From NCBI GenBank assembly GCA_052327205.1, contig CM126218.1, forward strand, positions 79,484,001 to 79,548,000: a stretch of DNA of 64,000 bases, read 5' to 3'. The stretch comes from Somniosus microcephalus (taxonomy: Eukaryota). Shown here piece by piece: positions 1 through 64,000 of this stretch. Position numbers and translations under genes: made by a program. Every line of letters begins with the position of its first letter. Within the stretch, counting starts at the first letter, position 1. Under the pieces are notes generated by a model. The model was not told where the DNA came from, ran no database searches, and was given only the letters and a program-made list of their open reading frames with translations.

Positions 1-269
1 AAACATTGTAATTACACAGAGACTTTCATCTCCATGAGCCATAGAAGGCCTCCATTAAGTAAGACTGGGGGAAGGGGGTGTGGGAGGTGAGGTGCAGTAG
101 AGATTTGCTGGTGAGGAATACGATAAAGTGTGGTGGGTTGTTCACACAATATCTGCTGGCAATAACATTAAAGTGAGATAACATATACTGTTACACAAAA
201 CATATTACAACTCCCACATACAGCACACATCTTGTTTCTTTCCCAAGATCTGCTCTTCCAGGGCCAATG

Positions 270-895
270 TTATTTTTTTTTCATTTGTTTATGGGATGTG
301 GGCATCGCTGGCAAGGCCAGCATTTATTGCCCATCCCTAATTGTCCTTGAGAAGGTGGTGGTGAGCCGCCTTCTTGAACCGCTGTAATCCATGTGGTGAA
401 GATACTCCCATAGTGTTCTTAGGTAGGGAGTTCCAGGATTTTGACCCAGTGACGATGAAGGATCGGCGATATACTTCTAAGTCAGGATGGTGTGTGTCTT
501 GGAGGGGAACTTGGAGGTGGTGGTGTTCCCATGCGCCTGCTGCCCTTGTCCTTCTGGATGAAAGAGGTCGCGGGTTTGGGAGGTGCTGCCGAAGAAGCCT
601 TGGCGAGTTGCTGCAGTACATCTTGTAGATGGTACACACTGCAGCCACGGTATGCCGGTGGTGGAGGGAGTGAATGTTTAAGGTGGTGGATGGGGTGCGA
701 ATCAAGCGGGCTGCTTTGTCCTGGATGGTGTCGAGCTTCTTGAGTGTTGTTGGAGCTGCACTCATCCAGGCAAGTGGAGAGTATTCCATCACACTCCTGA
801 CTTGTGCCTTGTAGATGATGGAAAGGCTTTGGGGAGTCAGGAGGTGAGACACTCACCACAGAATACCAAGCCTCTGACCTGCTCTTGTTGCCACT
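270..895 (-). mobile_element. LINE (CR1/L2 group) ORF2 3' end, 5'-truncated
   Basis: YKAQVRSVMEYSPLAW...IQDKAARLI...KSWNSLP. Other copies at 4190-4305, 6400-6612, 13485-13973, 30875-31180 and 48130-48245. Confidence 0.85.
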
Positions 896-2311
896 TCCCA
901 GCTCCTTTAAGTCCCCATACCGAACAATAGCCTAGGACTCTCAATTGAGGTTACCCAGGATAAGTCTCGGGTCAAAAATTTGAAAGGTTGTCCTGTCTGA
1001 TGGCTATTCGAAAATTCCAGCATTACCAAAGGATATGCAGGTCCTAACCATCAAAATGTGGGTTTTACATGACAGCATATATTTCAGCAAATATATGCTA
1101 TCACTTTACAGGAGCTGCCTGTAGTAACCAATGAACCCTCTAAGTGACGCGGCCGTGCAGCAATGGGAAAGATCCCCCACAGGCCGCTCACCGGCTTCGC
1201 CATGTCTTCTTCGCTGGAGATTTAAAGGGACCGCGCACTAAAAGAAACAGGCCGCGCAGAACAAAGCGCAGCTCGCAGGAAATGTTGGCAGTGACCTGTA
1301 TCCAAAGATCACCCGTCCCTCCGCCCAGTTCAATAAGTTGCATTCGAAGATTGCCGGTTGGGTAGCAATGTTCCAATCCACCCAACATTGTCCATATGAA
1401 AATGTAAGAATGTGAGCTTTAAATGATGCCTTTAAATTTATTGGTTTGCATTGGGGACTGGAATACTTTGTACACCTTTATGGCAGCCACTGTTCGTATC
1501 AAGTAGTTCCTGGCAGTTAAGGTGTGAGCTGAATCCAGATTCATTGTACCTTCACAGCGGACTTGACAATGGGCTAGTGTAAAACGGGTGACAGCGAGTC
1601 GGAAGCCCGTTTTACATCACTCCCCACTTTTTTTTTCCCCGTTGAAGTCTCTTCACCTTTTAAGACTTGGGTTCCAATCTGCCCTGTGCGGCAGCTGCTT
1701 TATCTGGCAGAGGTAAGGGTCCTCGGCCCCTTCACTGATTTTATGAGGAAAGTTTAGAAAAAGCTTGCACTCTTCAGCCACGAAAGGAGGTGTATCTGAA
1801 TAAGAAAGCTTAATCCTGAGTGCTATTAGTTGAATCATGGCCTGTAGAACAAGGGATATAGATACAAGCTTGGTTAAAGGTGAGTTCTGGACTGATGCTG
1901 GGAAGCACTTCTCACACAGAGGATGATTAATCCTGGAATGGTCTTCTGGTAAAGTAGGAGAGGCAGAAACTCAGGAATAATTTAGGATACAGTTGGATGC
2001 CTGCAATTTACTAATGTAGGATCCATTCCTCCCCCTCCCCAACGGTAAAAATTGGACTGTGAAATATAAAAACCCAGAACTGCAGAGCCCGCAAAAAGGA
2101 CTCGGCAATAAAGGGTTAATTAAAACATCGCAGCCAAAACTACGACTGGATCACAGACAATCTAAAATCTGAACAAGAGCATTCACATATTCATGTGCCT
2201 TAAGGGGTTACGTTGTTCACCTTGGACCATGGTATCAGTGCAGGCCTAGGACAATGGGCCGGGCCTTGAACCATTTGAATATGAATGTTAACAGAAACCA
2301 ACAACTTCGCA

Positions 2312-2961
2312 GCAACATTGGGGAGACCAAACGCAGATTGGGTGACCACTTTGCGGAACACCTCCGTTCAGTCCGTAAGGGTGACCCCGAGCTTCCGGTC
2401 GCCTGTCATTTTAATTCACCGCTCCATTCCCACTCGGACCTCACCGTCCTTGGCCTCTTGCATTGTTCCACAGAAGCTCAACGTAAACTCGAGGAACAGC
2501 ACCTCATCTTCCGATGAGGCACTTTGCAGCCTTCCGGACTCAATATCGAGTTCAACAATTTCAGATCATAACCTCGGCCCCTATTACATTTTTACTTATA
2601 TTATTTTCCACCCCTTTGTTTTGGGTTTTCCCTCCCCCCCTTTCCTTTTTTTTCTCTCTCCCATATGGCAGCTGTCTCTCATTCTGCCAGTACACTTCAC
2701 ACCTAATCTGAGCCGCCTTTTGTCTCCACTGTCCTATTACCATCTCGTCTGGTTTTGAATACCTCTTAATGTCTCTTTACTTCTTTTGTTCTATCGCAGC
2801 CCTGTCTTCGATCTATTTCATTTCCTTTCCAGTTTTGAAAAAGGGTTCACCCGAAATGTCAACACTAATTTCTCTCCACGGATGTTGCCTGGCCTGCTGA
2901 GTTTTTCCAGCATTTTCTGTTGTTATTTCGGATTTCCAGCATCTGCAGTATTTTGCTATCG
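2312..2961 (+). mobile_element. 5'-truncated Penelope-like element (GIY-YIG C-terminus + pLTR)
   Basis: IGETKRRLGDHFAEH...VACHFN...RKLEEQHLIFR; 9-bp TSD AACTTCGCA (2303-2311, 2962-2970). Confidence 0.9.
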
Positions 2962-3503
2962 AACTTCGCATACGCAGTCACTTTGGGAAGGTTGCATTGT
3001 CAGAAAGGTATCAATGGACAATATGAGGGATAATTCACACATTTTGAAACGGCCATCATATGCTCAGGAGGGGCCCAGGAAACGTGTTTCAAGATTGCAA
3101 GTTGGTTTTGGTTTAAGTAAAAGATCACTTCAGGACAGTGGTTTGGGACACCAACGGCAGAACAGCGAACAGAAAGATTTGAGGCTACAATCAACTCCAA
3201 GTGATAGCCGATCGGGAGTGGTGATTGTAGGTTTCAGTCAAATCATACAGAGGCTTTTATGATTGAGTCTGAGTAAGTTTGTGAGTTTCAATCAGATCAC
3301 AATAAGGGTTTTGTGATTGAGTCTGGGTAACTTTATATGTAACAGTCAAATCGCGAATGGGTTTAACTGTGTCATATTGTGTCGATGCAAATGACCCTTG
3401 CGTAGGGGTTTGTATTTTGGGGTTGTTAGCCTGATATAAATCATAGGGATTTATACTGGGAAGGTAATTGTGTGTGTGCGTTCAATAAATGAACCAGTGT
3501 GTG

Positions 3504-3796
3504 TGTTGATGTGCCACAATAATTCCGAGACTCGGTGTTAGCGAAACAAAACAAGGCTTTTATTAACTTAGAAGGTAACACGCAGTGGAGAGAGGTATCT
3601 TCCATCTGGAGGTCTGCAGTACTGGATATGAGGCCAGACTGAGCTTGCTTACATAGGGGCCAGGTATGGGCGGAGCCCTACACACAATACATTACAATAT
3701 ACAATACAATGGTGAGGAGACCGAACTGAGGTAAGGGAACTGAAACCTGAAACCAACCACAGTCACAGGCAGTGATGAATGGAATATTTCATCACA
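3504..3796 (-). mobile_element. Solo LTR (293 bp) nested in another solo LTR
   Basis: TGTTGATG...CATCACA termini; TSD TGTG; AATAAA on the minus strand near 3560. Confidence 0.65.
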
Positions 3797-4377
3797 TGTG
3801 TATTCAATAAACGAACCAATCAAACGTTAAGCCAAAACCCTGTGCCGTGTGTATTTTGGTCTTATAAATCCTGACGTCCAAGAACTGTGTGTAATGGGGG
3901 AACCAGTATCAGAGAAAACTCCTTACACTAATGTATTATCCCCATCCCCTGAAGCTTTTAAAAACACCTCCATACCTTCTGGCTGTACGGCATTTGGATC
4001 TTGGGAAGAGGCTAAATTATGAAGATTATCAGGATCAAACGAAAACAGTATGAAATGACTGACTTACTTTTTCTTTACACTTTTATTTTAATTTAAGATG
4101 CTACTTGTTCATTGTTTGGTTCTCCATCTATTCACTTGTGACTTGTGTTAGGATATATCATCACTCAAGTGCGACCTTGTCTTTGACTTTTTTTTTATTC
4201 GTTTATGAGATTTGGGCGTCGCTGGGAAGGCCAGCATTTATTAATTGCCCTTGAAAAGGTGGTGGTGAGCTGCCTTCTTGAACCGCTGCAGTCCGTGTGG
4301 TGAAGATGTTATTGGAAGCTCAAGTGACAATGCCCCTTTAAGGACTTTATGTGCCACACTTTACCTGCTAGGCACAA

Positions 4378-5017
4378 GGGGGAAAAATTCAGTATCGCCC
4401 CATTTGGGGCGCGATTATCGGCCGACAGCAAACTTGGCTTTTATCGCCCCTGGAGGTGATTGGAGCGCTAAATCAGGCGCTACACACCTGTCTTATGGCG
4501 CAAAGGCTGAGGAGCGAGGCGCTACCTCAGAGCGCTGGCGAAGCAAGGAAGGGCAAATCAAAATAAACCTGCAAAGTGCTGCTCAGTACTCAAAACTCCT
4601 TCACACAGCGTTGAATCTCTCCAGAAGTCTCTCTCTCTCTCTCTCTCAGAATGCGTGGTGCAAAAATGTCACCGACAAAAAAAGGCAGGAAGCGGTCGCC
4701 TTTAGATAGCGCTCCCCCAGTCCCTTTCTGACAGCAAAACGCTCCCCTCAACCTGTCGTTGCTAGCGGCAGGCGGTAAGGCAGGGGGCACCACTCAATAT
4801 CCGGTCCAGGGCGCTAACGGGGCGTTGCGCACTCGCCTGACGTCATAATCTGCCGGCGCAGGAGATCGTGGCGGTAGTGTTTAGTGCCGCGGCAAAATGT
4901 CTAGTTCATTTCACGAGCGGCACAAACATCGCTGCGCTCGGCCTCTAGTTGCTTTGCGCCCCAATTGGCGCCCTCTTCAGGCACTAACGGGAGGTGCAAA
5001 CAACTGAAATTTTCCCC
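4378..5017. mobile_element. GC-rich Harbinger-like MITE
   Basis: TIRs GGGGGAAAAATTCAGT / ACTGAAATTTTCCCC; CAA flanks; resembles 55148-55832. Confidence 0.7.
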
Positions 5018-6662
5018 CAAGGGCTCAGAGTTTCCTCAGGGCCTGGGGAATAATACAGGGGTAAAATTAATACCCTCAACTATGTCCACTATCCTGGCTT
5101 GTACCCCACTCCCCTACTCTGAAATGTAATTGTTTAATTAAAGAGACCCATTGAGGTGATAAAGTCAGGTAGGAGTCGAGTCTTTGCTCTGAGGAATAAG
5201 TGAGGTGAATTCCTGATCGAAGTCTGTGCCGGGCGGAAGGTCTATCCACCACATGGAAGGTCCACCATGCTGGAAGGAGATGGGATCTTTATCCCTGCTG
5301 GATTTCATGCAGCTACCCCCTCCCCCCTCCCCCCCCCTCCATTGTGCTGAACGATCCGGATGTCGGTAAGTTACCAGCATCCAGTTTTGTAAATTATTGG
5401 AAATGGGACCCACCGGCATAAGATGCTGGCAGGATCGGTAAATCAGCCATCTTATAAAATGGGCCATTTAAAAGAAAAATTGTAACCGTTGTCACCTGTC
5501 TGCCCGCTGAGCGGTTTGCCAGTGCCGCATCTTCCTCGCTCCCTCTCTCTCTACCGGGCACTCTAGTTGTACCGACAGTGCTGTGGGCGTCTGCCGGAGA
5601 TGCATAAAACAGCTGGCCCTGCCCTAACATCGGATACTCCATGGGGTCAAGAGCGGAGGTCAGCAGTGACAGAGTGGACCCGAGGATCCTCAGCCCCAAA
5701 GTCTTTCCACAGTTAGATTGACAGATGGGTGGGTGGAATAACGTGGATGCAATGACGTTATTGGAAGCTTAAGTGACAATGGTGACAGTGCCCCTTTAAG
5801 GACTACCCAGCTTCCATTAGTCAACAATTATCTTCTATATGGAAACTAATTATATCATCACAGGCAACATCATAGAGTGGTGTTTAATCTCTACTCTCCA
5901 TGCGAATGTTTTCGAAGTGTCTGGAACATATTCCACTAGTGACTCTGAAGTTATCATGAATGAAGAATTTGGCTTTTGGACATATAATATACTGTAACTG
6001 TCAAATGTTTAGACAAAACCTCCCACTGGGAAGCACAGATTTCATTTAGGATTTTCTTAATACAGGAAACTCCTGCCAGTCCGGTTCTTTTAAAATCTTT
6101 GGAACCGTTACAGTATCTACAAAAATACTGTAATTTATTGAAGAAAGAAAATAGGAGAAGCACCACTGTATTTATGTTTACATTTACAGAAACATTCAAA
6201 GTTATTTCCTCATTCTCTGTGTGATTAACTTCAGTTCACGATGATCCAATTTTGTAGCGTATTGCTGTTCTCCCATCTTTCCCTGCAAGAGAATCCCTGT
6301 CGGGACAATGTGCAGAACTGTGTCAGTCCTCAACTTAGCCAGAATGTGGATGCCTTGCAATAAACTGATATCAAGTAAAATTTAACTGTCTTGTCCAATT
6401 ATTTTTTTAATTCATTCACGGGATGTGGGCGTCACTGGCAAGGCCAGCATTTATTGCCCATCCCTGATTGCCCCTTGGGAAGGTGGTGGTGAACCACCTT
6501 CTTGAACCGCTGCAGTCCGCGTGGTGAAGGTACTCCCACAGTGCTGTTAGGGAGGGAGTTCCAGGATTTTGGCCCAGCGATGATGAAGGATCGGCCGATA
6601 TACTTCCAAGTCCAAATGATAATGACTTTAGTGTTTATCTTCTCATACAATAATCCTTACAT

Positions 6663-7320
6663 TGTAGGAATTCGGGTTCACCTAGGTAGGTATCGGACGA
6701 ATGCCAACTAAATAATCGAGTCCGACTTCAGGATAAACAATCAAGAAGTTCTTTAATGCAGGAACAGACGAAATACAGCAGGTAAGAGAGATGTATGCAG
6801 GAGAGCCATGGAGTAGGTCTTTCCCCAGCGAGCACGCCACGAGGACTGAGTTCGCAGTCCCGTGGATAGCGTGATGACGTCATCATGCTCGGCCGCGTTT
6901 TCCCGCGCTTGTGTGGTCCCCTGACCTACGTCGTGATGTCGACACGTTTGCCCGTGCTTGGGCGGTCACGTGACCCGCGTCGATACGTCGGCGCGTTACC
7001 CGGCACTGAGGCTGGCCGTTGCGGCCGAAGTTGCGAGAGCGGGAGGCCCAACCGGGCCGGCGGCCATCGCGGGTGCGGGAGGCCAAACCGGGCCGGCGGC
7101 CACCACAGGAGCGGGAGGCCGAGTTGTGCCGGCGACCGTCGTGGGAGTGGAAGGCCGCGCTGGGCTGGTTCGCATCTGGGTGAGTCACGTGATGTGCGAC
7201 GTGACGTCAGTGCGTTCTTAAAGGGGCAACGGCCCGAACAGGTAAGTTATATACATACATAGTTAAGTTAAAGTGAATTATGTACATTATAAGTAAGGGA
7301 CACCCGGTGGTACTGCCACA
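6663..7320 (-). repeat. 3' LTR (658 bp)
   Basis: Highly similar to 8761-9383 but has one extra ~36-bp internal repeat unit. Confidence 0.93.
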
Positions 7321-8065
7321 TACGCCCCCCCAGAATTCGCTTTAATGAAAGTCAAAAGACGAGGTGGCCTGACGAGCTGGTGGTCTCGGCGGTCGTGCTG
7401 TCTCGTCTTGGCAGGCGAGGTCCAAAGGTTCTGGTCGCAAGCGGATCCTTGCATGCATCGTGGCAGATAAAACGTATCCAGCCATGCGGAGGATCGTGGT
7501 GTCATGGTGAACAAAAGGCATTCAGCCATGCGAAAGACCGTAGCGACGTGTGACCTCTACAGCCCATGGTTCGAAGCGGGCGCCGGGGCGAAACAGCAGA
7601 CTGGCAGGTTGGGTATACACGGACCATGGCTCTGTTGATGGTGGAAAAAGTCCCCAGTCTGACGAAATCTGTAGGAACGCCGAACGGGCAATCCAGGAGG
7701 ACTTGGCGGGCGAGGTCGGTGAACTCGCCGACAGGTGAGCAAACCATTGCTGCGTTGATCAGTGATGACAGCAACTTTTGTGTAGCCGATCGTGGCCATG
7801 GAATGCCCGTTGGACCTGTCGTCGATGTTTGCAGCATCAGTAGATGTTAGCGTTTGTTGAGGGGAACACTGTAGCGAGGGCGGTAACGCTTTGAGTTGTT
7901 GTTGCTTTAAGTAGAAAACTGCCGGGAGGGCGGCAACGCTTCTAGTAATTGTTGATTGAAAAGGAAAACTGCCGGAAGGGCGGCAACACTTCGCTTTCAC
8001 GCCGAAAAGCGTGGTAGAAAACACAACCAGCAGGCTGACGGGCTGGTGCGTCATCGGCGGGGAAT

Positions 8066-8196
8066 GAGTCTTCGTGTTTCACGAGGGATGGGTCCTCGTG
8101 ATTTGCGAGGGATGGGTCCTCGTGGTTCACGAGGGATGGGTCCTCGTGGGTCGCGAGGAGTGCGTCCTCGTGGTTCGTGAGGAGCGAGTCCTCGTG
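8066..8196. repeat. 24-bp tandem repeat, about 5.5 units
   Basis: Units like GGGTCCTCGTGGTTCACGAGGGAT. Confidence 0.9.
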
Positions 8197-8233
8197 GCAT
8201 CTCCGCGGGGGCGCGCTCCGATCTTGAGGGCCC

Positions 8234-8470
8234 TTAAACCTGTGGAACCCGCGCTTGGAGGGATGTATACTTGCTGTTGCGTTGAGAGATGTCGTGGAGG
8301 CGGACGATCCGTGTGGCGGTAGAAATGTCGAATACAGAGACCGTAAGCAGGTGCGTGGTCTGTGCCACATCGATGTTCTGGGCGAACGGGGCTCCTACCT
8401 TTATAAAGCTCGAGGACGGTTGCTGCTCCCTGAATTGCGGTAGCGACAGCGAAACGGCTGATGCTTCCAT
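8234..8470 (-). pseudogene. Degenerate Gag N-terminal remnant
   Basis: MEASAVSLSLPQFREQQPSSSFIKVGAPF...SKYTSLQARV resembles the Mag-type Gag start (AVSLKLPxFWxxQPxxWFxQAEAQF...KYxALK). Confidence 0.65.
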
Positions 8471-8760
8471 CGGGTGCTTCTTTTGTGAAAATCGTTCACA
8501 GAAATCGGGGTCCGGCTGCATTTTGTTCGTGAATAACGGGCTCACCTCCAGGCTGCGCTTCCTTTGCGAATATGTTCACAAAGGCGGGGTCGCCAATGTA
8601 GGAATCGGTGTTCGTCGGTTGTTCGTCGGCTGTTCGTCGGTCGTCTTCTGTGAAGACGAGGTTCAGGCTGCGCGTTTCTTCCGTGAAAAACATTCACGGA
8701 TACGGGGTCACCAATGTAGGTATTGATGAGCTCCTGTATTCACATCATTGGGTCACCAAT

Positions 8761-9383
8761 TGTAGGAATTCGGGTTCACCTAGGTAGGTATCGGACGAAT
8801 GCCTACTAAATAATCGAGTTCGACTTCAGGATAAACAATCAAGAAGTTCTTTAATGCAGGAACAGGCGAAATACAGCAGGTAAGAGAGATGTATGCAGGA
8901 GAGCCTTGGAGTAGGTCTTTACCCAGCGAGCACGCCACGAGGACTGAGTTCGCAGTCCCGTGGATAGCGTAATGACGTCATCACGGTAGGCCGCGTTTTC
9001 CCGCGCTTGTGTGGTCACGTGACCTGCGTCGTGATGTCGACGCGTTTGCCCGCGCTTGGGCGGTCACGTGACCCGCGTCGATACGTCGGCGCATTTACCC
9101 GGCACTGAGGCTGGCCGTTGCGGCCGAAGTCGCGAGAGCGGGAGGCCGAACCGGGCCGGCGGCCACCACAGGAGCGGGAGGCCGAGTTGTGCCGGTGACT
9201 GTCGCGGGAGTGGAAGGCCGCGCTGGGCCGGCTCGCATCTGGGTGAGTCACGTGATGCGCGACGTGACGTCAGTGCGTTCTTAAAGGGGCAACGGCCCGA
9301 ACAGGTAAGTTATATACATACATAGTTAAATTAAAGTGAATTATGTACATTATAAGTAAGGGACACCCGGTGGTACCGCCACA
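8761..9383 (-). repeat. 5' LTR (623 bp)
   Basis: Direct repeat of 6663-7320; adjacent to the PBS. Confidence 0.93.
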
Positions 9384-9949
9384 ACATTTATATATGGGCT
9401 AGATTTTTGCCTATTTGTAATCTGTGAACAGAAAATGTATCATTAACTCTCCCATTAAAATGTCTTGAGGTGTTTCATGCCATGAATTAATTTTTGACTA
9501 TTGTTATGTAGGCAAAGGCACCAACCATTCTTCATCAGCATCAACCAACAAACAGCAATGAGGTTTCTCTTTGGTGGCGTTGGTTGAGGAAAGATGATTG
9601 ACCAGGGTACCGGGAGAACTCCCCCCTCCTCTTAAAATTTCCATGGAATCATTAATGTCCTCCTAAACCACAGAGCAAGCAGACAGGCCCTCCGCTTAAA
9701 GTCTCACCCGAGAGTATCATGTTCACTGTTTTCTTTCCTAAACTACTATCACACAGGAAACAATAACCTGCTATTTTGATCCAAGCTGTGTGTATACAGA
9801 AAAGTCCATTAAGAAAATACAGGGAACTATGTTAATATACAGAAAAGTAAAGTATGAGTTTTTTTATGTGTAACATATTCACTTCTATCTTCCTTTTAGC
9901 TCTCCATTATTTCTTGGCTTTTTCTGTTCCTCTTTGATACCCCCCCCGG

Positions 9950-10268
9950 GATATCTGCGCTCCTCTAATTCTGCCCTCTTGAGCATCTCTGATTATAATC
10001 GCTCCACCATTGGTGGCCGTGCCCTCTGTTGCCTCGGCCTTAAGCTCTGGAATTCCCTGCCTAAACCCTCCGCCTCGCTACCTCTCTTTCCTCCTTTAAG
10101 ACGCTCCTTAAAACCTACCTCTTTGACCAAGCTTTTGGTCACCTGCCCTAATTTCTCCTAATGTGGCTCGGTGTCAAATGTTTTGTCTTAAAATACTCCT
10201 GTGAAGCGCCTTGGGACCTTTTACTATGTTTAAAGTGCTATATAAATGCAAGTTGTTGTTGTTGTTGT
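9950..10268 (+). mobile_element. L2-type LINE 3' end
   Basis: RSSNS...GGRA...LWNSLP; tail GTGAAGCGCCTTGG...TATAAATGCAAG(TTG)n. Confidence 0.8.
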
Positions 10269-10900
10269 TTGCTGGAGTGGGTTTTTCCCTGTTGGGATTG
10301 GTAATTGGTAAAGGGAAAATGAACAATCAGGTACTTCCCAAAAAGAGTCCCATCATGTCAGGTTTGATCCTCCATGGAATCCTTTCCAAAATAGGGGACT
10401 AATTTTTAACCACGTGGCATACATGGCCTGCTCATTGCCACCTTCTTGTTGTAATATTTGCATATTGAATTATCATTGGCCTGCAGGCATCTGTAAGGAA
10501 CACCTATTATATTCACATGTGATCACATGCTGAGTTGTCATTGGCCTGCAGGCATCTGTAAGGACTACTATTGTTTTGGAAGACCCAGGCTAGGGGTCTT
10601 AACTCCATCTTGTCCCCACTGTGCTGTATGATTGAGATCACAGACCTGATGCTTCATAAAGGAGTTTAAACTGTAATACTCCGTTGTCCTGCATATTATT
10701 ATTTTTGTACAAAGTGTGCAAAACAAGACACTTGTCACAATCTGCTCCATTATCACGTGCAGGCTGCTCTTTCTCATTACTTCAGTGGTTGTTATTCTGT
10801 CCTCCCAGCAGATTGAAGGAAGTCAGCGGGGAGAGCGAGCAGAAGATAATGTACTGACATGATCTTGGGATACCTGGTTATGATGACTGACTGACTCTTT

Positions 10901-11726
10901 GGGCTGGATTTTATCAATGGGGACACGTTGGGGTCGGGCCTGCTGCTTGTCGAGTTTCAGTCCCGCCCCCAACGACGTCCGGCCAACCCATGCTATTTTC
11001 CCTTGATTGACCTTGTTAAGCCCACCCTGCAGGCTTAGCCGGCCAATTAGGGGAAAGCCAGTGACAGATGACGGCAGCGTATGACGTTTCATCTGTCGAA
11101 AAATTTTGACAGATGAATTGCCATCGTTTGACAGCTTTGAGAAGCTGTCAAATACTGACAATCTCTGCTCTAAGGTATGCCCTTGGACTGAAGACTCACC
11201 AAACCTCTTTCTTTAGCAGAAATCAGATGGCTCCTGCATCGGAGAATGCAGCAGCCATTCTGTCAGCTCTGCCGTCGAGATGAGGCACCTCCGGATCCTC
11301 AAGGGTTGAAGCCTGCAGAAAGAAACAAAGGCAAGTAAACTTTTTCTGACACTTTGCACTCACCTCTCGTACTTACCTCTCCACACTTGCACCCATCACT
11401 CACCTCCACAGCGGACATTTTAACCTCTCTCACCCCCGCAGACCCACTGCTCACCTCGCTGACCCTGGTGAGGTTCACAGCCGTTGGGAAGCCTGCAGTT
11501 GTGTAGGTAAAATAGGGATAAGCCTCTTAACTGCCTGCAGTTAAGTGGCTGTAATCCCCTTCCCGCCTCGAGGAGACGGGTCCCTGTGCGAGTCGGGGGC
11601 CCGCCCCCCTGGGAAGATGGCATAGAGGCTGGTTGGGAGCGGGGTTGATACCCGCTCCCAGTTTCCGCCCTTTTCCCAGCGGTCCCGCCTCTATACCCGC
11701 CTCCCCAGGGCTGGCAAAATTCCCCC
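10901..11726. mobile_element. Harbinger-like MITE family A
   Basis: GGGCTGGATTTT...AAAATTCCCCC; TSD TTT. Confidence 0.75.
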
Positions 11727-12257
11727 TTTGCCTCTCTTCCTCCCTCCCCTGTCCTGCCACCAGTATCTCTTTGACCATCTCGCCTTTGGACTCTCTTTTT
11801 TTTCTATTCATTTGATCTCCTTTCTGCTTCTTTCTGCCAGCCAATTGAAAATCACAAGTTTGTTTGAAAGAGACAACTGTTGAGACTATTACTAAGCCAA
11901 AAACTGCTTCAAAGTCAAGAATGATGTGGGGATAAGCTTTAGGCTCTTGTTGCAGTTTATGAGCAACAAAGTATTACTTTATTCTTTTGCTTTCTGGGAA
12001 GATACCGATGATTACAGAGTAAATGAACCCTCCAGTGGTTTGTATAAGAAGGAACTGGTTGCATTATCTAAAGTGGCTACCAAGATTATTCCAAAAAATA
12101 TATCAAGATCGCTTTGAAATTGAGTGAATCACAGAGTCAAAATCTGTTTCCATCCCTGGGTGCAAGCGCACCATCTGCTTTATTGAGGAAAGATGGAAGC
12201 AATTGTTGAAATGTATTTGAAATCCATGCTTCAGAATCAAAAGTTCCATAACAATTC

Positions 12258-12840
12258 AGCAACAACAATAACTACTTGCATTCATGTAGCGCCTTTAACA
12301 TAGTAAATCGTCCCAAGGCGCTTCATGGGAGCGTAATCAAACAAAATTTGACACCGAGCCACACAAGTAGATATTAGGACAGGTGAGCAAAAGCTTGGTC
12401 AAAGAGGGAGGTTTTAAGGAGTGTCTTAAAGAAGGAGAGAGAGGTAGAAAAGCGGAGAGGTTTAGGGAGGGAACTCTAGAATTTAGGGCCCAGGCAGTTG
12501 AAAGCACAGCCGTCAATGGTGGTGCGGTTAAAATTGGGGATGCACAAGAGGCCAGAATTGGAGGAGCGCAGAGACCTTGGAGGGCTGTAGGGGCTGGAGG
12601 AGGTTACAGAGATAGGGAGGGGGGGCGAGGCCATGGAAGGATTTGAAAACAAGGATGAGAATTTTAAAATTTTAAAATTGTGGCGTTGCCAATGTAGGTC
12701 AGCGAGCACAGGGGGTGATGGGTGAATGGAACTTGGTGCGAGTTAGGACACGGGCAGCAGAGTTTTGGATGAACTCCAGATTATGGAGGGTGGAAGATGG
12801 GAGGTTGGCCAGGAGAGCGTTGGAACAGTCAAATCTAGTA
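12258..12840 (-). mobile_element. L2-type LINE 3' end
   Basis: Same family as 9950-10268. Confidence 0.8.
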
Positions 12841-13484
12841 CATACAACTCCATCAAGAGCATTCACATATGAAGCTTAAATATATCCTTCAAATGGTGGA
12901 TACAGAGAACACTGCTGGTCTTGATGGCATAGGAGCTCAGTTTCTCAATATCCTGAGAATCTGAGCTTTTGAAAGCATTAGACATTAAATCGAGGCCAAG
13001 TCTGCCTGCTTAGGTGAAGGCAAAAGGTCCCATGGCACTATATGAAGAGGAGCAGGGAGTTCTCCAGAGTCCTGCTCCCTCTTAACGGGAAATGAGGAAG
13101 ATGTTTTAAGGACCATAGTAATTACTGATAAGGAAGTGATGGAAACTTTGAAGACAGTTGAGCCTGACAACTGTCTTGGGTAAAATGCTGGAGTCTACCC
13201 TGAAGAAGCATTATGTGAAACACTTAGAGAAGTATCAATTTATCAGGGCAAGTCAGCATAGCTTTATGGGGGAAGATCATGCTTGATAATCCTGTTAGAA
13301 TTATTTAAAGAAGTAGAGGAGCTTACAGATAAAGGGAAATCTGTGGACACTCTTTATCTAGACTTCAGCAGGGCTTATGACACAGTAACACTTACTAAAG
13401 TGGATTGACAAGTGGCTGCATTAAAGGAGGCAGAGGGTGGCTATGCATGGAGATGCATATAATGGCAGAACGTGACTAGTTTTT

Positions 13485-13973
13485 AAAAAATTCGCTCCTG
13501 GGGTGTGGGTGTTGCTGGCAAGGCCAGTATTTATTGCCCATCCCTAGTTGCCCTTGAGAAGGTGGTGGTGAGCTGCCTTCTTGAACTGCTGCAGTCCGTG
13601 TGGTGAAGGTACTCCCACAGTGCTGTGGGGGAGGGAATTCCAGGATTTTGACCCAGCGACGATGAAGGAACGCCGATAAATTTCCAAGTCAGGATGGTGT
13701 TCCAATTGGAGGGGAACTTGGAGGTGGTGGTGTTACCATGCGCCTGCTGCCCTTGTCCTTCTAGATGGTAGAAGTTGTGAGTTTGGGAGGAGCTGCCGAA
13801 GAAGACTTGGCGAGTTGCTGCAGTGCATCTTGTAGATAGTACACACTGCAGCCACGGTACGCTGGTGGTGGAGGGAGTGAATGTTTAAGGTGATGGATGG
13901 GGTGCCAATCAAACGGGCTGCTTTGTCCTGGATGGTGTCGAGCTTCTTGCGTGTTGTTGGTGCACTAAGCATC
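13485..13973 (-). mobile_element. LINE 3' fragment, same family as 270-895
   Basis: Near-identical to 270-760. Confidence 0.85.
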
Positions 13974-14853
13974 AGTGCTTGGATCTTTGCTATTCACACT
14001 GTGTATCGTTGAATTGGAATTGGAGATAGAGACAAAACTGTCAGAATTTGCCAATGACACCAAGGTGAGGGGAGATGCAAGCAATCAAGAGCAGGAAGGT
14101 CAGTTGCAGAAGAATCTCGATAGATTGGGCAGTTGGGCTAAGAATTGCCAAATATCTCAAACATCTCAAAGAAATCCACATACAATGAATTGCTGCTCAG
14201 TATGCTAACTGTTGTTATGCAGGCCAATGTGAAAACATTCTTACACACACAAAGATCACATAAAGAGCAATGAAGTGAATGTTCTGTTGCGAATCTGGTT
14301 TTGGTGGTTTTGGTGGAAGAAGGAATATTGCCAGGACACTGGGGGAATGCCTTGTTTTTCTTTGAAAAGAGTCATTGATTTCTTTCGGGGCTGGTTTTCA
14401 CCATTGCTGCCTTGGCAATAACATGCTAGTGCAGATTGCTTGCCCGTTGTTGAGTCTGTCTGGTTTTAGTTCCATTCAAATCAATGGAACAAAGATTGAG
14501 CGGGATCTACAAGGGGTGGGCAGTTCGCTCTGCCAAGTTACTTCCCATGTGGCAAAGTTGAAAATTACCCCCTTAATGTCTACCGGAACCACGAGAACAG
14601 GCCAGATAGGGTGTCGTTAAAAGGACAGCATTTTCAACCACGCTTTTTATTTACGATTTTTATTTCCATTGACTTCAATAAGAAGAGGTGTAAAACGGGC
14701 TATCGATTCACCATCACTCGTTTTACACTGTCGCACAAAGTCAAAATGACCCCCCTGGTGTGGGGCTTGAACCCAAAGACTTCTTACTCTGAGGTGAGAG
14801 TAACCAATTGAGCCAAGCTGTTCTGACTGAGGAATCTCAGTCAGAAAGTCATA

Positions 14854-15697
14854 GGGCTCGATTTTCATTGACCCGTGGAGTCGGGTTTGGAGGCGTGTGG
14901 GGGGTTAAATTCCCGAAATCGGGGGTCCCGACCCCATCCCGCCCCCAACCCGCCTCCATGCCAGTTTCAAAGGAGGTGGGTACCCACCCCGCAATGGGAC
15001 CCGCCTACCCGAGGCGGGAAGGGGATTAGTGCCAATTAACTGCCTGTTAACAGATAGTTAACAGGCGGTTTTTAGCCTAATCCCTATTTTTAAGCTTGAA
15101 CTGTGGGATTCCCGACGGCTCCAAACCACGCCAAGTTGGAGGAGTCGGGCGGTCGGATTGAAGGGCTTGGAGGGGTCGAGATGTCGGTGTTCAGGTGAGT
15201 GATGTGTGCATGAGTGCAAAGGTAAGTGTGTTTGGTGTGTCTAAAGTGATTAAAGAAGTTTTACATACCTGTACTTACCTTTTCAACCTTCCTTCCTTTA
15301 GGTTCGGGGAGTCCCTCATCTCACCGGCACAGAAAGCAGAATGGCTGCGATCTGTCAAAAGTGACAGCCTGCAGCTTTCTGTGCAAGAGAGATTTCTAAC
15401 TGAGTCTGTGGAGAAGGACTCATGTTAGAAGTAAGACTGTCAGTGTTTGGCAGCTTCAAACAGCTGTGAAACACTGATATTTCATCTGTCAAAAGGTCTT
15501 GACAGATGAAATTTCAGTCTGTGACGTCACCTGTTGCCGGGTGGCCCTTAATTGGCCTGCTGAGCCCGCTGGGCGGGCTCAACAAGGTCAATCAAGTTAA
15601 AATCGCGTGGATTGGCCGCATCTCGATGGAGGCGGGACTACAACCCCAAAAGTTGTAGTCCCGCCTCCAACCCGACTTCTGAATGAAAATCCAGCCC
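14854..15697. mobile_element. Harbinger-like MITE family A
   Basis: GGGCTCGATTTTCATT...AATGAAAATCCAGCCC; TSD ATA. Confidence 0.85.
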
Positions 15698-16864
15698 ATA
15701 GTATTACACAGTATTTACAGCACAGAAACAGGCCATTCGGCCCAACAGGTCTGTGTCGGTGTTGATGCTTCACACGAGCTTCCTCCCACCTTCATCTCAC
15801 ACTATCAACATATCTTTCCATTCCTTTCTCCTGACTGTACTTATCTAGCTTCCTTTAAAGTGAAGGAAATGGAAGGATTGTTCCAGGAGGATGTGCTCTT
15901 CTGAAATCGGAATTGAGGCACATCAAGTGGAGGAAGATTTACTCAGCATATAAACTGCATCATGCCTGATCCGGTAATGTTCAATGGTCACTTGACTGGC
16001 TGAAATGGCAAGTGTTCCATTCCTCAGCAGTAACATCCCTCACCTAGATGAGTATAAATTTCGCAATTACTTTTTATTGAAGGCATTAGTCGGACTCCAT
16101 TTGCATTATAATGTGCAATTCTGGTCTATTAATCATAGGAAGGATATTGTTGCCCTTGAGAGGGTACAGACGTGAGCAATTAAGATTATTTCAGGTATTG
16201 GGAATTTGAGTTATGAGGAAAGATTAAGGAAGTTGAACTGATTCTCTTTGGAAAAGAGAAAACTTTGAAGTGACATAATTGTAGTTTTCATGATTACGAA
16301 GTTAATTCAGACAAATTGTGCATGATAGTGAAAGGTTCAGATGCCAAGGGACATAGGTTAAAAATTAGGAAGTTAAGAGTCAGAAGGGAAATCAGGCAGA
16401 ACTTTTTTCACCCAGAGGGTAATGGAGTCGTGGAATAAGTTACCAGGGAAGGCAACAGAAGTGAATACGTTCAAGGGACAGTTAATGAGTTTGATTTTCT
16501 CCGTCCCTATTTCATAAGCGTCCATTAAAACATCTGCATAAATTCCTGTCGATGCCATCTTCACTCATCAACAAACTCATTTAAAATAAAATCGAACATC
16601 GCGAAGGGATTAAACCCCTAGATGTATTTCTGGAGCGAAAAGGGTTCAAGGGATGCAGTGAGGAGGCCCATAGGTGGGAAGGGGTGAGCCATCAAAAAAA
16701 AACACAGAACTGGTTTGGGTCGAGTGGCCTTTGCTTGTTTCTAAAATGTCTTGCGTTCCTGTATGGTGGGATACCAGCTTCTCAATCACAACAAACTGTT
16801 GTCAGGTCACCAATTTGAATTCAGAGCTTGGGACTCTTTCAACGTTATGGCCCAGAAATTAAAT

Positions 16865-17633
16865 AGGCTGGATTTTGCCAGCCCTGGGGAGGTGGGTTTA
16901 GAGGCGGGACTGCTGGGAAAATGGCAGAATTTGGGGGCGGGTGCCCAGCCTGCCCCCAACTCGCCTCCATGCCATCTTCCCAGGAGGCGGATAGTCGACC
17001 CCTGCCGGGTCCCGCCTCCTCGAGACGGGAAGGGGATTAATGCCAATTAACTGCCTGTTAACAGATAGTTAACAGGCAGTTTTTTGGCTAATCCCTATTT
17101 TGAGCCCTAAAGTGTGGGCTTCCCGACGGCTCCGAACCTCGCCAGGGTCAGCGAGGCGGGCCGTCGGTCTGCGGGAGTCAGAGGGGCCAAGATGTCCGGT
17201 GTGCAGGTGAGTAATGGGTGCATGTGTGTAGAAGTAAATGTGTGCGGTGTGTGTAAAGTGTTTTAATAAGTTTTACTTACCTTTACTTCTTCCTGCAGGC
17301 TTCCTCCCTTCAGGTCGCGGGAGCTCACCGGCACAGAAAACAGAATGGCCGCTGAACTGTCAAAAGCTGCAGCCTTCTGCTTTCTGTTTGAGTCTTTAGT
17401 AAAGACACAACTTAGAAGACAGATTGTCAGTGTTTGACAGCTTCACAGAGCTGTCAAACGATGACATTTCATCTGTCAAAAGCTCTTGACAGATGAAACG
17501 GCACTCGCTGACGTCACCTGTAACTGGCTTTCCCTTAATTGGCCTGCTGGTCAATCAAGGGAAAATGGCATGGGTTGGCCACAAGTCGATGGAGTCCCGC
17601 CTCCAAAAGCTCCCCATTGAGAAAATCCAGCCC
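16865..17633. mobile_element. Harbinger-like MITE family A
   Basis: GGCTGGATTTT...AAAATCCAGCCC; TSD not clean. Confidence 0.75.
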
Positions 17634-17822
17634 ACAGATTCGACTGATGGTCCCACACCAACGTGACCTCTGGGAATTTGAACTCCATTTAATCCAGCAT
17701 CCTATTTATTTTGTTTATTGCCCTTTCACCCACACATGCTTGACTCTCTGGTCCTGATGTCCTGTTGTTCTTTGCCTTTGTTGTTCACTTTCTCCCCCTC
17801 ACCCTCCCCACCACAAATTAAG

Positions 17823-19045
17823 TGCCGGAGCCTCATCTATTTACAATCTATATTAATGACTTGGATGAAGGGACCGAGTGTAATGTAGCCAAATTTGCTG
17901 ATGATACAAAGATAGGTGGGAAAGCAAGTTGTGAAGAGGACACAAAGAATCTGCAAAGGGATACAGACAGGCTAAGTGAGTGGGCAAACATTTGGCAGAT
18001 GGAGTATAATGTGGGAAAATGCGAGGTTATCCACTTTGGTAGGAAAAATAAAAAGTCAAATTATTATTTAAATGGAGAGAGATTACAAAATGCTGCAGTA
18101 CAGCGGGACCTGGGGGTCCTTGTACATGAAACACAAACGTTAGCATGCAGGTACAGCAAGTAAGTAGGAAGGCAAATGGAATGTTGGCCTTTATTGCAAG
18201 GGGGATGGAGTATAAACGTAGGAAAGTCTTGCTACAACTGTACAGGTTATTGGTGAGACCACACCTGGAGTACTGCGTACAGTTTTGGTCTCCTTATTTA
18301 AGGAGGGATATACTTGCATTGGAGGCAGTTAAGAGAAGGTTCACTAGGTTGATTCCCGAGATGAAGGGGTTGTCTTATGAAGAAAGGTTGAGCAGGTTGG
18401 GCCTATACTCATTGGAGTTTAGAAGAATGAGAGGTGATCTTATTGAAACATATAAGATTCTGAGAGGGCTTGACAGGGTAGATGCTGAGAGGATGTTTCC
18501 CCTCATGGGGGAATCTAGAGCTAGGGGGCATAGTTTCAGAATAAGGGGTCGCCCATTTAAAACGGAAATGAGGAGGAATTTCTTCTCTCAGAGGGTCGTG
18601 AATCTGTGGAATTCTCTATCCCAGAGAGCTGTGGAGGCTGGGTCATTGAATATATTTAAGGCAGAGTGACGTGAGAAAACTACTAGGCACTTGGTCAAGG
18701 CTTTAATCAACTGTTTTTCAACATGGAGATCTAGTTGTGTCCTTCACTAGTTCCTGTTAAAGAATGTCCTGAGCAAGCTGGGCCCATGCCCGAGTATTTA
18801 TACTCTCCCTGGACAGCACCACCAGCAGGCCGCCCAGTATTACTTCATAAGTCATTTCCACATGAATGACAAGATTCATGTCACAGAGATAGACAGATTT
18901 TTGAACGATAAGGGAGTCAAGGGTTATGGGGAACGGGCAGGGAAGTGGAGTTGAGGCCAAGATCTGATCAGCCACGATCTTATTGAATGGCGGAGCAGGC
19001 TCAAGGGGCTGAATAGCCTGCTCCTGCTCCTATTTCTTATGTTCT
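17823..19045 (+). mobile_element. CR1 LINE 3' part (RT C-terminus + 3' UTR)
   Basis: LFTIYINDLD...KFADDTK; RPHLEYCVQFWSP; NFFSQRVVNLWNSL; frameshifted and interrupted by a solo LTR. Confidence 0.92.
18667..18883 (-). mobile_element. Solo LTR (217 bp) inserted in a CR1 tail
   Basis: TGACGTGA...TCATGTCA termini; 5-bp TSD CAGAG; TATAAATA and ATTAAA on the minus strand. Confidence 0.8.
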
Positions 19046-20453
19046 AAGTAACTTGTACTTGGAGAAGAAAAATGAAATGCTTTCATTTATATAGCACCGC
19101 ACCACATCATTGAAACATCTGGGGACAGGCTTGATGGACCAGCCGGTCTTTTCCTGCCCGTCATTTCCGTATGTTGGTACGGTAGACTAGCAGGCCTTGA
19201 CATCTCTACAGATCCTGGATGAGCCACCAGGTGTTTAAAAATAAATCGAGAAGCCGTGTACTGGCTCTAGCTATCAGCCATTGCTGGATGTAACCATGGA
19301 AACTCTGCTGCCTTGACTGCCCACAAGCATTCTGGAGTGTCAACAGCATAATAAAAGCTTGCTGATGCTGCACAGTTGATCTAGAGCAAAAAATTAATGC
19401 AACCCAAAATGGAGAAAGAAAATACTGCCCGTAGTGAATCCAAGCTTATAATTTTTTAACTATGTTACAAATCATGCATGCATTTCATATAGATTATGAC
19501 ATGTAAATTTGTTGAATGTTACTTTTGTTCTATGAGTGAGGAAATCCACTCTTCCCTGACTCCTTCATCTATAGTCTTTCCTTGAGATTTTCCTGAAGGT
19601 TGCTGGGTCAGGATTATCTTTTTGAGAGTTTGGCTGCCCTGTTTGTGACGTCGTTACTTGTTCAGCGTGTGCACTCGTGGATTCCACACGTTCTTTCGGG
19701 TGATTATGGTGTTCCAGTATAGCTGGTGAATGAACCTTATGCACAGATTCCACTTCTCTCTCGACGCATCAAATGGCAGAATCTGCAACTATTAATTTGA
19801 TCCGATGGTCTTGTGTTTTTTTTTAATAACTTTTAAACGAAAAGAAATGAGCCCATTTTCTCCCAGCCTCTTCTGAAGGCACTGACTCATGGTTAAAGTT
19901 GCAAATATATTAGAAATATACGACCATGTAATCTTTCAGGGAGGAACATCATCAAGGATCAGCTGAATGGACCATTCTAACTGCCAATGACCTTCAGCCA
20001 AACAAAATGTCCCCAAAATGGCTGATTTGAAGGGTGGTTCTGCCCTGAGAACTTTCTGCTGTTGTGACAATGATCAAGTGGCCGAGCTTGGGGCAGAGGT
20101 GAAAATGATCCTTGAATTTTAATTTTGACTGTCTTTAAACTCGTAACGAAATGTTCTATGGCTGTAGTCTGATTGCAATGTTAGAAGCAGATTAGAATTC
20201 CCAAAATGCGTAGGAGAACATCAAATCAGTGAGAAAACAAAGCAGGGGTGTGTTTGTCCAACAGCTTCCTGTTCCTATGAAAGCAATCAGCAATGGTTAT
20301 CAAGATTGGCATGGGTGAGGAAGGCCCATCAGCCTATTTGTTCTCATCCTTCTGAAATATCAAGCTTACTATCTTCCCATTACAGCATCTTGTTGTTTCT
20401 TGAATAAAGCAAAGTGGCTGCCAGTGATTGCCAAGAAGAAAGGTTGAGACCAA

Positions 20454-21300
20454 GGGGTAGATTTTCCGTAAGCTGTCGGGAAGGAGGCGGGACTTCAACT
20501 TTCGGGTTTTAGTCCCGCCTACATCAACGTCCAGCCAATCCGCACGATGTTCCCTTGATTGACCTTGTTGAGCCCACCCAGCGGGCTCAGCAGGCCAATT
20601 AAGGGCCACCCGGCAACAGGTGCCGTCACAGACTGAAATTTCATCTGTCAAGAGTTCTTGACAGATGAAATATCAGTGTTTCACAGCTGTTTGAAGCTGT
20701 CAAACACTGACAGTCTGACTTCTAACCTGAGTCCTTCTACACAGACTCAGTTAGAAGTCTCACCGGCAATGAAAGCTGAAGGCTGTCACTTTTGACAGAT
20801 TGCAGCCACTTTGCTTTCAGTGCCGGCTGAGTGATGGACTCCCGAAACCTAGAGGAAGAAAGGCTGTTAAGGTAAGTACAGGTAATTTAAACTTCTTTAC
20901 ACACTTTAGACACACCAAATACACTTACCTTTGCACTCATGCACCCATCACTCACCTGAACACCGACATCACGACCCCTGCAAGTCCTTCAACCCGACGG
21001 CCCGGCCCGCCTGCTCTAACCTGGCGTGGTTTGGAGCCGTCGGGAAGCCCACACGACACCCCTCAAAATAGGGATTAGGCTAAAAACTGCCTGTTAACTA
21101 CCTGTTAACAGGCAGTTAATTGGCACTAATCCCTTCCTGCCTCGGGTCGGCGGGCCCCAGTGCAGGGCAGGTACCCGCCTCCCCTGAAACTTACGTGGAG
21201 GCGGGTCTTGGGCGGGATGGTGTCGGGACCCCCGAAATCGGGATTTTCCCCCCCCCACACACCTGAAACCCCGCCTGACGGCTCCAGGAAAATCTACCTC
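20454..21300. mobile_element. Harbinger-like MITE family A
   Basis: GGGGTAGATTTTCC...GGAAAATCTACCTC; TSD CAA. Confidence 0.85.
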
Positions 21301-21607
21301 CAAGTGTCCTTGCCTCATCCACTCTTCCCGACAACACGTATGAGCTGTTATTCAGCATCTGTGTCAAGAAATACTTTTTGATATTGGTCCTACATTTTCC
21401 TTTCAGAATTGTAAACCAGTGCCCTCTTGTCCTGCTGCCCTGGCACATCTTTTGTTTCTGATTATAGTTTCCATTAGTGTTCTGAGTATTGAGGTCAAGC
21501 TAATAGGTTTTCAAGTACTGTACCAGGAATGGCTTCATCAACATTTTCATTGAGTATTGGAACTACATTTTGGGAATTTCCAATCTGTCATAACCTCACC
21601 ATTGGAG

Positions 21608-22052
21608 ATAGGGGATCTTAGCTACAAGGACAGGTTGGAGAAGTTGGATTTGTTTTCATTAGAGCAAAGGAGGTTGAGAGGTGATTTGATAGAGGTGTAC
21701 AAGATTATGACGGGTGTGGATAGGCTAGACATGGAAAGGCTGTTCCCACTAGTTGATGGTACAAGGACTAGGGGATGCAGATTTAAGGTTTTAAGAAATA
21801 CAGGGGGTACGTGAGGAAAAGCTTTTTTACGCAGCGAGTGGTGAGGACCTGGAACTTGCTGCCGACAGAAGTGGTGGAAGCAGACACACTCAATGTTTTC
21901 AAGGGGAGACTGGGTAGGCACTTGAGGGAAATAAACTTGCAGGGTTACGGGGATAGAGCAGGGGAATGGGACTGACTGGATTGCTCTACAGAGAGCCGGC
22001 ACGGACTCGATGGGCCGAATGGCCTCCTTCTGTACCATTATGACTCTATGAC
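21608..22052 (+). mobile_element. CR1 LINE 3' fragment
   Basis: LSYKDRLEKLDLFSLEQRRLRGDLIEVYKI plus 3' UTR. Confidence 0.85.
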
Positions 22053-22145
22053 TCCTTCAATATGATAGTCAGTGCTTCACAATCTCCTCTTTCGTTGCTC
22101 AAAGTTCATTTATTTTGGAGGCTTTATTGGTTTTCTGATCAAAGC

Positions 22146-22740
22146 CTACAGTTATACAGGACCTTGGTGAGACCACACCTGGAGCACTGTGTGCAGGTTT
22201 CGTCTCCTTACCTAAGAAAGGATATACTTGCCATAGAGGGGGTGCAGCAAAGGTTCACCAGGCTGATTCTTGGGATGGCAGGACTGTCATATGAGGAGAG
22301 ATTGGGTCGACTAGGCCTGTATTCACTAGAGTTTAGAAGAATGAAAGGGGATCTCATTGAAACGTATAAAATTCTGACAGGGCTAGACAGACTGGATGCA
22401 GGGAGGATGTTTCCCCTGGCTGGGGGCTCTAGAACGAGAGGTCACAATCTCAGGATACGGGGTAGGACATTTAGGACTGAGATGAGGAGAAATTTCTTCA
22501 CTCAGAGGGTGGTGAACCTGTGGAATTTTCTACCACAGAAGGCTGTGGAGGCCAAGTCACTGAATATATTTAAGAAGGAGATAGATAGATTTCTAGACGC
22601 AAAAGGCGTCAAGGGGTATGGGGAGAGAGCGGGAATATGGTATTGAGATACAGGATCAGCCATGATCATATTGAATGGTAGAGCAGGCTCGAAGGGCCGA
22701 CTGGCCTACTGCTCTTCCTATTTTTCTATGTTTCTATGTT
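22146..22740 (+). mobile_element. CR1 LINE 3' fragment
   Basis: RPHLEHCVQ...NFFTQRVVNLWN; TTTCTATG tail repeats. Confidence 0.9.
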
Positions 22741-23740
22741 TAAGCCAACGTAGAATCTCTGCTTTAGGGAAATCAATGTCCTGAAACACACCCAATGTAG
22801 GTTTGATGCTGAATGGTATGTTGTCAGTAGCCTCCCTGGTTTAAAAAATCTTCTAAGTCATTATTTAGCATGTTTATTAACTATCTTCTATTCATCCTCA
22901 TATTCAACTCTATTTAAACTTACTTCCTGATGATGCCTTGCCATTCTAGAATTTACTACCATGTTTCGCATCTGCTGTGAGAACTAGATGCAATGAACTT
23001 AACACTGTGCTTAACTGAAGACATAACATTCAAGCATGAAGGTAGATCCAGGTGGATAGAGGTAGTGCATAAAAAACACCAAGCTATACAGACCAGAAGA
23101 TCCCAGGTGTTGAGTTTGAGCTCTTCCCAGTTGTGGAGTGTCCCTTGGGTTCAGCGCCTTGAGAGCATGATCAGGTGTGACTGTTTTGCCCATTTCTGAT
23201 CAATAGCAAGCTAACACTCGCTGCCTAGTCTCACTTGACTCATGTGAAGAGTGACCACTTGGGCAAGTCTGAAGAGGATAGCTCGGAGAAGCCAGACTGT
23301 TCCCCAGCATAAATCAGATCTTCCAAGAGAGGAGGGCAGCTATATATTATATATATATAACACATTCTATTGGATGTTTCTTCCATGGGCAGGGTTCACT
23401 AATGTCTATGTAATATTATTATTTGGATCTTGTTCCTTTGTTGGAGGGGGGAGAACAAATATTATACAAATATTAACCTGTCCATGGCAACATGCTGAAT
23501 CCTTTCTTTCTTTCCCTTTACTCCTCCTCCTCCCGCCCCCCCGCACCTTGTTTTCCATTCTTGTCATTGTATAGAGGGCCGTGCTTTAATATCAAAGACA
23601 GAAAGAAAAACATGAGTGCCAGAAATCTGAAATAAAAATGGAAAATGCCAGACATGCATAATAAAGACATCAACTTCAGAAAGAGAATGAGATGTTAACA
23701 ATATATTAGCATTTGGGTTTTGGTGAAAGCCTTCCAAGTG

Positions 23741-24121
23741 GCTTCCCTCCATGGCCTCGCTCCTCCCTTTCTCTGTAATCGCCTCCAGCCCTACAACCAC
23801 CCCCCCCCCCCGAGATATCTGTGCTCCTCTAATTCTGGCCTCTTGAGCATCCCTGATTTTAATCGCTCCCCCATTGGCGGCCGTGCCTTCAGCTGCCTGG
23901 TCCCTAAGCTTTGGAATTTCCTCCTCTCTGCCTCTCTACCTCTCTTTCCTCTTTTAAGATGCTCCTTAACACCTACCTCTTTGACCAAGCTTTTGGTCAC
24001 CTGCCCTAATTTCTCCTTATGTGGCTCGGTGTCAAATTTTGTCTTATAACGCTCCTGTGAAGCGCCTTGGGAACGTTTTACTACATTAAAGGCGCTGTAT
24101 AAATACAAGCTGTTGTTGCTG
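23741..24121 (+). mobile_element. L2-type LINE 3' end
   Basis: Same family as 9950-10268. Confidence 0.8.
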
Positions 24122-26844
24122 CAAACAAATATCACCAAGTTATTTTCTAAATTTAGGAACAAATTCCAAGTGATTGAGAAGCTGTCTATATCAGAATGAT
24201 GTAGATGAGAAGTTTCCCTTTTTATGACAGACAGCACTATAACAACACCCCAGTGCACTGTGGGATTGAAGTCATGGGGTGCGATGTTCGTAACTAATGC
24301 ATTAATGTATCATATGAAATCCTTTCATCTGTTATTCTACATGCGATGACACTGTTGTTAAAATGCTGGACAAAGGACTTGCAGAACTCATATCTCACAA
24401 CACGGTTTAAACTCGCGATACAAAAACAGAAAATGCTGGGAATACACCTTCGATCCATCTGCATCTGAAAGAGAAAAGACTGGTTAATGGTCCGGATAGG
24501 ACCTTCGACTGTTTCTTATTTCAGATTTCGAGCATTCTGCACCTTTTTTTTCCTCTCCTTTTGTTATCTCTACTCTGTGTCACGAGTGACTATATTTCAG
24601 GAGCCTTGACATGGTGATTTGCCAACTGCTTTAGCATTTTAATTTGCAGTCGGGCCTCCTGTTTTAACCTGAATTTTTTTTTAGATGTACAATATTTTCT
24701 TGGCTTTGTGTGATGTGTGCGGGAGAGGGTGGGTGAGGGGGGGGGGGGGGGGGAAGCATGTGTTTTGTAAAAAATATATCTATATATATAGACAAAGTTG
24801 TGTGAGAGTGGCAGGCTTAATTTCAAAGCATGAGCAGTGGAGAAAAAAGGAAATTAAGTACTCGGAGGGTGAAAGGCCAGGCATCAGACAGCTGGTCCAT
24901 GGCACTGGGACAGAATTTCACATTTTCTGTACTCTGAGCTGGAACAAAAGACTGGGTTGGATGGAATATAAAAAATATATATTAAAAAAAACAGGTGATG
25001 ATCAGAGTCTACTGATAAAGGGAGCCTGTGTGCTCTTGGGTGCTGTGTGCATTCAATTCCAGACTGACTCCTTTTATGCTAATGCAGCCAATTTCCTCTT
25101 TTATTTCATTTATGGAGCCTAAATCTGTGATCTCTGATAAGGTTTCCTAGGAAACCGCCTTCACTCAAAAAAAAAACTCGGCTGATGGAGATGTGTAACT
25201 TGCAGTGAACAGCGTATGAATAATTTAAAAGCTATGCCCGGAGATTTGAGGGAGAAAAAAAAACGGCACGATAACAGACACCACAGGGTACCGCTGTTTA
25301 TTCAAGGCTTCATCTTCCACTGACAAGTGACCTACAAGGTCAAGGGCATGCTGGGATATCTAACCAACACTAGCAAAGGTACCAGGCTCCCTCAGGATTA
25401 AAAAATAAGAGAAAAGATTCAGTCGCAGGTGAAAGAAAGAAAGAAAGAATAAGCTATCCTGAATTCTCAAAAAAGCTTTACCTCATCTGTATCCTTTAAT
25501 GTCCCTGTTACTTTGTAGAAAGGGACATTAAACAAAAGCAGTGTTTATGCTAAAGATTCCATATTTCTACAGGGTGTGTACAGTCATCTAGCAAATAGAG
25601 CAATTGGAGTGCGACAGGCCAATAAAAGCTCAGCGTAGTCGTTTCTGATCTAGGGGAGCTCCACTGTGAGATGTCAAGGCCACGTTACCTATTTTAAATA
25701 GAGATGTCTCACATATACACTATATGAGGTCAAAGAATATATTTTGGCACCGCTCAAATGATGGCTGCCCACTTGTGCTTATTATACTGTATAAAGTATG
25801 CCCTACCTCTTATAGGGTTCCTTACACAGACTACAAAACTGTTTATAGTCAATCTATGGCAGGTAGGGGAGAAGAGAGTGGGGGGGCGACCCGCACAGCA
25901 GCAGAGAGAGTTACTGAGTCTGTAGAGACTTAATTCACTGTGGATCTGACATTATCATTATCAACCATACACGAAAATCACTAACTTATAAACCCTAAGG
26001 GACAAGTGCTCAAAAAGTTATAGGTGTTTAAATGTCTCCTTGAACTGATAGTAAATAGCTACCATTGTCTATTTTTAAATATCACCAATCCTAGGGTGCA
26101 ACTATATTCTGCTGTTACAGAACCATACAGTGGCCACAATGCATATACTACTGGGTAGCAAAGTAACAGGGTCATTTTTTTTATATATATATAAAGAAAT
26201 TGCCTTATGCGGAACAGCAGATGGAAATCCACATTCTGTGTGCCAGTGTACTATGGCAAAAGACAGCCATCTTGTTATTCCATTCTAATAATACGTGACC
26301 ACAGCCCAATGCTCATCAGTGCTTACGTAGAAAAGGCAGATTTGAAGCACGGGAGCTATGCCATGAAAGTAGGACAAGGCCGGTGTAGATTCAAAATGGT
26401 GAATAACCAACCAATTTAGGAACAATGTCAGAAAGTTCCTTTCTTTGCAAAGTAATGGTTAATACTTAGAATGGGCTTCCTGGTAGGAGAGTGAAGGCAA
26501 CACACTGGAGTATTTTAAGTTGGATACTGTGATGGTTGCATTGTAGGTTTTACAAGATGGATGAGCTAAGATGGACCAATTGGTCATCCTCATACATACT
26601 TAGCTTGTCCTCTTGTGAGCCGAATCCCGTTCCTATAAACCTTGTTCAACAGGTTGCTGATCGCGTGGTCAAAGTACCTTGTGATGTGTAGGCTGTGCCC
26701 AGTCTCCCTGCTGTGCATTTTCTGCCATTGTAATGATCTTGAGGAGATAGAAGTGACCTTAATGCTCACTGATTCTACAACATATTGTACCTTATAGTGG
26801 GAGCACGTTGGGTTTCACCCTTGAGGTCTGAGTTACAGTTTTTA

Positions 26845-27260
26845 ACAACAACAACTTGCATTTATGTCGTGCCTTTAACGTAGTAAAAAGCCCCAAGGCG
26901 CTTCACAGGAGCGTTATCAAACACCAAGCTATATAAGGAGATAGTAGGACAGGTGACTAAAAACTTGGTCAAAGAGGTAGGTTTTAAGGAGCGTGTTAAA
27001 GGAGGAGAGAGTGTAGAGAGGCGGAAAGGTTTAGGCAGGGAATTCCAGAGCTTAGGGCCCAGGCAGCTGAAGGCACGGCCAGCAATGGTGGAGCGATTAT
27101 AATCAGGGATGTTCAAGAGGGCAGAATTTGAGGAGCGCAGATATCTCGGGGGGGGGGGGTTGGGGGTAGGTTTGGGGCTGGAGGAGATTACAGAGATAGG
27201 GAGGGGTGAGGCCATGGAGGGACTTGAAAACAAGGATCAGAATTTTAAAATTGAGGCGTT
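26845..27260 (-). mobile_element. L2-type LINE 3' end
   Basis: Same family as 9950-10268. Confidence 0.8.
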
Positions 27261-27553
27261 CTCTGTTATTTTACATTATGTTATGTAGTCTAAGGTCGTC
27301 GGTTTCCAAAGCAAAACGTTTCAACTTTCAGTGTGGATTGAGGCAAGGTGATGAAGGCCTAAAGATACCATTAGACCCAAATATATCATTAGGCCTATAT
27401 CACATTAGGCCAGTGTGATATGGTCCTGTATCACATCAGACCTCCAAAGATATCTTTGAATGATGATTGACCTCAAACATTCCGTAAATCACGTGTTTTA
27501 GTTTACTCTTTGTATTTGCTCTGTTTGAACTCCCTTTATGTAAAGCTATACAA

Positions 27554-28012
27554 GTGTCGGCTGTGGCTCAGTGAGTAGCACCCTCGCCTCTGAGTGAGAA
27601 TTAGTGGGTTCAAGTCTCTCCCCAGAGACTTGAGCACAGCAAAGCTAGGCTGACACTCCAGTGCAGAGCTGAGGGAGCGCCGCACTGTCAGAGGTGCCGT
27701 CTTTCAGATGAGACGTTAAACCCAGGCCCCGTCTGTGCTCTCAGGTGGATGTAAAAGATCCCACGGCACTATTTTCGAAGAAGAGCAGGGGGAGTTCTCC
27801 CTGGTGTCCTGGCCAATATTTATCCCTCAATCAACATCACAAAAACAAAATCATTATCACATTGCTGTTTGTGGGAGCTTGCTGTGCGCAAATTGGCGTT
27901 TCCCACATTACAACAGTGACTACACTCCAAAAGTACTTCATTGGCTGTAAAGCGCTTTGGGATGTCCGGTGGTCGTGAAAGGCGCTATATGAATGCAAGT
28001 CTTTCTTTCTTT
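27554..28012 (+). mobile_element. tRNA-derived Deu-domain SINE (SacSINE1-like)
   Basis: A/B-box head (TGGCTCAGTGAG...GGTTCAAGTC); Deu core GGTGCCGTCTTTCAGATGAGACGTTAAAC...AAAAGATCCC; L2-like tail. Confidence 0.85.
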
Positions 28013-28676
28013 CATTATTTTGGTGTGTGTATAGAAATGCAAAACTCTTAATAAACAGGTTTGTTTATTTAAAAAATAAAGACATATGACTGGGGTACTA
28101 GAGGGTTATTTGTGGCAATCTTTTATTAGTGTGTAATATGCACTGGAAATAACATTCCTGCTTATCAACTGCCGATGATTTCTCAAAACTGTTGTAGTGA
28201 CATTGCAGTTGTTAATCCTCCAGTGTGATTATCATCACTCCTCAAGGACAACATTGAAAGTTGCTGTTGACACAAACACGGACTAAAAATTGTAACTGTA
28301 TCTTTTACAAGTAATAACAGAATGAATGGTTCAGTGTCCTTTCACCCTGGAACTACAGATTCAAATCAGCCAAAGGTGTTGGATGAAGTCTTCCCTGTCC
28401 CTTTGACTGTACAGCCCCAGTTGGTGTCTGGGATCCATATTTGGAGTGGATGGAAGTTCCACCTGCTCCAGGTCCGTTTGCATACCGGCAGCCTTGGATC
28501 CAGTGTTTCCGGGTCCTGCCTGGATTTCACTCTCACACAGTCGCAGGTGCCCAACTTATGCCCCCAATTCGCCGAGCGTATCACTTGCCCAGCAGATGCA
28601 TTCTCAGCACCTGGGGTCTCCATTGCCTTCACTTTTACTGTATTTTCTTAGTCTCCTACTCCTTTGGTCCTGGTAA

Positions 28677-29023
28677 ATCACAGAAACCCCACAGTGCAGA
28701 TAGAGGCCATTTCGGCCCATCGAGCCTGCACCGACACATATCCCACCCGATCCCCGTAACCCCTACACCAACACATATCCCACCCTATCTCCGTAACCCC
28801 ACACATTTTAATCCCCCTAACACTAAGGGTCAATTTATCATAGCCAATCAACCTAACCTGCACATCTTTGGACTGTGGGAGGAAACCAGAGCACCCGGAG
28901 GAAACCCACGCAAACACGGGGAGAATGTGCAAACTCCACACAGACAGTCACCCGAGGCCGGATTCGAACCCGGGTCCTTGGCGCTGTGAGGCAACAGTGC
29001 TAACCACTATGCCACCGTGCTGC
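28677..29023 (-). mobile_element. HE1-type V-SINE
   Basis: tRNA head GCACGGTGGCATAGTGGTTAGCAC...GGTTCGAATCC; V-domain TGTGGAGTTTGCACATTCTCCCCGTG...GGTTTCCTCCCACAGTCCAAAGA; CR1-like tail. Confidence 0.9.
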
Positions 29024-29785
29024 TAATGAGCTGAGGAGCATTTTGAGGCTTGCATAATTTCTGTCCCCCCTTTTATGACACTCCCTTTAAGTGTCCTTAT
29101 CGCTTTAAATCTCACTCATGTGCTCCCTAAATTCGTTCTAATATGCACCAGGAACTATGCCACTGAATTGACTCAGAAAATTGGATGCAAACAGCACACT
29201 TGAGTCTACCTAAAGCTGGCCAATAACCATCCAGCTCTAAACTATGCCAGTAAAGGAAAATGTAGCATTGAATGTCTTTCGAATTACAAACACAGTTTCT
29301 GCCTTTATTACATCTGCCACGATGCCTTTGGTCGCTGTCCAACACTGCTTTAGGATGTTCACTTCGCCTTGTTGAGTTTCCCTCCCTCCTCTAACTGTCT
29401 TTATTCTGAGCCAGACCAATCAGCCACTAGGGATTTCTGACTGTAACTGGCAGGCATTGAAATCAATTAAAACAAAACTCAAATGGAAATGAAACTTGGG
29501 TGTTTTCTATAACGGGTGGCCAGTCCGCAATGAAAGTTTTACGCCCGGGTGGCAAGTTGAAGGTTTATGCCGTTGTGTTATGGTTGAATGATGATGGTAT
29601 CTTGCTGGTGTTATATTCCAGCCCCACTAGGAGTAAGAAGGAGCTGACACACTACCAGTCAATGCGGGGACTGATGGAAGATACATCAGCAATTAATGCA
29701 ACTAGCCCTCAAGCACTGCTGTGGCAAAACATTGCCCCCTCTCTCGCCAGGGTCTATTGCAAGAGTGTGAGGAGCCTGTGAAATA

Positions 29786-30054
29786 CAGTAATCCCTCCCC
29801 AACCGCGGGGGACACATCCCTGAAAACCCCCGTGGTTAGTAAAACCGCGGTTGGCAAATACAGTATAAATGTTCAAATAACACAATAAAAAAGAATATAA
29901 AAGCAATAAAAATCATGTTATTTACCTTAATCCTAAATTAAAAACCGCGTATACGCAAAATTCACTGCTGCGGTTGGCAAAAGTTGTCGCAGAGAGGAAA
30001 CGCATATACTTGAAATCCGCGTATGGCAAAACTGCGGTTGGGACGGGATTCCTG
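29786..30054. mobile_element. Tc1/mariner (Tigger-like) MITE
   Basis: TA TSD; TIRs CAGTAATCCCTCCCCAACCGC / GCGGTTGGGACGGGATTCCTG. Confidence 0.8.
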
Positions 30055-30874
30055 TACATGTTGATGACTCCAAAATTGGAAGATGTCATTGGTCAGGGTC
30101 AGGGGTCAGAAATCTATACATAAAGATGTATCACTTTATAAGGCCCCAGTTACAATCAGCCTCATAAACTGTCATTTGGCAATTACTGATGGGCACCAAG
30201 TATTTACAACTATTTATAACATTGCTTGACCCGATTTGTGTCTAACAGGCCTTGATGGTCCTGGTGATTGTTCAACTGATGTTGGTTCAGGGCTTGGGTT
30301 CTATATCTAGCAAGATTCACTCAACCTTTCATCCTGCTGGGATGAATCCCCTCCCTACACCTCTCCGCCTTTTAGCTCTCTCTCCTCCTTTAAAATGCTC
30401 CTTAAAACCTATCGTGTTTGGTCACCTGTCCTAGTATCTCCTTATGTGACTCAGTGTCAAATTTTGCTTGATAATGCTGTTGTGAAGCGCCTTGGGATAT
30501 TTTTACTACATTAAAGGCGCTATATAAATGCAAGTTGTTGCTGTTACGTTGCGGGGAGAGAACAGGAGGCCACAGAGACTGAGCAGGACTTGCTGTGTCC
30601 GTCATCGGACAGTGGGCAATAGAAGCAGCAATCAGCAACCACACCCAATGAACATTTGCGTCTGACAGAGACAGACTTCAATGGGTATTCTTCTCTATTT
30701 GCAACCTATTATAGTAAAACTATTTTCATTTATAAATATATATAAGCTGTTAAAGAAAATATCCTCGAAGTTACTATTGGTGGTATTACTGGGGAAATAT
30801 GCCAACGTGATTGCATGACATTCCTCTGCTAATTGTTTTGGTGGTGGCCTTAACCCATGTAAAATAGGCAAGTT

Positions 30875-31180
30875 TTTTTTATTCGTTTACATAAAGCACG
30901 CGTCACTGGCAAGGCCAGCATTTATTGCCCATCCCTAATTGCCCTTCAGAAGGTGGTGGTGAGCCGCCTTCTTGAACCGCTGCAGTCCGTGTGGTGAAGG
31001 TGCTCCCACAGTGCAGTTAGGGAGGGAGTTCCAGGATTTTGACCCAGCGACGATGAAGGATCGGTGATATATTTCCAAGTCAGGATGGCGTGTGACTTGG
31101 AGGGGAACTTGGAGGTGGTGGTGTTCCCATGCGCCTGCTGCCCTTGTCCTTCTAGGTGGAAGAGGTCGCGGGTTCGGGAG
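30875..31180 (-). mobile_element. LINE 3' fragment, same family as 270-895
   Basis: Near-identical to 270-580. Confidence 0.8.
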
Positions 31181-31496
31181 TTAAAATAGCAGACCAAAGA
31201 ATGTCACACAAACATGTTAAGCATTCAATTGCTGATATTGGAACAGTCATTTATAAGCTTTAATATTAACTTGTACAACTGTTCCTGAAAAAACAGGACA
31301 AAACAGGAAGGCCACAGCTTTTAATTTGGGTGCTCTTTGCACAACTGGTTTGAACTTCTCTCTGGTTCTGTATAAAAGGAAGGTTTGCAGCTTATCTCCT
31401 GAGCATCTAGACTGGATGTAACGATCCAAAAATATTCTTAATGCCAAAGCTATAAAATATCGAGCAGTACACTTCTTTCCGAATTGACTCTGGTGA

Positions 31497-31980
31497 TCTG
31501 GAGAGGGTGCAGAGAGGATTTACAAGGATGATAACATAATGCAAGGGTATACCTATCAGAATAAGATGAACAGGCTGGGTCTCTTTTCTCTTGGGGGGGA
31601 GAAGAGAAGGCTGAGGGGTGACATAATAGAGGTCTTTAAAATTATGAAAGGTTTTGATAGAGTGGATACAGAGAGAGTGTTTCCACTTGTGGGGAAGAGC
31701 AAAACTAGAGGCCATCAATATAAGATAGTCACCGAGAAATCCAGTCGGGAATTCAGGAGAAACTTCTTTACCCAAAGAGTGGTGAGAATGTGGAACTCGC
31801 TACCACAGGGAGTGGTTGAAGCGAATAGTATAGATACATTTAAGGGGAGGCTAGACAAGCATATGAGGGAGAAGGGAATAGAGGGTTATGTTGATAGTTA
31901 GATGAGGAAAGACGGGAGGAGGCTCGAGTGGAGCATAAACACCGGCATGAACTGGTTGGGCCGAATGGCCTGTTTCTGTG
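31497..31980 (+). mobile_element. CR1 LINE 3' fragment
   Basis: RRLRGDIIEVFKI...NFFTQRVVRMWNSLP. Confidence 0.85.
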
Positions 31981-31984
31981 CCAT

Positions 31985-32370
31985 ACATAAGAAATAGGAG
32001 CAGGAGTAGACCATTTGGCCCCTCAAGCCTGCTCTGCCATTCAATAAGATCATGGCTGATCTTCTACCTCATCTCCACTTTCCTGCACTATCCCCATATC
32101 CCTTGATGCCTTTAATATTCAAAAATCTATCGATCTCTGTCTTGAATACACTCAACGACTGAGCCTCCACAGCCCTCTGGGGTAGAGAATTCCAAAGATT
32201 CACCACCCTCTGAGTGAAGAAGTTTCTCCTCATCTCAGCCCTAAATGGCCGACCCCTTATTCTGAGACTGTGACCTCTGGTTCTAGACTCCCCAGCCAGG
32301 GGGAAACATCCTCCCTGCATCTACCCTGTCAAGCCCTGTAAGAATTTTGTATGTTTCAATGAGATCACCT
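31985..32370 (-). mobile_element. CR1 LINE 3' fragment
   Basis: SRTRGHSLRIRG...NFFTQRVVNLWNSLP. Confidence 0.85.
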
Positions 32371-32839
32371 TTGTAATGTCCTATGTAATCCTATGTAATT
32401 ATTGTCCTTGCTAATCTTCTGTTAATTAAAACATTGCTAAAACTTCTTTTAAAGGACAAATGACTTTTAGTCTCGTCTGTGGATTAATAATGAGAAAATC
32501 CCTTTCTTCTTCAGTTGAGGAAGCTAGCTAAAGTGTCCATGGTGCAGGATTTCCTACTTGTGGGACCTTGCTGTGCATAAATTGCCTGCTGCATTTGCCT
32601 ACATACCAGCAGTGACTGCATTTCACAAAGTAACCCATTGGTTGTGAAACACTTCGGGATGTTCCCGAGGACGAGATAAGGCAATTAAATAAATGCAAGT
32701 TCTCTCTTCTAACAGCATATTTGTAGTTTCGAAGCAAAAAGAGGGGAAAGCTAAGTGGAGCAATAACCGTAATATTATCGAATAAGACAGAATGAGTGAG
32801 AGACAAGCAAGACGGTGATGGACAAAGAAGTTAGAGGCT

Positions 32840-33290
32840 AGAAAGACTTGCATTTCTATAGCGCCTTTCACAGCCACCGGATGTTCTAAAGTGCTTTACA
32901 GCCAATGAAGTACTATTTGAAGTCTAGTCACTGTTGTAATGTTGGAAACACAGCAGCCAATTTGCGCACAGCAAGCTCCCAGAAGCAGCAATGTGATAAT
33001 GACCAGATAATCTGTTTTAGTGATGTTGATGGAGGGATAAATATTGGCTCCAGGACACACTCATTGAAATAGTGCCATGGGATCTTTTACATCCACCTGA
33101 GACAGCAGACAGGAGCTTCTGTTTAACGTCTCATCTGAAAGACGGTACCCCCGACAGTGCAGCACTCCCTCAGCACTGCACTTGAGTGTCAGCCTAGATG
33201 TTTGTGCTCCAGTCTCTGGAGTGGGACTTGAAACCACAACCTTCTGGCTCTGAGGCAAGGGTGCTGCCCACTGAGCCACGGCTGACACTG
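32840..33290 (-). mobile_element. SacSINE1-like SINE
   Basis: Reverse complement of the 27554-28012 family. Confidence 0.85.
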
Positions 33291-34307
33291 TCGGAGAGAG
33301 AAGGATCAGAGGGCCAAGTTTCCTTGTATTCTGTCCAACAGTATGAGGGAGTTCAGTGGCATTTTATGTATCGGTTTCTGATATATATTTATGCAGCAGG
33401 TTAAAGCTGTAGGTGACCTTGGTCTAATTTTCATACTGATAACATGCTTATCATCTAGGCATAATCCATGTTGGAAGTACATTTTTTTTGGCACGTTTGG
33501 AAATAAAGAAGGAGATTCTGTCTCTTAAATCAAAGTCAGACCCGAAACATTGTCTGCTCCTTGCTGACGGACTGATAATAGCTCATATCAAAACATTTTT
33601 GAATGCTGGCTCACCTTGCTGACACGGTCACTGGCTCCCGCCCCTCCCCTCCCCTCGCCTGATTCATCCCTCCTCTGTTATCATTCCACAGGAAGCTCCG
33701 CTTCTTATCTTCCCCGAGAGACAGACCAAAACACAGACGGCAGTCGCCCTTGTGTGCGTGACTGCCACACAGCCTCTCCCGGCGGCCTTTGCAGTGCAGG
33801 CGCCTGGGACTGCCGTGGAGGCGGGATGGGGAGGGGCTGAACCGTATTCAAAGCTTTCTGTGAGAAGTACCACACAGGTTGGCCACGCAAGGAACTCCAG
33901 CCCAAGCATGACAGGCCCTTCCTCTGGCGCCACACACACACACACAGCCATGTCCTGTCCTGGTTCTTTCTCCTTTGTTTTCTCGATTTGCTTCCCCCCC
34001 CAAGCCACATGTACCCACACGTACTTCATTTAGATATTGCTTTTCTAACCATAACTAGCAGCCCTAATCCTCCTCTGGCCAGAAGAGCCTTTAATCTGCC
34101 GCAGCTCGGGTCCAAAGGGCGGTGCCCACTCTCCCATTCTGGGATGTCTTTTCCCATTGTCTGCGCCCCTTTCCTTTAACTCTTCATGTCGCTGTGGGCC
34201 AGGTGAATGCTTCAGCAGCTGAAAGGTGCATTCGAGCTGCTCAAAGCTTCGCCCAGAAGCATGATTAGGCCATGTTTACATACCGGACATAGAATCATGG
34301 TTACATA

Positions 34308-34643
34308 CAGGAAACTCTTTATTATCCGGCACCGACGGGACCGGCGTGGTGCCGGTTTATCAAAAAGTCCGGATTACAGAGAGGTATAGTTTAAAAGGTA
34401 CGAGAGCTCCGTACACAGCAACAAATCCAGGCTTCCCTGTTGCTTAGCAACATGTGCAGGAACTCCGGCCACAGACCAAGCGTCCCTGTTGCTTAGCAAC
34501 AAGTGCACGAACCCCAGTTACACAGCCACAGATCCAGGAACTGCCACTAATATGAAGTAAAACTTACCTGAACCTACTCCTGAATTTTGCCGGTTAACAG
34601 AGGTTTCCGGTTATTTAGATGCCAGTTAAAAGAGAGTTTCCTG
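34308..34643. mobile_element. Tc1/mariner (Tigger-like) MITE
   Basis: TA TSD; TIRs CAGGAAACTCT / AGAGTTTCCTG. Confidence 0.8.
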
Positions 34644-35059
34644 TAGAATCATGTTTAAAAAAAAAAAATTTCTTCCAAATATCTCTTCGTACCTCATCTA
34701 AGTAGCCCATTCTTCATGCGTGGCAGACTACTTGACTATGGAGGCCATCACACCTGGACCCAATCCTAACCTGGCTTGACGTCCTCGCGCATATTCCCGA
34801 GCAGAGGTCACTGAGGGTGTGCGGAGGAGTGGGAATCCTAGCCGAGTCCTCTACGCCCTCGTGCTGCCTGTACCGGTTTTGATAAGCCAGCTCAGCATAG
34901 ACTGGGGAATCAAACCTGGGGTCTTCTGGCCTGCTTGGCGTTATGCTACATTGGGCAGTGCCCTTACCCATTAAGCGACTGTTAATTTTCATGTGTGAAT
35001 GCTGTTACATGTCAATTTATGGTACAGATGAACATTCATTGAGTTAACCGATCGGATTA

Positions 35060-36192
35060 GGTGTGTGTTTGTATACATATGTGTGTGTGCATATGCGTAT
35101 GTGTGAGTGTTTATGTGTTTGAGTGTGCGAGTGTGTACCTATGTGTTTGTGTATATGTGAGTGTATATGTATATGTGAGTGAGCAATGTTCCCCCTAATT
35201 TTTTGGGGGGTGCGTGGCCCCTTCACGGTTTTGCGCATGCGTGAAATTTAACATTGAAAAAACTCATCCCGGGCTGTGCGGGACCGGCAGAGAGCTACAT
35301 GACTGCGCAGCTTAGAGGGAACGTTGTGTGTGCATGTATCTGTGAGTGTATCTGTGAGTGTATATCTATGTGAGTGTGTGAGTGTGTGTGAGTGTATCTG
35401 TGAGTGTATATCTATATGAGTGTGTGAGTGTGTGCATGTATCTGTGAGTGTATCTGTGAGTGTGTATCTATGTGAGTGAGTGTGTGAGTGTGTGTGTGCA
35501 TGTATATGTGAGTATATCTGTGAGTGTATATCTATGTGAGTGTATATCTATGTGTGTGTGTGCATGTATCTGTGAGTGTATATCTGTGTGAGTGAGTGTG
35601 TGGGTGTGTGTGTGCATGTATCTGTGAGTGTATCTGTGAGTGTATATCTGTGTGAGTGTATATATTTATGTGTGTGAGTGTATGCGTGTATCTGAGTGTA
35701 TCTGTGAGTGTATATCTATGTGAGTGTGTGTGTGTGTGTGTGCATGTATCTGTGAGTGTATCTGTGAGTGTATATCTATGAGTGAGTGTGTGTGTGCATG
35801 TATCTGTGAGTGTATCTGTGAGTGTATATCTATGAGTGAGTGTGCGTGTGTGTGTGTGCATGTATCTGAGTGTATCTGTGAGTGTATATCTATGAGTGAG
35901 TGTGTGTGTGTGTGTGTGTGCATGTATCTGTGTGTGTATCTGTGAGTGTATCTGTGAGTGTATATCTATGTGAGTGAGTGTGTGTGTGTGTGCATGTATC
36001 TGTGTGTGTATCTGTGAGTGTATCTGTGAGTGTATATCTGTGAGTGTATCTGTGAGTGTATATCTGTGAGTGTATATATCTATGTGAGTGAGTGTGTGTG
36101 TGTGTGTGTGTGCATGTATCTGTGAGTGTATCTGTGAGTGTATATCTGTGTGAGTGTATATATTTATGTGTGAGAGTGTGTGTGTGTGTGTG
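35060..36192. repeat. TG-rich compound micro/minisatellite
   Basis: (TG)n interleaved with GTGAGTGTATCT and GCATGTATCT units. Confidence 0.95.
35184..35326. mobile_element. Small hAT-like MITE within a microsatellite
   Basis: CAATGTTCCCCCTAA...TTAGAGGGAACGTTG; TSD not resolved. Confidence 0.55.
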
Positions 36193-36840
36193 TGGGGACA
36201 GCGGGGGGAGCTGGTACAAAAGCTGACCAAAAACAGAATAAAAGTCCCCACATGATATTGAAACAAATATAAATAACACCAAAACCTGAGATTTAATCTA
36301 AAGCTGCCGCTCAGACAGCAGTTGTAAAGCAGTCAGGCTTTGTTCATTCCAACCTGTCGTGAGCAGAGTTACACAAAGGTTCTGTGGATGGACGTTTTAA
36401 TTCCCATCTTGTTTCGTTTCGTTTGCATTTGATTCCTTCAGCTCCTCGGCTCCACTGGCACTTTCTACTTCAGTTATAAGGTATAATATGTGGTGTAACA
36501 TCCCCCTTCAATTCACAATAATGAAGTTGCTCATTCAGTGTGATGTCTAAAACAATTTGGGTGAGATTGGTAAACCCTCTTCCCGGAGAACTGTTCACTT
36601 GACCAACCTTCAGAGGCCTAAGCATGCAGTAGCACTGACCAGTCAGTAGATGTCAGCAACTATACACGGTATCAAACCCTTTCTTCAACAACCCTCTTGA
36701 GTTTGAGCGAATTGTATCTCATTTTGTTAAAACAGAAAACAGTTTGGAAGACTACTGTATTTCTGACACTGAATTGTTAAGCTATCCAAATCTTAAGACC
36801 GTGCAATTTCCCCCCAAACCAAGTTTCTTCCTTCTTCTAC

Positions 36841-37457
36841 GATAGCAAAATACTGCGGATGCTGGAAATCCGAAATAACAACAGAAAACGCTGGAAAAAC
36901 TCAGCAGGCCAGGCAACATCCATGGAGAGAGAAACAGAGTCAAAGTTTCAGGTCGAAGACCCTTCGTCAGAACTGAGAAAAAGGCAGGAAATGAAACCGA
37001 TTAAAAGGCCAGTTTGGGGGCTGGGAAATGGGGGAGGGGGTGAAAGAACAAAAGGGAAGGTCTGTGGGAGGTGAGGAGACATTAAGAGATATTCAAGGCG
37101 AGACGAGATGGTAATAGGACAGGTAAAGAGACAAAGGAAGGCTTTGGATGAAGTGTGAAATGCGCTGGTGAGAGACAGCTGCCATGTGGGAGAGAGAAAA
37201 AGGAAAAGGCACAAACCAAAGGTGTGGATAAAAATATATAAAAATATGATAGGGGCCGAGGTTATGGTCTGAAATTGTTGAACTCGATATTGAGTCCGGA
37301 AGGCTGTAAAGTGCCTAATCGAAAGATGAGGTGCTGTTCCTCGAGCTTACGCTGAGCTTCCGTGGAACAATTTTTTCTCAGTTCTAACGAAGGGTTTCGA
37401 CCTGAAGCGTTAACTCTGTTTCTCTCTTCGCGGATGTTGCCTGGCCTGCTGAGTTTC
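36841..37457 (-). mobile_element. Penelope-like 3' fragment with short inverted pLTR piece
   Basis: RKLEEQHLIFRLGTLQPSGLNIEFNNF on minus; 37372-37457 is an inverted pLTR copy; flanked by TCCTTCTTCT duplication. Confidence 0.85.
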
Positions 37458-38522
37458 CTCCTTCTTCTCTTGGGGCTGATAGTCATCCTGGACAGAACGG
37501 TCAATAGCGACTCGGCTGCTCATCTTACACTCGCCCAATTTTCCTTTTCTCTTGAAGTCAATGGAGTCGAAAAGCGGGCGGTGTGTGAAACAAGCGGCCG
37601 ATCCTCAACCGGCAGTTATGCGCTGGAGCGCCAGATGGATTTCACCGCGCCCACCCCCCCTCCCACCCCGCGCTGACTCTCATGTGAGCAGCTCCTTGCC
37701 TTGCCCGAGTAGCCATTCTATATCCACGCGGGCTTGGACAGTAAACACAGGCAGTCTGTTTGACTTTGGGGAGCACCACAGCCAACCCGGCTCCTGTCCT
37801 TGCCTGGCACAGTACACGCACCGTCTGCAGCAGCAGTCATCCGACAGCGGTTAGGAGCGGGAATACCGGATGATTCTTTTTCCTTGTCTACCTGAGGCCA
37901 GCTTTACACCAACGACTGTCCTGGGTGAGATAAGCAGAGGCCTGGGATAAAAGTCCGGCAGTAGCACTGCTGGGCATCCATGTGGATTATTCAATGATTA
38001 TTAAAAGGTTCACCTGTAGAATGCCAGGGTTTAGAAGCTCTCAGATGGTTGTCCTATTGGTCTATGACTGAATGAGCTGGCCTCTTATGATCGATTGGTG
38101 GAAATACACACCTTTCATGGAGCGCTTCACGTTTCGAGCCACACTTCTGTTTCGTCTCCTCTGCCAGGTGCAAGCTTGTCACATTTACTGATGACAAGGG
38201 AAAACAGTAGAGACAGAGGAAGCAGCTAAATATATGCAGAAGAATGAGGATCAGTTATGCAACTGAGCAAATAAATGGGGCAAATGAAATTTGACACCGT
38301 TGTATCACATTGTTCAATTCCATGGTCCCAGGAGCTCAGGAATAATCATATTTGATCATCTCTATCTGTTTATATCCTGATAATACTCAATCCAGTCCCC
38401 AACCCAATAAAAAACGAAAATGCTGGAAACACTCAGCAGGTCAGGCAGCATCTGTGGAGTGAGAAACAGAGTTAACGTTTCAGGTCAGTGACCAATTACT
38501 CCAGTCTGTTGTAAAGGTAAAT

Positions 38523-39360
38523 GGCCAGAACAGTGAGGCTAATGGCGCTCGCCGTTATTTATGGGTAAGTGCTACAGCAACCTCAGGCCAGAAGCAGATG
38601 TGCGGTTAAATGTGAATATCTAAAAGTTGCTGTCCGAGTTGCACCACTCTGCAGTTAGCTTCATGAAAATGGCATCTCGCCCTTGCACCCCCCGTTGTTT
38701 TTTCTTGTATTTGCCCATATAGGCCCATTAAACTCGCCAAAGAGAGTTAGGTGTTGTCATTACAAGCGTAAGTAGCCTTTTAATGACGTGATAAGTATTA
38801 TTTATTGCCAGTCAACCTCTCTGGCCCTGAAAATTAACTATTACAAGTGTGGAGTCTCATTCATTCAGGTTTTGAATTTTTTGGAGAGATTTTAAAAATG
38901 TCAAGTTTTAAAAAAATTTCTTACTTTCCTTTCTGCCTCTTTTTTATCTCTCTTAATCCAATCTTTCTTTTCTTCTCTTTATTTCTCTTTCTGTTCCTGC
39001 TCGTGTGGAGCATAAACACTGGCATGGACCTGTTGGGTCGAATGGCCTGTTTCTGTGCTCTAAATACTGTGTCATACTATGATTTGACGTTGAACTCACC
39101 CACTCTAACTCACCCTCCCTCTCGGTCCTTCCGCTGTTTATTTCCCACTCCTTAAATCTGATTGGTTACGGAGATACACAGCTGGTTGCCCTGTTCACTC
39201 GGGTCCCAGGTGCCCTGTTTGCCCCCCGGCTGCGCCGTTATCAGCTCGTACTTTCAGCAACTTTGTGGGCAAAGATTTTTTTTTGAGCTGGAGGGTGCGG
39301 AGGGAAGTCTAACTAACAGCAGACGCCATTGGATGCCCTGCTACGGCAAATTCTGGGCCC
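38523..39360. mobile_element. Degenerate Harbinger-like MITE
   Basis: GGCCAGAA...TTCTGGGCCC ends; TSD not resolved. Confidence 0.45.
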
Positions 39361-39869
39361 ACTAATTTGCTTTGGCTGAGCTATTTCCGCAGATCTATTA
39401 CTGTGTAAGAGGGAGAAAAGTCCCTTCTGCTCTCATGTCCTTCTTGAGACCTATTAATAAAATCCTTATGTTATTCACAGCTCGCTGTCTCCTTTCATTC
39501 CTTCTGTCATCACTTGGCAATGAACAAAGAGGTGAAAGTTTTATTTCAGACATGTAAACTTGGTTGCTGCTGGTCACGAGAAAGGCAAGCTACACGTTTT
39601 GGTTATGTTCTGCAGAGCCTCCACACAAGGGAGAGTTAAGAGGTTGGGAGTGACTGGTGATTTCCCCCCCAACCCCCCACCCACCCTTTCAATTTTATGC
39701 TTCCTTCTCCTAAAAGGACTGACTCGTAGTGGGATAAAGTTCCACGGTCTCCACTTGTCTTCCTGTATCTTGTCCAAGTGGCTGTTCTTCTTGTGTGGGC
39801 CTAGACTATCAGCAGCCTTTTTAACCTTGGGTGGAACCAAAGCTGAGATGAATCTTGTCCTCACCCATC

Positions 39870-40295
39870 TAGTGGTACGGTAGCATAGAGATTATGCTAC
39901 TGGACTAGTAAATCCAGAGGCCTGAACTGATGATCCGGAGACGTGAGTTCATAATCCCACCACGGCAGCTGGGGAATTTAAATTCAGTTAATTAAATAAA
40001 TCTGGAATAAAAAGCTAGTATCAGTAATGATGACCATGAAACGACCGGATTGTTGTAAAAACCCAACTGGTTCACCAATGTCCCTTAGGGAAGGAAATCT
40101 GCTGTCTTTACCCGGTCTGGCCGATATGTGACTCCAGACCCATAGCAAGGCGGTTGACTCTTAACTGCCCTCTGAAATGTCCTAACAAGCCACTCAGTTG
40201 TATCAAGTAGGCGGCTCACCACCACCTTCTCAAGGGCAATTAGGGATGGGCAATAACTGCTGGCCTTGTCAGTGATGCCCACATCAAGCATGGGA
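39870..40295 (+). mobile_element. tRNA-derived SINE sharing its 3' tail with the 270-895 LINE family
   Basis: tRNA-like head; ends GCGGCTCACCACCACCTTCTCAAGGGCAATTAGGGATGGGC. Confidence 0.7.
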
Positions 40296-40870
40296 TGGGG
40301 CGGGCACTGGAATGTCACCAGGAGCGGGAACACTGGATAATTTTATCCCCATGCTCCCAACCCCCAGCTCGAGAGGCCAATTGTAGCCTCACTCCTGCTG
40401 AGGTAAGTGAAATCAGCAAAAGCGTTCTGGTCTGTAAGGACTCAGTCCCACGGTTGAACATTGCCTTTCTCAGCTGCACCAGCTGGTGTGTGTTAGCGCA
40501 CATGTGGACTGCAGTGCTTGACAAGTTCACGCTGAAATACGTTGTGAGCTCCTCGCACCCCACATGTAAAAAACAAACAGAAATTGGTTATGATTGCTCC
40601 CTGACCAGAAAATCAACACGGGGCAAATTAAAGGCCCTTTAGTTGGCGTGGAGAGCAGAAAAAGCTAAATTCAATAGTGCTTTTAATATGAAACAATTCC
40701 TGCAGCCTTTAGGAATGAGTACAAATTGTGCCATGATATCTAAGGTCATCAGAACCTGGGTGGCTCTGGAAAACAGTCCAAAGCAAAGCTGTCAGGTCTG
40801 AATGTTAAGTCACTCCTCATACTTAAAATATGGTAAACCGCCATTTACAGTGAAAACTGTCAGATTTTTA

Positions 40871-41345
40871 GTGTCAGCAGTGGCTCACTGGGTAACACTC
40901 TCTCGCCTCTGAGTCAAAAGGTCGTGGGTTCAAGTCCCACTCCAAGAAACTTGATTGCAAAAATCTAGGCTAACACTCCAGTGCTGTGCTGAGGGAGTGC
41001 TCCACTGTCCGAGGAGCCGTCTTTCGGATGCGACGTTAAACGAGGGCCCCGTCTGCTCTCTCGGCTGGACATAAAAGATCCCACGGCACTATTTTGAAGA
41101 AGAGCGGGGGAGTTCTCCCCGGTGTCCTGGGCCAATATTTATCCCTCAAACAACATCATCAAAACAGATTATCCGGTCATTATCACATTGCTGTTTGTGG
41201 GAGCTTGCTGTGCGCAAATTGGTTGCCGCATTTCCTGCATTACAACAGTGACTACACTCCAAAAGTACTTCATTGGCTATAAAGCACTTTGGGACGTCTG
41301 GTGGTCGTGAAAGTCGCTATAGAAATGCAAGTCTTTCCTTTTCTT
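40871..41345 (+). mobile_element. SacSINE1-like SINE
   Basis: Full-length copy of the same family. Confidence 0.85.
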
Positions 41346-41824
41346 TTTAAAATCCTACAAGGGCCCAATTCACTTACCATGTAACTAAATGAATGACACT
41401 CCTATTACACTGGAGCTACAATTCAATACTTGTGAAAGCCTGAGAGTTTATTTTTCATTGTTTACTTATAAGCAATCTGAGGGATGAAGAGGAAGCAGTG
41501 TCTCCGGTTTTAAGATCTCAAGGTGCACAAGGACGATGAAGGCCATTCAGCTCATCTTAAATCCATCCAAAAAATCCCTATGGACCACCATTCAACCATT
41601 TCTTAATTGAATTCAAGGTTTTCATCTCTACTGCCATACTTAGATCGCCACTTAATCATTCTTTGTGAGAAGAGCATCTTGACTTTAGTTGTAAATTTGC
41701 CTTTTACTAGTTTGAGCCTGTGTCCCCTCGTCCTACTCTCCCAGTTTGGTTTGAAACTATGTCCTGGGTCTTCCTGTTCCATACCATTTACTTTCTTCGT
41801 ACTTACCAACCTAGAAAACTAGTA

Positions 41825-42315
41825 GAAACATAGAAACATAGAAGATAGGAGCAGGAGTAGGCCATTCGGCCCCTCGAGCCTGCTCCACCATTCAATGCGA
41901 TCATGGCTGATCATCCAAATTCAGTACCCGGTCTCTGCTTTCTCCCCATATCCCTTGATCCCTTTAGCCTTAAGAAATATATCCAACTCCTTCTTGAATA
42001 TATTTAATGAATTGGCCTCTACGGCCCTCTGTGGTAGAGAATTCCACAGGTTCACCACTCTCTGGGTGAAGAAATTCCTCCTCATTTCTGTCCTAAATGG
42101 CTTACCCCTTATCCTTAGACTGTGACCCCTGGTTCTGGACTCCCCGACCATCGGGAACATCCTCCCTGCATCTAGTCTGTCTAGTCCTGTCAGAATTTTA
42201 GAAGTTTCAATGAGATCCCCTCTCATTCTTCTAAACTCCAACGAGTACAAGCCCAATCGTCCCAATCTCTCCTCATACGTCATTCCTGCCATCCCAGGTA
42301 TCAGCCTGGTGAAGC
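41825..42315 (-). mobile_element. CR1 LINE 3' fragment
   Basis: FTRLIPGM...RRMRGDLIE...WNSLP; TTTCTATG tail. Confidence 0.88.
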
Positions 42316-44311
42316 TGGCATAGGCCCATCCCCCCGCACCCCCCCCCACCCAAAAAATGATCGGAATAGCCCATGACATGTGAAAGGAAGTAATTGCACT
42401 GAAAGTGCAGCGGGACACGAGGTGGTAACTTAAGCTGGCAGTGAACCCAATAGGACGGATTCCCCAATCAGGCTCTCCCGATGAGCAGTGGCTCTTGCGG
42501 GTCCATGATTTCCCGACCAGTGTTCCCTGCGATCACGTGAACAGTCACGGGCCACGTGCGCCCGCACCCTGCGCATCCGTTTCCGGGTGCGATCAAAGTT
42601 CTAGGCCACAGCGCCAAATACCTTAGACCAAGATTACTTGGCTTCAAAGCTGCACGAGCAGCAATGTTGTAAAGAATGCTGAAGGCGCCCATCTGCACTG
42701 CCATCTCGGAGGTTACCAATTGGCCCCTTTATTTACAAACAGGAATGCTTGTTTTTTTTAAAATTCCTCTTGGCTATAGGGGCTTTATAAACACAACGAG
42801 GGTGAAAGAATGACTAAAGTTCAAAGTGAGGGTAGGGTGTGTGTTTTCTCTTTTTGCAAAAGGCAGCATTAGCTTCTACCTTCAATCGTCGGAGACATAC
42901 ATTCAGCTAATTGTCAACAGGCCAAGCGTTGGGTGAGGGGCAGTCGGAGCTACTCGTGTCCACACTGGGGCCCAGTAGAGACAGTGTGGCAGTTTATCAA
43001 TCTGCAGATAATGGCAATCAAATCAGGTCGATCCTGACAACCCGCAGAACAAATAATTAACCAACAAAATAAAAACGTGCTCATTTGAAATTGCTCTTCT
43101 GGGTCGTAATACCGAAACCCTTTCTGGGTTTGCAATAGAAATAAAAGAAAGGAAACTTGCGTTTATATAGTGCCTTTCATGACCTCAGGACCTCACCAAA
43201 GCGCTTCATAGCCAATGAAGTACTTTTGAAGTGTAGTCACCGTTGTAATGTAGGGAAAATCCCACAGGACTTACAAGTTGCCCTACAAATATCCCATTAA
43301 ATCCTATTAAACTTGATTGAACAACAACAGATAGATTTATTAGAAAACTTGCACTTATATGGATAGATAGATTTCTAGACACAAAAGGCATCAAGGGGTA
43401 TGGGGAGAGAGCGGGAATATGGTATTGAGATAGCGGATCAGCCATGATCATATTGAATGGTGGAGCAGGCTCGAAGGGCCGAATGGCCGACTCCTGCTCC
43501 TATTTTTCTATGTTTCTTCTATGTTTCTAACAGATCATTTTAAATTTGAACTACAGAATGTTATAGGTCATTGCAAGACCTTATAATAACCCTGTATGAT
43601 CCAACTGATTGCCCCATTCAGGTACCCTACAACTTAATGTAAAGTGCTGGTTGCTATTTCTTGAACTTTACCTATCCTCCTCATCCTCAAACTCCCCCCG
43701 CCCCCCCCATCATGAATTTCTGTCTTTGCATTCTAAGCGAGCGCTTACAGAAAGAAGAAATTCCAATTTAGCGTTTCTATCTGGAATTAATGCCGTTCTC
43801 ATTTTCCCGTGCCACGGTTTGTTAATATTCCACATGGTCCCATACTCCGGGAATAATGTGCAGCTTAATCTATGAACAAGGTGCAATCATGCTCAGCAGA
43901 GTATAACAGTTATTAGGACGGAGATTAAATAAAAATAATTAGAAAAAGTTAGTTGAGTTTTGATGTATTAATTATTCTGGACTGCTTTATTCCTAAGACT
44001 AATTATCTGCTTCACTGCAACTGCCAAGCTTTCTCCATCTCAAAATTACATTGAAATAATTATGTTCCCAATTTGAAAGAAAACTAGAATATACTAACTG
44101 CGCAGAACATTCGTACAGGCCCTATACTGTCGGTACAATCAGCATTCTCCTGAACTTCACATTGTAAGTAATTTATTTCAATATTAATTGTGATTGCGTT
44201 GAAGATTTGAATGTTTTGGTCAGCTCTGAAGCTTCTTTTGCCCCCTTAACCATCAGGAGAATTACTGACGTCGACTCCATGTTTGTGCCTCTCTTCATAA
44301 AGTTGGCATTT

Positions 44312-44680
44312 TTCCCCTGGCTGGAGAGTCTAGAACTAGCGGGGGGGTGGTGGGGGGCAGTGGGGGGCGGGGGGGGGGGGGCCGCACACAGTCTCAGGGT
44401 AAGGGGTCGGCCATTTAAGACTGAGATGAGGAGGAATTTCTTCACTCAGAGGGTTGTGAATCTTTGGAATTCTCTGCCCCAGAGGGCTGTGGAGGCTGAG
44501 TCGTTGAGTATATTCAAGGCTGAGATCAATAGATTTTTGGACTCTAGGGGAATCAAGGGATATGGAGATCGGGCGGGAAAGTGGAGTTGAGGTCGAAGAT
44601 CAGCTATGATCTCCTTGAATGGCGGAGCAGGCTCGAGGGGCCGTATGGCCGGCTCCTGCTCCTAATTCTTATGTTCTTAT
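44312..44680 (+). mobile_element. CR1 LINE 3' fragment
   Basis: FKTEMRRNFFTQRVVNLWNSLP; TTCTTATG tail. Confidence 0.85.
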
Positions 44681-47268
44681 GATTTCAGCCAAATCCTCGG
44701 TGTGAGAGTTTCAGCCACGTGCCGTATATTTAAGGCACCGCCTTGCACCAAAAACACAAACATGACTAGAAACGGCCAGCTGCAACTGTCCGTGATTCAT
44801 TAGGCACTGGCCGTTTAATCTTAGCCAAGTGATTTGGGGTAGGAAAGGGAAGAGAGAAAATTAGAGGCTGAATCAATCCCGACCTTTCAGAGATACCTTC
44901 CGGTGCCTGCTTGCAAAGGCAAAGGCTAGGGAGTGGGTCACTTGACTGCCAAGCTTCGGAAATGGTGTTAAATGAAGGGACATAAGACAAGAACGCAAAG
45001 CTCACCCCTTTAGTGCTAACCCCCCATTATAACATTGAGCTGCATTGTGTCTGTCCCTATTATTTGTGCTTCTATCATCTCACCCAGCAGATTATTCCAA
45101 ACATTTACTGCTCTTTAAGTATATAAGTTCTTCCAGATCTCTATTTTAAATATGCTTCTCACCACTGTAAGTTTATGTCCTTTGGTCCCACTTTCCTTTC
45201 CTTGTATTTTGGACTTCAGCCTTGAAAGAATTTGGCAATCTTCCCCTCCCTTCCATGTACTGGCCATGATCTGCGCTGCTACAGTTTGAGGAGCTTTGCC
45301 ACCTGGACAGCTGAACCATTTTTATTTCCCCCCATGACCCGTGTGGGCGCAGACCACTAACACCTAACCCTCAATCACTTTGGCCTCTTCAGCCTCTATT
45401 ATACATGGTTGCTCAGCCACTGGCCAGGGACTTTAGTCATCTGCTGCAACTAGTTCTAATGCATACTAGAATTACATTGAATTTACAGCACAGAAACAGG
45501 CCATTCGGCCCAACTGGTCTGTGCCAGTGTTTATGCTCCACACTTCTTCATCTAACTCTATCAGCATATCCTTCTGTTCCTTTCTCCCTCAGATGCTTAT
45601 CTCGCTTCCTCTTAAATGCATCTATACTATTCACCTCAACTACTCCCTGTGGTAGTGAGTTCCACACTCTCACCACTCTCTGGGTAAAGAAGTTTCTTCT
45701 GAATTCCCTATTGGATTTATTAGTGACTATCTGATATTTATGGTCACATCTTCCCGTGATCCCGTCTTCATTTCACACCTTTATTGGTATTGTTGCTATC
45801 AGCACTGACTTCATTATTATGTGATTCTGTGATTAAAGTGTGTATAAGCAGGGCAGGGATAAGTTTGTGGTGGGAAAATTGGGTAGAAGCCATTTCCGCC
45901 CATTTTCCACCATGTAATCACTTACCCCGAACTCCCTCGTGCTTTTTGGCCGCGCCTGCGATCCGATCGCCCATCAAGTCCCGGGTGGAATTCATTTTAA
46001 TCACAGAATGGTTACAGCACAGAAGGAGGCCATTCGGCCCGTCAAGCCTGTGCCAAAATATATGCAAATGAGGGCCAATGGCAATGTAGTTCGCAGTTTC
46101 CTGGTTTTGCACTTGCAGTGCACTCGGGGTAACTTTGACTGACAATTATAAGGCACCGCTATTGCCAGGGTCAATCAATACAGGTGGATCCGAGGAGTCT
46201 CTGAGTCTGAAGAGTCTGGAGAGTTGGATTTATTGCCTCTGGGAAACACATTTTGGAGTAATTTCTTTCACCATATTCCTTATACAAATGTTGCTTCTTA
46301 TAGATTAAGATCACTGATAGGTTTTTACCCTCCCCCCAACCCCCTTGCTGTAGTGAGGCTTCTCGGGAGCAGGTGTGGCATTCTAGTATGCCATTAGGAT
46401 GGAGGAGGAGGAACTCATGGGTGGATTTCAGTCCGCCACCATCTCTCTCTACTTCATCATCCTCCTTGTCATCATTGTGACTGATCAGGGGCTAGTTAAT
46501 CTTCCCTTTTTCTCCTCCTCTACCTCCTTATCATCATCAGCTTCCTTTCCTGTGCTGTGCTAGATATGCAGGAAAGTACGGTACAAGCTAACAATTGGTG
46601 AGCACGGCTCCCTTGGGATTAAGGAGACCGAAGAAGGGGTGGAAGCTTGTACCCATGTGGTGCTTCACAGGGAAGCCAGGGTGATAGTGTAGGTATCCAC
46701 TAATGCTGGAGCCAGAAATATGCCACCAACTTTATCATCTCCCATGGCAAGAGCAGAGAGTCTCCCAATGTGTTCCGTGGCCTTCTCCTTGTAGGGTGTG
46801 TGGTGTTTAAAGTTGGAGAAACCCTCCGTGGTGGCCTGCCTCTGGTGGAAATTATGTGCCAATAGGCTGGAGTGGAGCATGGACCAGTTGGGCCGAATGA
46901 CCCGCTCCTGTGCTGTACATTCTATATAATTCTATGTAAATGGCCTTTCCTGAACACCAGCCACTGCAAATCTGCCGTTGGCATAACAACAGCACAATTT
47001 ACGATGTGGTCATTCACTTCCATTAAGTAAAAAGTCATAACAACTGGAAGAACAGCTTTAAAGTGGGCGAGAAGCTAACTTGCAATATGTTCAGATGGAT
47101 GTTAAAGATCCCATTCGGAGAGCGGAGAGATCTCCTGCTATCCTGGCCAATGTTCCTCCCCCACCCCACCCAAGCAACAACCCAAAAACAGCTTAGCTGG
47201 ACAATCATCTCATTGTGACTTGAGGGGTCTAGCTGGCGGCAAAATAGCTGCAACACCCATCTGTTTAG

Positions 47269-47840
47269 GTGTCAGCCATGGCTCAGTTGGTAGCACTCTC
47301 GCCTCTGAGTCAGAAGCTCATGGATTCAAGTCGCACTCCAGATATTCAGCAGTTCTGGTAAATAATCTAGAGAATGCTTACACACCTGAAAAGAGACATT
47401 GCACATTATGCTCAACGTTGCTGCCACAAAGTAGGGGGATTTGTAAATGTCAGCTATTCAATGGGTTCAAGTCGCACGCCAGAGACTTGAGCACACAATC
47501 CAGGCTGACACTCCAACGCAGTGCTGAGGGAGTGCTGCACTGTCGGAGGTGCCGTCTTTAGGATGAGACGTCAAACCGAGGCCCCGTCTGCCCTCTCGTG
47601 GACACATGGCACTATTTTGAAGAAGAGCAGGGGGCGTTATCCCCGGTGTCCTGGCCAATATTTATCCCTCAACCAGCATCACTAAAACAGATTATCTGGT
47701 CATTATCTCATTGGTGTTTGTGGGACCTTGCTGTGCGCAAATTGGCTTTCTTGGTTGTTTCTTCTTTCTTTCAAAACAATTCATTTATTGGAGTGCTTTA
47801 AAATGTTCCCATGAGATATGATGCGATGCGGAGTAAATAC
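47269..47840 (+). mobile_element. SacSINE1-like SINE with internal insertion
   Basis: Head B-box region duplicated around a ~115-bp foreign insert. Confidence 0.8.
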
Positions 47841-48929
47841 AAGTCTTTTTTTTGTTACATTTCTGATTTTGCTGTATAAATTCTATTGCCGCCCTCAATT
47901 GTACAGAATAATATCAAACACTGAAGAAGAACAAAGAAGTTTGGAAACCAGTAATAAAAACAGAAAATCATTCAGAATCTGCAAAAAGAAAAGACAGATT
48001 AACTTTTTGGATAGAAGCCCTTCACTGGGAATGTTTTGGTAAAGACTTTAATTTATCTTTTTCATTCAGGCACTATTTGACCTGCCGTGCATGTCCAATG
48101 TTTTCTGTTCTGAATGTCACACAACAATTACCACACGGGACTGCAGCGGTTCAAGAAGGTGGCTCACCACCACCTTCTCGAGGGTATTTAGGGATGGGCA
48201 ATAAATGCCGGCCTTGCCAACGACGTCCACATCCCAGGAACAAATTTAAAACAACAAATTCCACCAGCGGCGAGTATTTATTAGTTGAGGTGGTTACGAA
48301 CTGGGTGGTCCAGTCAGCTTTCAGTTGGGTTGTCTATGTCAAGTCATCTGGCAGCAGTGGAGAAATAAAGGGGAACATATATGTGTTGGGGGAGAATTGA
48401 ATGAATGTAGGATTGAAGAAGATAAGAAGTTCCATTATATTGAAAACTGGGAAACGATGAGTTGTCGTAGAGGCCAACGCAATGAATGGTAAAAAGCCTT
48501 AATTAGGCCAAAGTGAAAGTGCCTAGCTCCTTTAAATGCAATTTGGAATGATGGCCTCCATGTTTGAATATCTAACCATCAGTCACTGTCAGGGCATGTG
48601 CGTGAGGAGTGGCTGCTTGGGTAAGCTGCCATCACCCGTGGGTCCATATCCCAGTGATGGTCAATATTTTAACTACGGTCACCTACATTAAAACAATGAA
48701 TGCACCCCCGGCAACCGACCTCCACCGCCCCCCCAGCCCCGCCCCCCACCCTAGCTACTATTACTTCCCAACCCGTTTGCCCCCCCTTCTTCGCGTGCCT
48801 GAGAGCCACTGTAGCCCGCTCTTCAAACACGCTTCACCGGGGGAGCTGCCTCTTACACACTCCGCAGCTCGCCCACTTCTCAGAAGCGAGGCCTGAGGCC
48901 CAAAGTGAGGGGTGGGGGGGAGGGGGCGC

Positions 48930-49098
48930 TCGGGCCTCACTTTTTCTCCTTTTGTTCCATCGCAGCTTTGCCTTCGATCTATTTCCTTTTCTTTCCAGTT
49001 TTGAAGAAGGGTTTCGACCCGAAACGTCAACTCAAATTTCTCTCCACGGATGTTGCCTGACCTGCTGAGTTTTTCCAGCATTTTCGGTTGTTATTTCG
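48930..49098 (+). mobile_element. Penelope pLTR fragment
   Basis: Matches 2780-2935. Confidence 0.75.
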
Positions 49099-50574
49099 TT
49101 TATCCAGGCACAGGGAACTGACTCAGAAATGGGCGCGCCCGTATTTCTAGGCCCTCTGCCCACTTGCATTGTGTTGGCGCCCTCAATAATCCGAAGTGTG
49201 GAAAAAAGCTCACAGCGTAGCTAGCTCTGACAGAATGAGACGTAATTAGGGGAGATGATTTAGCGCAGTGTGACAAATCCTGCCACTTTCTGCACCTACC
49301 GCTGCTCAAGTACCACAATCTTGCATGAAAAGTCGCTCGCTGTACATTTAATCGTATGCAAATTAAAACAAAACCTAATTATCTTTATGCTAATAGGCCA
49401 TTTTAGGAAAAGACTTCTAAGGTAGCGTTTTTTTCTTTTCCACGGGCAATATAAGATGTGGATCAGACGGTCCTTGTTGTTGGTAAAATTTTAATGAAAC
49501 ATGGAATAAGTACATAAAACCACCGAGGGAATAAAAGCGGCCGTAGTGACTGGCCTTTTAATATATGATTTAGTATAAATACCAGATGAAGCAGGAAAGC
49601 CCACTGTACTGCATTCTTAGCTGTCGGCCGAGAGAAGAGAGAAACACTTTATCAGCTGCGAGAGCCGCCGTGCGAGGGAGGTTATATTTTGTTTTTCCGT
49701 CATGAATGATTTTTCAGGAGACGGGGCTGCGAGCTATCAATTACCCTCGCGAGCTCAGCCTCTGGTTCCCCCGGACCCACTTCCATCCAAACCCACCCCC
49801 ACCTCCCCCCGTGGCTCAGAGGTTCGGTGGTTGAGTTGAGACCTGGTCCCAGACCAGCCATAAATGTCTTAATGCGTTTGAGTGGAGGTGGGTCAGTTCT
49901 GAAGACAGCAGACACTTGGGCTTCAGTTTTTTTTCTCTCGCTTCTTTCCCTTTTGCTTACGGTTCAGCCACATTGCCGTTCAAAGAGGGCAGCCAGGATA
50001 GCCTGCATAAATATTACTCATTTCACCGTGACTCTTGTTATTAAATGAAAGCCACGCTGTTTTTACACGGTTGGGGAGTTTTGAATGTCCTGAATATTAG
50101 CTTTCAACTCTATAGATGATTAAAATGAACCTGTGGAGCAATAAGTGTGTACAGTGCCTGATAGTGTTGTGTCATCGGCTGTCATTTTAATTATGTATTA
50201 AATTATCTTTATAAATATTGCATAAAATTTATTACCTGACTGAGGCACTTCTGCAATGTTCCAATTCCAGGCCCCTGATTGTGTTTACTTTAATAGAAGT
50301 GTGCTCACCAAGTTTTGTTGGCCTTTGATCCCTGTTCTTTTATTTCAAGGTTTTTAAGCTAATTCAACAAAATTTACACGCTTTTCTAAGTTAGGACATT
50401 TTAGAGGCTCCTCGACACAGCACGTGCAATGAGAGAGTGCTACATTTCATTATTGAGAGTGTGCAGAGTCAGGGTCCCTCCATGTAACGGGAGGAACTCG
50501 GACCAAGCTTCTAATAATCCAGCAAATATTATAGGCCCAGAAATTCGGGTCAGAGGCTTCCCGCGGGTGCAAGC

Positions 50575-50828
50575 TGTAGTGTATGTATCCGTCTACCTTT
50601 AAGAAAACCATTGTATGTAACCGTTCACCTTTAAGAGAACTATTTTAGGTGTGGCACTACTTTGTTGGCTTCTGTATACTGTAATACCGACGGCGACCAC
50701 ACCGGTATATAAGTGCTGTGTCAGGATTTATTTGGCAGATTCGCCCTGACCTTCGAATAGTAAAGTCCTGTTTTAAGTTACTCTGGTAGTCTGTGTATTA
50801 ATTAACTAAACAACCCACAGACTTTACA
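50575..50828 (+). repeat. 5' LTR (254 bp)
   Basis: TGTAGT...ACTTTACA; TATATAA at 50706-50712; AGTAAA polyA-like signal; near-identical to 55882-56135. Confidence 0.96.
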
Positions 50829-50829
50829 G

Positions 50830-50839
50830 TGGCGACGAG
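50830..50839 (+). promoter_or_regulatory. Primer binding site, tRNA-Ser(GCU)-type
   Basis: TGGCGACGAG 1 nt after the 5' LTR; complementary to the recalled 3' end of vertebrate tRNA-Ser-GCT (...CTCGTCGCCA). Confidence 0.85.
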
Positions 50840-51883
50840 TCCGATCGTACCCTGCGGCAACAATACTTCCGAAGCAGTTAACGAGCGTCGAGAAGAGGCA
50901 ACCGCCCTCGTCGTTCTGCTGGGAGAAAACGCGAGGCTGCAGAACTAGAAAGGAAGAAGAAGTTAGAGACAAAGACTTCCATCAGCAACAGGCACTGACT
51001 GTCCCTTCTGCCACGGTGAGGAGTGAGCCGATCAGCACGAGAAGCAAGGCGGCCACGGTGACTGTGAGTAAGGGAAAGTAAAAAGAATAACCGGAGGATA
51101 AGGGCGGTGCACTCGACCACGGTCGAGGGGGAAAGGAGCCGGACAGAAGTCGGGTCCAGAGGCGCTGAGACTGGGGCAGCGTGGAGCAAGGAAGCCGCGG
51201 TACAGACAGGCTGGGGGACGCAACGGCGTCGTGAGACAGCTAGACCGCGACCGGCGAAAAAGGCCGGGCAGCGACCGAAGCCACGAAGCGCTGCGACCGG
51301 GAGCGTAGGTGCGGGAAGAGATAAACTCAGCCGCAGCCGGGGAGGGAAGCACCGGACTGCGAGAGGGCTGGGAGGCGCGATTGGGAGCCGAGTGAGCGGG
51401 AGAGGCAGAGCCGACCAAGGGGGAACTGAGCGAGAGCCAGTCCAGCGGCTGAAACTGTTCTCCGTCAACGGGGTGTACCCAGCGCCGGTAGAGCCGAGCG
51501 AGCGGGTGAGAGACAGAGCCCGAGCAAGGGGAACCGAGCGAGAGCCAGCCCAGCGGCTGAAATTGTTCACCGTCAACGGGGTGTACCCAGCGCCGGTTGC
51601 CCTGCCGAGAAAAGGGAAAGCCCTGAAGCCGACGCGCAGGCTGTGAACCTGAAAGCCAGCGGCCGTCGCCCGTGGGGAAAGTGTACCCCTCCCGCGAGGG
51701 AAGAAACGCGGGAAGCCGCCATTAGGCGGGGAAGAAGACAGAAGCGGGAAACCGCCATTGAAGTGGGCGGGGAGAGAAGATAAGCGCGGGAAACCGCCAT
51801 TTTCGCGGGAACCGCCATCTTGAAAAAAAAAATAAAGGAAAATTTAAAGAAATAATTCGTGGTGTTATCAGGAAGAGAGGAAG

Positions 51884-54802
51884 ATGCCTAAGCGTGGTAA
51901 CATCAACGATTTTAATTCCGAGGTAGAAGACTGGGCCACGTATGTGGAACGCATTGAGATCTATTGTGAGGCCAATAAAATAGAAGAAGATGACAAAGCT
52001 ATAACCTTGCTAAACTCGATGGGCGCGAAGACATATGGGCTCTTGAAGCATCTACTAGCACCAGCTAAACAGGCGGATCAGACTTTCGAGGATATTGTGA
52101 CTGTTCTGAAGGACCACTTGAACCCCACACCGTTGATGTTGGCAGAACGATTCAAATTCTATGCGAGAACGCAAAGGAAAGACGAAAGCAACGCAGAATA
52201 CTTGGTCGAACTGCGTAGACTAGCGAAACACTGCCAGTTTGGAGGGAATCTGACAGAGGCATTGCGAGACAAGTTCGTGTGCGGGTTGTCAAAGGAAGGA
52301 ACGCAAAAGCGACTACTCGAAGAGAACGACCTTACACTTGACAGGGCTGTCCTTATTGCAGCATCGCACGAAGCCGCAGTGAAGGGAACTGCGGAAATGC
52401 AGCTAAAGGCAGCGGCACTCAGTGTGGATCAAATTACCTCGAGTACAACAAAATGCTATCGTTGTGGGAAGACAACACACGACCAGAACCAATGCTGGTT
52501 TAAGAGCCAGGAATGTAGGAAATGTGGCAAACTGGGTCACATAGCTAAGGTATGCCGGTCAGGGAAGAAGACCAACAACCAAAGGAAGCCATCACAGGAA
52601 AAGTACAACAAGGTACACAAGGTGGCTGAGAAGAGTTCAGACGAACAGAATTCGGACTCAGACCCAAACGGCCAGGAGCTGGGCAGTCTGAGAATTCACA
52701 ATGTGAGTAAGGAAGCTGACCTACAAACTATCTGGGTCATGCTAAAAATAGCTGGAGTCCAAGTGAAAATGGAGTTGGACACTGGATCAGCTCTATCAGT
52801 CATAAATCGAAGGGATTACCACCGGCTATTCTCACATATACCCTTAAGAGATACCAAGTTCGTATTGCAGACATACACGGGGCATAAAGTATATCCCATG
52901 GGGAAGATAAAAGTCAAGGTGAGAGATGGGGGTAAAGAACACCCAAGAATGAACTTATACGTACTACCTGAGGGAGGACCACCACTTCTGGGACGGGAGT
53001 GGATCAAGAAAATAGACATGGAATGGCACTATCTAAAAGCCATAACGAGTGAGGACTCGGTGCAGACAATCAGCTCAGATTCTGAAACGGATGACGATAA
53101 GACCAACCCAAATATGAAAGACAAGGCTAAAATGGACTTGTCGACTAAGGTTGGAAGAACGAAGGCATGCATAAAGGCTTATGCTCCAGAGAAGAACAAA
53201 GTTTCAGAACAGAACTCCACCGAACAACGACAACATAGTTTGACAGAGAATTCTGAGTCTGTTCAGTTTACGGACATATCCATGACTGACGAACACCGAG
53301 CTCGGACTCAACTTTATTTCAAATTACGACAGCAAGTAGAACAAGTGAGTTACCGTCTCGAACAAGAGATGAAAACAATGAAAAAGTTCTATGACACCGA
53401 ATGGGAGAATCTGGAAAGACAACAGAAGCAGCTAGCTCAAGCAGAGAGCGACCATAGAGCCATTGTGACCAATTACCGATCACATCTCCCTTATGCTGTT
53501 CAGGAGGTAGAATATTTGCAGGAAGGAGCAAATGAAGAGGAATCTTCAGGAAGCCAGGATTTTATTCCCGTTCTTCTCTACGACTCCTTACAAGCAGAGT
53601 TTGAGAAGTTGAAGGAACAGTATGAACAGGCCCAGGCTACAATCCTGGAGGGGATTAACTCGGCAACCTCCGAAAAGCTAGTTTCAGTAGAAGCATATGA
53701 GCAACTAAAGGTTGAACATGAGCAAGAAGTCCAAAGGCTGCAGGAAATTCTTGATGAGCTCAAGGCCAAGACAGACTCATCGGTAGAAGTTCCATCCATA
53801 GATGAGAAATTAGAGGTGAAAGACATGGCAGAACATGAAAGACAAGATGTCCAAGAACTCATAAAAATATTGAAGGAAACCCAAGACAAATATGAGGCGG
53901 CAATGACCGAGGTTCAACAACTTGAAGAACAGATTCAACTGGGAATCCTTTCAGTGGAAGAAAAGGAAACTGTAAGAAACACAGAGGCTGTAAGAATGGC
54001 CCCTGAACATGAGCTAGAGAGCATCAAGGCGCAACTTCTCCGAGCGCTGGAAGCCAAAGTACAAGAGGAAAAGAAGGTGAAAGCATTGGAGGAAAAGGTG
54101 GATGAAATGGAGAAGACTCTGATCCACAGTGTTCCCGTGGAAGAGTTAACGGTCAGCCAACTCCTTCATATGCTGAGGGACAAGACTCTGCAATGGGAAC
54201 AATCTGAACACGAGCTTCAATCTTCAAAGGGAAGGAGTTCGGAGCTCTCAAAAGTTATGGAAATAGCTGAGGTTGCAACACAGATTTTACTGGGATGCCA
54301 AAAGTACGCTGAATCACGTCTATGTGAACAACAGAATGTTGAAACAGCTGCTCCAGTAGAAGGATTGAATAGCCCGATCAATCAATCCCCAATGGAAGGG
54401 GAAGTGTTGAAATCACAAATGAGGTCATTAGTGAAGGATTTGCAGGAAACCCAGGAAGAGCGGGATGAATATGAACGCATGAAAAAGTCTCTTCAGGAAA
54501 GATGTCTAGGGAGGGAACAACAGTCGGCTAACGTCCAGTTGGGTAAGGAAGAAGTAGCAGGCCCTCTCGCTAGACTAGTTCAGGACGACACCGAATATTA
54601 CCATGACCTGTTGAGTGACACGGAATATTACGAGGACTTGGCCTGCCCAGCTTGTGATGAAAACTCCCAAAGTGCAGAAATCAGGATGAAGCACTTAAAG
54701 TCTAAGGAACATAGGGAGATGGTGGCGCTACAGCTGGCAGCTGATAAGGGAGCCCCGAGAGTCTCCAAGAAGCAGAAAAGAAAAAGACAAAGCAGAAGGT
54801 GA
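51884..54802 (+). CDS. Chimeric retrotransposon polyprotein: Gag (two CCHC knuckles) + aspartic protease + captured host coiled-coil/zinc-finger mosaic
   Basis: Uninterrupted 972-aa ORF. Mag-type Gag N-terminus (EDWATYVER...[11 protein letters not shown]). Knuckles [14 protein letters not shown] and [14 protein letters not shown] (52454-52555). Protease LDTGSA (DTG at 52778-52786) and LLGREW. Then an E/Q/K-rich region resembling STK10, ANKRD24 and DNAJC21. Confidence 0.92.
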   Translation: [972 protein letters not shown]

Positions 54803-54805
54803 TAA

Positions 54806-55081
54806 CCATCTAAATCATTATCACTTCTACCAGATCATGTACGTGGGCCCTACGAAGGGAGCCAAATCAGTTGGCAAGTAGGAAAAATTACCAAGGCAGT
54901 CCAGCTGTTTGTAAAAGTCAGCACTGCTGGTTCAGCAGGACGGAAGTTCAAGCTGTTAAGTCAAGGGAAAGACTATTGGATGAGTCACGCTAGCAATGTG
55001 AACCGGCTACACCACAGAGATGTTGTTCGGACCGAGTCAAGACCAGAGACTGAATCTGTGAACTGTTCCCGCAGAGACTGA
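54806..55081 (+). pseudogene. Probable degenerate integrase C-terminal (GPY/F-region) remnant
   Basis: Open in the same frame after TGA TAA: DHVRGPYEGSQISWQVGKITKAV...KDYWMSHASNVNRL, resembling the W-x-x-G-x-I...W-x-x-H-x-x-x-L/V pattern of Mag-type IN tails. Confidence 0.5.
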
Positions 55082-55147
55082 ACCTGTAAACTGTTTCCCG
55101 CATAGATTATACCTGTGAATTGTTTTACATGAAGTTGAATATATGTT

Positions 55148-55832
55148 GGCCTAGAAATTGAGTTTTGGCGCAGCCAGGGCTTTAGCGCCGGAAGTTAGTG
55201 CCGGAGCTAAGTCGCGCTGGTCGGGCCCAAAATTCACCAATTCTGCGCCCAAACGGCTGCCGGCGCTGCTGAGAGCTGTTTGCGCCTGAAAACTGGCGCT
55301 ACGCGCTGAATATCGGCGCTATTCCGGCGCTGCGGCGCCCGCTGCAGTGCGGCAGGTTCGGGAAGTGCAGGCCTCCTCCTTCCCTTAAGGAGGAGCTGCC
55401 TGCACCCGGCCGCGGCCCGCGAAAATCTTTTTAAAAATGAGCCCGGCACCTCAGACAAGTGCCGGGCTTGCTTCTGTTCCGGGGGGGGGTGGGGGGAAGC
55501 CGGGGAGAGAGCTGCGGCCAGGCGGCCGGCGGGAAAGCGGCCGGCCGCCGCGGTGCCTTTAATGCGCCGGCGCAAAGTCATGTAAGACTCTGTTGCCAGA
55601 GTCTTAGTTGCGGCTGCCACGGGCGAGGCGGCCGCAACTGAATTTCGGCGCTGGGGCCCGTCGGCATGGCAACCGGGACGCTGCGCACACCGATGACGTC
55701 ATCGGTGCCAGCGCAGCGCTACCGGTCTACCGCGGCGGAAGGGCCCCAGGCAATTTCGGCGCCGGCGCCAATTGCAGCGCTAGGCCCTCTAGCGCCGCAA
55801 AATCGGCGCTAAGGGCACTGAATTTCTAGGCC
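55148..55832. mobile_element. GC-rich PIF/Harbinger-like MITE inside the LTR element
   Basis: TIRs GGCCTAGAAATT...AATTTCTAGGCC; 3-bp TSD GTT on both sides. Confidence 0.85.
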
Positions 55833-55868
55833 GTTATGTTTAATGGGGGACTAAGTATGTTGTAAGCT

Positions 55869-55880
55869 AAAAAGGGAGGA
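55869..55880 (+). promoter_or_regulatory. Polypurine tract
   Basis: AAAAAGGGAGGA 1 nt before the 3' LTR. Confidence 0.9.
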
Positions 55881-55881
55881 T

Positions 55882-56135
55882 TGTAGTGTATGTATCCGTC
55901 TACCTTTAAGAAAACCATTGTATGTAACCGTTCACCTTTAAGAGAACTATTTTAGGTGTGGCACTACTTTGTTGGCTTCTGTATACTGTAATACCGACGG
56001 TGACCACACCGGTATATAAGTGCTGTGTCAGGATTTATTTGGCAGATTCGCCCTGACCTTCGAATAGTAAAGTCCTGTTTTAAGTTACTCTGGTAGTCTG
56101 TGTATTAATTAACTAAACAACCCACAGACTTTACA
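55882..56135 (+). repeat. 3' LTR (254 bp)
   Basis: Direct repeat of the 5' LTR, preceded by the PPT and followed by TSD CAAGC. Confidence 0.96.
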
Positions 56136-59100
56136 CAAGCCTCCGACCTGCACTTACCTAGCGCACCGGCCGTTGTGCTGTGGGCCCGCGTGGCATTCCG
56201 ATCCTGGGCCTGCTCCAACTGCTGGCGTGCAGTGCTTTCGTATCCCAGGGGCGCAGTTAGCTCGAAGCGTCTCCTGAGATCACGTGGGCCATGGAGAGCC
56301 AATGGTAGCAGGGAATCTGTATTCATAGATTTGACAGGAAGACCTGTCAAATCTATGAATACAATTCAGCCCCAAAACACAACTAAAGCTTCAAATAATT
56401 TTTTTTTAAAACATCACATTTTTAAAATAACTATAAATTACATAAAATAACTATTTTAAACAATAATTTACATTTTTTGAAAAAATTAATTACGGTTTCT
56501 AACAGGGCTAAAAATAAACTTACCTTTCTTTAAAGTATTTAAAAATAATAAACCTGTGGAAAAAATGTTTTAATTTTACTTAATTCACCACTTACCTTGT
56601 TAAAAGCAGGCCTTGCGACTGCTTTTTAGAAGCGTAGCTCCTGGAGACCTACCCTCCCGGAGAAACCTGTAAAAAAATCGGAAGTTCCAGGCATACGCGC
56701 TGCCTCTCCGGCGCACGCGTTCGACCTGTGAACCCCTCCTTTAAGAGAACGGAAGTTCCGGTTTCCCACGCATGCACAGTGCATGCATGAAACCTGCACT
56801 TTCGTTGGGCCTACGCGTGTGTACCCAACGCGTACTCACCCGTGGGGACCCGAATATCTGGCCCATTAATATTTCAGGTTTACCCTTGTCCACATATACT
56901 AGGGGGACCATGTTTTCTAAACCGAATCTGGGGACACACAGGGCGGGAGCACAGCAAAGTAGCCAGGATGGAAAATGTAGGTTGTGCAGCGTAGCAAGGC
57001 AAGATTTTTGTTATTTTGATGCCAACTGAATCTGCAAAAAGTAGCGCCAGAGCTTTCCACTTGAATAATGCGGCCGCTGTTCACAGCGTCTGCTGGCCGC
57101 AATCATCAGCTGCTTCCCCCTCCTTGCAGCCCGACACTCACCCACACCATCCGAGGCCGCCGAGGGCACTCTGATTCGGCTCACAGCCGGGCTCCACCCA
57201 CCGCTCATTAGTCCGGTTACCAGCTGGTCCCGCCCGCCCCCCCCCCCCCCCATTACTCGGACAGTTTAGCTCCGGGTCCAATTTCTCTTCAATCGAATTT
57301 CACCGGACTATCAGGGGTGGTTGGGAGTTGTTGGTGGGGGGATGCGGAGCACGCGTACTGCAGCCACAGAGTGTGATCTCTGCATAAATTAAAGCCCCTC
57401 GGTGAGTCCACCCCTTCGACTGGTTGAAGACAGGAGATTGACAGCCCGCCCACCAATCGGAACCTGTCCCACCGCACAGTCCCACCCACTTCATTGACCG
57501 GCCGCAGGGCAGCTCGGGGACTGTCCCCGGAAAACGAGGACGTACGGTCACCCTAATGTATAGCGACGCTTAAATCTCGAGAATGAGATGACGCTGTGTA
57601 TCTAAGCATATAGACTCATTATCCTTTCCATGTGATGCCCAGATCATGGCAGTGATAATGGGAATGGATGGCAGAAGATGCAAAGTGTCTAATTATGAGT
57701 AGCTCTCCCAATAGCTCAGTCACAACGTATACTTAGAGTGATACAGTTACATACAGACCAAGAAAGCCCCAGGCTTGACCCACAGTCTGTGCAATGTCAG
57801 ATGATCTCAACCAATGCTGCAGGAGAGGCACTACAATTGGCCTCCGCTCCCCTCAACTAGGGAGGGGGAAATAAAACAACCAGAGTTCCTGGTGGCAAGC
57901 CAGCAGGACCTACAGGAAAGTGTGCCAGTGTGGATATTGGGCGAGGCCAACCCTCAGCTGTTATGCCCTTCACATTCACAAGTAGGGTGCTGGCACTCAC
58001 CATGCAGGCAGATTAATAAAGAATGGTCTATACATTTGTGGGTGTCCATGGGCCTGTACCCCAGGAAGAATCAATGCCTTCAGGAGAGATCATGACTAAT
58101 TGGAAGAAGCATTTTGTAAGGCACGCAATAGCCAAAAAAGGCAAATATTGATTCGAGTATAAGCTTATGAGGTAATACAGTTAGAGTGTTGTGTGCAGTC
58201 GATGCCACCATGCTTCACAAAGAGATATTCTTGCAGAGAAGAGCAACAGAGATGATCCAAGAGATAAAGGGATGAGCTATGACGGGAAATGGAGCACAGC
58301 TCAAGTGTGCAAGATGTATAAAATATTAAATGGAAAAGATGAACCCCAAACATTAATTCAAGGTCAATAGGGCCATAGAACATAAATGGGAAGGATGATA
58401 AATATTTTGATTATCTGCCAGGTAAGGTCGTAGGATATTTAAAATGCAGTTGGACGTCGGACCAGGTGAGTTGCAGCAGCAGAGCTTCAATGGGCTGAAT
58501 GGCCTCTTCTCACCCATGGACTTCCTGCGATCTTATCTGCACTAACCCCGCCCCCCCCACCCCAACCCCACCCTCCCTCCCACCCACCCCCCACCCCAGG
58601 AAGGAGAGAAAATTAATCAAGGAGAGGAAGATATTACATTAAGTCTGACCCTCAAGCAAAAACTAGTGAGCAAAGGCAGGGGCAGCAAGGGGAAAAAAAT
58701 GAAAAGAATTGTGGGAATAAGCAGGAAGTAACCAGACAAGAAATGTCAATAAGCAGGGCAGACCGAGATTTTGGAACATGTCAGCTTTAAGAACCAGAGT
58801 TAACTGAAACTCTTCAAAATCCCTTTTCAGAAATGAGGGAATGGGCGGACGGGTCAAGCTGCTGTCACATCCCATACCGCAGACAGGCGTCAATTAGAGC
58901 CCATATTAATGCTCTAAGTGGTTCAGAGGTTATGTAAACAGCTATTTTTACAAGTAGGTATACTACAAGCCTGATTGTTTGTTTGGATGGCCTTAAAATG
59001 GCTATTGGAGTCCAGCAAGCCAACCCCCAGAGAGCGGAGCTTTGTTTTCTCTGATTGGAAGATATTAGGAGCTGGCTCCATGGTGCAGGTGGCCTCCTGG

Positions 59101-59883
59101 GCAGGGACAGTTGGGGCTGAACTAAGGAGCCAGTAAGATTCAGGAAAGTATGAGAAGCAGTAACACTGATGTAATCTGAGTGAGGCAGAAAGAGCCTTTT
59201 TAGCTGTGGCTCCGGCACAGCATCTGTTTGCTATTCAGCAGTCCTGGTAAATAATCTAGAGAAAGCTTCCACACCAGAAAAGAGACATCACACATTACGC
59301 TCAATGTTGCTGTGACAAAGTAGAGAGTTTTGTTTATTTGATCTGTTCAATTCTGAAATAAGTGTAGTGGCAATCGAAGCAGTCTTTCCTTACTCAAATA
59401 CAAAGCGGGTGGCAGTGATAGGTTATCTCTCATACCACCCCACCCCACCCAGTTGATTGATGTAGAAATTATTCAGAATATGGGGGCTTTGTTCTCGGTG
59501 GAAATTAAATTGAACCCGCCAAGATATTAGCAGATCCTTGGCCATCAATAGCTTTCTCCACATCATGATTATTTTGGGCTGCTCACTTTCCGTTCTGTCT
59601 CTGAAGGAAATCCTGATCTGGCAGAAATGATCTTTTTCTGCCTCCATCTGTGGGACACAGCCTTGCCAGTTACAAGTGCTTGTGGGAAATGTGGGCCTGT
59701 GCTGCCCGTGACCATTTAAGGTATTGGTGGGGGAGATCGTGCGCAGAGCGTGCGCTCAAATGACTGAAGCGGACTTGTGGTGGCTGAGGCTCCTTGTGGG
59801 AGAGCAAAGCTGGGAAATGTCCCCCTTGAATCTCCTCCAACAACACAACCGATGTCAGGGGAAATCTAGAACTCGGGGGCATA

Positions 59884-60611
59884 GGGCAGGATTTTCATTG
59901 GGCCGTGGAGGCGGGATTGGAGGCATGTGGGGGCTTAAAATCCCGAAATTGGGGGTCCCGACCCCATCCCGCCCCCAAACCGCCTCCATGCCAGTTTCAA
60001 AGGAACAGGTAGTTAATAGGCAGTTTTTAGCCTAATCCCTATTTTTAATGTTGAAGTGTGGGATTCCCGACAGCTCCAAACCACGCCAAGTTAGAGGAAG
60101 CGCACTGTCGGGATGAAGGGCTTGGAGGGGTCGAGATGTCCGGTGTTCAGGTGAGTGATGGCTGCATGAGTACAAAGGTAAGTGTGTTTGGTGTGTGTAA
60201 AGTGTTTAAAGAAGTTTTACATACCTTTACTTACCTTTACAGCCTTCCTTCCTTCAGGTCTCGGGAGTCCCTCATCTCACCGACACAGAAAGCAGAATGG
60301 CTGCGAGCTGTCAAAAATTGCAGCGTTCAGCTTTCTGTTCCGGGGAGAGCTCTAAATCATCCTGACAGGAAGGAATTAACTTAGAATACAGATTGTCAGT
60401 GTTTGACAGCTTCAAACAGCTGTGAAACGCTGATATTTCATCTGTCAAAAGGTCTTGACAGATGAAATATCAATCTGTGACGTCACCTGTTGCCGGGTGG
60501 CCCTTAATTGGCCTGCTGAGACCGCTGGGCTAGAACTCGATGGAGGCGGGACTATAACTCCAAAAGTTGTAGTCCCGCCTCCTACCCGACTCCTCAATGA
60601 AAATCCAGCCC
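59884..60611. mobile_element. Harbinger-like MITE family A inserted in a CR1 tail
   Basis: GGGCAGGATTTTCATTG...CAATGAAAATCCAGCCC; TSD ATA; CR1 resumes at 60612-60878. Confidence 0.85.
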
Positions 60612-62139
60612 ATAGTTTCAGAATAACGGGTTGCCCTTTTAGAACTGAGATGAGGAGGAAATCTGTGGAATTCTCTGCCCCAGAGAGCTGTGGAGGCTGG
60701 GTCATTAAATACATTTAAGGTGGAGATAGACAGATTTTTGCAAGATAAGGGAGTGAAGGGTTTTGGGGAGCGGGCGGGGAAGTGGAGTTGAGCCCAAGAT
60801 CAGCCATGATCTTATTGAATGGTGGAGCAGGCTCGAGGGCCCAAGTGGCCTATTCCTGCTCCTATTTCTTATGTTCTTAAAGTCACTCTTAACTGAATCT
60901 ATTACCTATTGCTGTTTAATTGGGATTTTACTTTTCCACCTGGTTTAAAAGAAATACCGCACAGGAGCCCTGCCCTACAGTAACCTTAACCTTCATCAAT
61001 GGATCTAAAACTCTTTGAAAACGCATCTTGATGATTAAAAAGTATTTATTATGCACAAGACACATACGCTAATTAACATTTTTCATTTAATTAACGTTGA
61101 ATTTAAGCTGCTGACTACAGAGTTGTGGGCCGCATGAGCTGTTTAGCTGTGAGGTTTATTTTTTCATTTATTGTCACGGACCCTGGCTCGCTGAACACTG
61201 CTGATTGTTGCAATTCTCTTTATTACGCCTACCCAACTACACTTCTTAGCATGCCTGTGGAAATTCACTTCAAACGTAGACTAAGAATTTGTCCCTCAGC
61301 CCCTTTGCCTTGAAATTGGACTCTGAACATTAGCGGATGAAATTTCTTTGCCTGCTATTCCAACGGAGGTGAGAGCCCATTTATTTTAAATGGATTAGTG
61401 CCTCTGTTAAAACAGCGAACAAAGGGATTTCATATAAACACGTTAAGCGATCAGGCGCTGATATTCGAGGAGCCTGGTTTCAAGGCCTTTGACTGAAGGA
61501 ATGTCAGTAAACCTAAAAAGGAAATTGACCATCGCTGCATACTTGAAGTATTTAGGAGTAAGTAATCTGTCAAATACACCATATCGCATTGATCTTCTGA
61601 GCACTCCCTGCTGCATGACATCACAGAGCAAGTTAAGAGGGGATCCGATAAAGGTGTTCGAAATTATGAAGGAGTCCTGATAAGATGACCAGGGAAAAAC
61701 TATTGCTGCTTGTAAGTGTGTCGGCAACTTAAAGTCATACATTTAAGATCATCACGAAAGGAAAGGTTTTCTCCAGTGGAGGGCTGCTAGGACATGGGAT
61801 GCCCTATCAGCTACAGTGGTAGATGCAGAATCCATAATAGCTTCTAAAAGGGAAGTGGATACATACTTGAAAATAAAGTTAAAAGGGTATGGGAAAGAGT
61901 AGGGGAATGGGACTAAGTGGATAGCTCCTTCAGAGAGCTGCCACAAGGTGCGATGGGCTGAAAGGCCTCCTTCTGTGCTGTAAAATTCTATAATTCTATG
62001 ATGTGATGTGGAACAGCACCACAGTCGCAGTATTATAATTATGCTTGTATTACGTTGGTCTGGAGTAGTATGGTGTGCTATACATAGCTGCACATATCAA
62101 GAACGGTATATTATGCTGCAGGCAATATATCAATTGTAA

Positions 62140-62400
62140 CGATAGCAAAATACTGCAGATGCTGGAAATCCGAAATAACAACAGAAAATGCTGGAAAAAC
62201 TCAGCAGGCCAGGCAACATCCGTGGAGAGAGAAATAGAGTCAACGTTGTGGGTCAAACCCTTTGTCAAGACTGGCAGAACTTCTTCAAGGTAGGCATTCC
62301 TAGAAGAGGCGTGGCAGTGAACCAAACACGAGTACAATAGCAAAATACTGCAGATGCTGGAAATCCGAAATAACAACAGAACATTTTCTGTTGTTGTTAT
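62140..62400 (-). mobile_element. Penelope pLTR fragments, tandem
   Basis: Two copies of ATAGCAAAATACTGCAGATGCTGGAAATCCGAAATAACAACAGAA. Confidence 0.75.
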
Positions 62401-62526
62401 ATCAATTGCAACACTTGACAGACACCCTCACTGAATCCATTCTGTCGCTCTCTGTCTCTCTCATTGTGTGTATGTGTATTCTACATTTTGGTGGTTGGTG
62501 AACAATGCATAAACATCTCAATCTCA

Positions 62527-62860
62527 GTGCTGCACTGTCTTTCGGATGAGACATTAGACCGAGGCCCCGTCTGCTCACTCAGGTGGACGTAAAAGATCCC
62601 ATGGCACTATTTCGAAGAAGAGCAGGGGAGTTCGCCCCGGTGTCCTGGCCAATACTTATCCCTCAATCTACATCAGTAAAACAGATTATCTGGTCATTAT
62701 CACATTGTGGGAGCTTGCTGTGCACAAATTGGCTGCCGCGTTTCCTACATTACAACAGTGACTACACTCCAAAAAGTACTTCATTGGCTGTAAAGTGCTT
62801 TGAGACGTCCGGTGGTCGTGAAAAGCGCTATAGAAATGCAAGTCTTTCTTTTTTCTTTCT
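62527..62860 (+). mobile_element. SacSINE1-like SINE, 5'-truncated
   Basis: Deu core and tail. Confidence 0.85.
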
Positions 62861-62909
62861 ACAGAGGGGGATTGTATCAGCCCAGATGTTGCACTTCCCC
62901 ATTCCCACA

Positions 62910-63326
62910 GAAAAGAAAGACTTACATTTCTATAGCGCCTTTCATGACCTCAGGACATCCCAAAGCACTTTACAGCCAATGAAGTACTTTTTGAAGTGTA
63001 GTCACTGTTGGAATGTAGGAAACGCGGCAGCCAATTTGCGCACAGCAAGCTCCCACAATGTGATAATGACCAGATAATCTGTTTTAGTGATGTTGATTGA
63101 GGGATAAATATTGGCCCAGGACACAAGGGATAACTACCCTGCTCTTCTTCGAAATAGTGCCGTGGGATCTTTTACCTGAGAGAGCAGACAGGACCTCGGT
63201 TTAACATCCCATCTGAAAAACGACACCTCAGACAATGCAGCACTCCCTCACTACTGCACTGGAGTGTCAGCCTAGATTCCTGTGCTCAAGTCTCTGACGT
63301 GGGACTTGAATCCACAACCTTCTGAT
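62910..63326 (-). mobile_element. SacSINE1-like SINE
   Basis: Inverted relative to 62527-62860. Confidence 0.85.
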
Positions 63327-63524
63327 TCATCTAGCCATGTTGTTCTTTGCCATCCTCTTGACCTATTACCATAATCTTTTCCAGATCCTAGTTTTCATTG
63401 TGACTGCTGAATAATGTGCCCCCAATGGGTTAACTTCCTCATCATCGTCAGCTTCATGTCTTTACTCTTGTATTAGTTCAAGGATCCTCCCATTAGCTGT
63501 TCTTCTTCTCCAACTAATATTCAA

Positions 63525-63742
63525 TCTCTCCGGCCTTCCATCCTATCACAGGCCTTCCCTTTGTTCTTTCCTCCCCTCCTCCCTGCCTCTACTTACAAAC
63601 CTCTCTTCTCTAACCTTTTCCAGTTCTGACGAAGGGTCCTCGACCCGAAACATTGACTTTGTTTCTCCTCTCCTCGATGCTGCCTGACCTGCTGAATGTT
63701 TCCAGCATTTTCTGTTGTTATTTCAGATTTCCAGCATCTGCT
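63525..63742 (+). mobile_element. Penelope pLTR fragment with hammerhead-like core
   Basis: CTGACGA-AGGGTCCTCGACCC-GAAA followed by the family tail. Confidence 0.75.
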
Positions 63743-64000
63743 ATGTTTAAATGCTACAAGAATAATATATAGATAGTTGCCTCTGAAATATCGGGATGCA
63801 CTGCAAATGATTAAGAAGATATTTCTAACTGCAATGACATACATTGGACAGAAATTTTAAAAACATAAGAAGAGCCAGAGTGAAAAGGCCATTAGGCCCA
63901 TCAAGTCCATTCTGTCCAGAGCCCATGTATGATTATTCTATCATTAATTTCCCTCCCATACCGCCTCTTGATCCCCCTACTTTAGGGAATGACATGAATC

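What the first reader, a model, noticed from the sequence alone, without database searches (positions are those of the whole stretch)
53288..53431. Captured STK10 (LOK)/SLK coiled-coil segment
[48 protein letters not shown] aligns without gaps to recalled STK10 [48 protein letters not shown] (polo-kinase-kinase coiled-coil region). The kinase domain was not taken.
Basis: partly seen in the sequence, partly recalled or inferred. Interest (0 to 1): 0.75.

Follow-up and report, generated by a model that had tools for sequence, protein, structure and literature searches.

The report
Shark retrotransposon carrying captured circular RNAs
This kinase fragment rides in a young, roughly 1,900-copy shark jumping gene that swapped its replication enzymes for spliced pieces of four host genes, two of them apparently copied from circular RNAs, suggesting how such RNAs get written back into a genome.

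Summary
The segment is real. It is STK10 exon 10-11 sequence (35 of 48 residues identical to this genome's STK10; Pfam PKK above cut-off) and it spans a splice junction. It lies in a 984-codon Gag-protease ORF of a non-autonomous Gypsy LTR element (LTRs 253 of 254 identical, 5-bp TSD, no RT or integrase). The ORF fuses, in frame, pieces of STK10, an ankycorbin-family gene, optineurin and DNAJC21, joined at 4-9 nt microhomologies. Two pieces carry exact back-splice junctions. A sister family holds one full turn (1,245 + 14 nt) of STK10 exons 7-11, 98-99% host-identical, with exon 11 joined to exon 7 (10 of 10 loci). The window's ankycorbin-family piece joins the penultimate exon to an upstream exon; that junction occurs 1,881 times in the genome. 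Sister families show stepwise capture. One RNA run shows strongly stranded transcription. The frame is kept and amino-acid constraint on the cargo is modest (p 0.009-0.05). Best reading: template-switch capture, twice from circular RNAs. LTR gene capture and circRNA-derived pseudogenes are known; this combination was not found in ten literature searches. Cargo function is unproven.

The parts
50570..50574 (.). 5-bp target-site duplication, left copy (right copy 56136-56140)
50575..50828 (+). 5' LTR, 254 nt, TG...CA; one mismatch to the 3' LTR
50830..50839 (+). Primer-binding-site-like motif just after the 5' LTR; its assignment to tRNA-Ser is recalled, not tested
   Evidence: same start in family B
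51884..54802 (+). Single ORF (ATG 51884, stop 54800-54802; 984 codons stop to stop from 51848): Gag, protease, host cargo; no RT, RNase H or integrase
51884..52561 (+). Gag with two CCHC zinc knuckles (aa 202-238)
   Evidence: Retrotrans_gag and zf-CCHC below cut-off; nucleocapsid hits in PDB; 82% aa to family B Gag-PR
52736..53020 (+). Aspartic protease
   Evidence: PF13975 and PF13650 above cut-off
53047..53277 (+). STK10 exon 8 piece (linker), 83.6% nt to host
53288..53433 (+). THE FINDING: STK10 exon 10 (3' part) spliced to exon 11 (5' part); start of the PKK coiled coil; splice junction 53374|53375
53429..53503 (+). Ankycorbin-family gene (host C13:62.86-62.88 Mb): last bases of exon n-2 spliced to the whole 66-nt penultimate exon
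53503..53504 (+). Exact back-splice junction: end of the penultimate exon joined to the start of the large upstream exon
   Evidence: 1,881 genomic matches
53504..54146 (+). First 214 codons of the large coiled-coil exon of the ankycorbin-family gene, 97.4% nt to host
54140..54555 (+). Optineurin exons 5(3' part)-6-7-8(5' part), spliced, linear order, 84-94% nt to host C17:85.88 Mb; end approximate
54556..54799 (+). DNAJC21-derived degenerate zinc finger and basic tail; 54682-54731 and 54758-54798 match two host exons at C1:4.79 Mb (84%, 91%); the host exon for the CxxC half was not reached; start approximate
54799..54984 (+). Now non-coding remnant of STK10 exon 7 end and exon 8 start; ends at the same host base (C8:167196995) as in families B and C
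55148..55832 (.). Later MITE-like insertion (terminal inverted repeats, 3-bp TSD); absent from 9 of 9 other family-A loci that reach this region
55869..55881 (+). Polypurine tract
55882..56135 (+). 3' LTR

Best explanation
A non-autonomous Gypsy-type LTR retrotransposon family of a cartilaginous fish has replaced RT-RNase H-integrase with host RNA. SHOWN: the founding capture was one full turn of STK10 exons 7-11, entered and left at the same short motif in exon 8 and containing the exon 11-to-exon 7 back-splice (family B). Related families add spliced optineurin (C), lose parts and add DNAJC21 (D, seen in reads and one DNA contig), then add an ankycorbin-family piece that again contains an exact back-splice (A, the window). 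The joins between cargoes that could be read lie at 4-9 nt microhomologies and keep the frame. INFERRED: host RNAs, twice circular ones, were co-packaged in particles, and the RT of an autonomous helper switched templates at microhomologies. RNase H destroying the circle behind the RT would explain why about one turn was copied (recalled RT behaviour). The chimeric RNA keeps LTRs, PBS and PPT, makes its own Gag-protease and is copied in trans. LEAST CERTAIN: the cargo acts as a soluble coiled-coil filler or oligomeriser with a basic tail in place of Pol, with no kinase or signalling role (about 45%); otherwise it only keeps a long frame open.
For: Element anatomy. Host exons bounded by AG and GT at both back-splice sites. 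STK10 back-splice in 10 of 10 B loci with 0-1 mismatches in 40 nt, plus four ordinary splice junctions. B cargo is 416 codons colinear with the doubled 415-codon circle. Ankycorbin-family back-splice in the window and in 30 of 30 A loci with 2-4 mismatches in 40 nt; 1,881 genomic matches, control 0. One copy of each exon in the host tiles. B, C and A share the 3' capture end. 5-bp TSDs readable by eye in at least 21 of 27 loci with paired LTRs. RNA run X8: 18,262 of 16.65 million reads laid, first mate on minus 7- to 37-fold more often across the ORF. Window versus host dN/dS is 0.22 for the finding (dS 0.56) and 0.23 for the ankycorbin-family exon; a B copy differs from host by only dS 0.027, so most change lies on the element side. 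Shared cargo variants pN/pS 0.33 versus singletons 0.80; p = 0.03; pooled fixed differences versus singletons p = 0.009.
Against: Host circular RNAs were not observed. At the ankycorbin-family junction the exon end and the upstream intron end share 5 nt, so a template switch onto partly spliced RNA could mimic it. The optineurin and DNAJC21 pieces show no back-splice. No empty-site element was found (0 matches) and no close helper (autonomous relatives only 66-69% nt in gag), so the element-side microhomologies of the founding capture are largely untested. Selection is modest and uneven: STK10 exon 8 piece p = 0.40, finding alone p = 0.05, pooled without optineurin exons 6-8 p = 0.054; optineurin exon 5 piece dN/dS 1.6; one window-versus-copy comparison gave cargo dN/dS 1.6; Gag-PR singletons are already 0.46, so the singleton baseline is imperfect. 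Families were found with protein queries, which favours in-frame ones. Run X9 shows no clear strand bias, and the RNA runs may not be from the assembled species. No protein was detected.
Confidence: 0.85

Rival explanations
1. The out-of-order exons come from linear RNA (trans-splicing or exon repetition, or a tandem exon duplication since lost), not from circles.
For: A back-splice junction in DNA cannot by itself separate these; Dong et al. 2016 (PMC4897178) give a similar caution for structured linear RNAs. Host circles were not observed here.
Against: One copy of each exon in the host tiles. Family B is one unit plus 14 nt, starting and ending at the same host motif, which a circle gives naturally and a linear repeat only by coincidence. 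It happened in two genes.
Confidence: 0.07
2. The permuted order was made by RT template switches that happened to fall on exon ends.
For: Other joins in this lineage are microhomology switches; the ankycorbin-family junction has a 5-nt exon-end/intron-end match.
Against: The STK10 junction is exact on both exon ends with only AG shared. The switch junctions that could be mapped fall inside exons or use an exon end on one side only. The ankycorbin-family case would need one spliced and one unspliced template.
Confidence: 0.06
3. The cargo is a passenger. The frame is kept only because an early stop would leave a long 3' UTR that destabilises the RNA, or because translation helps packaging in cis; the protein sequence does not matter. 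This is compatible with the capture mechanism above.
For: Cargo is freely swapped and deleted between families. Several pieces show no significant constraint. About 90 of 150 listed copies have a broken or shortened frame (hand count).
Against: Excess of synonymous change in the finding, the ankycorbin-family exon and optineurin exons 6-8. Three unrelated donors gave coiled-coil regions. The non-coding STK10 remnant is more diverged (78.6%) than the coding pieces from the same capture (81-90%).
Confidence: 0.45
4. The cargo is a decoy or dominant-negative acting on host pathways (STK10, or optineurin-dependent autophagy), like an oncogene-transducing retrovirus.
For: Family C carries the optineurin exon with a LIR-type motif (motif label recalled; sequence); family B carries the first part of the STK10 coiled-coil region intact.
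Against: The A family drops that optineurin exon and most of STK10; no kinase, ankyrin or ubiquitin-binding domain is in any family examined.
Confidence: 0.1

Closest known systems
LTR-mediated retroposition (Tan et al. 2016, PMC5131818; passages read)
   Same: Partial host RNA replaces internal ORFs between LTRs; microsimilarity at switch points; multi-gene chimeras; further rounds as non-autonomous elements.
   Different: The word 'circular' occurs 0 times in its main text. The multi-site cases in the passages read have few insertions; here about 1,900 copies, intermediates preserved, a 984-codon in-frame Gag-PR fusion and two back-splice junctions.
Maize Bs1 (Elrouby and Bureau; known here only through passages of PMC5131818)
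   Same: LTR element with exonic pieces of three host genes; copies share switch points.
   Different: One to five copies per species; plant; no circular-RNA origin mentioned in those passages. Here four genes and high copy number in a vertebrate.
circRNA-derived pseudogenes, e.g. mouse circRFWD2 (Dong et al. 2016, PMC4897178; whole main text read, supplements not)
   Same: Genomic DNA with a non-colinear back-splice junction; multicopy (33); LTR-rich flanks, MMERVK10C-int sequence marked in its figure legend.
   Different: Described as pseudogenes with the mechanism called mysterious. Here the circle lies between paired LTRs with TSD, PBS and PPT, one capture is a full turn, the frame is fused to Gag-PR, and it happened twice in one lineage. 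The mouse case may be the same process; their supplements could bear on that.
Autonomous Gypsy elements of this genome (L075, L063); 'Mag clade' label recalled
   Same: Single ORF, Gag with two knuckles, protease, similar linker after the protease and similar integrase tail.
   Different: They have RT, RNase H and integrase; only 66-69% nt identity in gag; no cargo.
Acutely transforming retroviruses with gag-onc fusions (recalled)
   Same: Helper-dependent; host coding RNA fused in frame to gag in place of pol.
   Different: No env seen; catalytic domains not taken; germ-line amplification.

Membership tests
STK10/SLK PKK coiled coil | PF12474 match and alignment to host STK10 exons | tested here: met
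Functional STK10 kinase gene | Kinase domain | tested here: not met
LTR retrotransposon | Paired TG...CA LTRs, TSD, PBS, PPT | tested here: met
   the tRNA matching the PBS was not tested
Autonomous Gypsy element | RT, RNase H, integrase | tested here: not met
   (none in the ORF); present in relative L075 in Gypsy order
Mag clade of Gypsy | Placement by RT phylogeny with reference elements | not tested
   label recalled from Gag and single-ORF layout; no reference sequences were held
LTR-mediated retrocopy (Tan et al.) | Spliced host sequence replacing internal ORF between LTRs | tested here: met
LTR-mediated retrocopy (Tan et al.) | Microsimilarity at switch points | tested here: met
   five cargo-cargo joins at 4-9 nt read by eye, a sixth (4 nt); no shuffle control; element-to-host joins only partly testable without the helper
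circRNA-derived retrocopy (Dong et al.) | Exact non-colinear exon-exon junction in genomic DNA | tested here: met
circRNA-derived retrocopy (Dong et al.) | The parent circRNA is detected in RNA | not tested
   the single read-laying run went to the element; element transcripts carry the same junction
circRNA-derived retrocopy (Dong et al.) | No tandem duplication of the exons at the host locus | tested here: met
   single exon copies in 120 kb (STK10) and 40 kb (ankycorbin-family) of tiles
Domesticated host gene | Single fixed locus, loss of mobility marks | tested here: not met
   1,881 matches; the window's LTRs differ at 1 of 254

The most novel reading that the evidence does not exclude
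Circular RNAs are a favoured substrate for LTR-element capture: they are stable, and circles with no stop and a length divisible by three (both here) can be entered anywhere and still extend the Gag-protease frame. This lineage has used them repeatedly to build a selected coiled-coil substitute for Pol that helps the non-autonomous element compete for its helper, making it a circRNA-fed exon-shuffling vehicle amplified to thousands of copies in a vertebrate germ line.
Probability: 0.3. Interest if true: 0.88.

Novelty: new variant of a known kind. Interest (0 to 1): 0.76.

Why it matters
Dong et al. 2016 showed circRNA-derived DNA in mammalian genomes and left the mechanism open. Here a complete turn of a circle lies inside intact LTR elements with its entry and exit motif preserved, and a second such capture followed in the same lineage. 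That points to template switching in LTR particles and makes it testable. The copies are also a fossil record of circRNAs present in a shark germ line. The graded families give an unusually complete series of in-frame exon shuffling by a mobile element. In practice, about 1,900 copies 97% identical to a host exon, and many near-identical STK10 copies, will distort gene counts, expression estimates and circRNA calls in these species.

Tried and rejected
Empty-site search (post-protease linker next to the integrase tail): 0 matches. Direct helper not found among fetched loci. A genome-wide count of family B could not be obtained; the floor is 47 loci. C-terminal piece: no hit in the 90%-cluster database; the search among longer proteins could not be made; Atlas scores under 0.9 and uninformative; PF21884 led to a DNAJC2-like gene (name recalled) on C17; a recalled synteny guess, 160 kb beyond a RAI14-like paralogue on C2, was negative. 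DNAJC21 was found through P0037; the exon for the CxxC half was not in the 43 kb fetched. In one search the optineurin 'e6-8' row, the pooled 'all cargo' row and the family C optineurin rows are invalid because the host assembly shifts frame there; I dropped them and redid the window comparison. The ORF picker returned only 4 of 18 loci, so the B and C rates rest on one and two copies. No RNA holder was listed in the run index; expression rests on two added raw-read runs. No earlier scan findings. Rejected: chance coiled-coil likeness; SLK as donor; DNA-level capture (no introns); a domesticated gene. No fold or complex job was run.

Full report
OBSERVATION. The 48 codons translate as reported and match Pfam PKK above its cut-off. 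They lie inside a 984-codon ORF, 51848-54802. The assembly is 6.45 Gb and the best protein hits are from sharks and rays, so this is a cartilaginous fish.

THE ELEMENT. 254-nt LTRs at 50575-50828 and 55882-56135 differ at one base and are flanked by a 5-bp duplication, with a PBS-like motif and a polypurine tract. The ORF starts with Gag (two zinc knuckles) and an aspartic protease and has no RT, RNase H or integrase. A related autonomous element in the genome has these in Gypsy order (L075). A search with the 48 residues returned 150 of 150 scored matches at 100% identity; about 60 of them lie in frames of 981 codons or more (hand count). Ten such loci fetched whole are 94-99% identical to the window element. 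I call this family A.

THE CARGO. Residues 400-984 hit ankycorbin/ANKRD24-like proteins, optineurin and STK10. I located the host genes: STK10 on C8, optineurin on C17, the ankycorbin-family gene on C13 and DNAJC21 on C1. In order the ORF carries STK10 exon 8 (part), STK10 exons 10-11 (the finding), the ankycorbin-family piece (97% nt), optineurin exons 5-8 (84-94%) and DNAJC21 (84-91% over two short exons). A further STK10 remnant lies after the stop. No piece has an intron. Which paralogue name fits the C13 gene is not settled; databases call shark orthologues ankycorbin or ANKRD24-like.

CIRCULAR ORDER. A search with whole STK10 found a sister family B (47 of 47 scored candidates), 3.85 kb long. 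In L039 it carries exon 8 (3' part), 9, 10, 11, 7 and 8 (5' part) at 98-99% identity. The exon 11-exon 7 join is exact: donor end to acceptor start, present in 10 of 10 loci fetched (10 of the 47), as are four ordinary splice junctions. Exons 7-11 total 1,245 nt with no stop; the cargo is 1,259 nt, one turn plus 14 nt, beginning and ending at the same host motif. In the window, the ankycorbin-family piece reads exon n-2 end, penultimate exon, then the start of the large upstream exon, again exact on both exon ends. It is present in 30 of 30 A loci, the first 30 of the 150 matches, and a 30-base pattern over it matches 1,881 places, control 0. Those three exons total 1,743 nt, also without a stop. 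Caveat: at this second junction the exon end and the intron end share 5 nt.

THE SERIES. Family C (10 loci fetched of the 20 non-host matches) keeps the two ends of the STK10 capture (10 of 10 to within 3 nt at the 5' end, 9 of 10 at the 3' end), has the exon 8-to-10 deletion seen in the window, and carries optineurin exons 3-8 in linear order where the back-splice had been. RNA reads and one DNA contig show a form that joins STK10 exon 11 almost directly to optineurin exon 5, lacking the ankycorbin-family piece (130 and 84 reads): a likely predecessor, D. Identity to host fits this order of arrival for STK10, optineurin and the ankycorbin-family piece; DNAJC21 rests on two short matches. A Gag-PR tree of 24 individual copies puts A on a long branch (0.13) and B among C copies, so the protease-side history is not a simple ladder; recombination between families is likely. 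Joins read by eye show 4-9 nt microhomologies.

EXPRESSION AND SELECTION. Two RNA runs cover all 30 bins. X8 gave 18,262 reads with first mates mostly on the minus strand, which means sense transcription if the library is of the usual stranded kind; X9 is not clearly stranded. DNA holders carry three organism labels. Gag is constrained between families (dN/dS 0.12-0.16). The finding shows dS 0.56 and dN 0.12 against host, while a B copy shows dS 0.027, so the change is mostly on the element lineage. Against singleton variants as a neutral yardstick the signal is modest: p = 0.05 for the finding, 0.02 for the ankycorbin-family exon, 0.40 for STK10 exon 8, 0.054 pooled and 0.009 with optineurin exons 6-8 added. 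Among 31 A copies, 25 of 43 single-copy indels shift the frame; the one shared indel does not. These loci were chosen for identity in the finding, which biases the STK10 rows.

MECHANISM. Shown: RNA origin, exact back-splices, shared capture ends, microhomologies, amplification, transcription. Inferred: co-packaging and template switching by a helper RT, as modelled in Tan et al. 2016 (passages read); circular templates; one turn only because RNase H removes the template behind the enzyme (recalled). Not shown: the host circles, the helper, the protein, any cargo function. I favour a structural filler or oligomeriser role about evenly with mere frame-keeping.

COMPARISON. It works like LTR-mediated retroposition and Bs1 and meets the tested features of that class. 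It meets the junction criterion for circRNA-derived copies of Dong et al. 2016 (whole main text read; supplements not read, and they may show that the mouse copies also sit in LTR elements). Ten searches of the open library (other papers seen as listings and abstract starts only) found no report of this shark family or of a full-turn circle fused to Gag; subscription papers were not searched.

VERDICT. New variant of a known kind; interest 0.76.

Noticed in passing
window 55148-55832: 685-bp GC-rich MITE-like insertion with terminal inverted repeats and a 3-bp duplication, inside an element whose LTRs differ at one base, so probably very recent; related pieces in L042 and L029.
   Followed up: partly
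L084:7041-10000 and L085:1-1965 (G000:C13:62.867-62.872 Mb): An older family-A copy (95.6% to the window, frame broken) sits reversed in an intron of the very gene whose exons it carries. Probably chance at this copy number.
   Followed up: partly
L080:4770-4800 and 5345-5380 (host optineurin): The assembled host optineurin has two apparent one-base insertions around the exon 5/6 junction relative to the Heptranchias protein and the element copies: assembly error or a broken allele.
   Followed up: no
L071:4219-4403 (family C): Family C carries the optineurin exon with a LIR-type motif (label recalled); it is absent from family A.
   Followed up: no
window 54580-54650: A short internal tandem duplication of an acidic, tyrosine-containing stretch in the DNAJC21-derived piece.
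   Followed up: no
window 51385-51597: Two 108-nt tandem copies in the long purine-rich 5' leader; reads show many length variants in this leader.
   Followed up: no
L031, L034, L036: 3 of 10 family-B copies are inserted within tandem-repeat arrays.
   Followed up: no
L070, L075, L043, L046, L076: Cargo elements lie within or beside autonomous Gypsy relatives at several loci; in L070 and L075 they appear nested.
   Followed up: no
L109 and L110: The last DNAJC21 exon is present on both C1 and the small contig C1211 with the same score, probably a duplicated haplotype.
   Followed up: no
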